NCBI GenBank assembly: GCA_001662655.1
Contig: KV460215.1
Length of the DNA: 64,000 bases
From: Pseudogymnoascus verrucosus
Taxonomy: Eukaryota
Strand: one strand, 5' to 3'
This document shows positions 1 through 64,000 of the stretch, one piece after another. A program made the position numbers and the translations under genes. The notes below the pieces were generated by a model, which was not told where the DNA came from, ran no database searches, and saw nothing but the letters and a program-made list of their open reading frames with translations. The number at the start of each line of letters is the position of its first letter. The first letter of the stretch is position 1.

Positions 1-269
1 CAGCTTGTAGGTGCTAGACTTGTTACATTTCACGATAAAACTGAAACATATAAAATAGATGCTTCTAAGGGCTTTAATATGAGTCGAATGGCTATAATTC
101 TAGTCGCAAAAAAGTTGTTGTTTTGTTGATGGCTGATGGATCAATTATTATGGGGGTCAAATGAGACATTTTTGAAAACCATCCAAGTGTCCACCGGAGC
201 CATAATGGCGATTACATTAAAATTTGCACTATCTATATATTTCGTTCCTCCACACTCTACCACCCGCCA

Positions 270-3200
270 CTAATATGGGATTCCGTTCGTCATCAGCTGG
301 AACTGATCGTACACGCCCGTACTATAACTATTATGACTCCTCCGCACCAGCCCCCGCACGAATACCGCGGCATCGCGCTCGCTTTTCTCCAGCACGAACC
401 GCTCGCGGAAGTGCTTAATGCTCTCCGGCTTGAAGCACGGCAGCCCGCTATCGAGCATTAGTCGCACGATGCGGCATAGAGCGTCTACGTGACGCCGCGC
501 GGCTAAGAAGGCCTTGACGCACAACTCCTCGAACCAGCGATAACTCTGCGTGCTTGACGAGCCGCCCATAACGGCCACCATCTCGGCCGTGAGCTTGAAC
601 GGTGCACGCTCGAAGCGCACGCCGCCGGGCGCGATGTCGAAGCAGAACCCGAAGTCGATGTGGATGAGATGGCCGGCGTCGTCGAGCATGATGTTGCCGT
701 TGTGCCGGTCCTTGAACTGCAGCAGGAAGGCAATGATGCTGTACGCGGCGAGGGACTTGACGAAGTTGCTGCGCGCGGCCTGGAAGCGTACGCTGTCCGG
801 TGTGCCGTACTTGCTGACGAAGTAGTCGTAGAGGCCGTTGACGGCTTCGCGCCCGAGCATATCGCGGGACACCGAGTTGGGGAGCACCTCGATGATACCG
901 CATCCGGGAGCGGTGGCAGTGACGCGGTAGGGAAAGACGTATACATCGAGTCCGACATTGCTGAAGATGCCGCGGAAGGCAGCGATCATTTGCAGCGCGA
1001 GCACGTCTTGCCGGCAGTCGTCGCCAACCTTGAAGATCACGGACTGCCACACCTCGATGCTGTTCTCGGGAACGCGCTTGCGCGGATCGGCTGCCTCAAG
1101 CATATCTTCCGTCTCCTCCATCTCAGCGGCGACGTCTTTTTTGACGCGGAAGGTAGCCATGTACGGTGCCTTTGCGTGACTCTGTAGCGGCTTGCCAGAC
1201 TTTCGGTCGATGCCGATAACAACGCCGTCGGGGTTAATGGGGAGGTAGACGCCGACGTCGACCTTAATTTTACGTAGCTCTTCTTCGATCTTCTGCTTCT
1301 TCTCGGGCTTCGGCCTCTTAATGTACGGCTTCAGCTTACCTGAGATGCTCGTTACCTCGTCGAAGAATGTGAATTCGCGCTCGTAGAAATCTCTATCTGC
1401 TACAGTGAAGCAGCTTATCATACGGGCCATCACATGGTCGAGTGTTGGTTTGATGCCATCAGGCTTGGGAAAATTAGCGTTTGTATCCTCTTTTGATGGA
1501 AGTCAACTTACAATTTGTGAGTCCTCATCCTTGTAACTGTTCGCCTTCATGTTCCATATAATCTGATGGGCAAACAATTGCGAGAACTGTGCAGTCTCCA
1601 CAATGTATCTTTCCACGTAACCCAGCGTATCATAGCGCAGTGATTGCACAATCTGAGGCACATAGAAGAATGCCACCTCAACGCTATGGCTTTCTAGGGC
1701 ACGCATAGCATATTGAATGATGAATGGGTTGTCGCTAAACGAAGGCAAAAAGTACGTGACTGCTGTGATAGGATTTACTGGGGTCCAAAACAATAGATAC
1801 TATAAACTGTTAGTAATTCTCTAGGCAATTAGAAGAAAGTACGCACCTTAAGCTGCCACTTCAAATCGCTCTGAAACTCGCGACCCATAAGAATATTCAA
1901 GCCCTCGGGGTCATTAATCCCTCTTAGCGGATCGGCGAGCAACAGATTACGCACATCTGCCTGCACTCTCGCAGAGTGAAACCTTGTGGCCAAGCTAATT
2001 GCCAGAGAAGGGCTGACAAACCAAGCCGTATTTACAAGATGTACAAGGGTAGCCTCTGAAGGTTCGGCGTGATGTGAAGCTTTCCCCTCAGCAAACGGAT
2101 CGAGCCAGACTCGAAGCCTGGATTGCTCGTTCTCTAGAAGGGCGAAAAGTAGCTCTTCCTTGTCCTGGAGACGCTTGAGAGTGGAGGAATTCTTGGCTCC
2201 TATGTGTCTCACGCTGTCAAGGCCGGCAGCAACATCGGACAGTAACTTGGCTTCTGCCTTAAGCTGCAAGCGGTTCCCGCCAAAAGTAAAGCAGGGCGCG
2301 AAGGAGAACCAGCTAAGTGCGGCAGATAACATCTGGTTCTTGAGGCGGTACTGACCGGCTGCAGTTAATACAGTGCCATGTCTCAGGACTTTCAGACTGA
2401 GCATGACGATGTTAAATCGCAGCTCTCTTGACAACGGGTGTCCTGTAGAATGCATCAACCCATTAAGAGTGGCTTGCAGCAGCCTAACAAATGTCTTTTG
2501 GGTGTGTGGGCTGCATAGACGGGTGGCGTTGAAGTGACTGGCGAGGAATTGGAGCAGGCGGGAATGGGGAGCCAGGAGATTCTGGGCATGCTGCTGCTTC
2601 TTGTGCAGTGTATCCCTATCACTAGGGGCGTATTCTTTCCTGATAAAGAATGGGTCAGGGTGCCTAAAAATGTCAGCGCGCTCTCATATTACATAGCAAC
2701 TCATTTTCTTACTTGAACTCATCATTGAAAACACCTTTCTTCATATGAATCGTATTCTCCCATTGTTGGGCGATTTCCATGATAATTCTCGACTCCATCC
2801 TTGGGTTTTCGTTGATCACTCCCTGCCATAACGATATACCAAGTTTAATTGATTGCTTACTGAAGTGAGCAAAAGGAATTCCAACAAGGTGCTTGACAAC
2901 AGCAGCTTCATCGCCCTTGGCGCGGCATAGGAATGCCGCCGCGCGTCTGAGCATATCCCGTAGCTCGGAGATTGGGATGAACTTCCCTTTCTGCATTCGT
3001 GCGTCCAAGAAGTTGAGCACCGTGAGAGCATCAGCGTGTTCCGTGCCGAGACCCTCTACCAAAATTGAGCTACGTCTGCTGGCGACCTTCATAAAGTTGG
3101 TCCACTCGGCATCATAGTCTGGAAGACCTTCAGCATATCTGTACTCTTGACGGGTAGTATATTGCGCAACGAAGTCAGAGATGGCATTTATTTTAGCGTC

Positions 3201-6200
3201 TCCATGGCGGTCGATAGCCCCAAGTCGTTGATCCGTAACTGGGATCATGCCTCCCATTTCGGCTGCAAATGATCTTCCAAGTGATATGTGCCCGTACGCT
3301 CCGTCATCATCGTACTCTGATAGGTACGTTTGCAAGAGACCCTTAATATCAAGCGGCGCGATGTTGACGACATTCATCATCCATACCTTGGCCTTCTTGT
3401 AGAGGGTGTTCAGCGTTTTACCTCTGAATTCGAAGTTATCTCCGAGTTGGATTGTGACCTTGCTGCGCGCGGAGGTGTAGGACGACTTCCACTCGTATTC
3501 GTCCGTTTCGGCCTCCAGACAGCTGACCCACATGAGTGAGAGTAGCTCAAGAAGCGCAAACAATGATGATCTTTGACAAAGCGCTGACGTGACGTTCGAC
3601 AATATTTTGTCAGCGCATGCAGTAGCTGCCTGTTGGACCCTCTCAATACGATGGCAACAGCCACAGAAGATTGAAACGAGTTGCTCGGCCACACACGGCG
3701 CTGAAAAGGCTGGGTTCACGCCTGACATGGCCTTCCGTAGGTAGGTGTCAACCACGGACATAGTGATAGCCTCCATGACACTGCTCATATTGCCTGTCCT
3801 CATGCCAGGCTCAAGGAAGTAGATCATGGCTTTTGTACAGTCGCCGGAATCGGCGCGCAGTGTCTCAACGAGGTAGGCTGTATGCAAGAATATGGTCTTG
3901 CGATAGCTGAGGCTGCGTATCTCGCCAGCCTTGGACGGGATTAACGAGGTTAGTCGTTTCTTCTGTATATTCTCATGTTCTGAGTTCATGCCTCTTCGGA
4001 GAACACTGTTGAGTTCGATATCGCTTTCCAGTTGCTCTCCCCTCTGCTCTGTGACCAAGGGTTTGGAGTTTACGGCCAGAAGACGGAGCTCGTCGAGATA
4101 TTGCCTCCCCCTCTCAGTGCAAGTAGTGAAGCCATGAACAACCATATTGAACCAAGCGTCTCGTACGAGTGCCCAAATATCATCGTCAGTAGTTTCATCT
4201 TTGCCTAGGTTGTTGGCTGACATCAACAATGCCAAAGGTTGAACCAGGGTCCCAATCTCTCTTGCTGCACTCTCAACGTCCGACTCGCGGGTGTGATGCA
4301 ATTGGTGCACATCGCCTCGGCTGATGATTGTTTCAAGGAGATACTCAAAATAAATATCGTAAGCCGGCGAACCCTTCTTCAGAGTTGAAGAGAGATAGTT
4401 CCTTGTCTTCAATAGGGCGGCCAACAAGCTCTCATTTTCGTCCAGCAGTGCCTCTTGGGTTAACCTGCTATAGAGTTTGAGGAGCGATTTCAACTCAACG
4501 GGAGCTCCCGTTGACGCCAGAACAGCTGCCTCGTAGATGATGGCCGCATCGACAGCAGTGTCAATTTTAGTGATTTTCTGGAGAAGCATACTTTGGGCAA
4601 GCGCCGTTATCTTGTCATCGGCGCAGCTCTCGGCTATGACACGAATGGCCTTGATGACATTTCCATATACGACAGCAACCTCCAGCTCGCCCGCAGCAGT
4701 CAAAGATATGGCACTACCCGTCTGCTTGACCCCATAAAAGGCGGGGCTGGCATGACCATTGGCTGTCTCGCCTCTGGTTTGATTTGCAACAACTCTTTCC
4801 GTGCTTGTGATGGGTGTCAGGACATTCCCAAGCGAATAGAGAGTTGTGATCACGGCATCCTCGGAGAGTAAACGCAGCACAAATGCCAAGCAGGTTGATG
4901 CCACGGCAACGGTCTCGCCTCGAGGAGAGCCTTGCACGATGAACCGTGGGAGGATTCTGCTCATGTTTGGCGCTAAACTGGGAGAAATCTGCGCGACCAA
5001 TGCCATGGAACGAAGCACAACATTCGCCAATGTCTCGTCGGCCATCTGGATTGGATCAGAAAGAGTTTCTTCCAGCCAGATCATAAGGCTCTCTGCATCA
5101 GCCACGTCGTCATTGAAGGTGACGCAGTTGAGATAGCAAGTCAAAGCGCCCGCCTTTACAGCGAAGGCAATTCGCTGTTGCCATGCAGATCCAATTCTGA
5201 GGTAGTCGGCACCATCCTCCAGCTTATTCATTTCCTCGGTAACGAATTCAGCCATGGTCTCGATGCTAGGTAATGACTCCTCTGCAGTGTGCGATGTAAG
5301 CGGGCGAGGCATCGTGTCGCCCATCATTAACTCAAGGATGCAGTTGTCTCTGAGCGTTTTCGTATCCGCGATAAGGAGAGATGATGTCGCGACCAGAAGC
5401 CACATAAAGCTTCGCTGTAGCAGCATAGCCCCAAGTGGACGACCGGTGGCAGCATAGTGTCGAACATGTCTCTTCCACTCCTTAATCTCGCGGTTTGTAG
5501 ATTGGTAGTTGCGGATCCTCGAGAATGCAGTCTCGACCGCCACCAGGAAGTCCTCGGAGAGGACTCTCTTAACAACTGTAATTAAGGCGAGCCTCTCACC
5601 GGCCGTCCAAAAGTTGGCTTGTATCGTGGCTGCATCAAGGAATCCCAGCAGAGCGATTGCTACTCTGGCAACATTGATCGCATCCTCAACATCCCCAATC
5701 TCCTCCTTTCCGACTGCAGATTCCTGTCTGGAAATGACTGCCTTCGCGGTATACTGGCATCTGTCGAGATACGCTGTGAAGTTCTTCGATATGGCGCTCT
5801 GTAGACCAGGGTGGTTTATGCCCAGTGACAAGAGGGCGCTGGTGAGGTTGAAATTCAGCGACTCGATGGGCGACGGCTCAATCTCCCTGAAAAAAGGGGA
5901 GGTGACGAAGACCTGGGTGTGCGCTTCGAGGGTATATGGCGCCAGCTGCGCAGCAAGTCTCTCGGCACTTTGATAATCCTGAAGAAGTGGCGCGGCCTTG
6001 CATAATGCGAGTAGGACTTCGAATTCCCTAATGTTCTGGGGAAGCAAGTCAGTAACGTCGCAATATGCGCTCAGCTTGAATCAACGTACCATAGCCACTC
6101 CCCCTAGGGGGATATTATTGTCCTCGTCCGCATGGCCGTTGACTGCAGCCTTCGAAGTCGAACGAGAAGGGAATATATTATAGAGTCGCTCCAAATCAGG

Positions 6201-6343
6201 GTTGCCTTGCGACTTGCCGGTCGACGTCACGGAAAGAGCTGCGATTTTCTGCAGCGCCTTGCGCCGAATACCTCTAGCCCGCCTATTCCCAATAATTAGC
6301 ATTAATTTGTTCAATATGGATTAATTGCCACTCACGTATCCAT
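270..6343 (-). CDS. STT4: Phosphatidylinositol 4-kinase type III alpha (multi-exon)
   Basis: C-terminal exon has PI3/PI4-kinase motifs FKVGDDCRQD, KDRHNGN, HIDFGF and ends MTNGIPY. ORFs 2709-6047, 1829-2458 and 1503-1793 are joined by GT-AG introns. First coding exon is ATGGATAC (6343-6336) followed by GTGAG. Confidence 0.95.
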
Positions 6344-6656
6344 TGCCAGAATATTACCCTCCAAGGTTGGCGGTTCAAGCTAACGTGTTGTGGTTCGCGA
6401 TAAAGGGTCCCCGAATTATAATTTGGACCTGCTCCACGCGGCTTTCAAGGTCACCGTAGGAGCTTCTGGTACCCCTGCCGCGATTACAACAACAGGCAGC
6501 TTTGGCAACGCAACCTAACCTCATCATATCATCAACAGCTCCATCAGAACCACCACACAACAGCTTCACGTCCCATTACATCCACAATCCGATCCTCCTC
6601 ACCGATCAACCCGAATAAACTCACCTGACAACTCAGACGCACCTCGCTCGCCCAAG

Positions 6657-7508
6657 ATGGCAGCCATGTTCAGCCAGAACCCTGTGATGAACGGGCCCAA
6701 CTACTCCTTCAACCAGTCCGCAGCCCCATCCTCCGCCGCAGATGGCTACAGGCAACACCGCTTCGACCCGTACGTCCTCTTCTTCCTCGGTCACAGCTTG
6801 AACTAACACCCCTCCCACAGATACACCGACAACGGTGGTTCCACCCTCGCCATTGCAGGCGACAACTTCGCCATACTCGCTGGCGACACCCGCTCCACGT
6901 CCGGCTACAACATCAACACCCGCTACGAGCCCAAAGTCTTCAAGATCGGCGGTAGCGACTCGACACAACGCGACGCAACCCTGATTCTCTCCGTGGTCGG
7001 CTTCGCAGCCGACGCCAACGCGCTCAAGGAGCGCCTCGATACCGTGGTCAAGCTGTACCGCTACCAGCACGGCAAGGCTATGACGGTCAAGGCTGCGGCG
7101 CAGAGGCTGTCGATCATCCTGTACCAGAAGCGCTTCTTCCCGTACTACGCGCACGCGATCCTGGGCGGCTTGGATGAGGAGGGCAAGGGCGCCGTGTACA
7201 GTTACGATCCCGTGGGCAGCTACGAGAGGGAGCAGTGTCGTGCGGGTGGTGCGGCGGCGAGCTTGATCATGCCGTTCTTGGACAGTCAGGTGAACTTCAA
7301 GAACCAGTATGAGCCGGGGAGTGGGGTTGGGCATAACTTGAAGGAGAGGGAGAGGGTGCTGTTGGGGAGAGATGTCGTGGAGGATTTAGTGAAGGATGCG
7401 TTTGATAGCGCGGTGGAGAGGCATATTGAGGTTGGTGATGGGCTGTTGATGATGGTTATTACGAAGGATGGGATTGAGGAGATTTACAAGCCGCTCAAGC
7501 AGGATTAG
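6657..7508 (+). CDS. PRE7: 20S proteasome subunit beta-6
   Basis: RFDP/YTDNGGSTLAIAG...AGDTR, LYQKRFFPYY, YSYDPVGSY, ERHIEVGDGL; intron 6770-6820. Confidence 0.95.
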
Positions 7509-9299
7509 GCGGGATGGAAGGGGATTGGCGTTTTCTAGACCTGGCACGAGTATGGGGTAGAGCAGCGTGTATACTAGGACTTCATAACGGTGTTATATTG
7601 TTTGACCAGAAACTGATTGATTGGAGACTGAGTTGACCTCAGCCTGAAACTGCTTTGCTGACTGGGTTTACGTGTACGCATCTGCATGGCGCCAATAAGT
7701 GGAGGGCGAGACTGCTTCATTCCTGGGTGGGCGGGCAGATCGAAACCTATTCAACCATCATCCGCAACCCCAAGGAAACGCAACTTGAGGGGGGGCGACG
7801 AGGGTTCTCCAGAATACCAGGACGTTGGTCAGGAGATTAATGCGCTTATGGAGAGATACCTCGAACACCTCCGCATTACGGGAGGCGATTTAGAATGCCC
7901 GGATACTGACCCTGAAGCAGAAATTCCGGCTGGTCTCATCCATTATGGCCGTGAGACGGCTTACCCCTAGGCAGAGAAGCACACTGTCACCGCCTCCTTG
8001 CTGTCATTACTCCTTTGCCAGCACCGTTCAGTTGCTGTCGCTATCATAGTCGCTGCAAGCCAACGTCCTCGGAGGGGATCGCCTAGAGAATAAGTGCTCT
8101 GCCAAAGCGGACCTGTCTCGCCATCATGGGCGCCAAAGTCGTCTGGGACTGGCCCAGGATAATGGAAATACCTGTATCGGTGCAAGTTTGCTTCGAAACA
8201 TCTATCTAGGTCCCGAATGATGTTATTTAAACTATTTCCAATTCAGGCCAAACCGATGATTGTAATTACAGGACTTGCTGTACACTTGCAGCTTGAGAAA
8301 ATATAACATTGCAGAGCATCATAGAAGGGAACCCTCTCTCCTCCCCCCAATGATGCCTTACAATAAACGACACAACGAGGTCAGAAATATCATGTATATA
8401 TCCGGTCGAAAATTCCAGATTATCGCAGCATATACAGGAAAACATAGAGCCACAGAATTCACCCCTTTGCTTGGGAATAGCTCGCACTTGACCAGGGGGT
8501 GGGTTTCGGACCGCAACGTGGGGTGTAGAAATATCCCTCTGCCGCTCTGTTGTCGTCACAACACTGCTGCTGCTGTTGTCATTACTCTGTCACCGTCACC
8601 GATCTGTTGTCTTCGCCGAGTGCCAATGTCCTCTGAGAACTGCCGGCGAGTAAGTAGCTGCGCCATAACAGAATCACACCGCGACCACGCGTGTCAAAGC
8701 CGTCTGGCAATTCTTCCCAGTAAGTGAAACTACCTGAATGGATGGTCGGTGATGGGTGAGCTTGGAAAGAAAGGTCTACTGGTTATTAATACTATTTCCA
8801 ACTCGGGGTCAATCAATCGATCTTCAGAGCGTCTTTACTTCCTAGAAATTTTCCCGCCTTGCGAGTTGGGTTTGCCTTCGTCATCATGGTTCAAAAGTAA
8901 TTACTGGACCTGAGTGTGATCTTGAAAACGAATTTATACAAAGCAATAGCTATAATTACTGAAACTAAAAAGCCATCATATGCTTTCCCTTCCACTTTCC
9001 CACCGCAATAAAACATTATATACCACCCACCCTCGCAGTGGCTTTCAAGCAAGACGTGCTTCCCTCCCCGAGATAAAAAGAAAACGCATAAATGGCCGCA
9101 AGGCCGTGTATATCACCCCCCACCAGGGTGTCCGGGTATTAAAAAACAAGATTTTCCGCGCAGTCCTTACGCATCTAGCTCAAGCCATGCCAAACAAACG
9201 AAACCCAACCGCAATTAAAAGAGAGTAGCCCATATACAAAGCCGTCACGCTCAACCCGCCCGCGCGTCCGACTTACCCACCCTCACCATCAATCTCGCC

Positions 9300-11192
9300 T
9301 CACTTCTTCGCCGCCCCCTCCCCCGCCTCAACCGTATCATCCACTCTATCCTCCTCCTCCTCCCTCTCCTCCCTCTTCGCCCTCCCCCCATGTCTCAGCC
9401 CCCTAATCGCGGCCTCGGGGTCCTCAATCGCCTCAAACATCCTATCCTTCTTACTCTTCTTCCCCTGCGCGCGCTCATCCATGCTCTCCTCATCACTGGA
9501 GCTCCACCCCCCATCGCTATCGCCCTGGTACACCTGTACCTGCTCTCCCTGCCTCTTCTTCGTCTCGCGCTGCTCCTTCTTCATGCGCTGCAGCTTGTCG
9601 TCCGTGCAGGGCTTCGTGACGATCTTGAGGCCCGGGAGATTGGCTTCGAGGAAGGATTGGAGTTTGGGAAGGAGCGAGCCGTCGGGGCGGTAGGTGCCGC
9701 TGTCGTTGTCGATTACGAGTTCGTAGTTCGCTGGGTCCTTGGGCGGGGGTGAGTGGGGCGGTCCGCCTTCGATGTCATCGGTAGGGTGGGTCTGCTGATT
9801 CGGGTCTTCGGGGCTGCTATTCTTGTCCTTGAGTCTGCGGATGAAGAATTCGCCCGAGCACGCGATGTAGAGGTTGACGTCGCTGTGCATGGTGTGTTTG
9901 CTGAGCATGTCGATGCCGAATTCCTTGCCCGTCTCGGTGAAGCGGAGGAGGCCGTCGAGGGTGAGGACGTAGGTGAAGAGGCGGCCGCCTTCGTCGAAGT
10001 GCGCGAGTTTCAGGAACTGCAGTGCGGCTTCTTGGGATTTGGGCTCCATGGTGCCGTGGGTGGTGGTGTTGGAGTAGTTGTAGACGCGCGCGTGTTGGTG
10101 GTGGAGGGCGGCGTTGAGAACGTGGCCGCGGAGGCCGGTCTTGTCGAACATGCCTTTGACGAAGGGTTTGAATTCGACGAAGCGGTGGTAGAGTTCGTCG
10201 GGGACGGGGCCTTGCAGTTGGATTTGGTTGGCTTGGAAACTGGCGGGTGTTAGTTTTGGGATGGTGATTGAAGTTGACCGGACTTACTCGTATCTCTCAA
10301 CCTTGGCCTTCTCGCCTTCATGTCCCTCGACCTTTGGCGCCTTGGTGCCAGCAAGACGGCCAATCATGGGACTGTAGTGCTTCGTCCATCTCGTAGGTCC
10401 CACGGTATACATCTTCCCATGCGGCTTATCGCTCTTTCCCAGCACCTCCATGCTCAGGAACAGCTGGCCCGAGAGATCCCCATCGCTGCCACACATCGTC
10501 GTGATGCCCTTCAAGAGATATGCGCGCCAGCTGCCCATCCGCTTCTTGACCGGGAAGCCAGCCTCGCGCATTCCCTCCCAATTCTCACTGATGTGCGGCA
10601 CCACCACCGTCACGTTGCCGAGTCGGTCGTCCGAGTCATTGGCATCCTCGTCGTAGAGGCGGCACTTGAGTTTGAAGCCACTGCTCGGAATGCCAGCCAC
10701 GATCCACTCCTGGTTCCAAACCGGATTAGTATCCTTCTGAATTGTCCTTGTCCGCAACCTCATCTCAGGGTCCTCCTTGTGTCTCGGCTTAATCCCATGG
10801 CTCGTCAACGTCGCTATCACGAACGGGTCCGAAGACGCTGTGCCCAGGTCGCCAATGGGCAGGTTCTCGGCGCGGATGAATGTGAACTTGACGGTATATC
10901 CATCTGGGGCTGACGGAACGGGCGTCGAGTCGTACCCGCCCGGGGGGTTGGCCATCTCGTAGGCCTTCTTTTTCTTCTCCTCGACCTTGTCCTTCACTTT
11001 GCCCTTCTTCGAGCGCTTCTCTATGGCTTCGGATTCCTGATCTGGGTGGTGGGAACCACCTTCTTGGGCTTCTGGCTCTTGTTCGGACCTTTCGTTCTGG
11101 GAATTGGGTTCTTCTTGTTGTTGCTGGGTGTCGTTGGAGGCTGGTCCATCATTGGAGACGGGCTCCTCTGGTTTCCGTGTGGCGTCGACCAT
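9300..11192 (-). CDS. C2-domain-containing protein (fungal)
   Basis: C2 motifs RAENLPIGDLGTASSDPFV, TNPVWNQEW, LYDED...DDRLG; intron about 10240-10287 joins the two ORFs. Confidence 0.85.
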
Positions 11193-12032
11193 TTTGTCGG
11201 TTTAGGAAGAGATATGAGAGTCTTTTGCAGGATTCAGAATGACTTCAGTCGGAGGAAGTATATATGGTCGTCGACAGAGGATTAACAAGTGTGAACTGCG
11301 CCGTCGAGTGGCAATGTGATGTGCGGCTGAAGTTGAATTGAGGCGTTGCGTCCCGCGTCCTGTTTACTGGTCTACCAATAACTTCCAACTGTGGCTTGCT
11401 TACGCTTTGAGGATCCTAAGCGCACAATTCCTTGGACAGTAACTCAGCTGACAGGAGAAGTGGAAATATAGAGAGGCCGGGTATATTTGGGAATTGAAAA
11501 GAGCACGAGCGAGGAGGAGGAAAGCTGAAAATAGAATCGGCGGCGTGGTAGATTCCCCACAATATTGACACCTAGTAAGGCCCTTTCTTGGCAAGGCTGT
11601 CAATTATGGATTCCTGGTTCGGGGCTGAATAGTCTAGGATCTGCAGAAAGCGAACTCTGGTACTCGGTCTCTCGAAGTTCAATGGGGAGTTATCGGGATG
11701 AGTAGAGAAGTGGCGTGGTGAAATGATTCCTAAAGATCAATCCGTATATATAAATCTCTCTCCCATCAGCGTGTTAATTGGCAAAATATAACAACGCCAA
11801 CTATTGTGAAGTGCTCTCCTAGAGGGGCCAACAGGGCCAAGATGGAGAATGGCCCCTGTGCTACTAGTAGATGCCGCCCTTGCCGGATTATTTTTTGGTC
11901 TCTTTTGTCTTGGCTAGACGGAGCCAGTTCCTACGGTGGTGGTACGTACCTTTTATACGCTCTGGCCATATTTTAGTAGGGCAAAAATGATATGTTCCCA
12001 CTAAAAATTAATGAGAAACGCAAAAAAATGAA

Positions 12033-12119
12033 CTCCCTCGGGTGGGCTCGAACCACCAACCTCTCGATAACAGAATCTTGCTAACAGTCGAACGCGCTAG
12101 CCAATTGCGCCACGAGGGA
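12033..12119 (-). tRNA. tRNA-Asn(GTT) with ~13-nt intron
   Basis: Minus strand: TCCCTCG acceptor stem pairs with CGAGGGA+G; D arm TGGCGCAATTGGCTAGCGCG; anticodon arm TTCGA-CT-GTT-A / intron GCAAGATTCTGTT / ATCGAG; T loop GGTTCGAGCCC; T7 Pol III terminator at 12022-12028. Confidence 0.95.
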
Positions 12120-12498
12120 CTTTCCTGTATGAGTGAGCTTTTGTAAATCAAGACTATATACCAGTGTCATTTCAGTTCAGACGTCCGCCTGCGAAAACTA
12201 CGACATGGTGATGGCTAACTAGAACATATACTTGTTCTCCACAGAGCCAGAGCAGTCACGTGGTTGCACGTGGTTGCCCATGAAAACCACGTGACTGATT
12301 TCAATTGCTCCCATCCCTGTACCCGATATCGAGTGTAAAACGCTTAACTAGTTAGACTTAACATCGTAATCCCCGGACCCACAAAGCCAAAGCCAATGAC
12401 TATTCCACCGAAGGACGAGTGTTCTTTCAGTCCACCCAGCGCTCTCTAAGAACCGCTTCTGGCAACCTTCCTCTTAAGCACGATCTCTGGTGGAGCTT

Positions 12499-13309
12499 TT
12501 ACACATGATGCTCTCTTGTTATATCTCGTTTACTGCATCCTCTCCTGATTCCACTTGTGACGAACCTCGACTGGTGCATCTTAAACTCGTCGTACAAGAC
12601 GAGACTAAGCCAGATAGACACAAAAAAACCCAGGAGGACGTAGTTTCTAATATACGACCCAGTGGATACTATTACATTAGTCTGGGCCAGCTGAAAACCT
12701 AGACCGCTGTTGATCATGCCTAGGATAATTGCACCACGTCCTATCCATCGGTGCAGGTAGGCGAAGATGCTCTTGTCCCCTCTCTTCTTAAAATGTCGGT
12801 GCTGAAGGATACCCATGATGGGTTGGAAGACGATAATGGTGCAAACGACGATGAAGCCAATGACCACATGGGCATGCACAGGGTGCCTAAGGTAGCCGAG
12901 ATCTTGACCGATTCTAATCCCAAGGGCCATTCCGCCGACCATCATAACGGAGCCTAGCACCTGGATAGGGACGTGGATCGCCATGACCTTCTTCTTAAGG
13001 TATGTATTCTTTAAGTAAGGAACACGATCAATGGGCAGGTGGATGGAGATTGCGCCCAGGGGAAAAAGTACAATGAAAACAATCGACATAATGCAGGCAT
13101 GCGCGTTTCGTTTCCGGTTAAAGATTTCGAAGGAATCGAGATTCCGCTTCTGGTGGACGTCTCTTGCATTGCGCTGGTCATGAACCTCCTGGCCAAAAAC
13201 AATCTCCGATGCTTGATTGCAGGTTAGACAGTTGCTCCCATCTTCTTCTTGTCGACTTACTAAATGCTAATATAAGCGCCGCCAGTGCGAGTCTGTGGAT
13301 CCTCATCAT
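12499..13309 (-). CDS. Cytochrome b561-family membrane protein with N-terminal signal peptide (no DOMON domain seen)
   Basis: Spliced model MMRIHRLALAALILAF/TSEIVFGQ...NAHACIMSIVFIVLFPLG...AIHVPIQ...HAHVVIG...YLHRWIGR gives the four-His b561 pattern and about 5 hydrophobic helices. One intron at about 13212-13260. Confidence 0.8.
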
Positions 13310-13419
13310 GATTAGACTTGTTAATTCAATCCTAAGGTTCTCAAAATCCGAAGAAGAAAGTATGCGAGAGAAATATTGCCGGGCATCAGAGCAAAGATGG
13401 TGACCTCTTGGGTTCGCAT

Positions 13420-13581
13420 CGATGCTGTTTTATCAGCTTTCGTTTGACACGCCGTAGAACAGCTCGGGTACGCTCATATCCGAGCTTCGAAGGCCGCGTA
13501 CGATGCTGTTTTATCAACTTTCGTTTGACACGCCGTAGAACAGCTCGGATACGATCGTATCCGAGCTTCGAAGGCCGCGTA
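13420..13581. repeat. 81-bp direct tandem repeat (2 copies) containing a palindrome
   Basis: CGATGCTGTTTTATCA...GAAGGCCGCGTA at 13420 and 13501; copy 2 holds the perfect palindrome AGCTCGGATACGATCGTATCCGAGCT (13542-13567). Confidence 0.95.
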
Positions 13582-14022
13582 GGCTGACAAATTGCTGATA
13601 AAATGCTGATGAGCAAGTCCATTGCGTTGAGAAAAAGCATTAGCAGGTTAGACAAGGGGGTCCATTATTTGGTAGCGTGGGAGACGGATGAGCACAGCTT
13701 GCCACTTTGTCTACAAACCTCTTTTAGAAAACCGCGGTTTTCTAAGGCGGCAATAGCAGCTAGGCAGTAATTAGGTATGTGGTAATACATATGTAGGTCA
13801 CTCTGACGTAGAGTGTGGCCCTCCTAGAGAGTACCTACCTCACCCAAAATCCATCGAATAGAGGAAAGTCCCCACGTCATAAATATCTGTTGTTCTACCC
13901 TTTCGACTTAAAAATCCCAACCTGCCCCGAACCTTTCTCGAACCTATAAGAGTTACTTTAACGGGTATCAATCAACAAACTTCTAGACTGCCTCTTTCTA
14001 GCTTCAAATAATATAATTTAAT

Positions 14023-14802
14023 ATGCATTTCTCAAGCAAGCCACTCTTTCTCTCTCTGTTTCCATTTGCCCTCGCGCAGTATGGTGGAGGTGGAGGAACC
14101 GCAAGTAGTTCCACCACAACCTCTGTAGCGTCTGCAACAACATCCTCTGCTCCCGGGGTGCAAACCGTAACCGTCGGTGATAACAATGCGATCGCATTCT
14201 CGCCAGACACTATTACAGCGGCCGTTGGGTCTAGTATTGAATTTGTATTCTTCCCGCCTATCCATTCTGTCACCCAGTCCACTTTCGAGTCTCCATGCGC
14301 CCCTTTGGCCAATGGAACAGGATTCTGGAGTGGAGCAATTACTACTGCAAGTGGACAAAACGCCAACGTTTTTACTCTCATCGTTAATGATACAAATCCA
14401 ATTTGGTTTTTCTGTGCAACCCCACTTCATTGTGAGACTGGCATGGCTGGGGTCATTAATCCTTCGTAGGTTTCGAATGTCGCATTCGTCTTATAGCAAC
14501 GACTAATAAGATCATAACTTAGATCCAACGCTTCAGAATCGCTTGACCAATACAAAGCTAGCGCTGCCAAAGTTTCAAACCCGCCTACCCCGTCGGTCGT
14601 TCAAGGTGGCAGTATTGGGCCACCTCAAGCCGCGAGCAGTAGCTCATCAGCCGCGAGCAGTAGCTCATCAACCTCGTCAGCAGCCACTACGACCCCGACA
14701 AAGAGTGCTGGCGTAAATAGCTTCGAGAGTAGAGGTAGTGCTCAGTGGGTCCTTATGGCACTCGGTCTATTAGCTGTTGGGATTGGGGGTTTGATCATTT
14801 GA
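14023..14802 (+). CDS. Secreted GPI-anchored cupredoxin-like Ser/Thr-rich protein
   Basis: Signal peptide; VTVG..FSPDTITAAVG..FVF...HSVTQSTFESPC and IWFFCATPLHCETGMAGVINP; intron 14466-14522; Ser-rich linker and hydrophobic C-terminus WVLMALGLLAVGIGGLII*. Confidence 0.85.
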
Positions 14803-15541
14803 GCATGGCCTCGTATTTTAGCCTACCCTGGAGGTTAATATGAATTTGGCTAGGTTTAACAAAAATACAATAATTACGTGAGCACATACGCAGGTTATAA
14901 ATTATTGCACGCCGCTGGGCTTTTCGATTTCGCTTTCAGCGGCCTTGATTGAATGATCAAACCTGGCCCCTGTGTTTTTGGGGGCGCCATGTTTGAGGGT
15001 CAGATTTTAGCGCAATTACTAGTGAAGGGTCTCAACCCTGCTCACTAATAAAGTGCTAGATAAATTTCGCTGCTGTAAGTTTTTACTAGACGGATAGAAA
15101 GGAATTCTAAACTGGAATGGATCTGAAAAATCATCGATTTTTGTATGGGTATAACTGAAACACAGTAAAGTGATGGCACGTAACCCAGGGTTGCAGATAT
15201 CATAGATTCGGAATGTACCGACGGAAATTGCGTCATCTTTTTGATTGAAAGCTTCGGGGGTTTCCAGGCAGTTGTTTACTTTCGCGGGTGTGGCTAACAA
15301 TGTTTTATGTCGACAGAGGATCGGAAAATATCATGATTAGGAAAGCTATAAAAGCGATAATGATTCTGCTACTATTAATGGCTTGAGGTGCCTAAAACTG
15401 ATGGAGGTATGATGGCGGAGTAATGAAAGTTCTAATCCTGGTCAAAAAGTCGACAGCTTTAGAGAGCATTAGTAGTAAAGTTCAAATAGACGTCTTTATT
15501 CTCCTAAGATACATCATCAACCTGAAGTCTTATTAGATCTA

Positions 15542-17297
15542 TTAAACCCTCTCAATAATAACCGCCTCGGAAGACCCGATAGAAACCACTCCATTTGTGA
15601 CTTTCTCAACAACCTTGGCCCCGCTTAGGTGCCCATTTCCATCCACGGTTTGACCTGCCCAAGTCAAGCCTTGGGTAGCAATGGAAGAGGAACCCGATAG
15701 TCTCTTAACAGTGAAATCCTTCCCAAACTCAGCAGACACGTCAAAAGTCTTGTATGTGCGAGGGTTAGTGCCATTAATATAGTCGAGGTTGAGGATGACC
15801 AGCTTTTGAAGGTTGGACGAGGAAGAATACACAGCGTAATGTGCAAGGTCAGTAGCATCTAGGGAAGGTATTGGTGCAATTTCTGGCGTGCGGCCAAGAT
15901 TTGATACAAGGTCGGCGAATAAAAGAAATCCGTAATACCTAGAAACAGTCCAGGTCAGAAATGATGGGAATGGGAATGGGCACGGGCTGCTTTAGAAAAT
16001 ACTCACAGTCCACTTGCATGTGCAGCTGTGCCATTAACTGCAATTGGCTGCCATACACTGTAAGGAAAACCGACTCCGTTGTGGAAGTACAAGCCATCCA
16101 TGCCAGCAGTCGCACCGGTCAACGAGTAATCCAACATCCAGAGTGCTGCTCCAAGAGTGTCAGAGACACCTGCCAATCCGTGGCAGGCAGCAGAGTTTGT
16201 TTCACCCATAAAGAACTGAGCGCCCACAGACTTAGCAGCAGATATCGCTGATGTGAATTGTTGCACCATTTGAAACGTATGAATATGGTTCAAAAGTACC
16301 GGGAGAGACACCAGAGCTGCATCTGCCGCTAGACGCCCAAAATTATCAGTAAGAAAACACGGCGACAAAGCAATATAAGGAACTTACGCGTGCAAACATC
16401 TCCGAAATAACAATGGTTGCTAAAGATCTTAATCTCGCTCACAACTTCTTTAATTCCCATCTTAATCAATGAACTTATAGAGAAGTCGCCTTGATCAACT
16501 GGAGCATTGGCAAAGGATGCGGACATATATCCGGCGAATCTCTTTGCCTCGGTCTTGCTTAATGAAGCAGTTATCTTTGTTAGGAAGCTCGCTGTTTGCT
16601 GAGCATAGGAAAAGATGTCCCAGCTCAATGGTCGAAATTGCCTGTAGGCGGAATAAAAGTCGGGTTCATTACCTAGCTCGTAGGCTGTAATTCGTGAGAG
16701 ATTCATGTATTGTTCAACAGCTTTGAACTCCGCCAAGGTGTTCGAAATGTTGTTTTCGCCAAAGTTCAGTCCAAATGTATACTCCTGCTCACTCGGAACG
16801 TTCTCGTTGAGAACTCTGAACAGATTCTTATTAAAAGTGACGTTAGCAGCTTCGGTATTGGCAAATAGACCTATTTCGCTATTGCTGGCGAATGTATTGT
16901 TGAGGGTTTGAGTACAGTCATCGCAGTAATTCGCAACATCCTGGGTATCACCACCGATGCGGATCCTCGGCGGAAAACCTGAAAGATCCTGGATGTTCTG
17001 AAGGAGGCGAAGAGACAGCGCGTTTTCTTGGTTAACGTCGCCTAGGAAGCCAGTGATCCAGCAGAATCTATATTTTACACGTTAGTGTGTGTATCGTTAA
17101 ACTTGGAAAAGTAAGACAAACTCAATGGATAGTCCCAGGAGTTGACGGTTCAATGGACTGGCAGACGTAGCAGCAGCCCGCTTGTCAAAAGTAACGACTT
17201 CATGGGATAGTTGAGCTGCAGTGAAGCTTGGCTGGGTCGTACTCAGACAGAGGGCGACAGGGAGCAATTGCACCAGGGCAAAGAGGATTGGAGACAT
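15542..17297 (-). CDS. Secreted glycoside hydrolase family 79 (beta-glucuronidase-like)
   Basis: Signal peptide; LSIE/F, PPRIRIGGDTQD, acid/base motif YELGNEPD, nucleophile motif MGETNS, GVSDTLGAALW..DY; three introns. Confidence 0.88.
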
Positions 17298-17532
17298 GAT
17301 GACTTTAGGATAATAGACTTTCAGTCTCGCCGATTGAAGACTCAGTAGATATGGATGCCAAGTCCTTAATTAGCGAAACTACTTATATTTATATTCTATA
17401 GTACATGGCTCAATAGTTATGTCGGCAACCAAGCTTTTGGGGTGGATTGGAAATGAGCCCAAAAAGGAAACTAAGGAGCACTCAAATGCGGGGTGAAGTG
17501 GAGCCGTTCGAGCGTTATTTCCCCTCCTTTGT

Positions 17533-17649
17533 GGGGATAGCACGAATCCGGGGTGAGGGTGAGAGTCGACTTCATTTCCTGGGGAAGAGGGGATAGAACG
17601 AATCCGGGGTGAGGGTGAGAATCGACTTCATTTAATGGGGAAGAGGGGG
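17533..17649. repeat. 56-bp direct tandem repeat (2 copies) in GH79 upstream region
   Basis: GGGGATAG..CGAATCCGGGGTGAGGGTGAGA.TCGACTTCATTT..TGGGGAAGAG at 17533 and 17589. Confidence 0.9.
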
Positions 17650-19329
17650 ATTGGAGCTTTACTAATTACATCTCCCTCCGGAGCAATACGCGGGTAGAGC
17701 TGACGACAATACAGTAGCCTCAATCTCCCTCCCGGCATTCTGCCATTATATAAAAGTTTGGTAAGGAAGTGCGGGGAAGTCAATGAGTCGGCAATTGAAC
17801 AATCGAGCGGCAACTGTATCCCCCTAGAGTTTTCCTTTAAACTACATTTCGTTTCCATTCTTAGCCCGTTGAAACTACACATTACCAAGCGATTGATAAT
17901 GCGCACTCTTCATGACAGCTCTATAGCCGATAACTGGTGCATGCTAAGAAGTTACTAGGGTCGGCAACTAAAGTGTTAGGACCAACTTGGAAACGTCCCA
18001 TCTTGGCTATAGCATATTACAACTCTAATCACACACTACTCGTCTTGGCTATTGCTTGTTGTAACATCACTCACACACGGCACATTTTCGCTTTACCCTT
18101 TAAAGCAGAAACAGATTTAAATTCTACCTGGAGATAGCCACTCTATTACCTCGGCTTCTGTGCACGAGTTTTCACCCCACATAGCATCACACTAAATTTG
18201 CCTAGCCCGTTCACTCGACGTTGCTACCACTTAATAATTCTACTACTTAATATATCTGCTACTCGATTCTGCTGTTTCTCACTGATCTTTCCTAATGCTG
18301 CCGTTGCTCGTTGTTGCTGACATTGCCCGAGGCTTCAAAACCTGCTACTACAGCCTAGAACTGGCGGGCTCCACGTTCACACCAAAGGAGTCACTCAACA
18401 ACACAAAAGGGAGGTCGTGTCGCCAAGGTGCGCACTCCCCGCAAGGCCGCGGCTGCGATTCCGACCTACGTCGAGTCGGATGCTGAGGAAGAGGATGAAG
18501 ACAATGATAGCAATGTCGACGAGTATACCGAGGAGAATATTTCCAGCATTATGGTCAAATCCGAGTCGAATGAGTGTGGCGCAATGACACCAAACTACGG
18601 CCAGGAATCTCAAAACTTTGCAGTCGGTGGTTATGTTAGAAGTAGTTTCGCGCACCACAGCTTTTTCGGCTTTGTGAGCGGAAATTCTAACAGTTATTTT
18701 AACGGTAAACTTAGTGGTTATTAATAGGAGAAGAAGACGAGTTTCACGAGGCCTACAACAACACAACTAGTTTAGCAATAGTTATAATAATGATATTATG
18801 TAAATAAACTGAGTTTGTATGATGAATGTGCGCACTTTTGTATAATTAAACCTTAATTTGCGCAAATACAGAGATAGGAGCGTAGAGGCATTTCGAAGGT
18901 AATATCGGTCCATATTCTCTATTTATTTCGTGTACTTTTGCATTTTGCATTTTGCGCAATGTACCTCCATTTCCGTGGTACATTGCGCACTTGTAAGATT
19001 TGTATGGCGATTTTAGACTTGAAGGGGTCAGCCTGCTGATTTTCAAAAAAACGGTGTTTGCATAGCGAAGGGCTGATTTTGGCTGTGTTTTCAGGGTTTT
19101 GACGTGATCGATTAGTAGAGTGGTTTTCGAGCAGCTACCATAGGCGGGACATATCTAGGTACATAGTAAGAGGTGTTTTAAAATTTGCGATGCGCAACGT
19201 ACTGTGGTATATTGCGCACTTCTAAGATTTTTATAGCAATTATACAGCGTTATATCTTCATTTAGCATATACACAATCAACCCATAGTTCGTATGTCGAA
19301 TTTTATTATTAGCGCACTTCTACGAATCT

Positions 19330-19590
19330 CCTATTCTCCCATAGCGCTCTCACAACTCTCCCATAGCACTCTTATAGCGCTCCTTTAGCGTTCCCATAAT
19401 GCTCCCATAATGCTCCCTCATATCGCTTTGAAGTTCCTAGTAACACTACAACACTCCCATAGCGTTCCCATAATGCTCCCATAATACTCCCACATGTCGC
19501 TTTGAAGTTCCCAGTAACACTACAGCGCTCCCATAGCGTTCCCATAATGTCCCATAATGCTCCTACATATTCCTTTGAAGTTCCCATATA
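19330..19590. repeat. Minisatellite of 11-mers (CTCCCATAGCG/CTCCCATAATG) with ~75-bp higher-order unit
   Basis: Many CTCCCATA-containing units; CTTTGAAGTTCC recurs three times at about 75-bp spacing. Confidence 0.85.
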
Positions 19591-19799
19591 CGGTTCTCGC
19601 TCGAAATGGTGGTGGTGGACTTGGTGATTCCTAGTCCATCGACTAATTTTCTCATTTTCCCCCCATCTCATATCTCCGTACACACATATCCCCGTATCGT
19701 ATCCCCGATCTGTCTCGGACTTAACCACCCCACCCTTATCACTTCTCTATAGACTCCGTAAAGGGGCTGTTGGAGGAAACGGACATGTCGCTTTAGATG

Positions 19800-20240
19800 C
19801 CTTTGTAAATACCGCCCTTACGTATTTCTTCTATTTTGGCAGTAATTTTCTTAATGATTTCAGTGCCTATGGTCAAAGATGATCTATGTCCTTAGAAACA
19901 TGAGCAACTACCTGCCTCTACTTATAATTAGTATTTATGTTTATATTAATAGATAGACCTCTCATTATTCTCATTTAATTTTATATACAAGATCACTCTT
20001 ATGATCCTATAGATTTACTTCTATAGATACTATAAAAGTAAGGTTTGTTTATTATATAAGAGGGGATATAACATCATAATTTAGATTTCTAGGCATAATC
20101 GTAGGTTAACATATGACATTAGGGTAATATAGACAACTAAAATGTAGATATGTCATTTATAATAAGTAGGACAATAATGGCATTTTGTGGTATATCTTAG
20201 TATAGGCAGGGTATATTTGTTATGATGTATTTTTAAGTTT
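19800..20240. other. AT-rich, TpA-rich degenerate (RIP-like) relic
   Basis: Very low GC, abundant TA dinucleotides and stops in all frames, flanked by satellites. Source element not identifiable. Confidence 0.5.
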
Positions 20241-20570
20241 AAGGAAGGTAGAAGTAGAGGTAGAGGAATAAAAATTGGAAATGGAAACAGACATAGAAGT
20301 AGAAATGGGCGAATGGAAATGGGCGAATGGAAATAGAGGGATGGAAATGGGGGGATAGAAACAGAAATAAAACGAGTGTGAAAACGGGAATGGAACGGAA
20401 ATAGAGGTAGAGATAGGGGAATGGAAATCGACGTAGAAGTGGAAATTGGTAAATGGAAACAGAAGTAGAAACGAGAGTGAAAATAGGAATGGAAACGGAA
20501 GTAGAGGTAGAAATCAGTGAATGGAAACAGAAGTATGAACCGAAGTGAAAATGGGGGAATGGATGTAGAT
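20240..20570 (+). repeat. Purine-rich degenerate hexamer repeat (GAAATG/GTAGAA/GAAACG)
   Basis: Runs of GTAGAA, GAAATG, GGAAAC; the same family occurs at 27195-27550. Confidence 0.85.
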
Positions 20571-21150
20571 ACAATACCTTGATAATGTCTTCTTAGATTG
20601 TGATGCATATCATGCGTTCATATATTGCTATATTACCCTGGGTCCCATCTCCAAGAGTGCTGTAACCACATAAAGGGGGCTTGTGCCATGTGTATCGCGG
20701 TTCAAAATCCGAGTCGTTCAATTTCAATATCACATCTCTACAACTCTACAACGTCCCATGACCAATACATAGAGCAGTAATTTCTTTCCTCGTTTGCCTA
20801 GTTGAATAATGCCATACTATGCCGCCATAAGATACCCTTGCGCAGAAAGATGCCTCCCTCCTTCCCCCTCGAATCAGCTATTATATATCCTCCCCATTGC
20901 GCCACCCAACCCACCCATTCCCATACCTTCTATCCGTACAACTCAGACATCTACTATATGTGTCTATCCAACACCCTTCTTAGAAAAATATAACCCATCA
21001 TACCTCCCACAAAAACGCCAACCTCCACAACACGAAAACAATCCTGGTATTCCCAAATCAACATTAAATCCCACCACTCCACCCCCCCAGCCCGCCCCAA
21101 CTCCACCTCCTCTCCCCCAACCCACCTTCCCCACCCCGAGACCCCTCGCG

Positions 21151-24100
21151 TCACCTCTCCGGTATCACAGCCCTCGCCAGCCGCCCCCCAGCACTAACAC
21201 GCTTCTGCAACCTCGCCTCCCTCGCCCTCTCCTTCTCCGCAGGACTACTACTAATCGCTCCCGTCGGCCCAGCCCCCACACCAGGTAACGGCGCAATGCG
21301 ATCACCCAGCTTCTCTCCCCTCCCAAGCTTAACATCCACATACAGCGCCGCAGCCCTACTAAGCGGGAATGCCGGCAAGGCAGCAGGTACCTCGGCACCA
21401 TTCTGCACGAGCAGCTCTGCAACTGGAAATGCAACGCTCTTCGGCTTGTCCGCCGTGCGCGGCGGCGCTGGCGGAAGCGATGAAGAAGGAGACGCCGGGT
21501 CCGCGGCCGCGAGAGCGAGGAAGACGGCGTGCGTGGCGCGGGATTTGTCGGTTGCGTTTGGGTTAGCGCGGAGAGCGAGGGCGTAAAGGACGGATTGGAT
21601 TTCGTTCTTCTTGATTGCGGCCAGGAGCGTCTCATCCGGCGTACCGTAGCGTGAGAGCGTGGGCGACAGCGGCGCGACGTACGCGCGGTCGACGTACTTG
21701 GCTGTTATGAATTTGAGGCGCTGGTCGCGGGTTGCTTGTGGGGAGGGCTTGAGCGAGGCGTCCAGACGTGCTTCCCAGATCGTGTTGGAGATGCGGTTGC
21801 CGACGGCGAGGAGGAGCTCGACGATGTCGGCGGTGAAGGAGGTGATGTCGAGGGTTAGGGAGCGGACCTTTGAGATGTGCGTGCCGAGGGAGCGGTGGAT
21901 CCCGCTGCACTCGATGCACATGATGATGGCGAGGTTGATGGAGACCCATTCCGTCTTGACGCCTGACCCGCAGTCGGCACACCAGCAGTTGCCTTGGTCG
22001 GCTTCGCGGAGGACTTGCAGCAGCTTGTCGGGGCTCTCGTCAAGGGCGGCGCTGGTTTTGCGTTGGTAGGCGGGGCGTGCGCCGACGGTGGTGCGGCGGA
22101 AGATGTCGTTTTTGTTGAGGACGGAGGAGTTGATGGATTGGTGGGCTGCATGGGCGGCGTGGCCCAGGGAACCGCTCTTGCCCGTTAGGATGGAGCCGAT
22201 GTCGCGCCTGATAGAGGATCCTTCCTGTGGAGCTCTTGGAGCTACGACAATGTCTTGAATGCCTCGGCCTTCCATGGCGCTCTGAAGTGCGTTGTTGATG
22301 GCTGATATCCAGCTCGTCATGTCTTCTTGTGATGTAGACTGGTATACTCTGGTATAATGGGGAGTGATTACTTCGAAGCAGAACCGCCTCTCGGCATTCC
22401 TGGCCTCTCGAACGGATGCCAAGCGGAGGTCGATAGGGTCCATGTGGAGGTCGAGCTGTTCCTTCCAGTTACTGTACTCTGAAAGTTTTCCTTGGTCAAG
22501 GACGATCCAAAATCTACGAATGTTAGAAATGCTTGTGCAACACTGTAGTAAAACTTACTTGTGCCAAGATTGCTTGTTGAGTCCCTTCGGATCAACATGA
22601 CTACCGGGTTTGCTCAAAGCCCACAAAAGCCCCTCTTTCCTCTCCGTGCCAACTCTTTCGTTGGAGCTGCTAAGGCTGTAATCCTTCTCCTCCAGATCCC
22701 GGATACCCTTGAATTTACTGGATTCTCTGGGGCTTGGCAGAGGTGCACTTGCAGGCGTAGTGGCTGGTTTTGATCCGTCAGATGGCGCACTTGTTACGGA
22801 TATCGAGAGGGGTTGGTTGGTATTGCTGTTCACAGCTGGCCGTAATCGTGAGGCTGAGCTGTCTGCTCTTCCGATATCCGAATCTGAGAGCTGAGCCGTA
22901 CCTGCGGCGCCATTACTTGACTGCGGTGGGCGCGCCAACTGTGGAACAGTCTCTGGCTCGACGTAGGTAACAGTGCTCATCTCAAGGTTACGTCGCTTTT
23001 CCTCGCGCTCCGTCCTCATGTACTGGAACTCCTTATCGGCCTCCTTGACTTCGGTGCTGAGCGCCTCCAGCTGGGGAAGCATTGCTTCCACCTTTTTCGC
23101 GGTTGTGAGGTAGTTTTTGGTTTGGCCATCGGCATACTTTGTCAGATGCGACAAAACCTCTTGCTCTTTGCGGCCACCGTGTAGGTCCTGCATGAAGGAA
23201 GAATAATCGAACCTCTTGAGCTCGAAATTTCGTCGTTTGGCCTGATACTTGGTATCACTCTCTACTCGCTTCTTGTCTTTCATAGTATCCTGACGCTGTC
23301 CGAGATACCTCGAAACATACGAATAAAACTCTTTGCTCTCCTCCTCAAAGTCTCGCTTCTTGGACTCTGCCTTCTTAATATCTTGCTCATATACCTTGCT
23401 CAGAGGATCAATAATAATCCTCTGTAAATTCTTAGTGTTCTGTTTCTCATAAAGCAATATCTCTTTCGCGATTTTATCGAAGTAGTGATCTAATGCTGGC
23501 TGCACCGCATTTGCGTTCGATGAGGATGCTTCCCGGAGAGCTTCCATAAATCCGGACATGGCATCATTGCATTCGATTTGCGCCATGTGGGCCGCCTCTG
23601 CCCGTTTAATGACCTTCTTCATGCGAGCGCGCATATTCCCCGTCTTCTGCTCTAACGACTTCATGGTCGCGCGAAACAGCGGTCCATCTTCAGTCGCGCT
23701 GAGATCTTCCCCAGGCCGCTGACACAAAACGTCCACTTTGGGTAATTCTATCTTCCCTGAGCCAGACGACTGGGGCGGGCCATCAGCCGGCGCCAGTATG
23801 GGAGATGGTATGTCTTCGTAGTCCTTTGAATCGAGAACGCTCTGTCGCGAGTCCACAGACTGTGCTGAGGGGACGCGGAGTTTCGGTGGCGCATTCAGCG
23901 CAAACGCCTGCTTAGGCGAGCTTGGGTCGCTGGCAGCATAGTAGACGTTATGGACCCAGAATGAAAATGTCGCCAGTGTATTTAACCGGTGGGCTCGCTG
24001 GTCGTATTCCACGAAGCTACAGCAGTTCCTCCAGCCGCCTCCTCTGTCCTCTGTGGGCTTCGGCGGCCTCCATTTCCACGTCCAGTCGAATGAAACAGAC

Positions 24101-24711
24101 TGGCTCCCTCCAGTCGCGTAGTCACCAACAAGCTGTACGTTCGCATTCTTGTGTAGATTCGGATCGGCATGGAACTCAAGCGTGACTAAGTTCTCCACCT
24201 CCTTGGCGGTTGATGCGGACACATATGTGAGTCCGTTGAGCGCCGTATCGACCAAGGCTTCAGGGGAAGAACCACTTCCGGATGATGATGGCTGTTGTGA
24301 CTGGCGTATGATAAGTGTGTATGTGAATGTGAGCTCCTCGTCGTTGTTTATCTTCAAGAGGAAGTTCGGCACGCCGGAGGTGGGCGATGGGTCCGGGTCC
24401 TACAATCGAAAGGTCAGACATATCAAAGCGGAAGCAAGGGATTGTTCCGTACCTGAACATATTCAACGATGCTCTGATCGCTGGCGTCATGGCTCGCGCT
24501 GACCTTTGTCGCTGGGTATGCATTTGGCACGATATGGGCGACGACGCGCCGTTTCGAGTTCGTCACCGTAAGAGAGGCGATTGAGACTAGGCGCACAAAT
24601 CTGATTAGCATCGTCACACATCTACTGCGACAGGATATGAAGCTTACAGCGAGACTGATCCCTCAGGTACAGTGCAGCGCCATCCTCCGGCTTGCTGCTG
24701 GTAACTCCCAT
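21151..24711 (-). CDS. BAR-PH-ArfGAP (ACAP/centaurin-beta, Csx2/Age1-like)
   Basis: Exon 1 MGVTSSKPEDGAALYLRDQSR; BAR region EDGPLFRATMKSLE; PH region RKEGLLWA...WHK/FWIVL..ERRFCFEVITP; ArfGAP zinc finger CADC-x16-CIEC with HRSLGTHISKVRSL. Confidence 0.92.
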
Positions 24712-26022
24712 GATGAAAGGCTACCCCGCCAAAGAAGCAGCGGCAGTCGTGCAATTCGCGGACAAAGGCGGTGGAATCGAGGGTCTAAAAAGATGGCTGG
24801 GCGGTATATGTTCTGGCATCGGTGATTATGAAGTATCCAAGAACAACATATATATCGGATGGGCGATGATGGTTGGGAATAGTGATGGCGCAACAGCCTG
24901 GAGGGACGTGTTGGTCGGTGACCAGAAGTTCCCGTGCGGGAGGTTCCCCAGATGGGTCTTTGAACGGTAGAAGTAGAGTAGCCTCGAGTAGCGTACTCTA
25001 TAAAGTAGTGATTATAATTAGCCGACACACCAATAAATTAGAAATTAGATGCTGGTTTCATAAATATGTTGGTTGTTGTGAGTCTTTGTAGAGGGTGCGG
25101 AGAATCAGCTCTTTATTCTCTTCATCTCTTTCATGCCATGCCGATGCCAATCATCCGAAAGGCTTGTGGGTCAGGCGATCGTGGTTGTACGCATCGACGT
25201 TGTTCCTGAATCTGAATCATAATCATACGAAATACAGCATAAGTAACTTACATATATGCAGGGCTCTTTGGGGATTTATTATTCACCTACTGACCAACAG
25301 CATCTCTGCCCAACGGTGCATGGAACAGAACGCCACCATCGGTGATTCTAGTACAGTACATATTATCGACGACTCTAACGACAACACCGCTTGTCGATCA
25401 CCAACGGGCAATGAAGACTGTGCCTCAAGGCCTCGTTGTTGGACGCCTAGTTTACGATATGCCATGCGCCTCATCCAACAAACACCTTCTGTACGCTGGT
25501 GACCTAGAAGTTCTCGTATATGAGTGCGTGTCTGTCTTGTGGGCCAGCCAGGTGGGTGTCTGTCAACTGCGTCTCATGATTACGACGACTTAAGCGCAGT
25601 GTAGGCTCCAGCGATACTGGCAAGTTACGACCAGATTGCAGAAAATAAGGCTTACAAGGTCATACAGGGCGATCAGGCAAATGTATCTTACTAGGAAATA
25701 TATGGATATATGGATACAACTATAATTATAATTATAGAAAGATTTCCCGTCTGATATGCACAGGCAATACGTGCCTAGATCTTCTAGATCGCGTTGCACG
25801 TGTGGCTCCCGGTGCCTCTGCCGCCACTTACCGTATACTACTAATCAAAGATGCCAAGATCCGATAAGAACAAGCCGAGGTATATCACGACGCGGTGCCG
25901 ACTACATTTCCGTGCCGCGACTAGAAGAAGATGGCTTTTATAGCACTCTCTTAATTACACTCGTTCTTCCTATACCCTCCTATCCTTATACACGGCGTTT
26001 GCGATAGATTTAGACATTGACA

Positions 26023-27018
26023 ATGGCGACTTCGTACGACTGGGCAACCACCACCTTCGCGGAAGCCACCGCAATCAAGGCCATCGACTCACACACCTAC
26101 GAGGGCAGCTTCCCCCCCGACTGGTCTATTGGCAAAGGTATTTCCTCCCATCCCATCCAGAACCTCACAATCTAACCCCTCTTCCCAGTCCCGAATGGCG
26201 GCATCGTATGCGGCAATTTCCTCGCCGTGGCAAAGCTGCACTTCGATACCACTCTCAAAGCGCAGAACCAACCCCACACCATCGCCTTCCACACCGACTT
26301 CCTGCGCCGGACCCAGGAAGGCCCCTGCCTCTTCAAAGTGACCGACACCAAGCTCGGCCGCCAGACCTCCGTCATCCACATCTCCATGTCTCAGGGCCGC
26401 GAGGAAGTCGTCGCCTATGTCACTCAGTCCAACCTGCACACCGAGGAGGGGCTTTCGCTCGACGCAGGCTTCGAGCTGCACCCTGCGCCGCCGCCGGTGG
26501 ATCTCGTCAAGCTTAAGGAGGGAAAGGATGAGCACTGGGAACGCAGGGCCGAGATGCCGTTTGCGAGTTTCAGGAAGGCGGTTACGAAGTTGCAGTTCCA
26601 CTTCCCGAGGGCCGGGCATCCGCACATTAGTATCGGGGATGAGTGGGTGCGCATGAATACCGGGGAGAATATCACGAACCAGTCGCTGGGGTTCATCGCG
26701 GATATGTTTCCCATGCCCGTGGAGTCGTTCCGGGAGAGGGAGAACCGTGATCCGGAGGCGGCTAAGAAGCCGCTGGGGATCTACTGGTACCCGACGGTGC
26801 TGCTGAATATTGAGTTTAAGAAGATGTTGCCGGAGGAGGGCGTTGAGTGGCTGTTTAGCAGGTGCAAGACGAAGCAGATTAAGAATGGGAGGATGGATTT
26901 GGAGCTTACTATTATGGATGCGGAGGGGGATATTGTGGCGTTGAGCCACCATGTGTGCATGGTGCTGCCGGCGGCGAGGAATGTTGCCCCGAGACGAGAG
27001 GATGGGAGTAAGATATAG
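26023..27018 (+). CDS. Thioesterase (double hot-dog, TesB-like) with PTS1-like C-terminus -SKI
   Basis: SHTYEG..PDWSIGK/VPNGG, FLRRT..GP, ADMFP, YWYPTVLLNIEFKK, GRMDLE; intron about 26138-26188. Confidence 0.85.
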
Positions 27019-27194
27019 ATTAAGAATGGGAGGATGGATTTGGAGCTTACTATTATGGATGCGGAGGGGGATATTGTGTGTGCGGTAGTTTGGCATTTGG
27101 GTGTACATATATAGATGGTACAGGATGTATTTACGAGACAACGTAGAATCACTGGTAGATAATATAATACAGTGGAACTTCGATTTGGGATTAC

Positions 27195-27550
27195 TTAGTA
27201 GAAACGGACGTGAAAATGGGGAAATGGAGGCAGAGTAGAAAGGGACATGAAAATAGGATGTGAAAATGGGGGAACGGGGATAGAAGTAGAAANNNNNNNN
27301 NNNNNNNNNNNNNNNNNNNNNNNNNNNNNNNNNNNNNNNNNNNNNNNNNNNNNNNNNNNNNNNNNNNNNNNNNNNNNNNNNNNNNNNNNNNNNNNNNNNN
27401 NNNNNNNNNNNNNNNNNNNNNNNNNNNNNNNNNNNNNNNNNNNGTAGAAACGGAAGTGAAAATGGGAATGGAAACGGAAGTAGAAGTAGAAATGGAAGCT
27501 AAAGTAGACATGTAAACAGAAATGGGGATGGAAACAGAAGTAGAAATGGT
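27195..27550 (+). repeat. Purine-rich hexamer repeat spanning an assembly gap (N 27293-27443)
   Basis: GTAGAA/GAAATG/GGAAAC units on both sides of 151 Ns. Confidence 0.85.
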
Positions 27551-28907
27551 AGATGACTATGGCTATGACGATGGCAGTAATAGCAATGGTTATAGCTATG
27601 GATAAAAAAAAGAGAGTAGAGTTGGAGATGGCTGTGGCTATGTTGGTAGAGAGTAGAGTCGGAGATGGCTATAGTGACAAGTGACTGTAATATGTAGAAT
27701 GACAGATGTAGACAGTTCGGGAGAGAATGGGGGGGGGGGTAAAGGGAGAGGATGGAGAAGGAGAAGGAGAATTTAAGGGCATCTCTATTTTGCACTTTAG
27801 AGCATGGGCGGTATAAAACTAAAGTTGCATCTTGATCACCCCTCCCCATCTCCCCCATCTCCCCCCTTCGACACACAACCTAAAAAAGGTATAAAAACGC
27901 TCGACACACAACCCGACATCCCTCATCCGCAAGGCTTCCCTAACAATAAAGGAGATCGTTACAAATGCTCTCATGTGGTGCCATAGTCTCGAAGTAAATC
28001 TAGCGTAAGGGCTAGAGCAGAAGGTGCGGGATGCGAGAGACGAGGCGATGGATGCTTCCACCACCACCCCCCGTAACCGTCGTAATGACTTCCTGTCACC
28101 GCCCCCTTTCTTCTCACGATCACGATCACCACTGCCCAGCCTTTACCCCCCCTGCCACCTCCACCGCCAGTAGAAGAGGGGTTCGCGGTTGCCGACATGA
28201 AGCCGTCCATGTGCTCAGTGCCGAAATAGCGTCTCTTGATGAGGGCATTAAGATACTGGGTTTCTATCTTGTTTTTAAGTAGGTGTTTAAACGTGTCGAA
28301 CTGCCTAAGTTGCAGAAACGGGGGCTAAGAGAAACGGAGACTAAGAAACGGCGACAGAGAAATGCAGAGGTGGGAACTGAGATAGAGAATTCAAGACATA
28401 GAAACTTAGAGATATAAACTCAGAGACACAAATGCCGAGACAGAAATCGAGAGAAAGCAACACAGGAGAGAAACGGAGACCGAGACGCAGCAATACAACC
28501 ATCAAGAAGTAGAAACCCAAACCCAAACCCAGCCCCCCAACTCTCCACACCCCTCAACCACTGTAACCCCCTAACCCTCCAACCCCCTCTCCCACACATC
28601 ACACTCACTCAAAAGCGCATTTCAAATTCCGTAAAACATCAATTCATTCACTCCATCTCCATCCTATCTACCTCCTCTCCCTCCCCTCTCTCCCCCTCCC
28701 CACCACCATCGACACACAAACAAACCCACGGAGAAGTCAAGCAAAATTAACAACCCCCCACCCTTGTCGCCGCCCAACGCGAACCCCAAGTTTTCCATAA
28801 AAAAAGACTGCACAAAAAAACGTTGCCCGGCCAGTGCCTACATATCCTTCCTTAAACGCGCAAAAAACACCACCACCTCTCCTCAAATCTAGAGCAAGAC
28901 AGCAGAT

Positions 28908-31382
<2,475 letters not shown>

Positions 31383-32418
31383 TGTACTGTAACTGGGGGC
31401 CCTTAAGCCTGTACGCCGAACAAAGAGGAATTAGTAGATAGCTGAAGAGGAAGACGTGACGGTGGAAGTGTGTAAAAGTTGATTGTAAAGTGAGGAGGCA
31501 GCGGGGGTATTTTGTGTTTATGTATGAAGAAGGTTGAAGGTAAAGAACGAGCCTGCAGGTAATATATGGAGCTGCCCTGGGGTGGCTTTTGAGGAGTTTC
31601 AAAGGGTTCGGGAAGGCTGCTTGGTTGCTTGGGCCGTGCTCGTGCTGTTTTGGTTGCTCAGACGAAGGTAAGGTACATGGAGTTAGTACCTCGTACAAGT
31701 ATTAGAGCCAGGTACCACTAGTTTGGCTGTGTGGTCACCCTGGCAATCAAGACTTTCTTTGTGTGTGAATATTGTGTGTATCTGTTGTATCTGTGTGTCC
31801 GTCTTGTGTCCATCTATCTGTCTCCGCCCTCACCATTAAACCTGCCCTGGCAATTTCTAACTTTAGAGTGGTTTAGAGTGGTTAAAATGTCGTCGTAGTG
31901 GGGAAGGAGTGCTAACTACTCACCAATTAATAGCTAACAAAACCACCTCGTAGTGTGGATGTACTGCTAACTAATCACTCATTAACCACTAACTAAACCA
32001 CCTCGTAGTGGAGAATCTAATGAGATCTAGTGGAGAAGATCCCCAAGCACCACCACACACCGATACTGCATTAGCAGACCTAGAACCAACAGAGTCAACA
32101 AAACCGCCTCACCTCTAGCACGCAGCAATACAGTGCACCTGCAGTAGGAGAATGCACACTAAATACCCCCCTTCCTAATTGACTCCCCTAAACCCCCTAC
32201 ATACCAGTATAACCTCCCTTTCCTTCACTCCTTTAACCCCCATCCCCAGCACGTGTTAACCAAAACAAACCTCCCACCACCTCAACGCCCACGTACCACA
32301 CATAGCTCTAACCCGCCTCACCCCCCCTTCGCCCCTCCACTATCCCCCATCGGTCCTAACCCCCCACCCGGCTTAGTCGAACCGAAGAAACCCAGTTGGC
32401 ATCAGCCACACTCTCCTC

Positions 32419-32428
32419 CTAAAAATAG
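32419..32428. promoter_or_regulatory. Candidate Rlm1/MEF2-type MADS-box site upstream of GFA1
   Basis: CTAAAAATAG is an exact match to CTA(W)4TAG, about 1.04 kb upstream of the GFA1 ATG. Confidence 0.5.
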
Positions 32429-33109
32429 AAACCTGCCAATGCGACAGCAAGCAACTCGGACTTTCAGTTTTTACAGTTATACGGGATTTGGATCTAGTGA
32501 GTTGCCGGGTTGGCCCCTTCCCTGTTCCTGTTACTGGTGTCTGTACGGGGGGGAGGCAAAATGGCATGGGGGGAGATGGGTGCCATGACGACGCCGTGCC
32601 TGGTTCCCGTGCGCTAGGAGAAGGGGGATGGATATATATGGATGGTTGGATGGATGGATACGAGAGGTCAGCGATACGAGGTAGGTCGATCAGGATGTGA
32701 GATATCGTGTATGTCGGCGTGAGCGATTGATAACTGTCCTGTAATGAAGTGATAGACAAGACAAGAGAGTGGGTAGTTAGGTGATCAAGTGCCGGGCTCT
32801 GGGGAAACGGCGGGTTGGATGGTTCTGACAATACTAAGACTACGAGCACTACTGATACTATTAACTACAGTCTGGAAATACCACTTCTAACACTCCTAGC
32901 ACTCCTAACCGTGATGCGAAAACCTATACCTCAACAGCCGATCGATCATTAAGCCCACCACTATATGGGATACAGACGGCCGACGCGGCTCTTCCGTTGA
33001 GGGTCTAGACACACAGAAACTAAGACAACAGACTACACTATCGACTCCCTCCGGCGCGGTGCGATGCGGGATGTATGCACTGTCGATCAGTGTCTAGACG
33101 GTGGTATTG

Positions 33110-33495
33110 CACAGCCACGAATAAAGGGGGAGGGAGGGAGCTTGGTAATGGGAGAACGGAAAAGAGGCCAGAAGAGATGTCAGATCTAGGATAGAAAAAG
33201 CTTGGTATGAGCATAGCCACGAAGAAAAAAGGGGGAGCTTATAATAGAGATGTCATATCGGGATAGAGAAAGCTTGGTATGAACGGACTCTGTAGCATAG
33301 CCACGAAGAAAGGGGAACCGCCCTCCCAAAAAGGGATTGAAGAGGCGAGTAAAGGGTAGAGCTGCTACGAGGCTGAAGTGTGTGGCATAGCCACGAGAAA
33401 AGGGGGGAGAGGCGGGTGAGGCGGCAGATGTCAGATCGTGGGTCGAGAGACTAGTAGACTGGAGTCTGGCATAGCCACGAAAAAAGGGGGAGAGG
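33110..33495. repeat. Degenerate ~85-bp tandem array with conserved GCATAGCCACGA core
   Basis: Core at about 33211, 33295, 33385 and 33469 (partial at 33113), each followed by A-run/G-run; AGATGTCA(G/T)ATC also recurs. Confidence 0.85.
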
Positions 33496-34060
33496 TGGTG
33501 ACGTGCAGGAGACATATCGTCGGTAGCTGTCATGGCCTGCCGTGAGAACCGTGCCTGTACCCCCACGATCCCTAGAAGGGTATCTGAAAGGAACTAGCCA
33601 TCCTTAAAGGCTACGTAGGAAGCTGTCATGCTATACCATCCACCATGGTACCTGAAAGGATTAGGACGACCTGCAAGGAACGAGCCAGTCAGTCCGAAAG
33701 ACGATATAAGAAGCCATGATACCACACCACGCCATCCCCCAAACCAAGCCTCCATACACCCCCCCCCCCCCCCCACACACACACACTACAGACATCATCA
33801 CCACATACACAAACACAAACATCACAAGACCCCCAGCAGTATAGTTCTCTATAATTTCCCATTTCCATGATATTACAGATGATGATGAGCTCGATCGATG
33901 CTTGTTACGCCCGCCCGCCCGCCCCCGTCCTGCCAATACCAATGCCCCGCACGCGCGCCATCCTACAAACGTGAACTGCCCCTGCTTCACCCTCCTTTCC
34001 TCCCCTCTCTATACGCTAGAGCCCAAGCCGAACCTCAACCCTCCCCGTAGCTAGCCTACA

Positions 34061-35428
34061 TTACAGCTTCTGGTACTCGAGCTTGCCCTCCAGCTTCTTT
34101 GATTCCGCGACCTTGCGGACGGCTTTGTTGAAGTCGTCTTGGTTGATTGCGTCGCGGTAGTCGCGGATGGCGAAGAGGCCACTGGGGGGTGACGTCAGTA
34201 TGGTATTTCGGGGGATAACAGGGATAGGGTAGAGGGATAGATAGGGGTCAAACTCACGCCTCGGTAACAACATTCCTCAAATCCGCCCCATTCAACCCAT
34301 CACTCATCTTAACCACACTCTCGAAATCAATCTCCCCCTCCGTCACCACCCCCGCGGCATGAATCTTCATAATCTCCAACCTCCCCACCTCATTCGGCAA
34401 CGGGATCTCAATCTTCCTATCCAAGCGCCCCGCTCTCAGCAAGGCCGGGTCAAGCGTATCCGGACGGTTCGTCGCCATGATGATCTTGGTCTTGCCGAGG
34501 TAATCGAAGCCGTCGAGCTGGTTGAGGAGTTCCATGAGCGTGCGCTGGATCTCGCGGTCGGCGGAGGTGCCCTCGGAGAAGCGGCGCCCGCCGATGGCGT
34601 CGATCTCGTCCATGAAGATGATGCAGGGCTCGTGCTCTTTGGCGTAGCCGAACATTTCGCGGATGAGGCGCGCGGATTCGCCGATGTATTTGTCGACGAT
34701 GGCGGAGGAGACGACTGTGGGGGGTTACGTTAGTAGTGTAAATGGTGAGCAAAGGGTGTTAGGGGGGGATAAGCATACCCTTCAAGAAATTCGTCTCCAA
34801 CCCCGACGCCACCGCCCTCGCCAACAACGTCTTCCCCGTCCCCGGCGGCCCATATAACAACACGCCCTTCGGGGGTTTAATCCCAACTCTCAGGAACAGC
34901 TCCGGGTTCTTGAGCGGTAGCTCGATGACCTCTCTCAGCTCCCTGATCTGCTCGTTCAGTCCGCCGATCCCGCCGAAGCTGACCTGTCCGGGGTCCTCGA
35001 GAGACATGTTGTAGACGAGCGGGTCGACCTCGCGAGGGAGCATGCGCATGATTGTTAGGGTTGTCATGTCGAGCGCGACGCGGGTGCCTTGCTTGAGCTT
35101 CTCCTTGTCGACTTTTGAGCGGCAGCCGACGACGTAGCGGGGGCCTGAGGAGGCCTTTACGATAACTAGAAGGATAGAGTCAGTAAAAGCTAGATTGTAT
35201 GGACCATCAAGAACACGCACATCTCTCATCATCCAACTGCTTCAGGACCTCCCCGATAATCTGCCCTACGCTTTGTAATGCCTTCAGGTTATCCTCAGTA
35301 TGATCATAATCCTTCTGCAACCCCTTGATATCCAACCGCAGCGCCTTTAGCTTAGCCTCCCACTCCCTCGACTCCAGCAGCTTAGTCTTGAAGGAGGAGA
35401 GGGAGTGCTGGCGCGCCTCGTCTGACAT
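34061..35428 (-). CDS. RPT4: 26S proteasome regulatory AAA-ATPase subunit
   Basis: [59 protein letters not shown]-terminal [11 protein letters not shown]; three introns. Confidence 0.95.
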
Positions 35429-36974
35429 GGTGAGGTTGGGCCGGGGTGAGAGCGGTTCGCGGGCTGGGTGTAGCGTGCGTGGCCCTGTGGACGAGCGAGC
35501 TCTGTCTATCCTCCGGGTGTTGATAAGAAAGTAGCGGGCGGTGTCTGAAGTGGGAGAGCAAGGGTAGATCGATTGATCTGAGGTGGTGGGTGAGGGAGTT
35601 GAGGAATTAGGTTGTGATGGTTTGGAAGGCGCGTTGATGCTGGAGAGCTTTGATCACCAAAGGCAACATAGCTCGTTGCGCAGCTCCAGGGACTGCGGTA
35701 AGTGCCGTTCGGGATTAGTGATGGGGTTGGTGCCTGAGGCTGCAATAAGGTTTCGCAATTGACTACGTCACGTGTAGTGTCGTCAATGCTTGATGCCTAA
35801 GGCAACAACTAAAATTCTCAGTCGCCAACGTCACGTGCACACATTTTATAGAATCACAAGATAGAAACACCAGATAGAAAGTCAACCAACCCAGCAACTG
35901 TGCGTGTAATTGCGGGAGAGTAGCCCCCAAACTGACGCCCGGTGGAGCCTCACCGCGAGTAACCGTAGTAGCGCTTCTCACGAGATCAGGTTCTGGGAAT
36001 CCCCCAGGGCGTCATCCCGACTTTCCCCATGTTTTATCCAATCCCGAGGTTGCCCCTCACTGTGCTGCCCTTGTGTGCGGAGAGAGACGGAAGGACTCTG
36101 CCCAATACTATTGCAGTTAATGGGATCGGGATCGTAGATCTTACTTTAGTAGTGGTGTAGCCTTGCGGGAGTTCATATAGAGTATTGCGTAGTTAGCCGT
36201 AGAGTCGGGATCTATATTCGTGACTTTTGGATAGCTTCAATTGTTGATTTACTGCGTAGAAAGAGAGTAGAGAGAGTGATCAGCTTCACGTCTAGACTCA
36301 ACTCACGTGCCTGTACCAGCCAGACAGTTCGTTAATAATGGAAATAGCAATACACGAGTCACAGTCCCGCCTATCACTGGCGAGTCGAATTGTGTAATCT
36401 AAGAGACCTGTCATAAGTTTAACGTGGGATATTTGACTGGCAAGGCTGGCGAGGCTGGCTTGGCTATACTGCCACAGTAAAGAGTAGTAAAGAGTACTTC
36501 CCATCATATGGTATTTCACCAGTATTCTAATGTACTCCCAACCTATGACTGTAGATTTCGTTGCTGTTCCAGCTCGTCGCCCAATGAAAAGCTTTAGAGC
36601 TCCGGCGAGTGTTGGTTGGTGAACCCGACCCCGCCTCGCTCACCTCACCACTCACTCACTCACACTCTCCTAATCTCATCCCACCAAAACAACCATCTGC
36701 CCCTCCAAAAATCAACAAATCATCCTATCCTAGCAAACAAAAACATCAAAGAAGGTACGTCGTCACTATCCCTATCTGCCGCTATATCCCCTCTATATAT
36801 TACTTTTCCTTGAAGAGAGGCATTACGATATCTGTATCCAATCGCTTCGTCACGCCTACCGTATCAGAGAGCTCTGTCGCAGCTTTTGTGACCCCGCCAT
36901 TCCCGCCGCTCCTCTTCGTCATCCACCTATCCTTGCCTACCCATCCGCACCGATACCGCCGAAAAGACGACTAA

Positions 36975-38609
<1,635 letters not shown>

Positions 38610-38887
38610 ATTTGTTGAGCGGTCACATTTTGTTGTGTTCTTGTGAGCGATGGTGGTGGAATGGAATGGAATGGAATGGGGCACGGATATAAAAAGGGGT
38701 ATACTCATATAGTTGCTGCTAGTTATAGCCTTGGACCAATCAAAGATTGTTTAGTTGCTGGTCGATTTAGAAACAGTTGATTCATATGGGGTAGTGGAGA
38801 TTGTACTGTGCTAGTGCCGCCTGAAAGTTTAAAGGGGGATTGTGTATAACGACGGCAATTATGGGAACTGTAAATTGAGGTAACGAT

Positions 38888-39312
38888 ATTCAGTTACTCA
38901 GGTTTACAATCAATACACTGGTCACTCAGTCACTCAGGGCTACAATAAATGAGCCAGTCGCTCAGTCACTCGAGGCTACAATCAATGAGCTAGTCACTCA
39001 GTTACCCAGGGCTATAATCAAGAAGCCAAGTTGCTCAGTTATTCAGGGCTAGTATCAAGAACCTAGTCATTCATAAGGAGTAGTTAAGAGACAGATTCTA
39101 TCAGCAATAAGCCAGTCGCTCAGTCATCCAGGGCTACAATTAATACGCCAGTCGCTCAGTCACTCAAGGTTACAATCAATAAGCTAGCTACTCATGAGGA
39201 GCAGCTAAGACATAGACTCTATTAGCATAAATACCAGTATTAATCCCCAGCAAAGTAGGTAGTATAGTGTAGCCCCTGGCAGACGAGTAGTTATCCTTGA
39301 GTGACTGCTCAT
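38888..39312. repeat. ~36-bp minisatellite (CAGTCGCTCAGTCACTCAGGGCTACAATCAAT) with an inverted terminal copy
   Basis: About 7 degenerate units in 38890-39195; reverse-complement unit GTTATCCTTGAGTGACTG at about 39290; related copy at about 41788-41900. Confidence 0.8.
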
Positions 39313-40010
39313 AACTGCGCAATTCTGCCCAGGAGTAAAATATTGCCTATATTGCCACCTGTAACAAAGATAAGAACAAAAAAACGACACAGGTCGGTTT
39401 TAGAAAAGAGTCATATCATATGCATTCTAAATTCTAAATTCTCACGAATGTAGCCAATACATAGAGCATACAGCATATTTTCGGTGTCGCCGGTAGAATT
39501 TCCTTGTTTCCATTGTGGCAGTGACAATAGAATGACGGTAGAAGTGACATCGGCACGTGTTGGGTTGCAATGGGATTTGTCCTAAATTGTTTGCAGTTAT
39601 ACCAGTTGTGCCCGTCTAAATGGACACGGAGCACTAAAGTCGCAGCCCGATCACTCCCAATAACCCCCGAACTAACTAAATACACTGAACACACTAATTT
39701 CCCATGAAACCCAGCCTGCCACAACTGCGGCAGTGCACACACAAATAAAATGCACCCGCCCTGTCACTCCCCCCCCCAGCAAATAGCCCATAGCCCACCA
39801 GTCCACACCAAAATTGTCCCCCCCCCTCAATCCAAACTCGCGCCTCCCGCTTCAAATAACTATTTCCAAAGAAAGATTCCCTTTTTCCACCCGTAACAAA
39901 CTTTCAAACCACCCAACCTTCCCACAACAAACTATTCACACTCTCGAAATAATCTCTCTGAATCATCGCTCTACTATCGAACAAAGCCAGTCAATTAAAT
40001 AACCGCCATC

Positions 40011-41311
40011 ATGCCTCAAAAGTGGGGTAAGTCATTTTGCGCGTTCCGTGTTCTGTGCAGTGGAAGAAGGTCGTCGTAAAACGCGAACAAAATTCATACA
40101 TTCGCGCACACACAGAGAAAGACAGGGTGCGATCTATATGCGAACCCTCAGGCCGGGCTCAGGATGATGGAAGCCCTCATCCTGTTACCCTGCTGGGTCT
40201 GCAGGCACGTTCTACTCTGGAGTGTATGCAGCGCGGTGCTGGTCGACCCCTAGCGCGGCAGGATCTGTGACGCTCATTCACTGACCGCTACTCTGCCGAA
40301 TATAGACGACGAAGAGGACAACAGCACCCCTCCCTCCTCTCCACCCTCCGGGGCCGTCCAGGCCGTCGGTGTCCCGACCCGCAGGGGCAAATTCGATGAT
40401 GAAGAGAGCGACAGCGATGTAAGTAGTTCCCTGCCTGCCCACTACTACCCACCCCTCCCCCATCCCCGACGATGCCGTCGCCACCACCCACCTCCCACGA
40501 AGCGATGCGATGCTGACGATCCCCCGCTACGCAGGTCCTAGACTCCTGGGATGCAGCCGAGGACTCCGAGGTGGAGCGCGAGAAGGCCCAAGTCGCAGCC
40601 GCGAAGAAGGCCAAGGCCGACGCCGAGGCCGCCGCGAGCAAGAAGTCCAAGGCCCAGCGCGTAGCTGAGCGCATCGCCGCCAAGAAGCTTCTCCTCGAGG
40701 CCGGTGACAGCGATGTCAGCTCCGATGAGGATGAGGGTGACCGCCGCGAGCGCCTTCGTCGCACCGAGCAGGAGGCTGATCTTGCCCACGCTGAGGACCT
40801 CTTCGGTGCTGTAGGCATCAGCAATAACAGACGCCAGAAGACGGCTGCCAACGCCGTTGTCCTCGATGCCCAAGACCCGAGCACGACTGTCGACCTCGCG
40901 AAGTTGCCGCTGTTCGACCCGAAGACCAAGCTGCAGTTTGAGCGCATGCGCGAGACGCTTGTGCCGCTGCTGACGGCCAACGTGTCCAAGGCGCACTATG
41001 TCCTCTTCCTCCAGGAGTTCACCAAGCAGATCGCCAAGGACCTGCCGTCGGACCAGATCAAGAAGGTTGCGAGCGGCCTGACGGCGCTGAGCAATGAGAA
41101 GATGAAGGAGGAGAAGGCTGCGGAGCGCGGGGGCAAGAAGTCGAAGGCGGCGAAGAACAAGGTCGCGCTTACGGCGAGCAGGAATGTCGCTAGCACGGCT
41201 GATGTGAATGCCTATGATGACGACTTTGGAGAGTAAGTCCACCACCCCATCTGGTCCCCATACCAAGATATGATCGATACTAACGTCTCCCGCAGTGACG
41301 ACTTCATGTGA
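40011..41311 (+). CDS. HCR1: Translation initiation factor eIF3 subunit j
   Basis: MPQKW/DDEED..., VLDSWDAAEDSE, EQEADLAHAEDLFG, IKKVAS.LTALSNEK.KEEK, C-terminal DDDFM; introns 40027-40305, 40419-40534, 41233-41295. Confidence 0.92.
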
Positions 41312-42052
41312 ACAACCTCCCCACTAGTCCATTCCTCGCGCACGCGCTCCCCTCCGCTCTCACCCCTCCACCGCCGTCCTTTCGCGCCGCCGTCGCCGAC
41401 GCAACAGCACACGCTGCGTCGGCTTGTCCGCGGCCAGGCTACAAGATATAGGTTGCGGATGCGTGGCGGGGATCAGCTGGGGGATGCTGCGGCGCCTGGG
41501 AATGGCTTTGTGATGGGATTGTTTTGGGGCTGGAGGAGGGATATTAGATAGATAGAAGATTAGGTCTGCTTACGCTGATGGGAGAGGGCCGATTATGATG
41601 AGGCTGCTAATGGGATGCTGGGGAGGTGGATGGGAGGGCTTTATCTATTATTAGATCGATGGGGGTGAAAAGCAATGATTTCTCAATAGTGGATAGATGT
41701 GTGCTTTGCTACTCGTGACGACTGAAGTGTGAGGAACGATTATGTTAACAACCCATGTTCACGGTAACTGTGAGTAAAACAAATGCTCTCAGTCACTCAG
41801 GTCTATAATTGATACAGTACGTCCTTCCAATAAGCCAGTTACCCAGACACAGAGCCAGAGAGAGAGATTCTACCAGCATATATTACTAGTTCCAATTCCC
41901 AGTCATACATACATGGTCTTTTTGGACAGCATATTACAACAGTGCAACTGTATTATAACGGCACTTTATTCTCTAGCTACCGACCCTAACTCCATCCCAT
42001 TGCCACACCCTAACTATCTTACTCTCGACCCCATCCCCTTCTCTCCCCACAC

Positions 42053-42967
42053 CTACTCCGTCGTCCGTCCATACCCCCTAATCCCCTCCGCAAACTTCCA
42101 GCTCTGCCCTTCCAGCACCTCATCCTCCTTCATCTCCACCCCCCCCTTCTTAATAACCGCAATACTATACCGATCCGTACTCCTCGCATCCCTATAATAC
42201 AACACCTTCAAACACTCCTTCACAGCATTCACAGCCTCTTCCTCCGTTATCTCCTTCACAGCCTCATCACTCTTCGCCAGCTTCCTCAACAACGGCACCG
42301 CGAGATGGGCACCAAACCCCGTCGCCAGACAGGGCGCCGAGAAGGTCGTTCCTAGCAGATCCGCGCTAGCCAAGAATGGCTCGTCGGCGCTGTCGAGCCC
42401 GGCGACCAGGAGGTGGTTCCAGAGAGGGTTGAAGTCGGAGCGTCGCTTGTAGAGGACTTTGGAGAGGTAGGTGTGCACGTTTTGGGCGGTGAGGCCATGC
42501 CCGGAGCTGGAGTAGGCTTCTTCGATCGAGAGGGATTGGAGGAGGCGGTCGAGATATTGCATGTCAGAGACGTCGCCGCCGAAACCGATTACGGCGGTCG
42601 GGGGTCCGGAGGAGGAGAAGGCGCGGAGGCGCTTGACGTTTGTGAAGCGTGCGAGGGAGCCGTAGGAGGCTGGCGGGGGGTTAGCGGGTTGGATCTGGGG
42701 TTGGGGGGGAGATGGATTGGAAGGGTTGGGGCTGGGCGTACCAAGGTTGTCAGCGGCGATGACGACGCCGTCTTTGAATTTCAGCCCGATGACTGAGGTT
42801 CCGGTCACGATGGGCTGTTGGGTGTGCTGCGATGGGCCGGCTTGGGAGAGGTAGCTGGCGTCGTAGGCGCCGTAGACGTCGTCTCGGGGCTTGGGGGTAG
42901 TTAGCAGGGTGGTAGCTGTGGTTTGGGGGGGACGTACACGGCCCCAGGCTTGTGGGAGGTGGTTCAT
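42053..42967 (-). CDS. PRE4: 20S proteasome subunit beta-7
   Basis: MNHLPQAWGR, TQQPIVTGTSV, AADNL/ASYGSLARF, GDVSDMQ, NPLWN, TGFGAHLA, LYYRDARS; introns 42890-42937 and 42670-42741. Confidence 0.95.
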   Translation of the reverse strand: MNHLPQAWGRVRPPQTTATTLLTTPKPRDDVYGAYDASYLSQAGPSQHTQQPIVTGTSVIGLKFKDGVVIAADNLGTPSPNPSNPSPPQPQIQPANPPPASYGSLARFTNVKRLRAFSSSGPPTAVIGFGGDVSDMQYLDRLLQSLSIEEAYSSSGHGLTAQNVHTYLSKVLYKRRSDFNPLWNHLLVAGLDSADEPFLASADLLGTTFSAPCLATGFGAHLAVPLLRKLAKSDEAVKEITEEEAVNAVKECLKVLYYRDARSTDRYSIAVIKKGGVEMKEDEVLEGQSWKFAEGIRGYGRTTE

Positions 42968-43244
42968 GATTGTTTGTGTGTGTGTTGGAGGGTTTTGAGG
43001 AGGGAGATGTAGGTGGATTTGTGAGTTTCGTGGGAGGTGTTGTGGATGTCGTGGTGGTGGTGTTGTGAGGTGGAGGTTGATGGGTTCGTTGGTAGGGTGG
43101 TTGCTGAGCTTGAGGTGCAGTCGCGTCGAGCTGGAACCTTGAGCTCTGATCGCTAAGGCAGAAACTTGTTGGTTGCTGGGATATAGCGATCTTATCGCGC
43201 TTGATATCGCAACGCAAGACCGCAACCACGCCTGAAATTCCAGA

Positions 43245-44210
43245 ATGTCTGGATTGGTAGCTTATGAGAGTAGTGATGAGGAAGATGAAGTTGAGGTGCC
43301 CCAAGTTTTGGCGAAAGAAGTGAAGGTATGTTCAATTGCAACTCCAATCACCTATGGTGGCCAGCTACTGACGGTACAGAACACAGGTGGCTGAAATACC
43401 TTCAGACTCACAAATAGACCATAAACATACTGGGAAAGGTACGGATTAAACGCCTAAATTTATATTATATCTATATCTAATAGATTGCTAGATTCAACTA
43501 CGAAAAACCAACATGCACCGCAACCAGAACCGCTGAACGCCCCCACTTCACCTCAAATTCAGCCAGAGGCGCCGATTGTTGGTCCTGCCCTTGGACCAAC
43601 AGCGGCAGATTCAACAGCGTCTCCGCTACCAGAGGATACAGATGACACTACACCTCGCTCACCATATTCGGCCGGCCGAGCGCTGTTGCGCGACCTGACC
43701 ATGCCGCCTGTCCCAAACTTCGATATCCCGCCCTCACCTCCAGGCTCGCCGCCTCCTACCACAGAGAAGAAATTCGCCCATTTCCTCCAGCTGAAAAAGC
43801 AGGGGACACACTTCAACGAGAGGCTAGCGAACTCTTCAGCGCTGAAGAACCCGAGTCTGATGCAGAAACTCATGGATTTTGCGGATGTCAGTGAGGAGGA
43901 TCAGTATGCTACGACGTTACCGAAGGATGTCTGGGATCCGAGTGGGTTCCCGAAATGGGCCTACAAAGATGAACTAGCGAAGAGCCAGCAGCAGGTCCTC
44001 AAGAGGAAAGAAGAGGAGAAGCTAGGAGGACCAAGGGAGTTCGTTCCTGCGTCAGGGTCAGGAGAATCAAGCCGTTCCGCAACGCCCAGCGCAGCGCCGA
44101 GAGGGGTGCCGATGAGCGCCGCGGAGAGAGTCATGGCGGGACTGGACCGTGGAAAGTCGAATTCGCCACAGGTAGCTGGTACGAAGAGGAAGTCGCGGTT
44201 TGAAAGCTGA
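43245..44210 (+). CDS. SAP30BP/HCNGP-like protein
   Basis: MSGLVAYESSDEED start; PPSPPGSP, KFAHFLQLKKQG.HFN..L..S..LKNP.L..KL, TTLP...WDP; two short introns near the 5' end. Confidence 0.82.
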
Positions 44211-45033
44211 GAGACGGCCATCGTGAAGTGGAAGTGACTTTGAGATGAGAAATACATTTTGGCACCTCTGTGTCACGAGATATGTGGCAACAGTCATGGC
44301 AGTCATGCCCCAGCCATGCCAAGGCATCAGGTGGCTACTGTGCGGATAGAAGGGGATCATCACAGCTGCAGGGGCGTAAGGGGCCATCCGCGGATATACG
44401 CGTTCTGCCACACCGGATGGGAGGCTCGGGGGCTCATGTGAATGGTAGGAGCCGGTGATAGGAGCTCATGGCATGCTGATGGATGCAACAAGAGAGCTAA
44501 ATTTAATGAAAATAAAGCTGGGTTTCGAGATGCGAAGCCCATGATACTCTACAGTTTGCATATACACATCAACATCCACTTCCTGCTGCAGGCGTACTTG
44601 ATCCAAGTGAAGTCTAATATTCCAGCCGGCGTACTACAAAAGCAGCAGCATTTACTGAATCACTCTTCTCTTCTCTGTTCTATTCCTTGTCTGGCACTTG
44701 GTCGACTTCAGCCTTCGGACCGGCAATACTTACCACCGGCTGATAGACGCTCGGATCCCCTGGTTACCTGGGCCTGGCGATATTTGTGGAGCCAACTCCA
44801 AGGCAAACCGGCTCCGAGTTTGGATGAGAGCCTCTGGGAAAGAGGTAATCCACCATTTTAAGACATTCGTTAGCTTTAGGCATCCGCGGTATAAGATCTT
44901 GCATAGCCTCACTATTCGCAACTACCCATAGGCACTCGATAGAACGGCGTCGATAGCTGAACCTTAGCTATCAGTTGGGAGAGAGCGCAACGCGGGCCAT
45001 TTAGCACATTGTTGGACCGCGTCGACCATAAGC

Positions 45034-47177
45034 ATGCCTGCCCCGGCCCCGAAATCGTCGCAATTGAAGCGCGCGCGGGTACTTATACCACATGAGCATA
45101 GGTTGTGAGAGTGCTTGCTAACTTTATACGGCAGGGAACTCCAAGCGGGAGCCCGAATAACGAGGTCAAGAAGCCGCGCCGCTCCGAACGTCTCTCGGTG
45201 CCCGAGCAGAAGACTCCAGTTGCGAAGGGACAGCTTCCTTCCCCTATCACGAATAAGGAATCGACAGACTCGAGCCAGGCGTATAAGGAGGTGACTGCAA
45301 CCCCACCAGGAGGCCGTCCGAACCAGCTTCGTCAGCGGACGCCCGATCGCTCTCCGGAGCTGACGTCGGTGTTCTCCTCGCCACCACAGGACACGCAGGC
45401 GTTCTCGCAATACACGAACCCAAAAACTGCGCTTTCAGAATATGTGAAAGATGAGGAGAAAGAGGGCGTTTGGGGGTACCTTCTGCCTTTGAATGCGGAG
45501 TATAAGCAGCCCCTCATTATGCGCAAACGGTCGTCATGCTCGAAACCGCCGACCCTGGATAAGCTGGGTGAAGCCAGTGAGCAAGGCAATGCAAAGGATG
45601 ACAAGGCAGAGGCGCATTCGTCTGGTGGTTACTTAATTGGTCGTCATCCAGAGTGCGGTAAGCAAGCGAGGCCGATTTGGTTGAAGACGTAGCTAATGGT
45701 TCAGATCTCCTCATTGAGGGCCCTATAGTGTCCAACAGGCATTGCTTAATATTCGAAGAAAACAAGGGCGACCAATCTGTTGCCGTTTTGGAAGATTTGT
45801 CGAGCAACGGCACGTTTGTGAATGAGGCACTTATCGGCAGAAACAAGAGGAGAGAGCTCAAGGACAACGATGAGATCACTATCCTCGACAAAGCTAGATT
45901 TCTCTTCAGATACCCACAGTACCGGGAAACAAGCGCATTTCAGGAGCAGTATGAGATCATTGATAAGCTGGGCAAGGGCCATTTCGCAGAAGTTTACTTG
46001 TGCGTGGAGAAGTCCACCGGTCAGCGTTACGCTGTAAAGGTCTTCACGAAGAACCCAGACCTTGAGGAGAGATCTAAGACGGAAGGGTTGCAGCAGGAAA
46101 TTGCCGTGCTAATGGGTGTCTCCCATCCGACCTTGCTGTGTCTAAAAGCTACGTTTGACGAAAAGCATGCGGTTTATCTGGTGCTAGAATTAGCCGTAGA
46201 GGGAGAGCTGTTCAACTTGATTATATTGAAACAGAAGCTCTCAGAAGACGAAACGCGAAAGGTTTTCGTCCAACTCTTCGAGGGGATCAAGTACCTGGTA
46301 AGCTTATACTCGTCAAGCGATTTGCCCTTCCATCTCTAACAAGATATAGCACGAGAGGAATATTGTCCACCGCGACATCAAGCCAGAGAATATCCTACTC
46401 ACCGACAAAGACCTCCACATCAAAATTGCCGACTTCGGCCTCGCCAAAATCGTCGGCGAAGACTCCTTCACCACAACCCTCTGCGGCACCCCCAGCTACG
46501 TCGCCCCCGAAATCCTCGAAGACACGAAAAACCGCCGCTACTCCCGCGCCGTAGACATCTGGTCCCTCGGCGTCGTCCTGTACATCTGCCTCTGCGGCTT
46601 CCCCCCATTCTCCGACGAGTTGTACACGCGCGAGGCGCCGTACACGCTGCACGAGCAGATCAAAATGGGTCGTTTCGACTACCCATCCCCGTACTGGGAC
46701 CCGGTTAGCGATCTGGCACTTGAGCTCATCGATAACATGCTCACGGTGGACGTGAACAAGCGCTACACCATCGACGACTGCCTCGCCCACCCGTGGACGA
46801 CGCAGCGCCCGATCAATTTGAATGATAGCACTGATGGCCTTGTGAGCGCCGTCGCGGGACTGGACTTCTCGAAGCGCAAGGTCGCGCGCGAGAGGACGTT
46901 GTTGGCTAGTATCAATGATGTTATGGTGAGCAAGGTTGTGGGCACGCAGAAGAGCAAGGATGCTGTGAAGGTGTTTGTCAAGAACCCGGGCAGTGAGAAT
47001 AAAGTCAACAAGTCTATTGCGAAGGCTATCGGTGACGGACCCGCTGAGGCGCGGCCGGCGGATAACAGGAAGCTGCAGGAGTTTATGGCTGCGGGAGGAT
47101 TGGGGGACTCGCCGCTGTTTGCAGATGATGAGGATAGCCAGTATGCGGCGAAGGGGTCTGCGGGGAAGAAGCGCTGA
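45034..47177 (+). CDS. FHA-domain checkpoint kinase (Chk2/Cds1/Dun1-like)
   Basis: FHA IGRHPEC..VSNRH..DLSSNGTFVN; kinase LGKGHFAEV, AVK, HRDIKPEN, DFG, CGTPSYVAPE; N-terminal TQ/SQ sites. Confidence 0.92.
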
Positions 47178-48427
47178 TGGGTCGGCTGGGGAGCAGGGGT
47201 GTAGGAAAAGGGGGTTGGAGTTCTCGGGTATGTAAGATGTGATATACGCTGGTACGGGCTCGATGCATGGAAGCCCAGTTGGTGTTACAGGTGCCATGTA
47301 TAGCAGTATCACGGACGGCGACCGGTTGCAGGTTGCTCGCCGTAGCTCCTCCTGGTGGCGTTGGCTTGGGATGGGGGGAGAGGCTGGCGTGGGTGGGGGT
47401 TATATAAGTGCTGTTGGGTTGGTGGGGCGGGATATGGCGTTTGTTTGCAAAACATAAATATATGGATAAATCATATCATACATATTGATCTAAATCTTAT
47501 TTGACTCTTTCCGTGCTGGTGTTCGGCAGGGACATGGGCGTGATCCTCCTCTCGGTTCGGACTCCCGTTTCTGGGCGAAGACAGTAGCCTTCAGATACAA
47601 CAGGGCCGCGAGAAGATCTCTCTTTCTCCAAACATAAATTGATCGAATGCCATATGAACCAGAGCATGGCTGCCTCGTTTGATCCAGTAGCATTTTGTAC
47701 GGTCACCTTGGTGTAAGGTTGTTACAGTTGTTTCGGGCAGCGTCTGGGGTGGTGAAGCAAAGTGTGGTGGCAGCGAATTGTAGCAACAGAAAAAAGGAAA
47801 CGACAGCAAAAGGCACCGACGACAGCAAAGCGCGCGGCGATAGCAACATAGATGGCCTCCGAAATGTTTCCAGCCCGCCTGCAATCATGCGGTTCACGTT
47901 GATCTGATGCTCCTGCCCTGGTCTCCGCATCCTTGCATACATTTGTGGCTTGGTGTTTCTATTCCACCAGACGGAAACCTCTTTATCATATGGAGGCCCC
48001 GTACCACAAGTGCTGGGGGGGGTGGGTTCCAGCTGTGAACTTCAGCATCTTTGAATCTTTCCAGTCAACAAAGCAGGAAATATGCTTTCTCGTTACATCC
48101 TTCAAGACTCAAGGGTAAACAGTTGCTCCATCTTGATATCATTCATTACAGTGAGATTCTGTTTACTTTTACAACCTAGGGTGCCCTGGAGTTTCCCTCT
48201 AAACGCCTTGTATGTATGCCACGCTTTACAAATCCAAAACCCATAACCACCCCGCTATAAGCAAGCGCCGGTGTTTCCCAATCCCAATATCCCCATCTGC
48301 CCTTCCCCCTATATATACTTACAAACCCTTCTATACATCCCCCCTATCGCACAATTATAAGTCGTTATCGTTCTCACAACCCCCTAATTCCCGCTCCTCC
48401 AGTAGAATAAAACGCCCATCCAACGAT

Positions 48428-50645
48428 CTAGGCCACGCTCCCACTCATCGTCATAAACAGCGCCTGCAGCGCCAAACTAATACTCCAGATCCCCACCTTC
48501 TTGAACCTGCGCATACGCGCCTGGCTATCCGTCACGTCCTTCGCAAACGCATCATACGTCTCCCCTGACAAGTCCTCCATCAACCCACAATCATAGATCG
48601 TCCACGATCCGTCAAACTCATGCGACTTCTTGACGATGCGGCAGTTAATTGGAATGAACGTCTTCCGGGAATTGATGTACGCGACGATGGGCCGGATGAG
48701 GGCCTGGTTGATGTAACTCAGATCGCGGGTGAAGAGCGGGACGGCGGCGCGTACATCGTTTAGGTGGACTTTCATGTCCATGATCAGGAAGCGCTTGTCG
48801 TGATCGATTGCGTTTTGGGCCTCGAAAGCGGCGCGCTGCTCGGGAGTGTCGAGGTCGGCGGTGTAGGGGTTGTTCTCGAGGAAGTTGCGGTAGCGGTTGG
48901 AGGTGACGGTTGCTTCGAGGCGGTCGTAGAGGTCGGACATGACTTTACCGATCGACTCGTCGCTGTCGGCGGGGAACATGATGTCGGCTACGATGTCGAC
49001 GTTGCCTTCGTAGATCCAGCCGAAGAGGCCCTCGACGCCACGGTTTAGGTGGTCGATTTTGAGACCGTCGATGCGCATGCGGCTGTGCTTCTTCCATACG
49101 TCTGGGTTGCCGTATTCGGTGTTGTGTCCTGGGCTGTGGCTTTGGTGGGGGTGGATGTTGAAGAGAGATCCATCGAATGAGCCGGACATTTGGTTAGCGG
49201 AGAGGAAGTCGTAGAACAGCCACTGTTTGCGCAGCTGGGGTAACTCGCAGGTGTACACGCTGACGGAGTATGGACGGAATCCTTTCGGTTGGTGTATTGT
49301 AAGCAGCAGATCTTCCATCTTAAAATTTTCAATCTCAAAGTCTCCAACCTGGTGCACATGTTTATACAATCTGGGGTCGACATATTCATCAGGCCAAACC
49401 ACATGTGTCCTGTCGAGAACTCCTCGGACCCCTTTAATCTCAACATCCTTCAAGAGGCCTTTGCCATTCCACCACTTGGCAAAGGACAGTGTGACATTCA
49501 CCGCGTCGAGAGTAACGTCGAATTGGGTGTAGTTCCCATCATCTTCTAATTCCTCTGGCTCCGCAGAGCCATCTTGGTCTGCCTGTCGCTTTGCTGCAGC
49601 CGCAGCAGCAGCTGTTAGGGATGAACCCTTGCTAACTTTGCTCGGTCCCTGACCCGGTCGTCTGGAGACAAAGACGTTTGCAAATGATATGACGCCGTTC
49701 CTCCATTTTGGCACAACAGCGCTTTCGAAAACAACCTTCACGCCCGTTGACTGGGTCAAGTAATCACCAACCCATCGAGCAAGTGTTTCTAGATAACAAG
49801 TTAGCGCATTTCAGTACCCAGCTACTGCGTTCCAAGAACATACCTTGAGCAACAACTGTATTAATAGCCAAAATGAGAAGTGAAACGAATGTAGTTGTTC
49901 CGACTAAGATCCAGACGATATGCCCCAGAACGAACCAAGAAACAAATGCGCTCCAGTCATCCACATTCCAAGGCCGTGAGCTTCTAATGGAAAACCACTT
50001 GAACCGAATCTGTAACCTCGACCAGAAGCCCGTCGCAGCAGCCAGCAACTCCTCCTTCGTTGGTCGATGCGGCATCTTGGGAAGGTGCGGAAGGTGGAAA
50101 TATGAGTGGTTCCCCGCATCTTCAGGAGTGCCTTCTGGCTTCGTGTGTGGCGCGGTCGACTTCTTTGCAGCGTCTTCCTTATCGCCTTCTGGTTTCGTGC
50201 TCTTTAGTCGTTTCGCAGTGTTCGGCGGTATTATCGTTGTTTTCTCGCTCGCCCAGGCTTTGTCTGGTATCCTCGGAATTTGCTGGTGTATGTGTCTCCT
50301 CCATAGGTTCCCAGCCAAGAGTGAGGTCTGCTTATGTCCGGTCCCTTTGGCTATAAAAGCCGGCCTTCCTAACGCGCCTGCGCGTGCATTATCCGGTCCG
50401 CTGGTAGCGGTTTGGTTTCCCAGTATTCCTCGGGAGGAAATACTTTGTCGTCCCCCATGCTGTGTAGTCGCTGTTCGTGATGCCGTCGGCCTGGAATGAA
50501 CATTTGTTCGGTGTGAAGTTGCAAACCCCCTAATGTGAGGATGCGATGATACCGGCACTGGCGGACGCGATTTCGCTGTGAAAAAAGGGATGGCCGATGA
50601 CCACAGCTGAGTCCGCAGCTTCGCATGCCCCATATTCGCTGCCAT
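48428..50645 (-). CDS. MDM31: Mitochondrial distribution and morphology protein 31
   Basis: Basic presequence-like N-terminus; RL.IRFKWFSIRS.RPWN.DD.SAF.SW, GTTTF, FE.A.VP.W..G.I.F.NV.VSRRP, NYTQFD; one intron about 49789-49843. Confidence 0.9.
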
Positions 50646-51093
50646 ATCTCTCTAGCTCATCATTGTCGTAGCATGAGAGCTGCAGCTTGTCACCTTGTTG
50701 AAAGCATGGAAAGCGGTGTTTATATGAGTGCTTAAACTTGTTAATGTGAGTTAAGTTTCACCTCGAATATGCACTTTGTAATGACGGAAACAAAGTTCAT
50801 AAGCGCCAATCAGCAAGGCTCCTTGGCTTGCGTACCCACAAGTCACTCTCGCCCTCATCCTGGAAAAAAGGTCGAACAGCGGCCCGTGCTGGAAGAAAAC
50901 ACGCTAAGCCTTTTTTGTGATGGGGGGGTTCATGCGATAAACTCACAAAAAAGTCGAGATTAGATCTCTCAGATAAAAGAAAACTGATCGACGACGACGA
51001 CAACGAAGGGCTTGCGAAAATTTCACACAACCACGGCACCTTCTCTTCCATAAACCATTCATTATCTCCAGCCTTTGAGGTACAAACTGCACC

Positions 51094-51908
51094 ATGTCCG
51101 CCCCAACTGCGTTGTTGCGCAACCCAGAAGAAATCATATCTGCACCCGAATCCATCCCACTTCCACAAATTGGTGAGTTCCTCTTCCTGTGGCCCTAGAA
51201 TCCCATACTGACTATTCCCCAGAAGATGAAGAACTCATCCTCGACACCGAGATGGACGTCGGCGGCGTCTCCCTCATCGCCGCCCCAGCCACGGACGAAA
51301 TGACCATCGACGAAGAAGGCCGCCCAGTCTTTGCCCCCGCCCAAAACAGCGACGGTCCCGTGCGCATCGACTCGCGCAAAGTCCCCATCCCACCCCACCG
51401 CATGTCCCCCCTCAAGAACGAATGGCCCAAGATCTACCCTCCGCTCGTGGAGCACCTCAAGCTGCAGGTGCGCATGAACGTGCCGCGGAAGGCCGTCGAG
51501 CTGCGCACGTCAAAGTTCACTACCGATACGGGGGCGCTGCAGAAGGGTGAGGATTTCGTGAAGGCGTTCACGCTGGGCTTTGATACCGATGATGCTATTG
51601 CCCTGCTGAGGTTGGACGATTTGTATATTGAGACGTTTGAGATTAAGGATGTGAAGACGCTGCAGGGTGAGCATTTGGGCCGTGCGATCGGTCGTATTGC
51701 GGGTAAGGACGGGAAGACGAAGTTTGCGATCGAGAATGCGTCGAAGACGAGAGTGGTGTTGGCGGATAGCAAGATCCATATTCTAGGTGGATTCAAGAAT
51801 ATCAGGATTGCGAGAGAGGCCATAGTGAGCTTGATCTTGGGTTCGCCGCCTGGAAAGGTTTACGGGAACTTGAGGAAGGTCGCCTCGAGAATGAAGGAGA
51901 GGTTCTAA
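51094..51908 (+). CDS. PNO1: Pre-rRNA processing KH-domain protein Pno1/Dim2
   Basis: VPIPPHRMSPLK, IYPPLVEHLKLQVRMN, RAIGRIAGKDGKTKFAIEN, GSPPGKVYGNLR; intron about 51173-51222. Confidence 0.95.
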
Positions 51909-52368
51909 GGGATTGGTTGTGGGGTGAAAAGGGGTGGGGGAAGCACGTTGCATAGAGAGGCGTTTGGAGTCAGATACAGTTTATGAAAAGGCATGACGTT
52001 GTTGGGCGTTCAACAAAACGATACGAAACTTTCAACGATATATAGTCGATGAATACTATAATGAAAAATAAAATCATTGTATGATAACGGTTCGTGTGCT
52101 AGTAGATACGCAATGCGTGCCTGTCTCTCCCGCCCATATTTCCTACATTCAAACCAATGGTATTTTTGAGCGAGTTACATATCCTACTGCCCTCCTCCAA
52201 TGCGGCTTTGGCTCTCTTGGGTATCCTTGTGCGGCCACTCCCTCAATACATCGAGAGAGAAGGCATGTCAAGGGGGATAACAATAAACTGATTTTCATGC
52301 TATGCGTAGTTTCCATTATGATGCGCCTGAACTCCTCGCCACGGTCGTATGCTGGGACGTTTTCCCAT

Positions 52369-53614
52369 TCAAGAGTCGATTCGAGGTGGTGACCTTGACA
52401 CAGACTTCTTTCCTTTGGATTTAGAGGCACTAGAGCTTCTATATTCATCGTTTCTACGGGTGGTTAGCATATTTACTTCGGGTCTGCTGATCTGTGAGGC
52501 GCCTTACGATCTCCGCCTCTCGCCCTCCTTTCTGAAAGTCTCAATAATCCTCAGCATCTCCTTCCTTCCTCCATTAGCATCAACCATCTTCCCACCCATA
52601 CTCATGCTGATCTTCTCCTTGGCATTCGCGCTCAGCAGCCTCTTAAGCAGCAAATGTCTCATCTGGATGCAAACATAAACCCCGCAATCACTTCCGTTTT
52701 CTTGTTGCGGGCTGTCGTCTAGGTTCATAAAACGGAGGGGCTTTCCAATTAATATGCTCAGTTTATGGGTAGCATTGGCGGCTTCGTTGTAGTTTGAGGG
52801 CGACATCGAATCGTAGTGAAATGCCACGCCATCAATTATGGAGACCAGAAGTAAGGACCAGTGAGAACCACCTTCGGCCACCGAGACGTTGCGGGCATCG
52901 TTTATTGGGAGAAAGATGTGTGTTGTGCGTGTGAAGTCCGGGAGGGCCTCTCTGAGAGTGTGCGGGTTCGGAGTCTGCATAAGCATGAATGCCATCGAGG
53001 GTCGGAGAAGAACGATGTGAGACGTTGGGTATTGAGATAGTTGCTCGCGCTCAAGATATCTAATAGGTTAGCTAGGTCGTCTAGTGGTCGAATGTATCGC
53101 TTACTCTTCCCAGAAGGAGATTGTCTGGAGGGTATCATTAGCATTGTGTCGACTCAGGCAAGCCAGAAAAACTTACGTTGTCTGTTAACCAGTCATCTTT
53201 GAGTGTATCAACATCTTCTTTCGTCACTGCGGGCATATCAGTCTATGTTTGTCGATAAAAGCGAGCGGATATACAAACATCGAGTGTCGTAATCTATGGG
53301 GCATATTAGCTTTGTCTTCTTAAACCACCACTGGGCGAGAACTTACAACTCAAGTATGCATCGTCGGGGGAGAGCTGTATAAAACTCGAATTAGCTTTTG
53401 GTCTCTTGCGATCCTAGTCTTGGTCTCGTCCGCGCTCATATGGCGAACTTGGTCTCCAGTAGCCCACAGGGTTACCGAGGCAAAGGGTCCATTTAGCAGC
53501 GACGCAACAAGAGGTGAGGGCGCAGAATGAAGGCGAAATAAACAAACATACACTATCTCCAAAGTGACGGCTCACTCTTCCCTTGAAAGGATGAAATCCT
53601 CCGTCGCGGGGCAT
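52369..53614 (-). CDS. NEDD8-specific Ulp-family (C48) protease, SENP8/DEN1/DenA-like, with several micro-exons
   Basis: Spliced LSPDDAYLS/YYDTR/LTKEDVDTLKDDWLTDN/TISFWEE/YLE; FLPIND, GGSHWSLL, HYDS, QQENGSDCG catalytic motifs. Confidence 0.88.
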
Positions 53615-54327
53615 CCTTTCACGATTTTCCTGGGCGGAGATGCGACCTGCAAGTTGGTGATGCGGGCTGCGACGCGGGGTCAAACTGCGGGGGAGCGAGG
53701 GTCTGGCTTGGTGACTGAGGGGTCCAAAGGACGTCTGCCAGAATAAGATATATTTCGGGGTATTATATATTATATATCGAATATGCCGAAGCCGTTTCGG
53801 CTTGTCGACACTGTGGTGGTTCAGTCGCCGCCGCTCCTTCGACGAAGTAGTGAAGGGTACGAATCGCCAAGCGGTCGCTGGTGGGGCTGCGAACAACCAG
53901 GAATACCAGAAAGGCCAGGAAAGTTTGGCGAGACCCGACTCGATGGCGTTAAACCTCAACAGGTACAGCTCCGGGAACGATTTAGTATTGGTTAAGTTAT
54001 GCTAAATAAAGCCAACTACCAGCCTCGTCATAAGCTGCGGTCCGTTTTACTCGTAGTAGTACTGGTGAACTGGCGCGCGCCTCATTCAATTTCAGAGTTT
54101 TATGAACACCACAGCCTCATTTACACCCTGCAGCTTCTCAATACCGCCAATGGCTATGCTATGACGTAGCAGTTGTGGATATACACAATTGAGCTGCGGC
54201 AGCTTACTTTGCGGCCGATAAGAATCACTTGGCGCTAGCGACGAAGAGAGAAGCAAGCCTCACTGACGCGTGCACTGTTCAGCATCAGTGTCACAGAATA
54301 CAGTATTCACTGCGCATAGCAGTAGAT

Positions 54328-56124
54328 ATGGAAGATGCACCCTATGACTCGTCGCCTCCGAGGCATGGCCACATCCCACGGCTCAAAGGGTTCCTTCCGC
54401 TCAACGATGAGAGCCCAATGGCGTTGCATAACGCAGGTGTCTTGAATTCGTTGATACGAACACGCTCCAATACGTCGCTCCATAGGCTGAGACGCCCTCC
54501 ATCTATTATCGTCAACGATGAAGAAGTCGGGGAACGAGTATCATGGCGATGGGATGGCGAAGATTCGCCCCAGTTGCGAAGAGCAAGCTCGGTGCTATAT
54601 GGACCGCAGATGCGAAGTATGCGATTAATTGGAAATAGTAACCCGAGATATAACTGGAAGAGATACTGGAAGACTGAGGAGGAATTAAAGCTCATGAAAA
54701 AGCCAATGTAAGTGTTCTTCTTCCAATGCTTGGTTTTGTACCCCGCGGTTCCTGGGTACCTGTGGGACGCTGTGCGGCTGTGAAACATTGTGGCCAAGCC
54801 CAAAGACTTGGTGCTCTCAGATCGTATACTGACTTCAACAGTCGCCAGTACTACGAGCGAACAAACTTGCTCATCCAGCAATACATTTATATTGACCGCC
54901 TCCTCGATTCCTCGCTGCCTCACGATTTGCTCAATGAGTATAACATCAGTCGCGATCAACCCGATGTTCCAGCAACCATATCTGAAGAACAACCATCTGC
55001 AAATGAAGACCCTGGAAGCCGAACAGAGCCCAATGGCACCAGTTCAAACAACAAGAAGATAAAGCGGACCCCTAGGGACTTGTACAAAGTTCCCTCCGAA
55101 GATACGCCACTTTTGGAGTTCTCAGACGACGAGGATGGCCCAAGACCAGAAATACCTGGCATGAGCGATGACAGTGTCGAAAGTGGTGATAGGATCGTTC
55201 AGCTTGCCATATATGTAAATCTGGCCGCAAACATTGTTCTGCTGGGAGGTAAAATGGCAGTCATTGTACTCACGAGCTCGTTGTCCGTCCTGGCATCCCT
55301 TGTAGATGGTGCACTCGACCTTTTGAGTACAGTTATTGTGTGGACGACAACAAGGTTGATCGCTAGGCAGGATCGGTATCGTTATCCTGTTGGGCGGCGA
55401 CGCCTTGAACCAATCGGTGTACTGGTATTTTCAGTCATCATGGTAACCTGCTTTTTCCAAGTTGCCCTGGAGTGTTTCAACCGTTTGAACTCGGGAGACC
55501 ACTCCATCATCCAGCTTGGCGTACCATCCATCGCCATCATGGCTTCGACTGTGGTAATCAAAGCCCTGTGCTGGCTTTGGTGCCGAGTCATCAAGAACTC
55601 GAGCGTGCAGGCGCTGGCGCAAGATGCTGAAACAGACGTCATCTTCAATATATTCTCTATAATATTTCCTCTAGGTAAGTTTTTATTCCTGCTGCTATAT
55701 AGGCACTATTCTGATATTTATAGTTGGATATTACGCGAATCTCTGGTGGCTTGACGGGCTCGGTGGTCTTCTCCTCTCGGCTTACGTTATAATCAACTGG
55801 GCTGGCACTTCCGCAGGGCATATCCGCAACCTCACTGGCGCCGCCGCTACTGCTGACGAGCGCAACGTGCTTCTCTACCTGACCATGCGGTTTGCAAAGA
55901 CCATAAAACAGATCCAGGGCTTGGAAGCTTACCATTCAGGGGATAAACTCAATGTGGAGGTCGATATAGTTCTCGATGAGACGACGAGCCTGCGAGATAG
56001 CCATGATTTAGGAGAGAGTCTTCAGTATGTTTTGGAGTCGGTGCCGACGGTGGATAGGGCATTTGTACATCAAGATTATGCAAGCTGGAACTTGCCGAGT
56101 CATATGCAACAGCAGGCGGAGTAA
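54328..56124 (+). CDS. Cation diffusion facilitator (Mn-CDF/MTP8-like) transporter
   Basis: SLSVLASLVDGALDLLS, YPVGRRRLEPIGV, ALAQDAETD, AYHSG..LNVEVDIV, LRDSHDLGESLQ, RAFVH.DY; two introns. Confidence 0.9.
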
Positions 56125-56346
56125 GGTAGTTTGGTATAGCGGAGTTGGGTTGGGTTTGAAGGTGTGAGTTGGACATACTGTGATATCCCCTCTGTTTCCG
56201 TATGTTATAGACATATATATGTATTACAGATCCTTACTTCAATATCGCTATTCCATGTGTGTGACGAGTGCTTTTCATTCATTATTATCCAATCCTGCTC
56301 ACGTGGGGATTCATTATCCATATCGATCTCCCATCGCATAAGACCA

Positions 56347-57450
56347 TTACTCCCCAAAATGAATACACTCCTCCCTCAACCTCGTCAAGCCAGCAAACGC
56401 CTTCTTGGTAAACATCTCCAAATCCGGCTCCCTCTCCTCCTTCCCGTCCCTCCCACCATCATAAGCCTCCACACTCCACCAGCTCCTCGCTCCGGTATCA
56501 AGCACCTTCCTGGCTATCTCAATAACGGGAAAGTACCCCCCTTCAAACGGCAACGGCCTGTAGTTATAGTTCCATACCGACTTCAGCTTCGTGTCCTCAT
56601 TCATCTCCGCGCTCAGCGGCGCCTTAGGTCTCCACGCATCACTAATCTGAAGTAGGTAGACCTTCTCCGCCGGCACCGTCGTAGACATATCATACAGGCT
56701 GTCCCCGAAATTCTTCCCCAGCTCCTCAGGTGAAACCCCACCATGGAGCCCATTAGCCGTTGTAGGGTCGGCGTACTCCGCCGCCGTGATCTGGAAGGTG
56801 TCGAGACACAACCCGCAGTTCGTACGGTCGACGGCTTTGACAACCTGCCAGCCGTCTTTCCATGTCGATGACACCGTTGCCCAGGAGCGCGCCTCGTACG
56901 CTAATTTGAATCCCTCTTCAGCTAACATATCCGACAATCCCTTCAGGTCGCGGACTGCATCCATACGCGACCGACTCAGAGGCGGGATCGGCGCATCATT
57001 ACTCCCGACTTGGAGCATATCCGTCTCAAGGCCCTTCATGATCTTGATCCAACCTCTCGCCTTCTTGAACGCCGCCATCCGCTCGTCGCTGTGCTCGGGC
57101 CAGCCTTCGAAGTTGGAGAAGGCCTGGAGGACTACTATCTTGAGGTTCTGTGCGGCGCAGAGGTTGTGGACCTCGCAGGCTGCTTCGGAGAGGCCGTCGT
57201 AGTCATCTTCTTCGACGTCGCGGAGGAGGTGGATGTTGGCGAAGGAGACGAGGTCGTCGAAGGCGAGCTCGATGCCGGTGAAGCCTGCTTGGGCTATGGC
57301 GTAGAGCTTGGAGTGGAGGGGGGTGCTGGAGTAGCCAACGGAGACCGTTGCGATGGAGAAGGGGATTGAAGAGAGAGATGAGTCTTGGCCTGACATCTTA
57401 CTGTTTGTTTGGGAGGAGATGGGATATAGAGATGTGTCTTGGCCTGTCAT
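56347..57450 (-). CDS. Xylose-isomerase-like TIM barrel, 3-dehydroshikimate dehydratase (Qa-4/QutC)-like
   Basis: SIATVSVG, AGFTGIEL, AYEARSW, VDRTNCGLCLDTFQ, LQISDA, RPLP, SVE; intronless. Confidence 0.75.
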   Translation of the reverse strand: MTGQDTSLYPISSQTNSKMSGQDSSLSSIPFSIATVSVGYSSTPLHSKLYAIAQAGFTGIELAFDDLVSFANIHLLRDVEEDDYDGLSEAACEVHNLCAAQNLKIVVLQAFSNFEGWPEHSDERMAAFKKARGWIKIMKGLETDMLQVGSNDAPIPPLSRSRMDAVRDLKGLSDMLAEEGFKLAYEARSWATVSSTWKDGWQVVKAVDRTNCGLCLDTFQITAAEYADPTTANGLHGGVSPEELGKNFGDSLYDMSTTVPAEKVYLLQISDAWRPKAPLSAEMNEDTKLKSVWNYNYRPLPFEGGYFPVIEIARKVLDTGARSWWSVEAYDGGRDGKEEREPDLEMFTKKAFAGLTRLREECIHFGE

Positions 57451-57860
57451 CTTGCTGTTTGTTTGGGCAGTCCAGAAATGTTGGGGGGCGATAAGTAGGG
57501 CACCATGGGACTATGGGCAAAGGAGGAGGGTTGTGTGAGAATGTCGTCATCTTCATATGTTCACGTGACTTTATATCGTGTGTGGTTGGCACAGTGGCTC
57601 CCTTAGCCCCAAATAAGGCATAATATGATATTGAAAGGCCTTATGATACCTGTGGGTGCGTCTGGATGGTTTTAGGGCCGTCATCGTTTGTGGTTGGGCG
57701 TAGATGTCCCATTGTGGTGTTTTAGCCGTCTCGTAGCACCTGTTGTGTCGCGCTCTACTGTGAGCACTCTTCAGACGCCACATCGGCTCTGATATGTGCT
57801 CCGTGGTATGGGTATACTCTCTCGACCACTGCCTTTCCTTCTTCCCGTTGCAGCCATTCC

Positions 57861-58490
57861 TCAGCTCTTAACAAACTCCGGCTTCTGCTCCAAAGTCTGG
57901 CTGATAAACCCCCTCAGCGCAGCCCACTTATTCGACGTCGCCGCCGCCGCCGCAGCATGCGGCTGTCCCTCCATCACCGGCGCCGTCTCCGTAGTCGCAC
58001 TCAACTGCGCCATATTCTTTCCAAACCTCTCCCTCTCCATCTTCTCCAACTTCTCCCTCCTCTTCGTCGCCCCCGGCCTACTCTTCAAACTCCTATGCTT
58101 AATTTTCGCATCCCCCACAATCCTCTCCCCTCCATTCCCATCATCGTCGAAATCGGGCAGCGCATCCGCCAGACTCTCAAGGGTGGCGACGAGCTTCTTG
58201 CTGGGCCGCCTGCGCTTCAGCGTCTTGGTGTTGGCTTTCTCGATGCGGTTCACGAATGCTGAGTGCTTGATGGTGCGCTTGTCCTTCTTGGTGTTGAGGA
58301 AGTCGTCCGAGACGCCGGCGCCGAAGGAGGAGGAGGGTTGGTAGTTGGCGGGGCGGGTCATCATGCCTGATCCCGCTCGCGAGACCTTTGCGCGGATGGA
58401 ACTGCGTTTTTTGGGAGCGACGGGCGCCTGGGGTTTGTTAGCTTTTGCGCATTGGTTGGTGGGGGTATTGTATAGGTGACTACGAACCAT
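57861..58490 (-). CDS. Ribosome biogenesis protein SLX9-like
   Basis: KKDKRTIKHSAF, KKL...LESLADALP, ERERF..N, WAALR.FISQTL; first coding exon is the ATG alone, then a 60-nt intron 58428-58487. Confidence 0.75.
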   Translation of the reverse strand: MVRSHLYNTPTNQCAKANKPQAPVAPKKRSSIRAKVSRAGSGMMTRPANYQPSSSFGAGVSDDFLNTKKDKRTIKHSAFVNRIEKANTKTLKRRRPSKKLVATLESLADALPDFDDDGNGGERIVGDAKIKHRSLKSRPGATKRREKLEKMERERFGKNMAQLSATTETAPVMEGQPHAAAAAATSNKWAALRGFISQTLEQKPEFVKS

Positions 58491-58937
58491 GATTGCGGTT
58501 GGGTTGGGGTGGAGAGTCTGAAGATGGGAGAGAAGCGCCTTGCTGGTTGTCGTAAAATTTGAAATCTTACAAGGGTCGTTGAATTTACAAGTGGAAAGTT
58601 CGTCAGATCTCGCGAATCGACGCTAATATAGAGTTTGGGGGCTCCATGTGTGGGTCTTAAACTCAACCCCGCATTTCAAGCTTCGCACAGAGGAGAGGAA
58701 TTGCAAAGCTGCACATGTCTTACTGGGAACCGATATTTAATTATAATATTGTATTGAGTTTGGCTCCGATAAGCTTCAAGCTATAAGTCTAGTCTAATCG
58801 TACTTCTTTATAAGCTGTTCCATATAGCGCGTTTGAAAGCCACGTTGTCGATGATATTGTGATACATGTTTTGGGCAAGACATTGAGCAAACCCCCCACG
58901 ACCAAAACAATTTCAGCCCACAAGCAATACCACAGCA

Positions 58938-61900
58938 TTAATTTTTAATCCGGCTCTTCCACGTCCCATCCTCCACACAAAATTTTCTCTCATTCATGAC
59001 CTTCTGCAACTTATGCTGTCTCGTCCGCCACTGCGCTTCAAGGTTGCCAAGATCTTCCCACTCCGAGTTCAGAGCAATGGTGGAATCTCTTGTCTGCTTA
59101 AAACTGCGTGTAACTTTCTGCAGCGTGTTCAAAAACTGCGACTCGAGTTCACGTCTATCGGCGCTCGCCTCACGTTCAAGTTCTTCGACAAGCTTCGTCC
59201 CATTCCTCGCGTATTCGACTACAATATCGTCAATGGCCGTTTGCTTGTCTACCAAATCCTCAACAAGTATCTAGATACAGGTTAGAATAGAGTAAATTCT
59301 AGGTGGATTTCGACTTACTTTGGCGATGGAGAGAATAGTATCAGTCATGCCCTTATAAGGTAGCTGTAAAGTTTTCCTCCACGCTATCAAGGGGGCGAGC
59401 GGCTCTTCCTCCTCACTTGATGCAACTGACGCTTTATCGTCAGCGATATCAGAAGAGCATGCACTGTTGCTGAAACTAATGGACCTTGCACGTCTCCATT
59501 GGTATTGATTTTCCGGCTCCACCAAGGTCTTCTCCGGATCATGAACCGTCACTTCACGCTCGATTACGAAAGAGCGTTTTCGTGGTTGACCATTGGATCC
59601 CTTCAACGGAGGCTGGGGCTGAGGTTCAATCGATATCGTAACCTTTGATCTTGCCGGTCGTTCTCCTTTGAGGCGCTTTGCAAAATTGCTCAACTGCCTT
59701 GGTTGCCTTTCCTCAAAGGGGTTCACGGAATTGACAGTGGAAGCGTGATCTGTCTCTGGGATGACTTCCAACTTCTTTCCAGCCGTGGTTGGCCTAGACA
59801 ATAAATACCGTGGGATGATGGAAGCCTCCTTTTCTCGACCAAAATATTGTGGCTTCCGGTTCGGGGAGGGGCCATCAAAGTTCTGTATCATAGTGGGCTC
59901 ATCGTCGAGAACAAGGCGCATATCATCGTCGGGGTCGTCGAAGGGTCCCTTTTCAGTCGCGATGTCCTTGTTTTGACTGATGTGGGTCATTTTCCATGGA
60001 ATAGAAAGCGTTCTTCTTCTAATTTGCGCCACGTTTGCTGTTTCCTCGACCGTAGGTCTCGCATGTGGGCTCCCATTCTCATCTACACGGGATTGGGAGC
60101 TGCATATAAGGCTGTCTTGCTGCGAAGCAAATGGGGTGCTTGACTTCAACCGGTGAGGTAGCATATTTGGTATATCGTCGTTGCAAGCATCATCATCTAC
60201 AGCCTTACTGACAGGAATGTCCACCGTTTTAAGTCTTTTCGGAGGAGAAGCTTCCATGTGTGGTGTAGGCTCTGGGCCTGGCCGTTTTCTTGATTGACCA
60301 AACGCTGCTGCATTCACGAGCTTTGCCATGTCCGTTTTAGAGCTCGAATTCTCAACAGGCTTCGGCTTCAGCGCGCTAGAGACACCCTTATTCTTGGGAC
60401 CTTTTTTTCCAAAAGCCACAATTGGGGTTTTGCGAGACAAATGATCGTCAACGAGATGGGCAGAGGAATTTCGTAGCTTGGTCGGGACCACTGCTGGGGG
60501 AGCAACTGGATGGGGGAGATGCACCATTGCTGGAGTTGACTGGTCCTCGGGAGATAGGTCACTGGGTGCTTCGAGGAAAGCAGGGATAGAGCTTTCAGTT
60601 TTGGCTGCTGTAGCTAATGTAGTCTTTTCATCTAGTTTTGACATTGCAGCTTGTGCAATTACCGGTGGCTGGTGGGGTTCAATATCTCCAGAATCTTCAC
60701 TTTCTTCATCACTGCTGATGTAAATCATTTCGACTTCTTTCGCGGGTGTGGTTGCAGGCGATTTTCCAGTAGCTACTGGGTTTGTCTTCTGCTCAGGCGG
60801 CTCGGGCAATGACTCCGCCTCAGGCAGTGGAACCACTTTCTCTCTCTCCTTCCCTTTCAAGCTGACTTTTGCTTTGGATTTCGACTGTTTTTGAGGTGCG
60901 CGGGTTGCTTTCTGGGCAGATTTCCCATACACCCGAGCCTTACGTTGTGGTTCAGAAGACTCGACCACATGGCCAAATATATCCGTCATTTTGCTTGCTA
61001 TTGTCGTCGCTGCATTCACTGGTGGCATTGGAGTCAAAGGCGGTTCATCGTCCATGTTCGGCAGTTCATGATCATGAAATGCCTCTTCAAAAAAGCTTTC
61101 ATGTCGCTGTAGAGGATCAAGTATATCCGATTCCATGTGCTGACCTCCATCTGACTCCATGTGTTGACCCCCTGTATCAGAATGGGACATTTCTATGTCA
61201 TTTGGTACAGACTTTCTGACCTTAAGTGCTGCCTTTGGCCTGAGCAGGTGTTTCTTTCTGCCCCTTTTAGGCTTCGTAACGACCGCCGCGGCGAACAGCG
61301 GATTTTCCTTCCCGTCAGCTTGTTCCACTTTTACTAGCTTTGTCGATGACGGTTTATTGGCGCGGTTGCTTGGACCGGGCCTGGTGTCATTCTGATCATC
61401 CGTATCATCAGCGAATTCGTTTGCCGTCTCTTTTACGGGTAAGGCATTTCGCCTAGTAGCCCGGCGAGTACGGTCAGGAACATCTGGCTCGGACTTTCTC
61501 TTCTTAGAAGCTGCTTTGCCGTCTTCCACAGGCTTCTTCAGAGGAAGAGTGGTAGATTTTGGAGAATCGGGTTCTATGTTCCAGCTTTTGTCTTGGTTTT
61601 CACTGTGCTGCTTCGTTGCCTTCTCCGGTGCATCGGCCTTCTTTGAAAGACCTAATGGCTTCTTACTCTTCAATGCTTGTTTCTTTTTTGGCCGTACGGT
61701 GACAGGTGGTATTTTAATTAACTCGTCGGTGGATCCATCGTGTTGCATAGGTAGAAGGGCATCGTCAGCCGGATTGTTGGGAAAGGCTATCAATGGACTC
61801 TGGTGAATGCGTGGGCTAGACGACCCAAACTCATCCGAGGTATTAATGGTCACTCCTGACACATCGTTGACTTCAGTCCTTGTATTCATCTTTGTGGGCG

Positions 61901-64000
61901 CGTGATGAAGAGGTTTGCTTGTCTTTCCTACTCTGCTGATGTCACTTTGTTGTTGTGTTCTGGATGTCGTCAATATTGGCAGCACGCGCTCCGGTAGTCG
62001 AAGTCTACTGTTAGGTGGAGCAGCTGCAATTGAGCTCCTCAAATGGCGGTCATGGGCTACAGGGCTCGCATCATATAGGTTGCCGCCATTGTCAATAGTA
62101 TTCTGGCCCTTCTTCGTAGGCAGCTTTTTGTATTGGATGATAGGGCTGCTATGGGCGGCCATACCTACACCAACAAAAGAATCTGCAAATGATTCTTCGC
62201 GTGGACTCTCGGTATCATGGTTGTTCGCATGGGTATCACTGATACCTTGAGCTTCAATAGCTTTTGCATTGATATCGTAGTTTCTGTTGAGGACAAGTCC
62301 CGTGTCAACTTGAGAGGTTCTCCTGAAGCTGGTTTGCTTGGTAGCTTTTTTATTGGTATCTGTACGATTCCCGTAGGGGATCGAGTCCTCGTCGCTTTGA
62401 GAGTCGTCAAGGAAGCTGATTTTCTTGGTAACTTTTGGGTTGGTATCTTTGCGGTTACCATCGAGGGCCAGTCCCTCGTTGCCTTGAGAGACTTTCATGG
62501 AGCTGTTTCGCTTGATAGCCTTGGCTGTGTTGCCGCCGTTTAAGTTCAATCCATCGTTGCTTTGAGACGCTTTAATGAAGCTAGTTTTCTTGGTAGGTTC
62601 AGAATCATCGGTATGTCCCGACATCGCTTCATTATCGGAAGCCGTGTCTTGCCTTCTAGTCTCACTATTAAGCTTCGCTCCACATTGTTGAACAACTTTG
62701 CCGATACTTGTGGCGAGGGTCGTGTCCCTGAATGTCAATTGCACAACAGAAAGCTCTGACGGGCTTGAGTTCACATAAGCTTGATTCCCCCCAGTGCACT
62801 TGACGTGTAGAATGAGATCGGCGGGAGGCTCAGTCCCTATACTCCTATCAAGTGATGTTGGCTCAACTCGAACATCCGAGATCAGATGGAATGGAATGTC
62901 GATGGCGGTGTCAAAACCCTTCTTTTCTGAATGTACATAGATATATACGCAATCCGCAAGGACCACACTTATGCTCCTGTGGCATATCGAGATAGCCTTG
63001 GTGTTCAGAAACTCCGGAAAAGTGACCATATTTAGTGCAAAATCTATAGTCCCGTTGCTAAACTGATTTAGCAAATTATCACTCCATGATGGGTAGCACA
63101 ACTCACTTCTCCGTGCCAGCTATCTTGTCCCAGATATCATCAAGATAACTTGAGAACCTTTTGTCCCATTGTGAGGCTGAAGGAGCTTGCTCCGGGTATT
63201 GGGCAATGATCTCTTTATCTGTTTCGACGGGAAATAACCATTCTTTTGGAATAATATCAGAGGCGGTAAGGGTCGTCAAAATCCGCCCAGAAAGAGTCCT
63301 CAATATTTCATTTCCTTCATACAAGATCTGGGAGCCAAGTTTTCGGCTAAAACGTTCACGTTAGTGGCGTGAACGAGATGCTCATTTAGCTTTACTAACC
63401 GTTTTTCATCTGGGATGAATCCAATCATTCCTACATTCTCGTCGGAGTGAGAGGTAAGCTCGAGGATCAAGAGGCCGACCTAGAGGCTGTCAGCATTTCT
63501 GTCAGCAATCCTTCCGTGCATGGTATGCAAATTACCCATCGTCTCGTCTTGTATGATTCGCTTTTATCACAGAATGTGACGAAGATTAGTTCCAAACAGT
63601 CCTTGCTGATATCAGACAGTGATTTTTGGATGTCGTCTGCTGCTTCCTGCTTCTTGTTTGCGTTGTGTAGAAATTCCTGGGCACAGTCAGAATGGACGAG
63701 CATATGCAGACGTATCACTTACAGCTAACAAGTACAACCCACGGTCTCTCAACAGGGAGTTCCCTGCGTGAATGAGGATCCGAACTATGGCGACGAACGC
63801 ACTTGGGTGAAGTTCGCTGCAAGCTTCCGGGAATGCACCTATGGCGGATACAGTTCTCTCCACTATGTCAGTGGCCACCTTTTGATCAGTTTGCCCGAGC
63901 CGTGCCAGAGTAGCTTTCATCTTCTTGATGATGCTCTCGGAAAGTCTACTCAAGTTAAGGATAGCACTTGGAGTTGAATTCGCGGTCTTACCGTAGAAAC
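58938..64000 (-). CDS. Large multi-exon protein, 5'-partial; possible Red1/Rec10/SYCP2-like meiotic axis protein
   Basis: Helical N-terminal exons, a beta-rich segment ending in a helix (62700-63050), about 1100 aa low-complexity basic region, and a short C-terminal coiled-coil exon 58938-59270. A splice donor near 63991 shows the gene runs off the window. Confidence 0.6.

Follow-up and report, generated by a model that had tools for sequence, protein, structure and literature searches.

A divergently transcribed cytochrome b561 and cupredoxin gene pair in Pseudogymnoascus as a candidate cell-surface electron relay

In the plant CYBDOM proteins HYP1 and CRR, a DOMON domain is joined to a b561 core, and HYP1 exports electrons across the plasma membrane in an ascorbate-dependent manner. 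HYP1 carries a signal peptide and a five-TM b561 core with apical and cytoplasmic His pairs and has a role in iron and copper reduction in plants, where trans-plasma-membrane roles of b561 proteins have been recognized only recently (PMC10784544). The same text describes AIR12 of flowering plants, a stand-alone redox carrier that consists of a single DOMON haem-b domain held at the outer face by a GPI anchor and that is a relative of the domain built into the CYBDOM chain itself (PMC10784544). For fungi, a review of Agaricomycete development lists cupredoxin-only proteins as having an unknown function (PMC10282164).

We analysed a stretch of 64,000 nucleotides from Pseudogymnoascus verrucosus (contig KV460215.1; hereafter the window). 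It contains two real genes, one for a cytochrome b561 and one for a cupredoxin, with a common 713-bp divergent promoter region. The b561 protein resembles HYP1 and CRR in its predicted signal peptide, its predicted outward N-terminus, its five-helix core and the order of its His residues, and the haem ligand pairing that we deduce from helix order matches that of HYP1 (PMC10784544). It differs from HYP1 and CRR in being fungal and in lacking a DOMON or haem domain of its own, and the neighbouring gene encodes the candidate acceptor as a separate copper protein. It likewise differs from the uncharacterised fungal CDH-cyt (AA8-like)/DOMON-b561 fusions, which have a cytochrome domain. AIR12 is a GPI-anchored carrier of the outer face, as the cupredoxin is predicted to be; the redox centre of AIR12 is haem b, whereas that of the cupredoxin would be type-1 copper. 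In the literature outside subscription journals, we found no description of a fungal b561 paired with a cupredoxin, in line with a preliminary description of the locus that knew of no characterised fungal system of this kind. Within the same coverage, searches with locus tags GMDG_01900/01901 and with AA8, cytochrome b561 and LPMO returned nothing.

The b561 protein and its fused relatives

The b561 gene (window positions 12499-13309, minus strand) encodes a protein of 253 amino acids. Exon 1 (13309..13261) supplies the N-terminus MMRIHRLALAALILAF plus one nucleotide; this segment is hydrophobic (mean Kyte-Doolittle value 1.84) and of signal type, and homologues have the same N-terminus. An intron of 49 nt (13212..13260; GTAAGT...CTAAC...AAG) is followed by exon 2 (12499..13211, including the stop codon), which encodes five predicted TM helices with the haem His residues and gives the fold match described below. 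The model reproduces the GenBank protein VE04_05686 (P0003), with 250 of 252 residues identical, and RNA-library contigs lie over the 3' end of the gene; none of them spans the intron joint, and the 5' half of the gene falls outside their cover.

Four His residues are invariant across 19 family members: H37 (in NAH; codon 13099-13101), H79 (AIH; 12973-12975), H114 (HAH; 12868-12870) and H153 (YLH; 12751-12753), all encoded on the minus strand. They are numbered here on the exon-2 protein P0001, so that 17 must be added for the full-length protein. In the predicted structure, they are carried by helices 26-57, 70-104, 113-143 and 148-178. The five helices match TM2-TM6 of solved b561 proteins, and the helix order suggests an outer haem site formed by H37 and H114 and a cytoplasmic one formed by H79 and H153.

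The predicted fold of P0001 matches 4o6y, 4o7g and 5zle with VIA Z scores of 14.4, 14.1 and 13.8, in alignments of 166-173 residues with an rmsd of 3.0-3.5, and model residues 26-205 superpose on residues 40-219 of a solved b561 chain. The next family, NOX5, reaches a Z score of 12.3, which is a small margin, and helical bundles generally score high. The top five Foldseek matches are all b561 chains, at a weak level (E 0.04-0.07), and the model has a pLDDT of only 66. The best structural matches are six-helix b561 proteins, Arabidopsis CYBASC1 (4o6y) and human Dcytb (5zle), which also carry four His on four successive helices; the window protein is without the first of their six helices. At the sequence level, searches with P0001 or the family profile matched no solved b561 chain and gave chance ClpC matches only.

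Pfam family PF03188 scores P0001 at 20.5 bits (E 6e-4), under its 23-bit gathering cutoff. The family has a precomputed match in 36 of the 120 b561 homologues among the matches listed, and 10 of 25 longer relatives pass it (E <= 1e-4). The miss by P0001 reflects divergence, and membership is still allowed. Our assignment of the protein as a putative b561 rests on the predicted fold, the His pattern and the relatives.

Among the nearest longer relatives, PF16010 (CDH-cyt) lies ahead of the b561 part in 20 of the 25 representatives scanned, as the preliminary description had supposed in stating that a haem domain is often fused to fungal b561, and the b561 part of these proteins matches the family profile with E values of 1e-52 to 1e-24. 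Neither DOMON nor CDH-cyt was found in the window b561 by Pfam at E <= 1. We place the window protein, which has no DOMON domain, in the fungal CDH-cyt/DOMON-b561 clade; in function it may correspond to the b561 portion of a CYBDOM, yet it is not a CYBDOM. Since the relatives are usually fused to an outer haem domain and only ~35 residues of the window protein lie outside, those that separate the signal-type segment from the helix with the first His, a DOMON-less b561 would need a separate acceptor.

We found no protein in which this acceptor is a fused cupredoxin. The 25 longer relatives contain no cupredoxin domain, and the cupredoxin profile has no match in the best 150 of 1291 b561 matches (best score 9.1 bits, with Ser-rich bias). 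Conversely, the b561 profile is found in 0 of 157 cupredoxin-set proteins and PF03188 in 0 of the 120 cupredoxins among the matches listed. As a positive control, the fusion search recovered 157/157 proteins of the cupredoxin set; the cupredoxin searches covered proteins of up to 450 aa.

The surface cupredoxin

The cupredoxin gene (14023-14802, plus strand) encodes a type-1 cupredoxin of 240 amino acids. Exon 1 (14023..14465) encodes a putative signal peptide, a short run of Ser/Thr and the domain with the type-1 copper site; after an intron of 57 nt (14466..14522; GT..AG, spanned by RNA-library contigs), exon 2 (14523..14802) encodes a stalk and a hydrophobic GPI-type C-terminal tail. GenBank VE04_05687 (P0123) is identical to the model at 239 of 240 residues. 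The splice joint 14465-14523 is exact in RNA-library contigs from two soil metatranscriptomes, X1 and X11; the cupredoxin gene is transcribed and spliced. Contigs of runs X1 and X10 cover parts of both genes, which we take as weak evidence for a link between them.

The predicted copper ligands are H81 (codon 14263-14265), C131 (14413-14415), H136 (14428-14430) and M141 (14443-14445). H81, C131 and H136 are invariant in 21 cupredoxin sequences. At position 141, at least 90% of them retain Met, with Leu found instead in Oidiodendron and Phe in the metagenome locus L002. Two extra Cys residues, C92 (14296-14298) and C137 (14431-14433), are encoded on the same strand. The stalk consists of 66% Ser/Thr/Ala/Pro, and the tail has the sequence SRGSAQ followed by 17 hydrophobic residues (mean value 2.64), which looks GPI-like by eye. 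Homologues have the same layout of stalk and tail. One homologue is labelled 'GPI-anchored cupredoxin' by its source.

The fold is well predicted, with a pLDDT above 90 over residues 45-147. Foldseek places auracyanin, plastocyanin and pseudoazurin at the top (E 1e-6 to 1e-5), and 289 PDB entries match at E <= 0.001. By sequence, P0002 scores 20.3 bits with PF00127 (E 7.7e-4; cutoff 21.2 bits) and 13.8 bits with PF02298 (cutoff 20.8), and it has no match to PF25489 at E <= 1; many homologues have a precomputed PF00127 match. The protein shares with plant phytocyanins (umecyanin, cucumber basic protein/plantacyanin, stellacyanin) the Cys-x4-His-x4-Met spacing, an extra Cys pair, a Ser-rich stalk and a GPI-type tail. 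As in phytocyanins, the extra invariant Cys (C137) directly follows the second His, and the invariant C92/C137 pair fits the phytocyanin disulfide pattern. Several homologues are labelled 'Phytocyanin domain-containing' in UniProt. The sequence similarity to phytocyanins is weak: against PDB sequences, the family profile matches umecyanin at 3.7e-4, no better than pseudoazurin at 1.5e-4, with cucumber basic protein at 2.2e-3 and stellacyanin at 0.3. We take the product to be a surface-tethered single-domain type-1 copper protein, a predicted assignment in which the GPI-type tail is read by eye.

The observations of the preliminary description are thus confirmed. It had called a b561-type protein with four helix His residues and a signal peptide, lying head-to-head at about 710 bp from a cupredoxin with a complete His...Cys-x4-His-x4-Met set and a GPI-type tail, and the start codons are indeed 713 bp apart. 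Its interpretation as a redox relay is partly supported, as set out below.

Conservation of the gene pair and of the intergenic region

The adjacency is not unique to the window, a point the preliminary description had put forward for checking. The b561 and cupredoxin genes are neighbours in all three named Pseudogymnoascus genomes for which both locus tags are known (VE04_05686/87, GMDG_01901/00 and O988_09916/15); the pairing in these genomes is read from consecutive tags together with contigs of the same size. Comparing contig sizes between the b561 and cupredoxin lists is a weak method, and above 2 kb gave only contigs of 26077, 190777, 16465 and 5548 bp. The b561 P0027 and the cupredoxin P0132, each on a contig of 16465 bp, probably share one contig. 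Same-size contigs of 922, 956, 962 and 3513 bp were taken as coincidence.

Two metagenome loci also contain the divergent pair. In L002, the genes lie ~1.05 kb apart and each protein is 79% identical to that of the window. Beyond the pair, the 16.9 kb of L002 match the 64-kb window only in a block of ~65 nt downstream of the cupredoxin gene (15108..15170), which keeps the same relative position and is possibly a 3' UTR or regulatory element. In L016, ~1.8-1.9 kb separate the genes, an interval in which Pfam recognises no ORF. The L016 b561 fragment is identical at 36 of 37 residues to P0038, which is placed outside the Pseudogymnoascus-like clade of the b561 tree, and the L016 cupredoxin clusters with Penicillium and Talaromyces (96/94), a placement that is unsure because of its long branch (1.38).

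Other b561 loci are without the partner. Four loci extend 1.9 kb or more upstream of b561, and two of them have a cupredoxin there while two have none; it is found in none of seven loci with 0.98-1.32 kb upstream, three of which look like one organism. The divergent neighbour of b561 in L004 is an FAD-linked oxidase, and L007 has no cupredoxin within 10 kb on either side. Within this b561 family, a cupredoxin is not the general neighbour. The b561 tree allows a single origin of the adjacency, and the positive cases are therefore not necessarily independent.

Among the matches listed, the two families have hardly any named taxa in common. Beyond Pseudogymnoascus, the 120 b561 matches listed include Trichoderma, Orbilia, Arthrobotrys, Rhizodiscina and Tothia, none of which appears among the 120 cupredoxin-profile matches listed; these come from Leotiomycetes, Penicillium/Talaromyces, a lichen fungus and many Agaricomycetes. 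Since there are cupredoxin taxa without this b561, most cupredoxins must use another partner.

The intergenic region (13310..14022) has TATA-like boxes near 13880 and 13945, and an RNA contig starts within it at 13966. Several blocks of 12-16 nt are common to the intergenic regions of the window and L002. The window region also contains two tandem copies of an 81-bp unit (13420..13581), each with a CGG-N12-CCG palindrome (13465 and 13546), which we take to be a Zn2Cys6-type site. The palindrome is absent from the intergenic regions of L002 and L016, and we therefore rejected the repeat as a conserved shared control element. By consensus sequence, Mac1-, SreA- and Aft1-type motifs are absent from the window and L002 intergenic regions, the 1.77 kb of the L016 region contain a single Mac1-type match, and Mac1, SreA, Aft1, PacC, CreA and Ace1 motifs do not rise above the window background.

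A possible electron relay and competing readings

Our preferred reading, which we hold tentatively and at somewhat less than an even chance, is a facultative, lineage-restricted link from b561 to cupredoxin, in which the cupredoxin is the outer-face acceptor and the two genes are not an obligate two-gene machine. By analogy with its family, the b561 would draw electrons from an ascorbate-type donor in the cytosol and deliver them across the plasma membrane to its outer face. There the cupredoxin would replace the same-chain haem domain of the relatives and would pass single electrons onward to some oxidant or enzyme. Type-1 copper centres typically have higher potentials than the haems of b561 proteins, and electron flow from b561 to cupredoxin would therefore be downhill. 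AIR12 is fed by plasma-membrane b561 proteins, and we know of no gene adjacency between the two; if real, the relay proposed here would be a novel form of the CYBDOM/AIR12 principle. We consider rather unlikely the stronger version, a split copper-based CYBDOM conduit in which a DOMON-less b561 passes reducing power of the cytosol to a GPI-anchored cupredoxin on the other side of a shared promoter, the two genes having stayed together from before the split of Leotiomycete-like and Eurotiomycete-like lineages.

The genes might instead be unrelated neighbours, the b561 working by itself as a metalloreductase of the cell surface or as a monodehydroascorbate-type reductase, the cupredoxin serving other partners and the adjacency being microsynteny inherited within one group of related fungi plus one further case. 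We hold this to be nearly as likely as the preferred reading. The loci without a cupredoxin, both the two of the four informative ones and all seven of the partly informative ones, agree with it, as do the discordant taxon ranges among the matches listed, the complete lack of fusions in the proteins searched and the possible single origin of the adjacency. Metal reduction by a b561 protein on its own has precedents, since Dcytb reduces ferric and cupric substrates. HYP1 also reduces both kinds of substrate directly (PMC10784544). On the other hand, the pair persists in L002 although both flanks differ, and L016 shows it again, there with a cupredoxin of another clade. We estimate that the chance of a given b561 gene lying next to one of a few cupredoxin genes in a fungal genome is small, and the relatives of this b561 normally pass electrons to a protein-bound outer redox centre.

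It is improbable, in our judgement, that the genes are co-regulated for one process with no direct transfer from haem to copper, for instance with the b561 reducing Cu(II)/Fe(III), the cupredoxin being a copper-dependent wall or surface protein and the shared promoter being what is conserved. The window, L002 and L016 all retain the divergent layout around a short common region, and the blocks common to the window and L002 would fit such a promoter; cupric substrates are reduced by b561-type proteins (PMC10784544). Against this stand the unconserved CGG-N12-CCG repeat and the Mac1-, SreA- and Aft1-type motifs, which by consensus are limited to the one Mac1-type match in L016. A complete type-1 site with an axial Met also favours electron transfer over copper storage.

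If such a split conduit is real, its b561 would be the first physiological electron donor for the large, functionally orphan family of fungal surface cupredoxins ('extracellular serine-rich proteins'), and plant phytocyanins might by analogy be approached in the same way. Fungi commonly have surface cupredoxins of a single domain: our profile matched 252 clusters (90% identity), which range from Leotiomycetes to many Agaricomycetes. A b561 that feeds the cupredoxin would also be a simple, genetically tractable model of copper redox chemistry in the fungal wall; candidate uses of the relay are metal reduction, radical chemistry and the supply of oxidative enzymes. If the genes are unrelated, the analysis still delimits a b561 subfamily that lacks DOMON, and both gene models are confirmed. 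The pair is also present in P. destructans (GMDG_01900/01901), the agent of white-nose disease in bats, in which surface redox chemistry and metal handling are of interest.

Gene structure and intergenic region

The b561 and cupredoxin genes lie head-to-head with 713 bp between their start codons, and both gene models match deposited proteins, in agreement with the preliminary description of a divergent pair about 710 bp apart. Scripted splicing of the sequence gives a b561 gene on the minus strand, composed of exon 1 (13309..13261), a 49-nt intron (13260..13212, GTAAGT...AAG) and exon 2 (13211..12499) and encoding 253 aa, and a cupredoxin gene on the plus strand, composed of exon 1 (14023..14465), a 57-nt intron (14466..14522) and exon 2 (14523..14802) and encoding 240 aa. 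Their products share 99–100% identity with the Pseudogymnoascus sp. 24MN13 proteins VE04_05686 and VE04_05687, and the models agree with the deposited proteins at 250/252 (b561) and 239/240 (cupredoxin) residues. An 860-nt contig from a soil metatranscriptome (X1) joins 13966–14465 to 14523–14882, and a second soil run (X11) contains the identical 14465/14523 joint, confirming the cupredoxin transcript and its intron. The 3′ end of b561 is covered by short RNA-library contigs (X1, 12492–12689; X10, 12380–12547); the RNA-library contigs say nothing on expression level or co-regulation of the two genes. A tRNA gene (12033–12119, minus strand; Rfam RF00005, 52.1 bits) follows the b561 stop codon at a distance of ∼380 nt on the downstream side. 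Being 87 nt long, it is probably intron-bearing, and ARAGORN did not name its anticodon.

The intergenic region holds two tandem 81-bp units, 95% alike (13420–13581), each containing a nearly perfect CGG-N12-CCG palindrome (13465 and 13546), a Zn2Cys6-type site by consensus; eight such patterns occur in the whole 64-kb window. Neither the units nor the palindromes are present in the intergenic regions of L002 and L016, two metagenome loci described below, and the window and L002 intergenic regions have several blocks of 12–16 nt in common. Metal-regulator consensus motifs are not enriched in the intergenic region.

The two proteins

The exon-2 product of the b561 gene (P0001, 236 aa) scores 20.5 bits against PF03188, slightly below the Pfam cutoff of 23 bits. 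At E ≤ 0.001 it matches 242 close homologues, and 36 of the 120 listed carry a precomputed PF03188 match by our own count. Residues H37, H79, H114 and H153, the four helix histidines (NAH, AIH, HAH and YLH) picked out previously, are invariant in all 19 aligned b561 members. The AlphaFold model has five long helices (pLDDT 66), and VIA matches it best to the structures of cytochrome b561 from Arabidopsis and Dcytb from human (Z 14.4, 14.1 and 13.8; rmsd 3.0–3.5 over 166–173 residues). The top five Foldseek hits are all b561 chains (E 0.04–0.07), and sequence searches with P0001 and with the family profile matched no solved b561. Since model residues 26–205 align with chain residues 40–219, the helices are the counterpart of helices 2–6 of a six-helix b561. 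A signal-type N-terminus and ∼35 residues preceding the first helix argue for an N-terminus outside and a C-terminus inside; an uncleaved N-terminal segment serving as first helix would leave the orientation of the core unchanged. Going by helix order, H37 and H114 would ligate the outer haem, and H79 and H153 the inner haem. Passages of PMC10784544 describe an equivalent histidine pairing for plant HYP1, in which a signal peptide likewise precedes a five-helix b561 domain. In the short outer N-terminal segment of the b561 family, a dibasic KR/RR is kept at P0001 residues 21–24 (∼13140–13149, minus strand; QKR-N/D in most of the 19 sequences), and an NRxRNAH motif (residues 32–35, ∼13107–13116, minus strand) is kept immediately before the first histidine helix. 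The dibasic site resembles the consensus of a Kex2-type processing site.

Searching 1.84 billion representatives with the b561 profile yielded 1291 matches at E ≤ 0.001 (640 at 1e-10, 35 at 1e-30). Many of the best 150 of these 1291 relatives are 300–450 aa long, with the b561 part at the C-terminus. When 25 of the best 150, picked for a long N-terminal extension, were scanned with Pfam, 20 carried the cellobiose dehydrogenase cytochrome domain PF16010, in some cases together with a DOMON match, 10 carried PF03188 and none carried a copper domain. The window b561 is thus a DOMON-less member of a haem-fused clade, and the earlier reasoning that fungal b561 proteins often carry a fused DOMON/haem acceptor holds. 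Judging from domain composition, the usual electron acceptor in the clade would be an outward-facing haem domain in cis.

The exon-1 product of the cupredoxin gene (P0002, 147 aa) scores 20.3 bits against PF00127, slightly below the 21.2-bit cutoff. The proposed His...Cys-x4-His-x4-Met set is borne out by 21 aligned cupredoxins, in which H81, C131 and H136, along with an additional cysteine pair (C92/C137), are invariant and at least 90% retain M141. In place of the axial Met, the Oidiodendron homologue P0146 has Leu and the L002 gene (4710–5156, minus strand) encodes Phe. Such replacements by Phe or Leu lead to a higher redox potential in other blue copper proteins. The model has pLDDT > 90 across residues 45–147, and Foldseek matches 289 chains at E ≤ 0.001, with auracyanin, plastocyanins and pseudoazurins at 1e-6 to 1e-5. 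The window protein is a type-1 cupredoxin; by family profile, phytocyanins (umecyanin, 3.7e-4; cucumber basic protein, 2.2e-3) score no better than pseudoazurin (1.5e-4). The copper domain is followed by a stalk of 66% Ser/Thr/Ala/Pro and a strongly hydrophobic tail, which appears GPI-like by eye.

The fungal cupredoxin family is large and widespread: its profile matched 252 clusters, and the 120 matches listed come from Leotiomycetes, Penicillium/Talaromyces, a lichen-forming species and numerous Agaricomycetes. Most of them bear the label "Blue (type 1) copper domain-containing protein" or "Cupredoxin". In the protein atlas, the cupredoxin adjoins "Extracellular serine-rich protein" clusters. 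Distinct family cupredoxins occur in Pseudogymnoascus sp. VKM F-4520 (V502_03457, V502_01580 and V502_04343) and VKM F-4518 (V500_04599 and V500_07746); these two to three copies each suggest paralogues or mixed assemblies.

Conservation of the adjacency

In all three Pseudogymnoascus genomes with both genes known, the pair has consecutive locus tags on equal-length contigs (VE04_05686/87; GMDG_01901/00 of P. destructans; O988_09916/15). The homologues P0027 (b561) and P0132 (cupredoxin) each lie on a 16465-bp contig, which they probably share. Scanning metagenomes with the b561 alignment turned up 16 loci, and tblastn with the window cupredoxin and 62 homologues found a cupredoxin at two of them. 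At four loci, the sequence upstream of the b561 match is 1.9 kb or longer. In L002, a divergent cupredoxin lies ∼1.05 kb from b561, and in L016 one lies at ∼1.8–1.9 kb, with a complete His/Cys/His/Met set and no Pfam-recognisable ORF in between. L004 shows no cupredoxin in its upstream region, its divergent neighbour being an FAD-linked oxidase, and L007 shows none within 10 kb either side of b561. None was found at seven loci with 0.98–1.32 kb upstream (L005, L006, L008, L009, L010, L012 and L015), and five (L001, L003, L011, L013 and L014) are too short to score; L007, L008 and L009 resemble one organism. The adjacency is therefore not unique to the window genome, and it extends to L002 and L016; as a general property of the b561 family, it fails at L004 and L007.

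A 28-row b561 tree places the window, P. destructans, L002 and the 16465-bp contig in one six-row clade (97/94), with L004 and L007 outside it. The b561 of L016 is a 37-residue fragment, identical at 36/37 positions to the homologue P0038, which lies outside the window/L002 clade on an unresolved backbone in a 35-row tree. A single change of adjacency suffices in 48% of the bootstrap trees, and a single origin may be compatible with the 35-row tree. In a 30-row cupredoxin tree, L016 groups with Penicillium and Talaromyces (96/94) on a long branch (1.38), and the window protein groups with Leotiomycetes.

By tblastx, the 16.9 kb of L002 match the whole window only in the two genes and a ∼65-nt block. 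The pair is flanked by a short-chain dehydrogenase and unassigned ORFs in L002, and by a C2-domain gene and a GH79-type gene in the window; the pair thus stayed together while both flanks changed. The GH79-type glycosidase gene, next past the window cupredoxin (15542–17369, minus strand; PF16862 Glyco_hydro_79C, E 1e-18), is not syntenic in L002. The ∼65-nt block is downstream of the cupredoxin in both (window 15108–15170, L002 ∼4210–4280), gave no Rfam or tRNA match (region 11200–15600) and could be a 3′ UTR or regulatory element.

Functional link or chance neighbours

L004, L007 and the seven shorter loci count against an obligate module. So do the named taxa of the two families, which barely overlap in the best 120 rows of each search: the non-Pseudogymnoascus b561 taxa listed (Trichoderma with 10 rows, Orbilia, Arthrobotrys, Rhizodiscina and Tothia) are absent from the 120 cupredoxin matches listed, and none of the 120 b561 rows listed belongs to a taxon with a close cupredoxin orthologue (Venustampulla, 75%; Oidiodendron, 61%; and others). 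Fusions were found neither among the best 150 of the 1291 b561 relatives (searched with the cupredoxin profile) nor among 157 cupredoxin-set proteins (searched with the b561 profile), and PF03188 matches none of the 120 cupredoxins listed; their absence and the unconserved 81-bp units both count against an obligate module.

In most fungi, the cupredoxin family clearly functions in the absence of a window-type b561, which favours the quite conceivable reading that the two genes are unrelated neighbours. With one more lineage positive and two negative, slow decay of an old adjacency is distinguished only weakly from selection; however, the pair survives rearrangement and reappears in a distant lineage. 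Tentatively, and only slightly ahead of unrelated neighbours, we place a functional link that is facultative and restricted to some lineages; most likely, the haem b561 would pass electrons straight to the type-1 copper. This link is supported both by that persistence and recurrence and by a b561 clade whose architecture serves to supply a protein-bound outer centre. The haem and copper centres are both predicted to face one compartment, and electrons passing from the b561 haem to type-1 copper would move downhill. That the genes are co-regulated and no electron passes directly from haem to copper seems unlikely.

If real, the pair would be a fresh variation on an established electron-export principle. 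No description of a fungal b561–cupredoxin pair was found in the freely accessible literature. Single-domain fungal cupredoxins are mentioned there solely for the differential expression of their genes or, in passages of PMC10282164, as proteins with no assigned function. The closest known systems are plant CYBDOMs (HYP1); the window b561 lacks a DOMON and so is not a CYBDOM, but by analogy it might work like the b561 half of one. Also among the closest are uncharacterised fungal CDH-cyt-b561 fusions, plant phytocyanins for the cupredoxin half, and plant AIR12, which passages of PMC10784544 present as a stand-alone DOMON on a GPI anchor.
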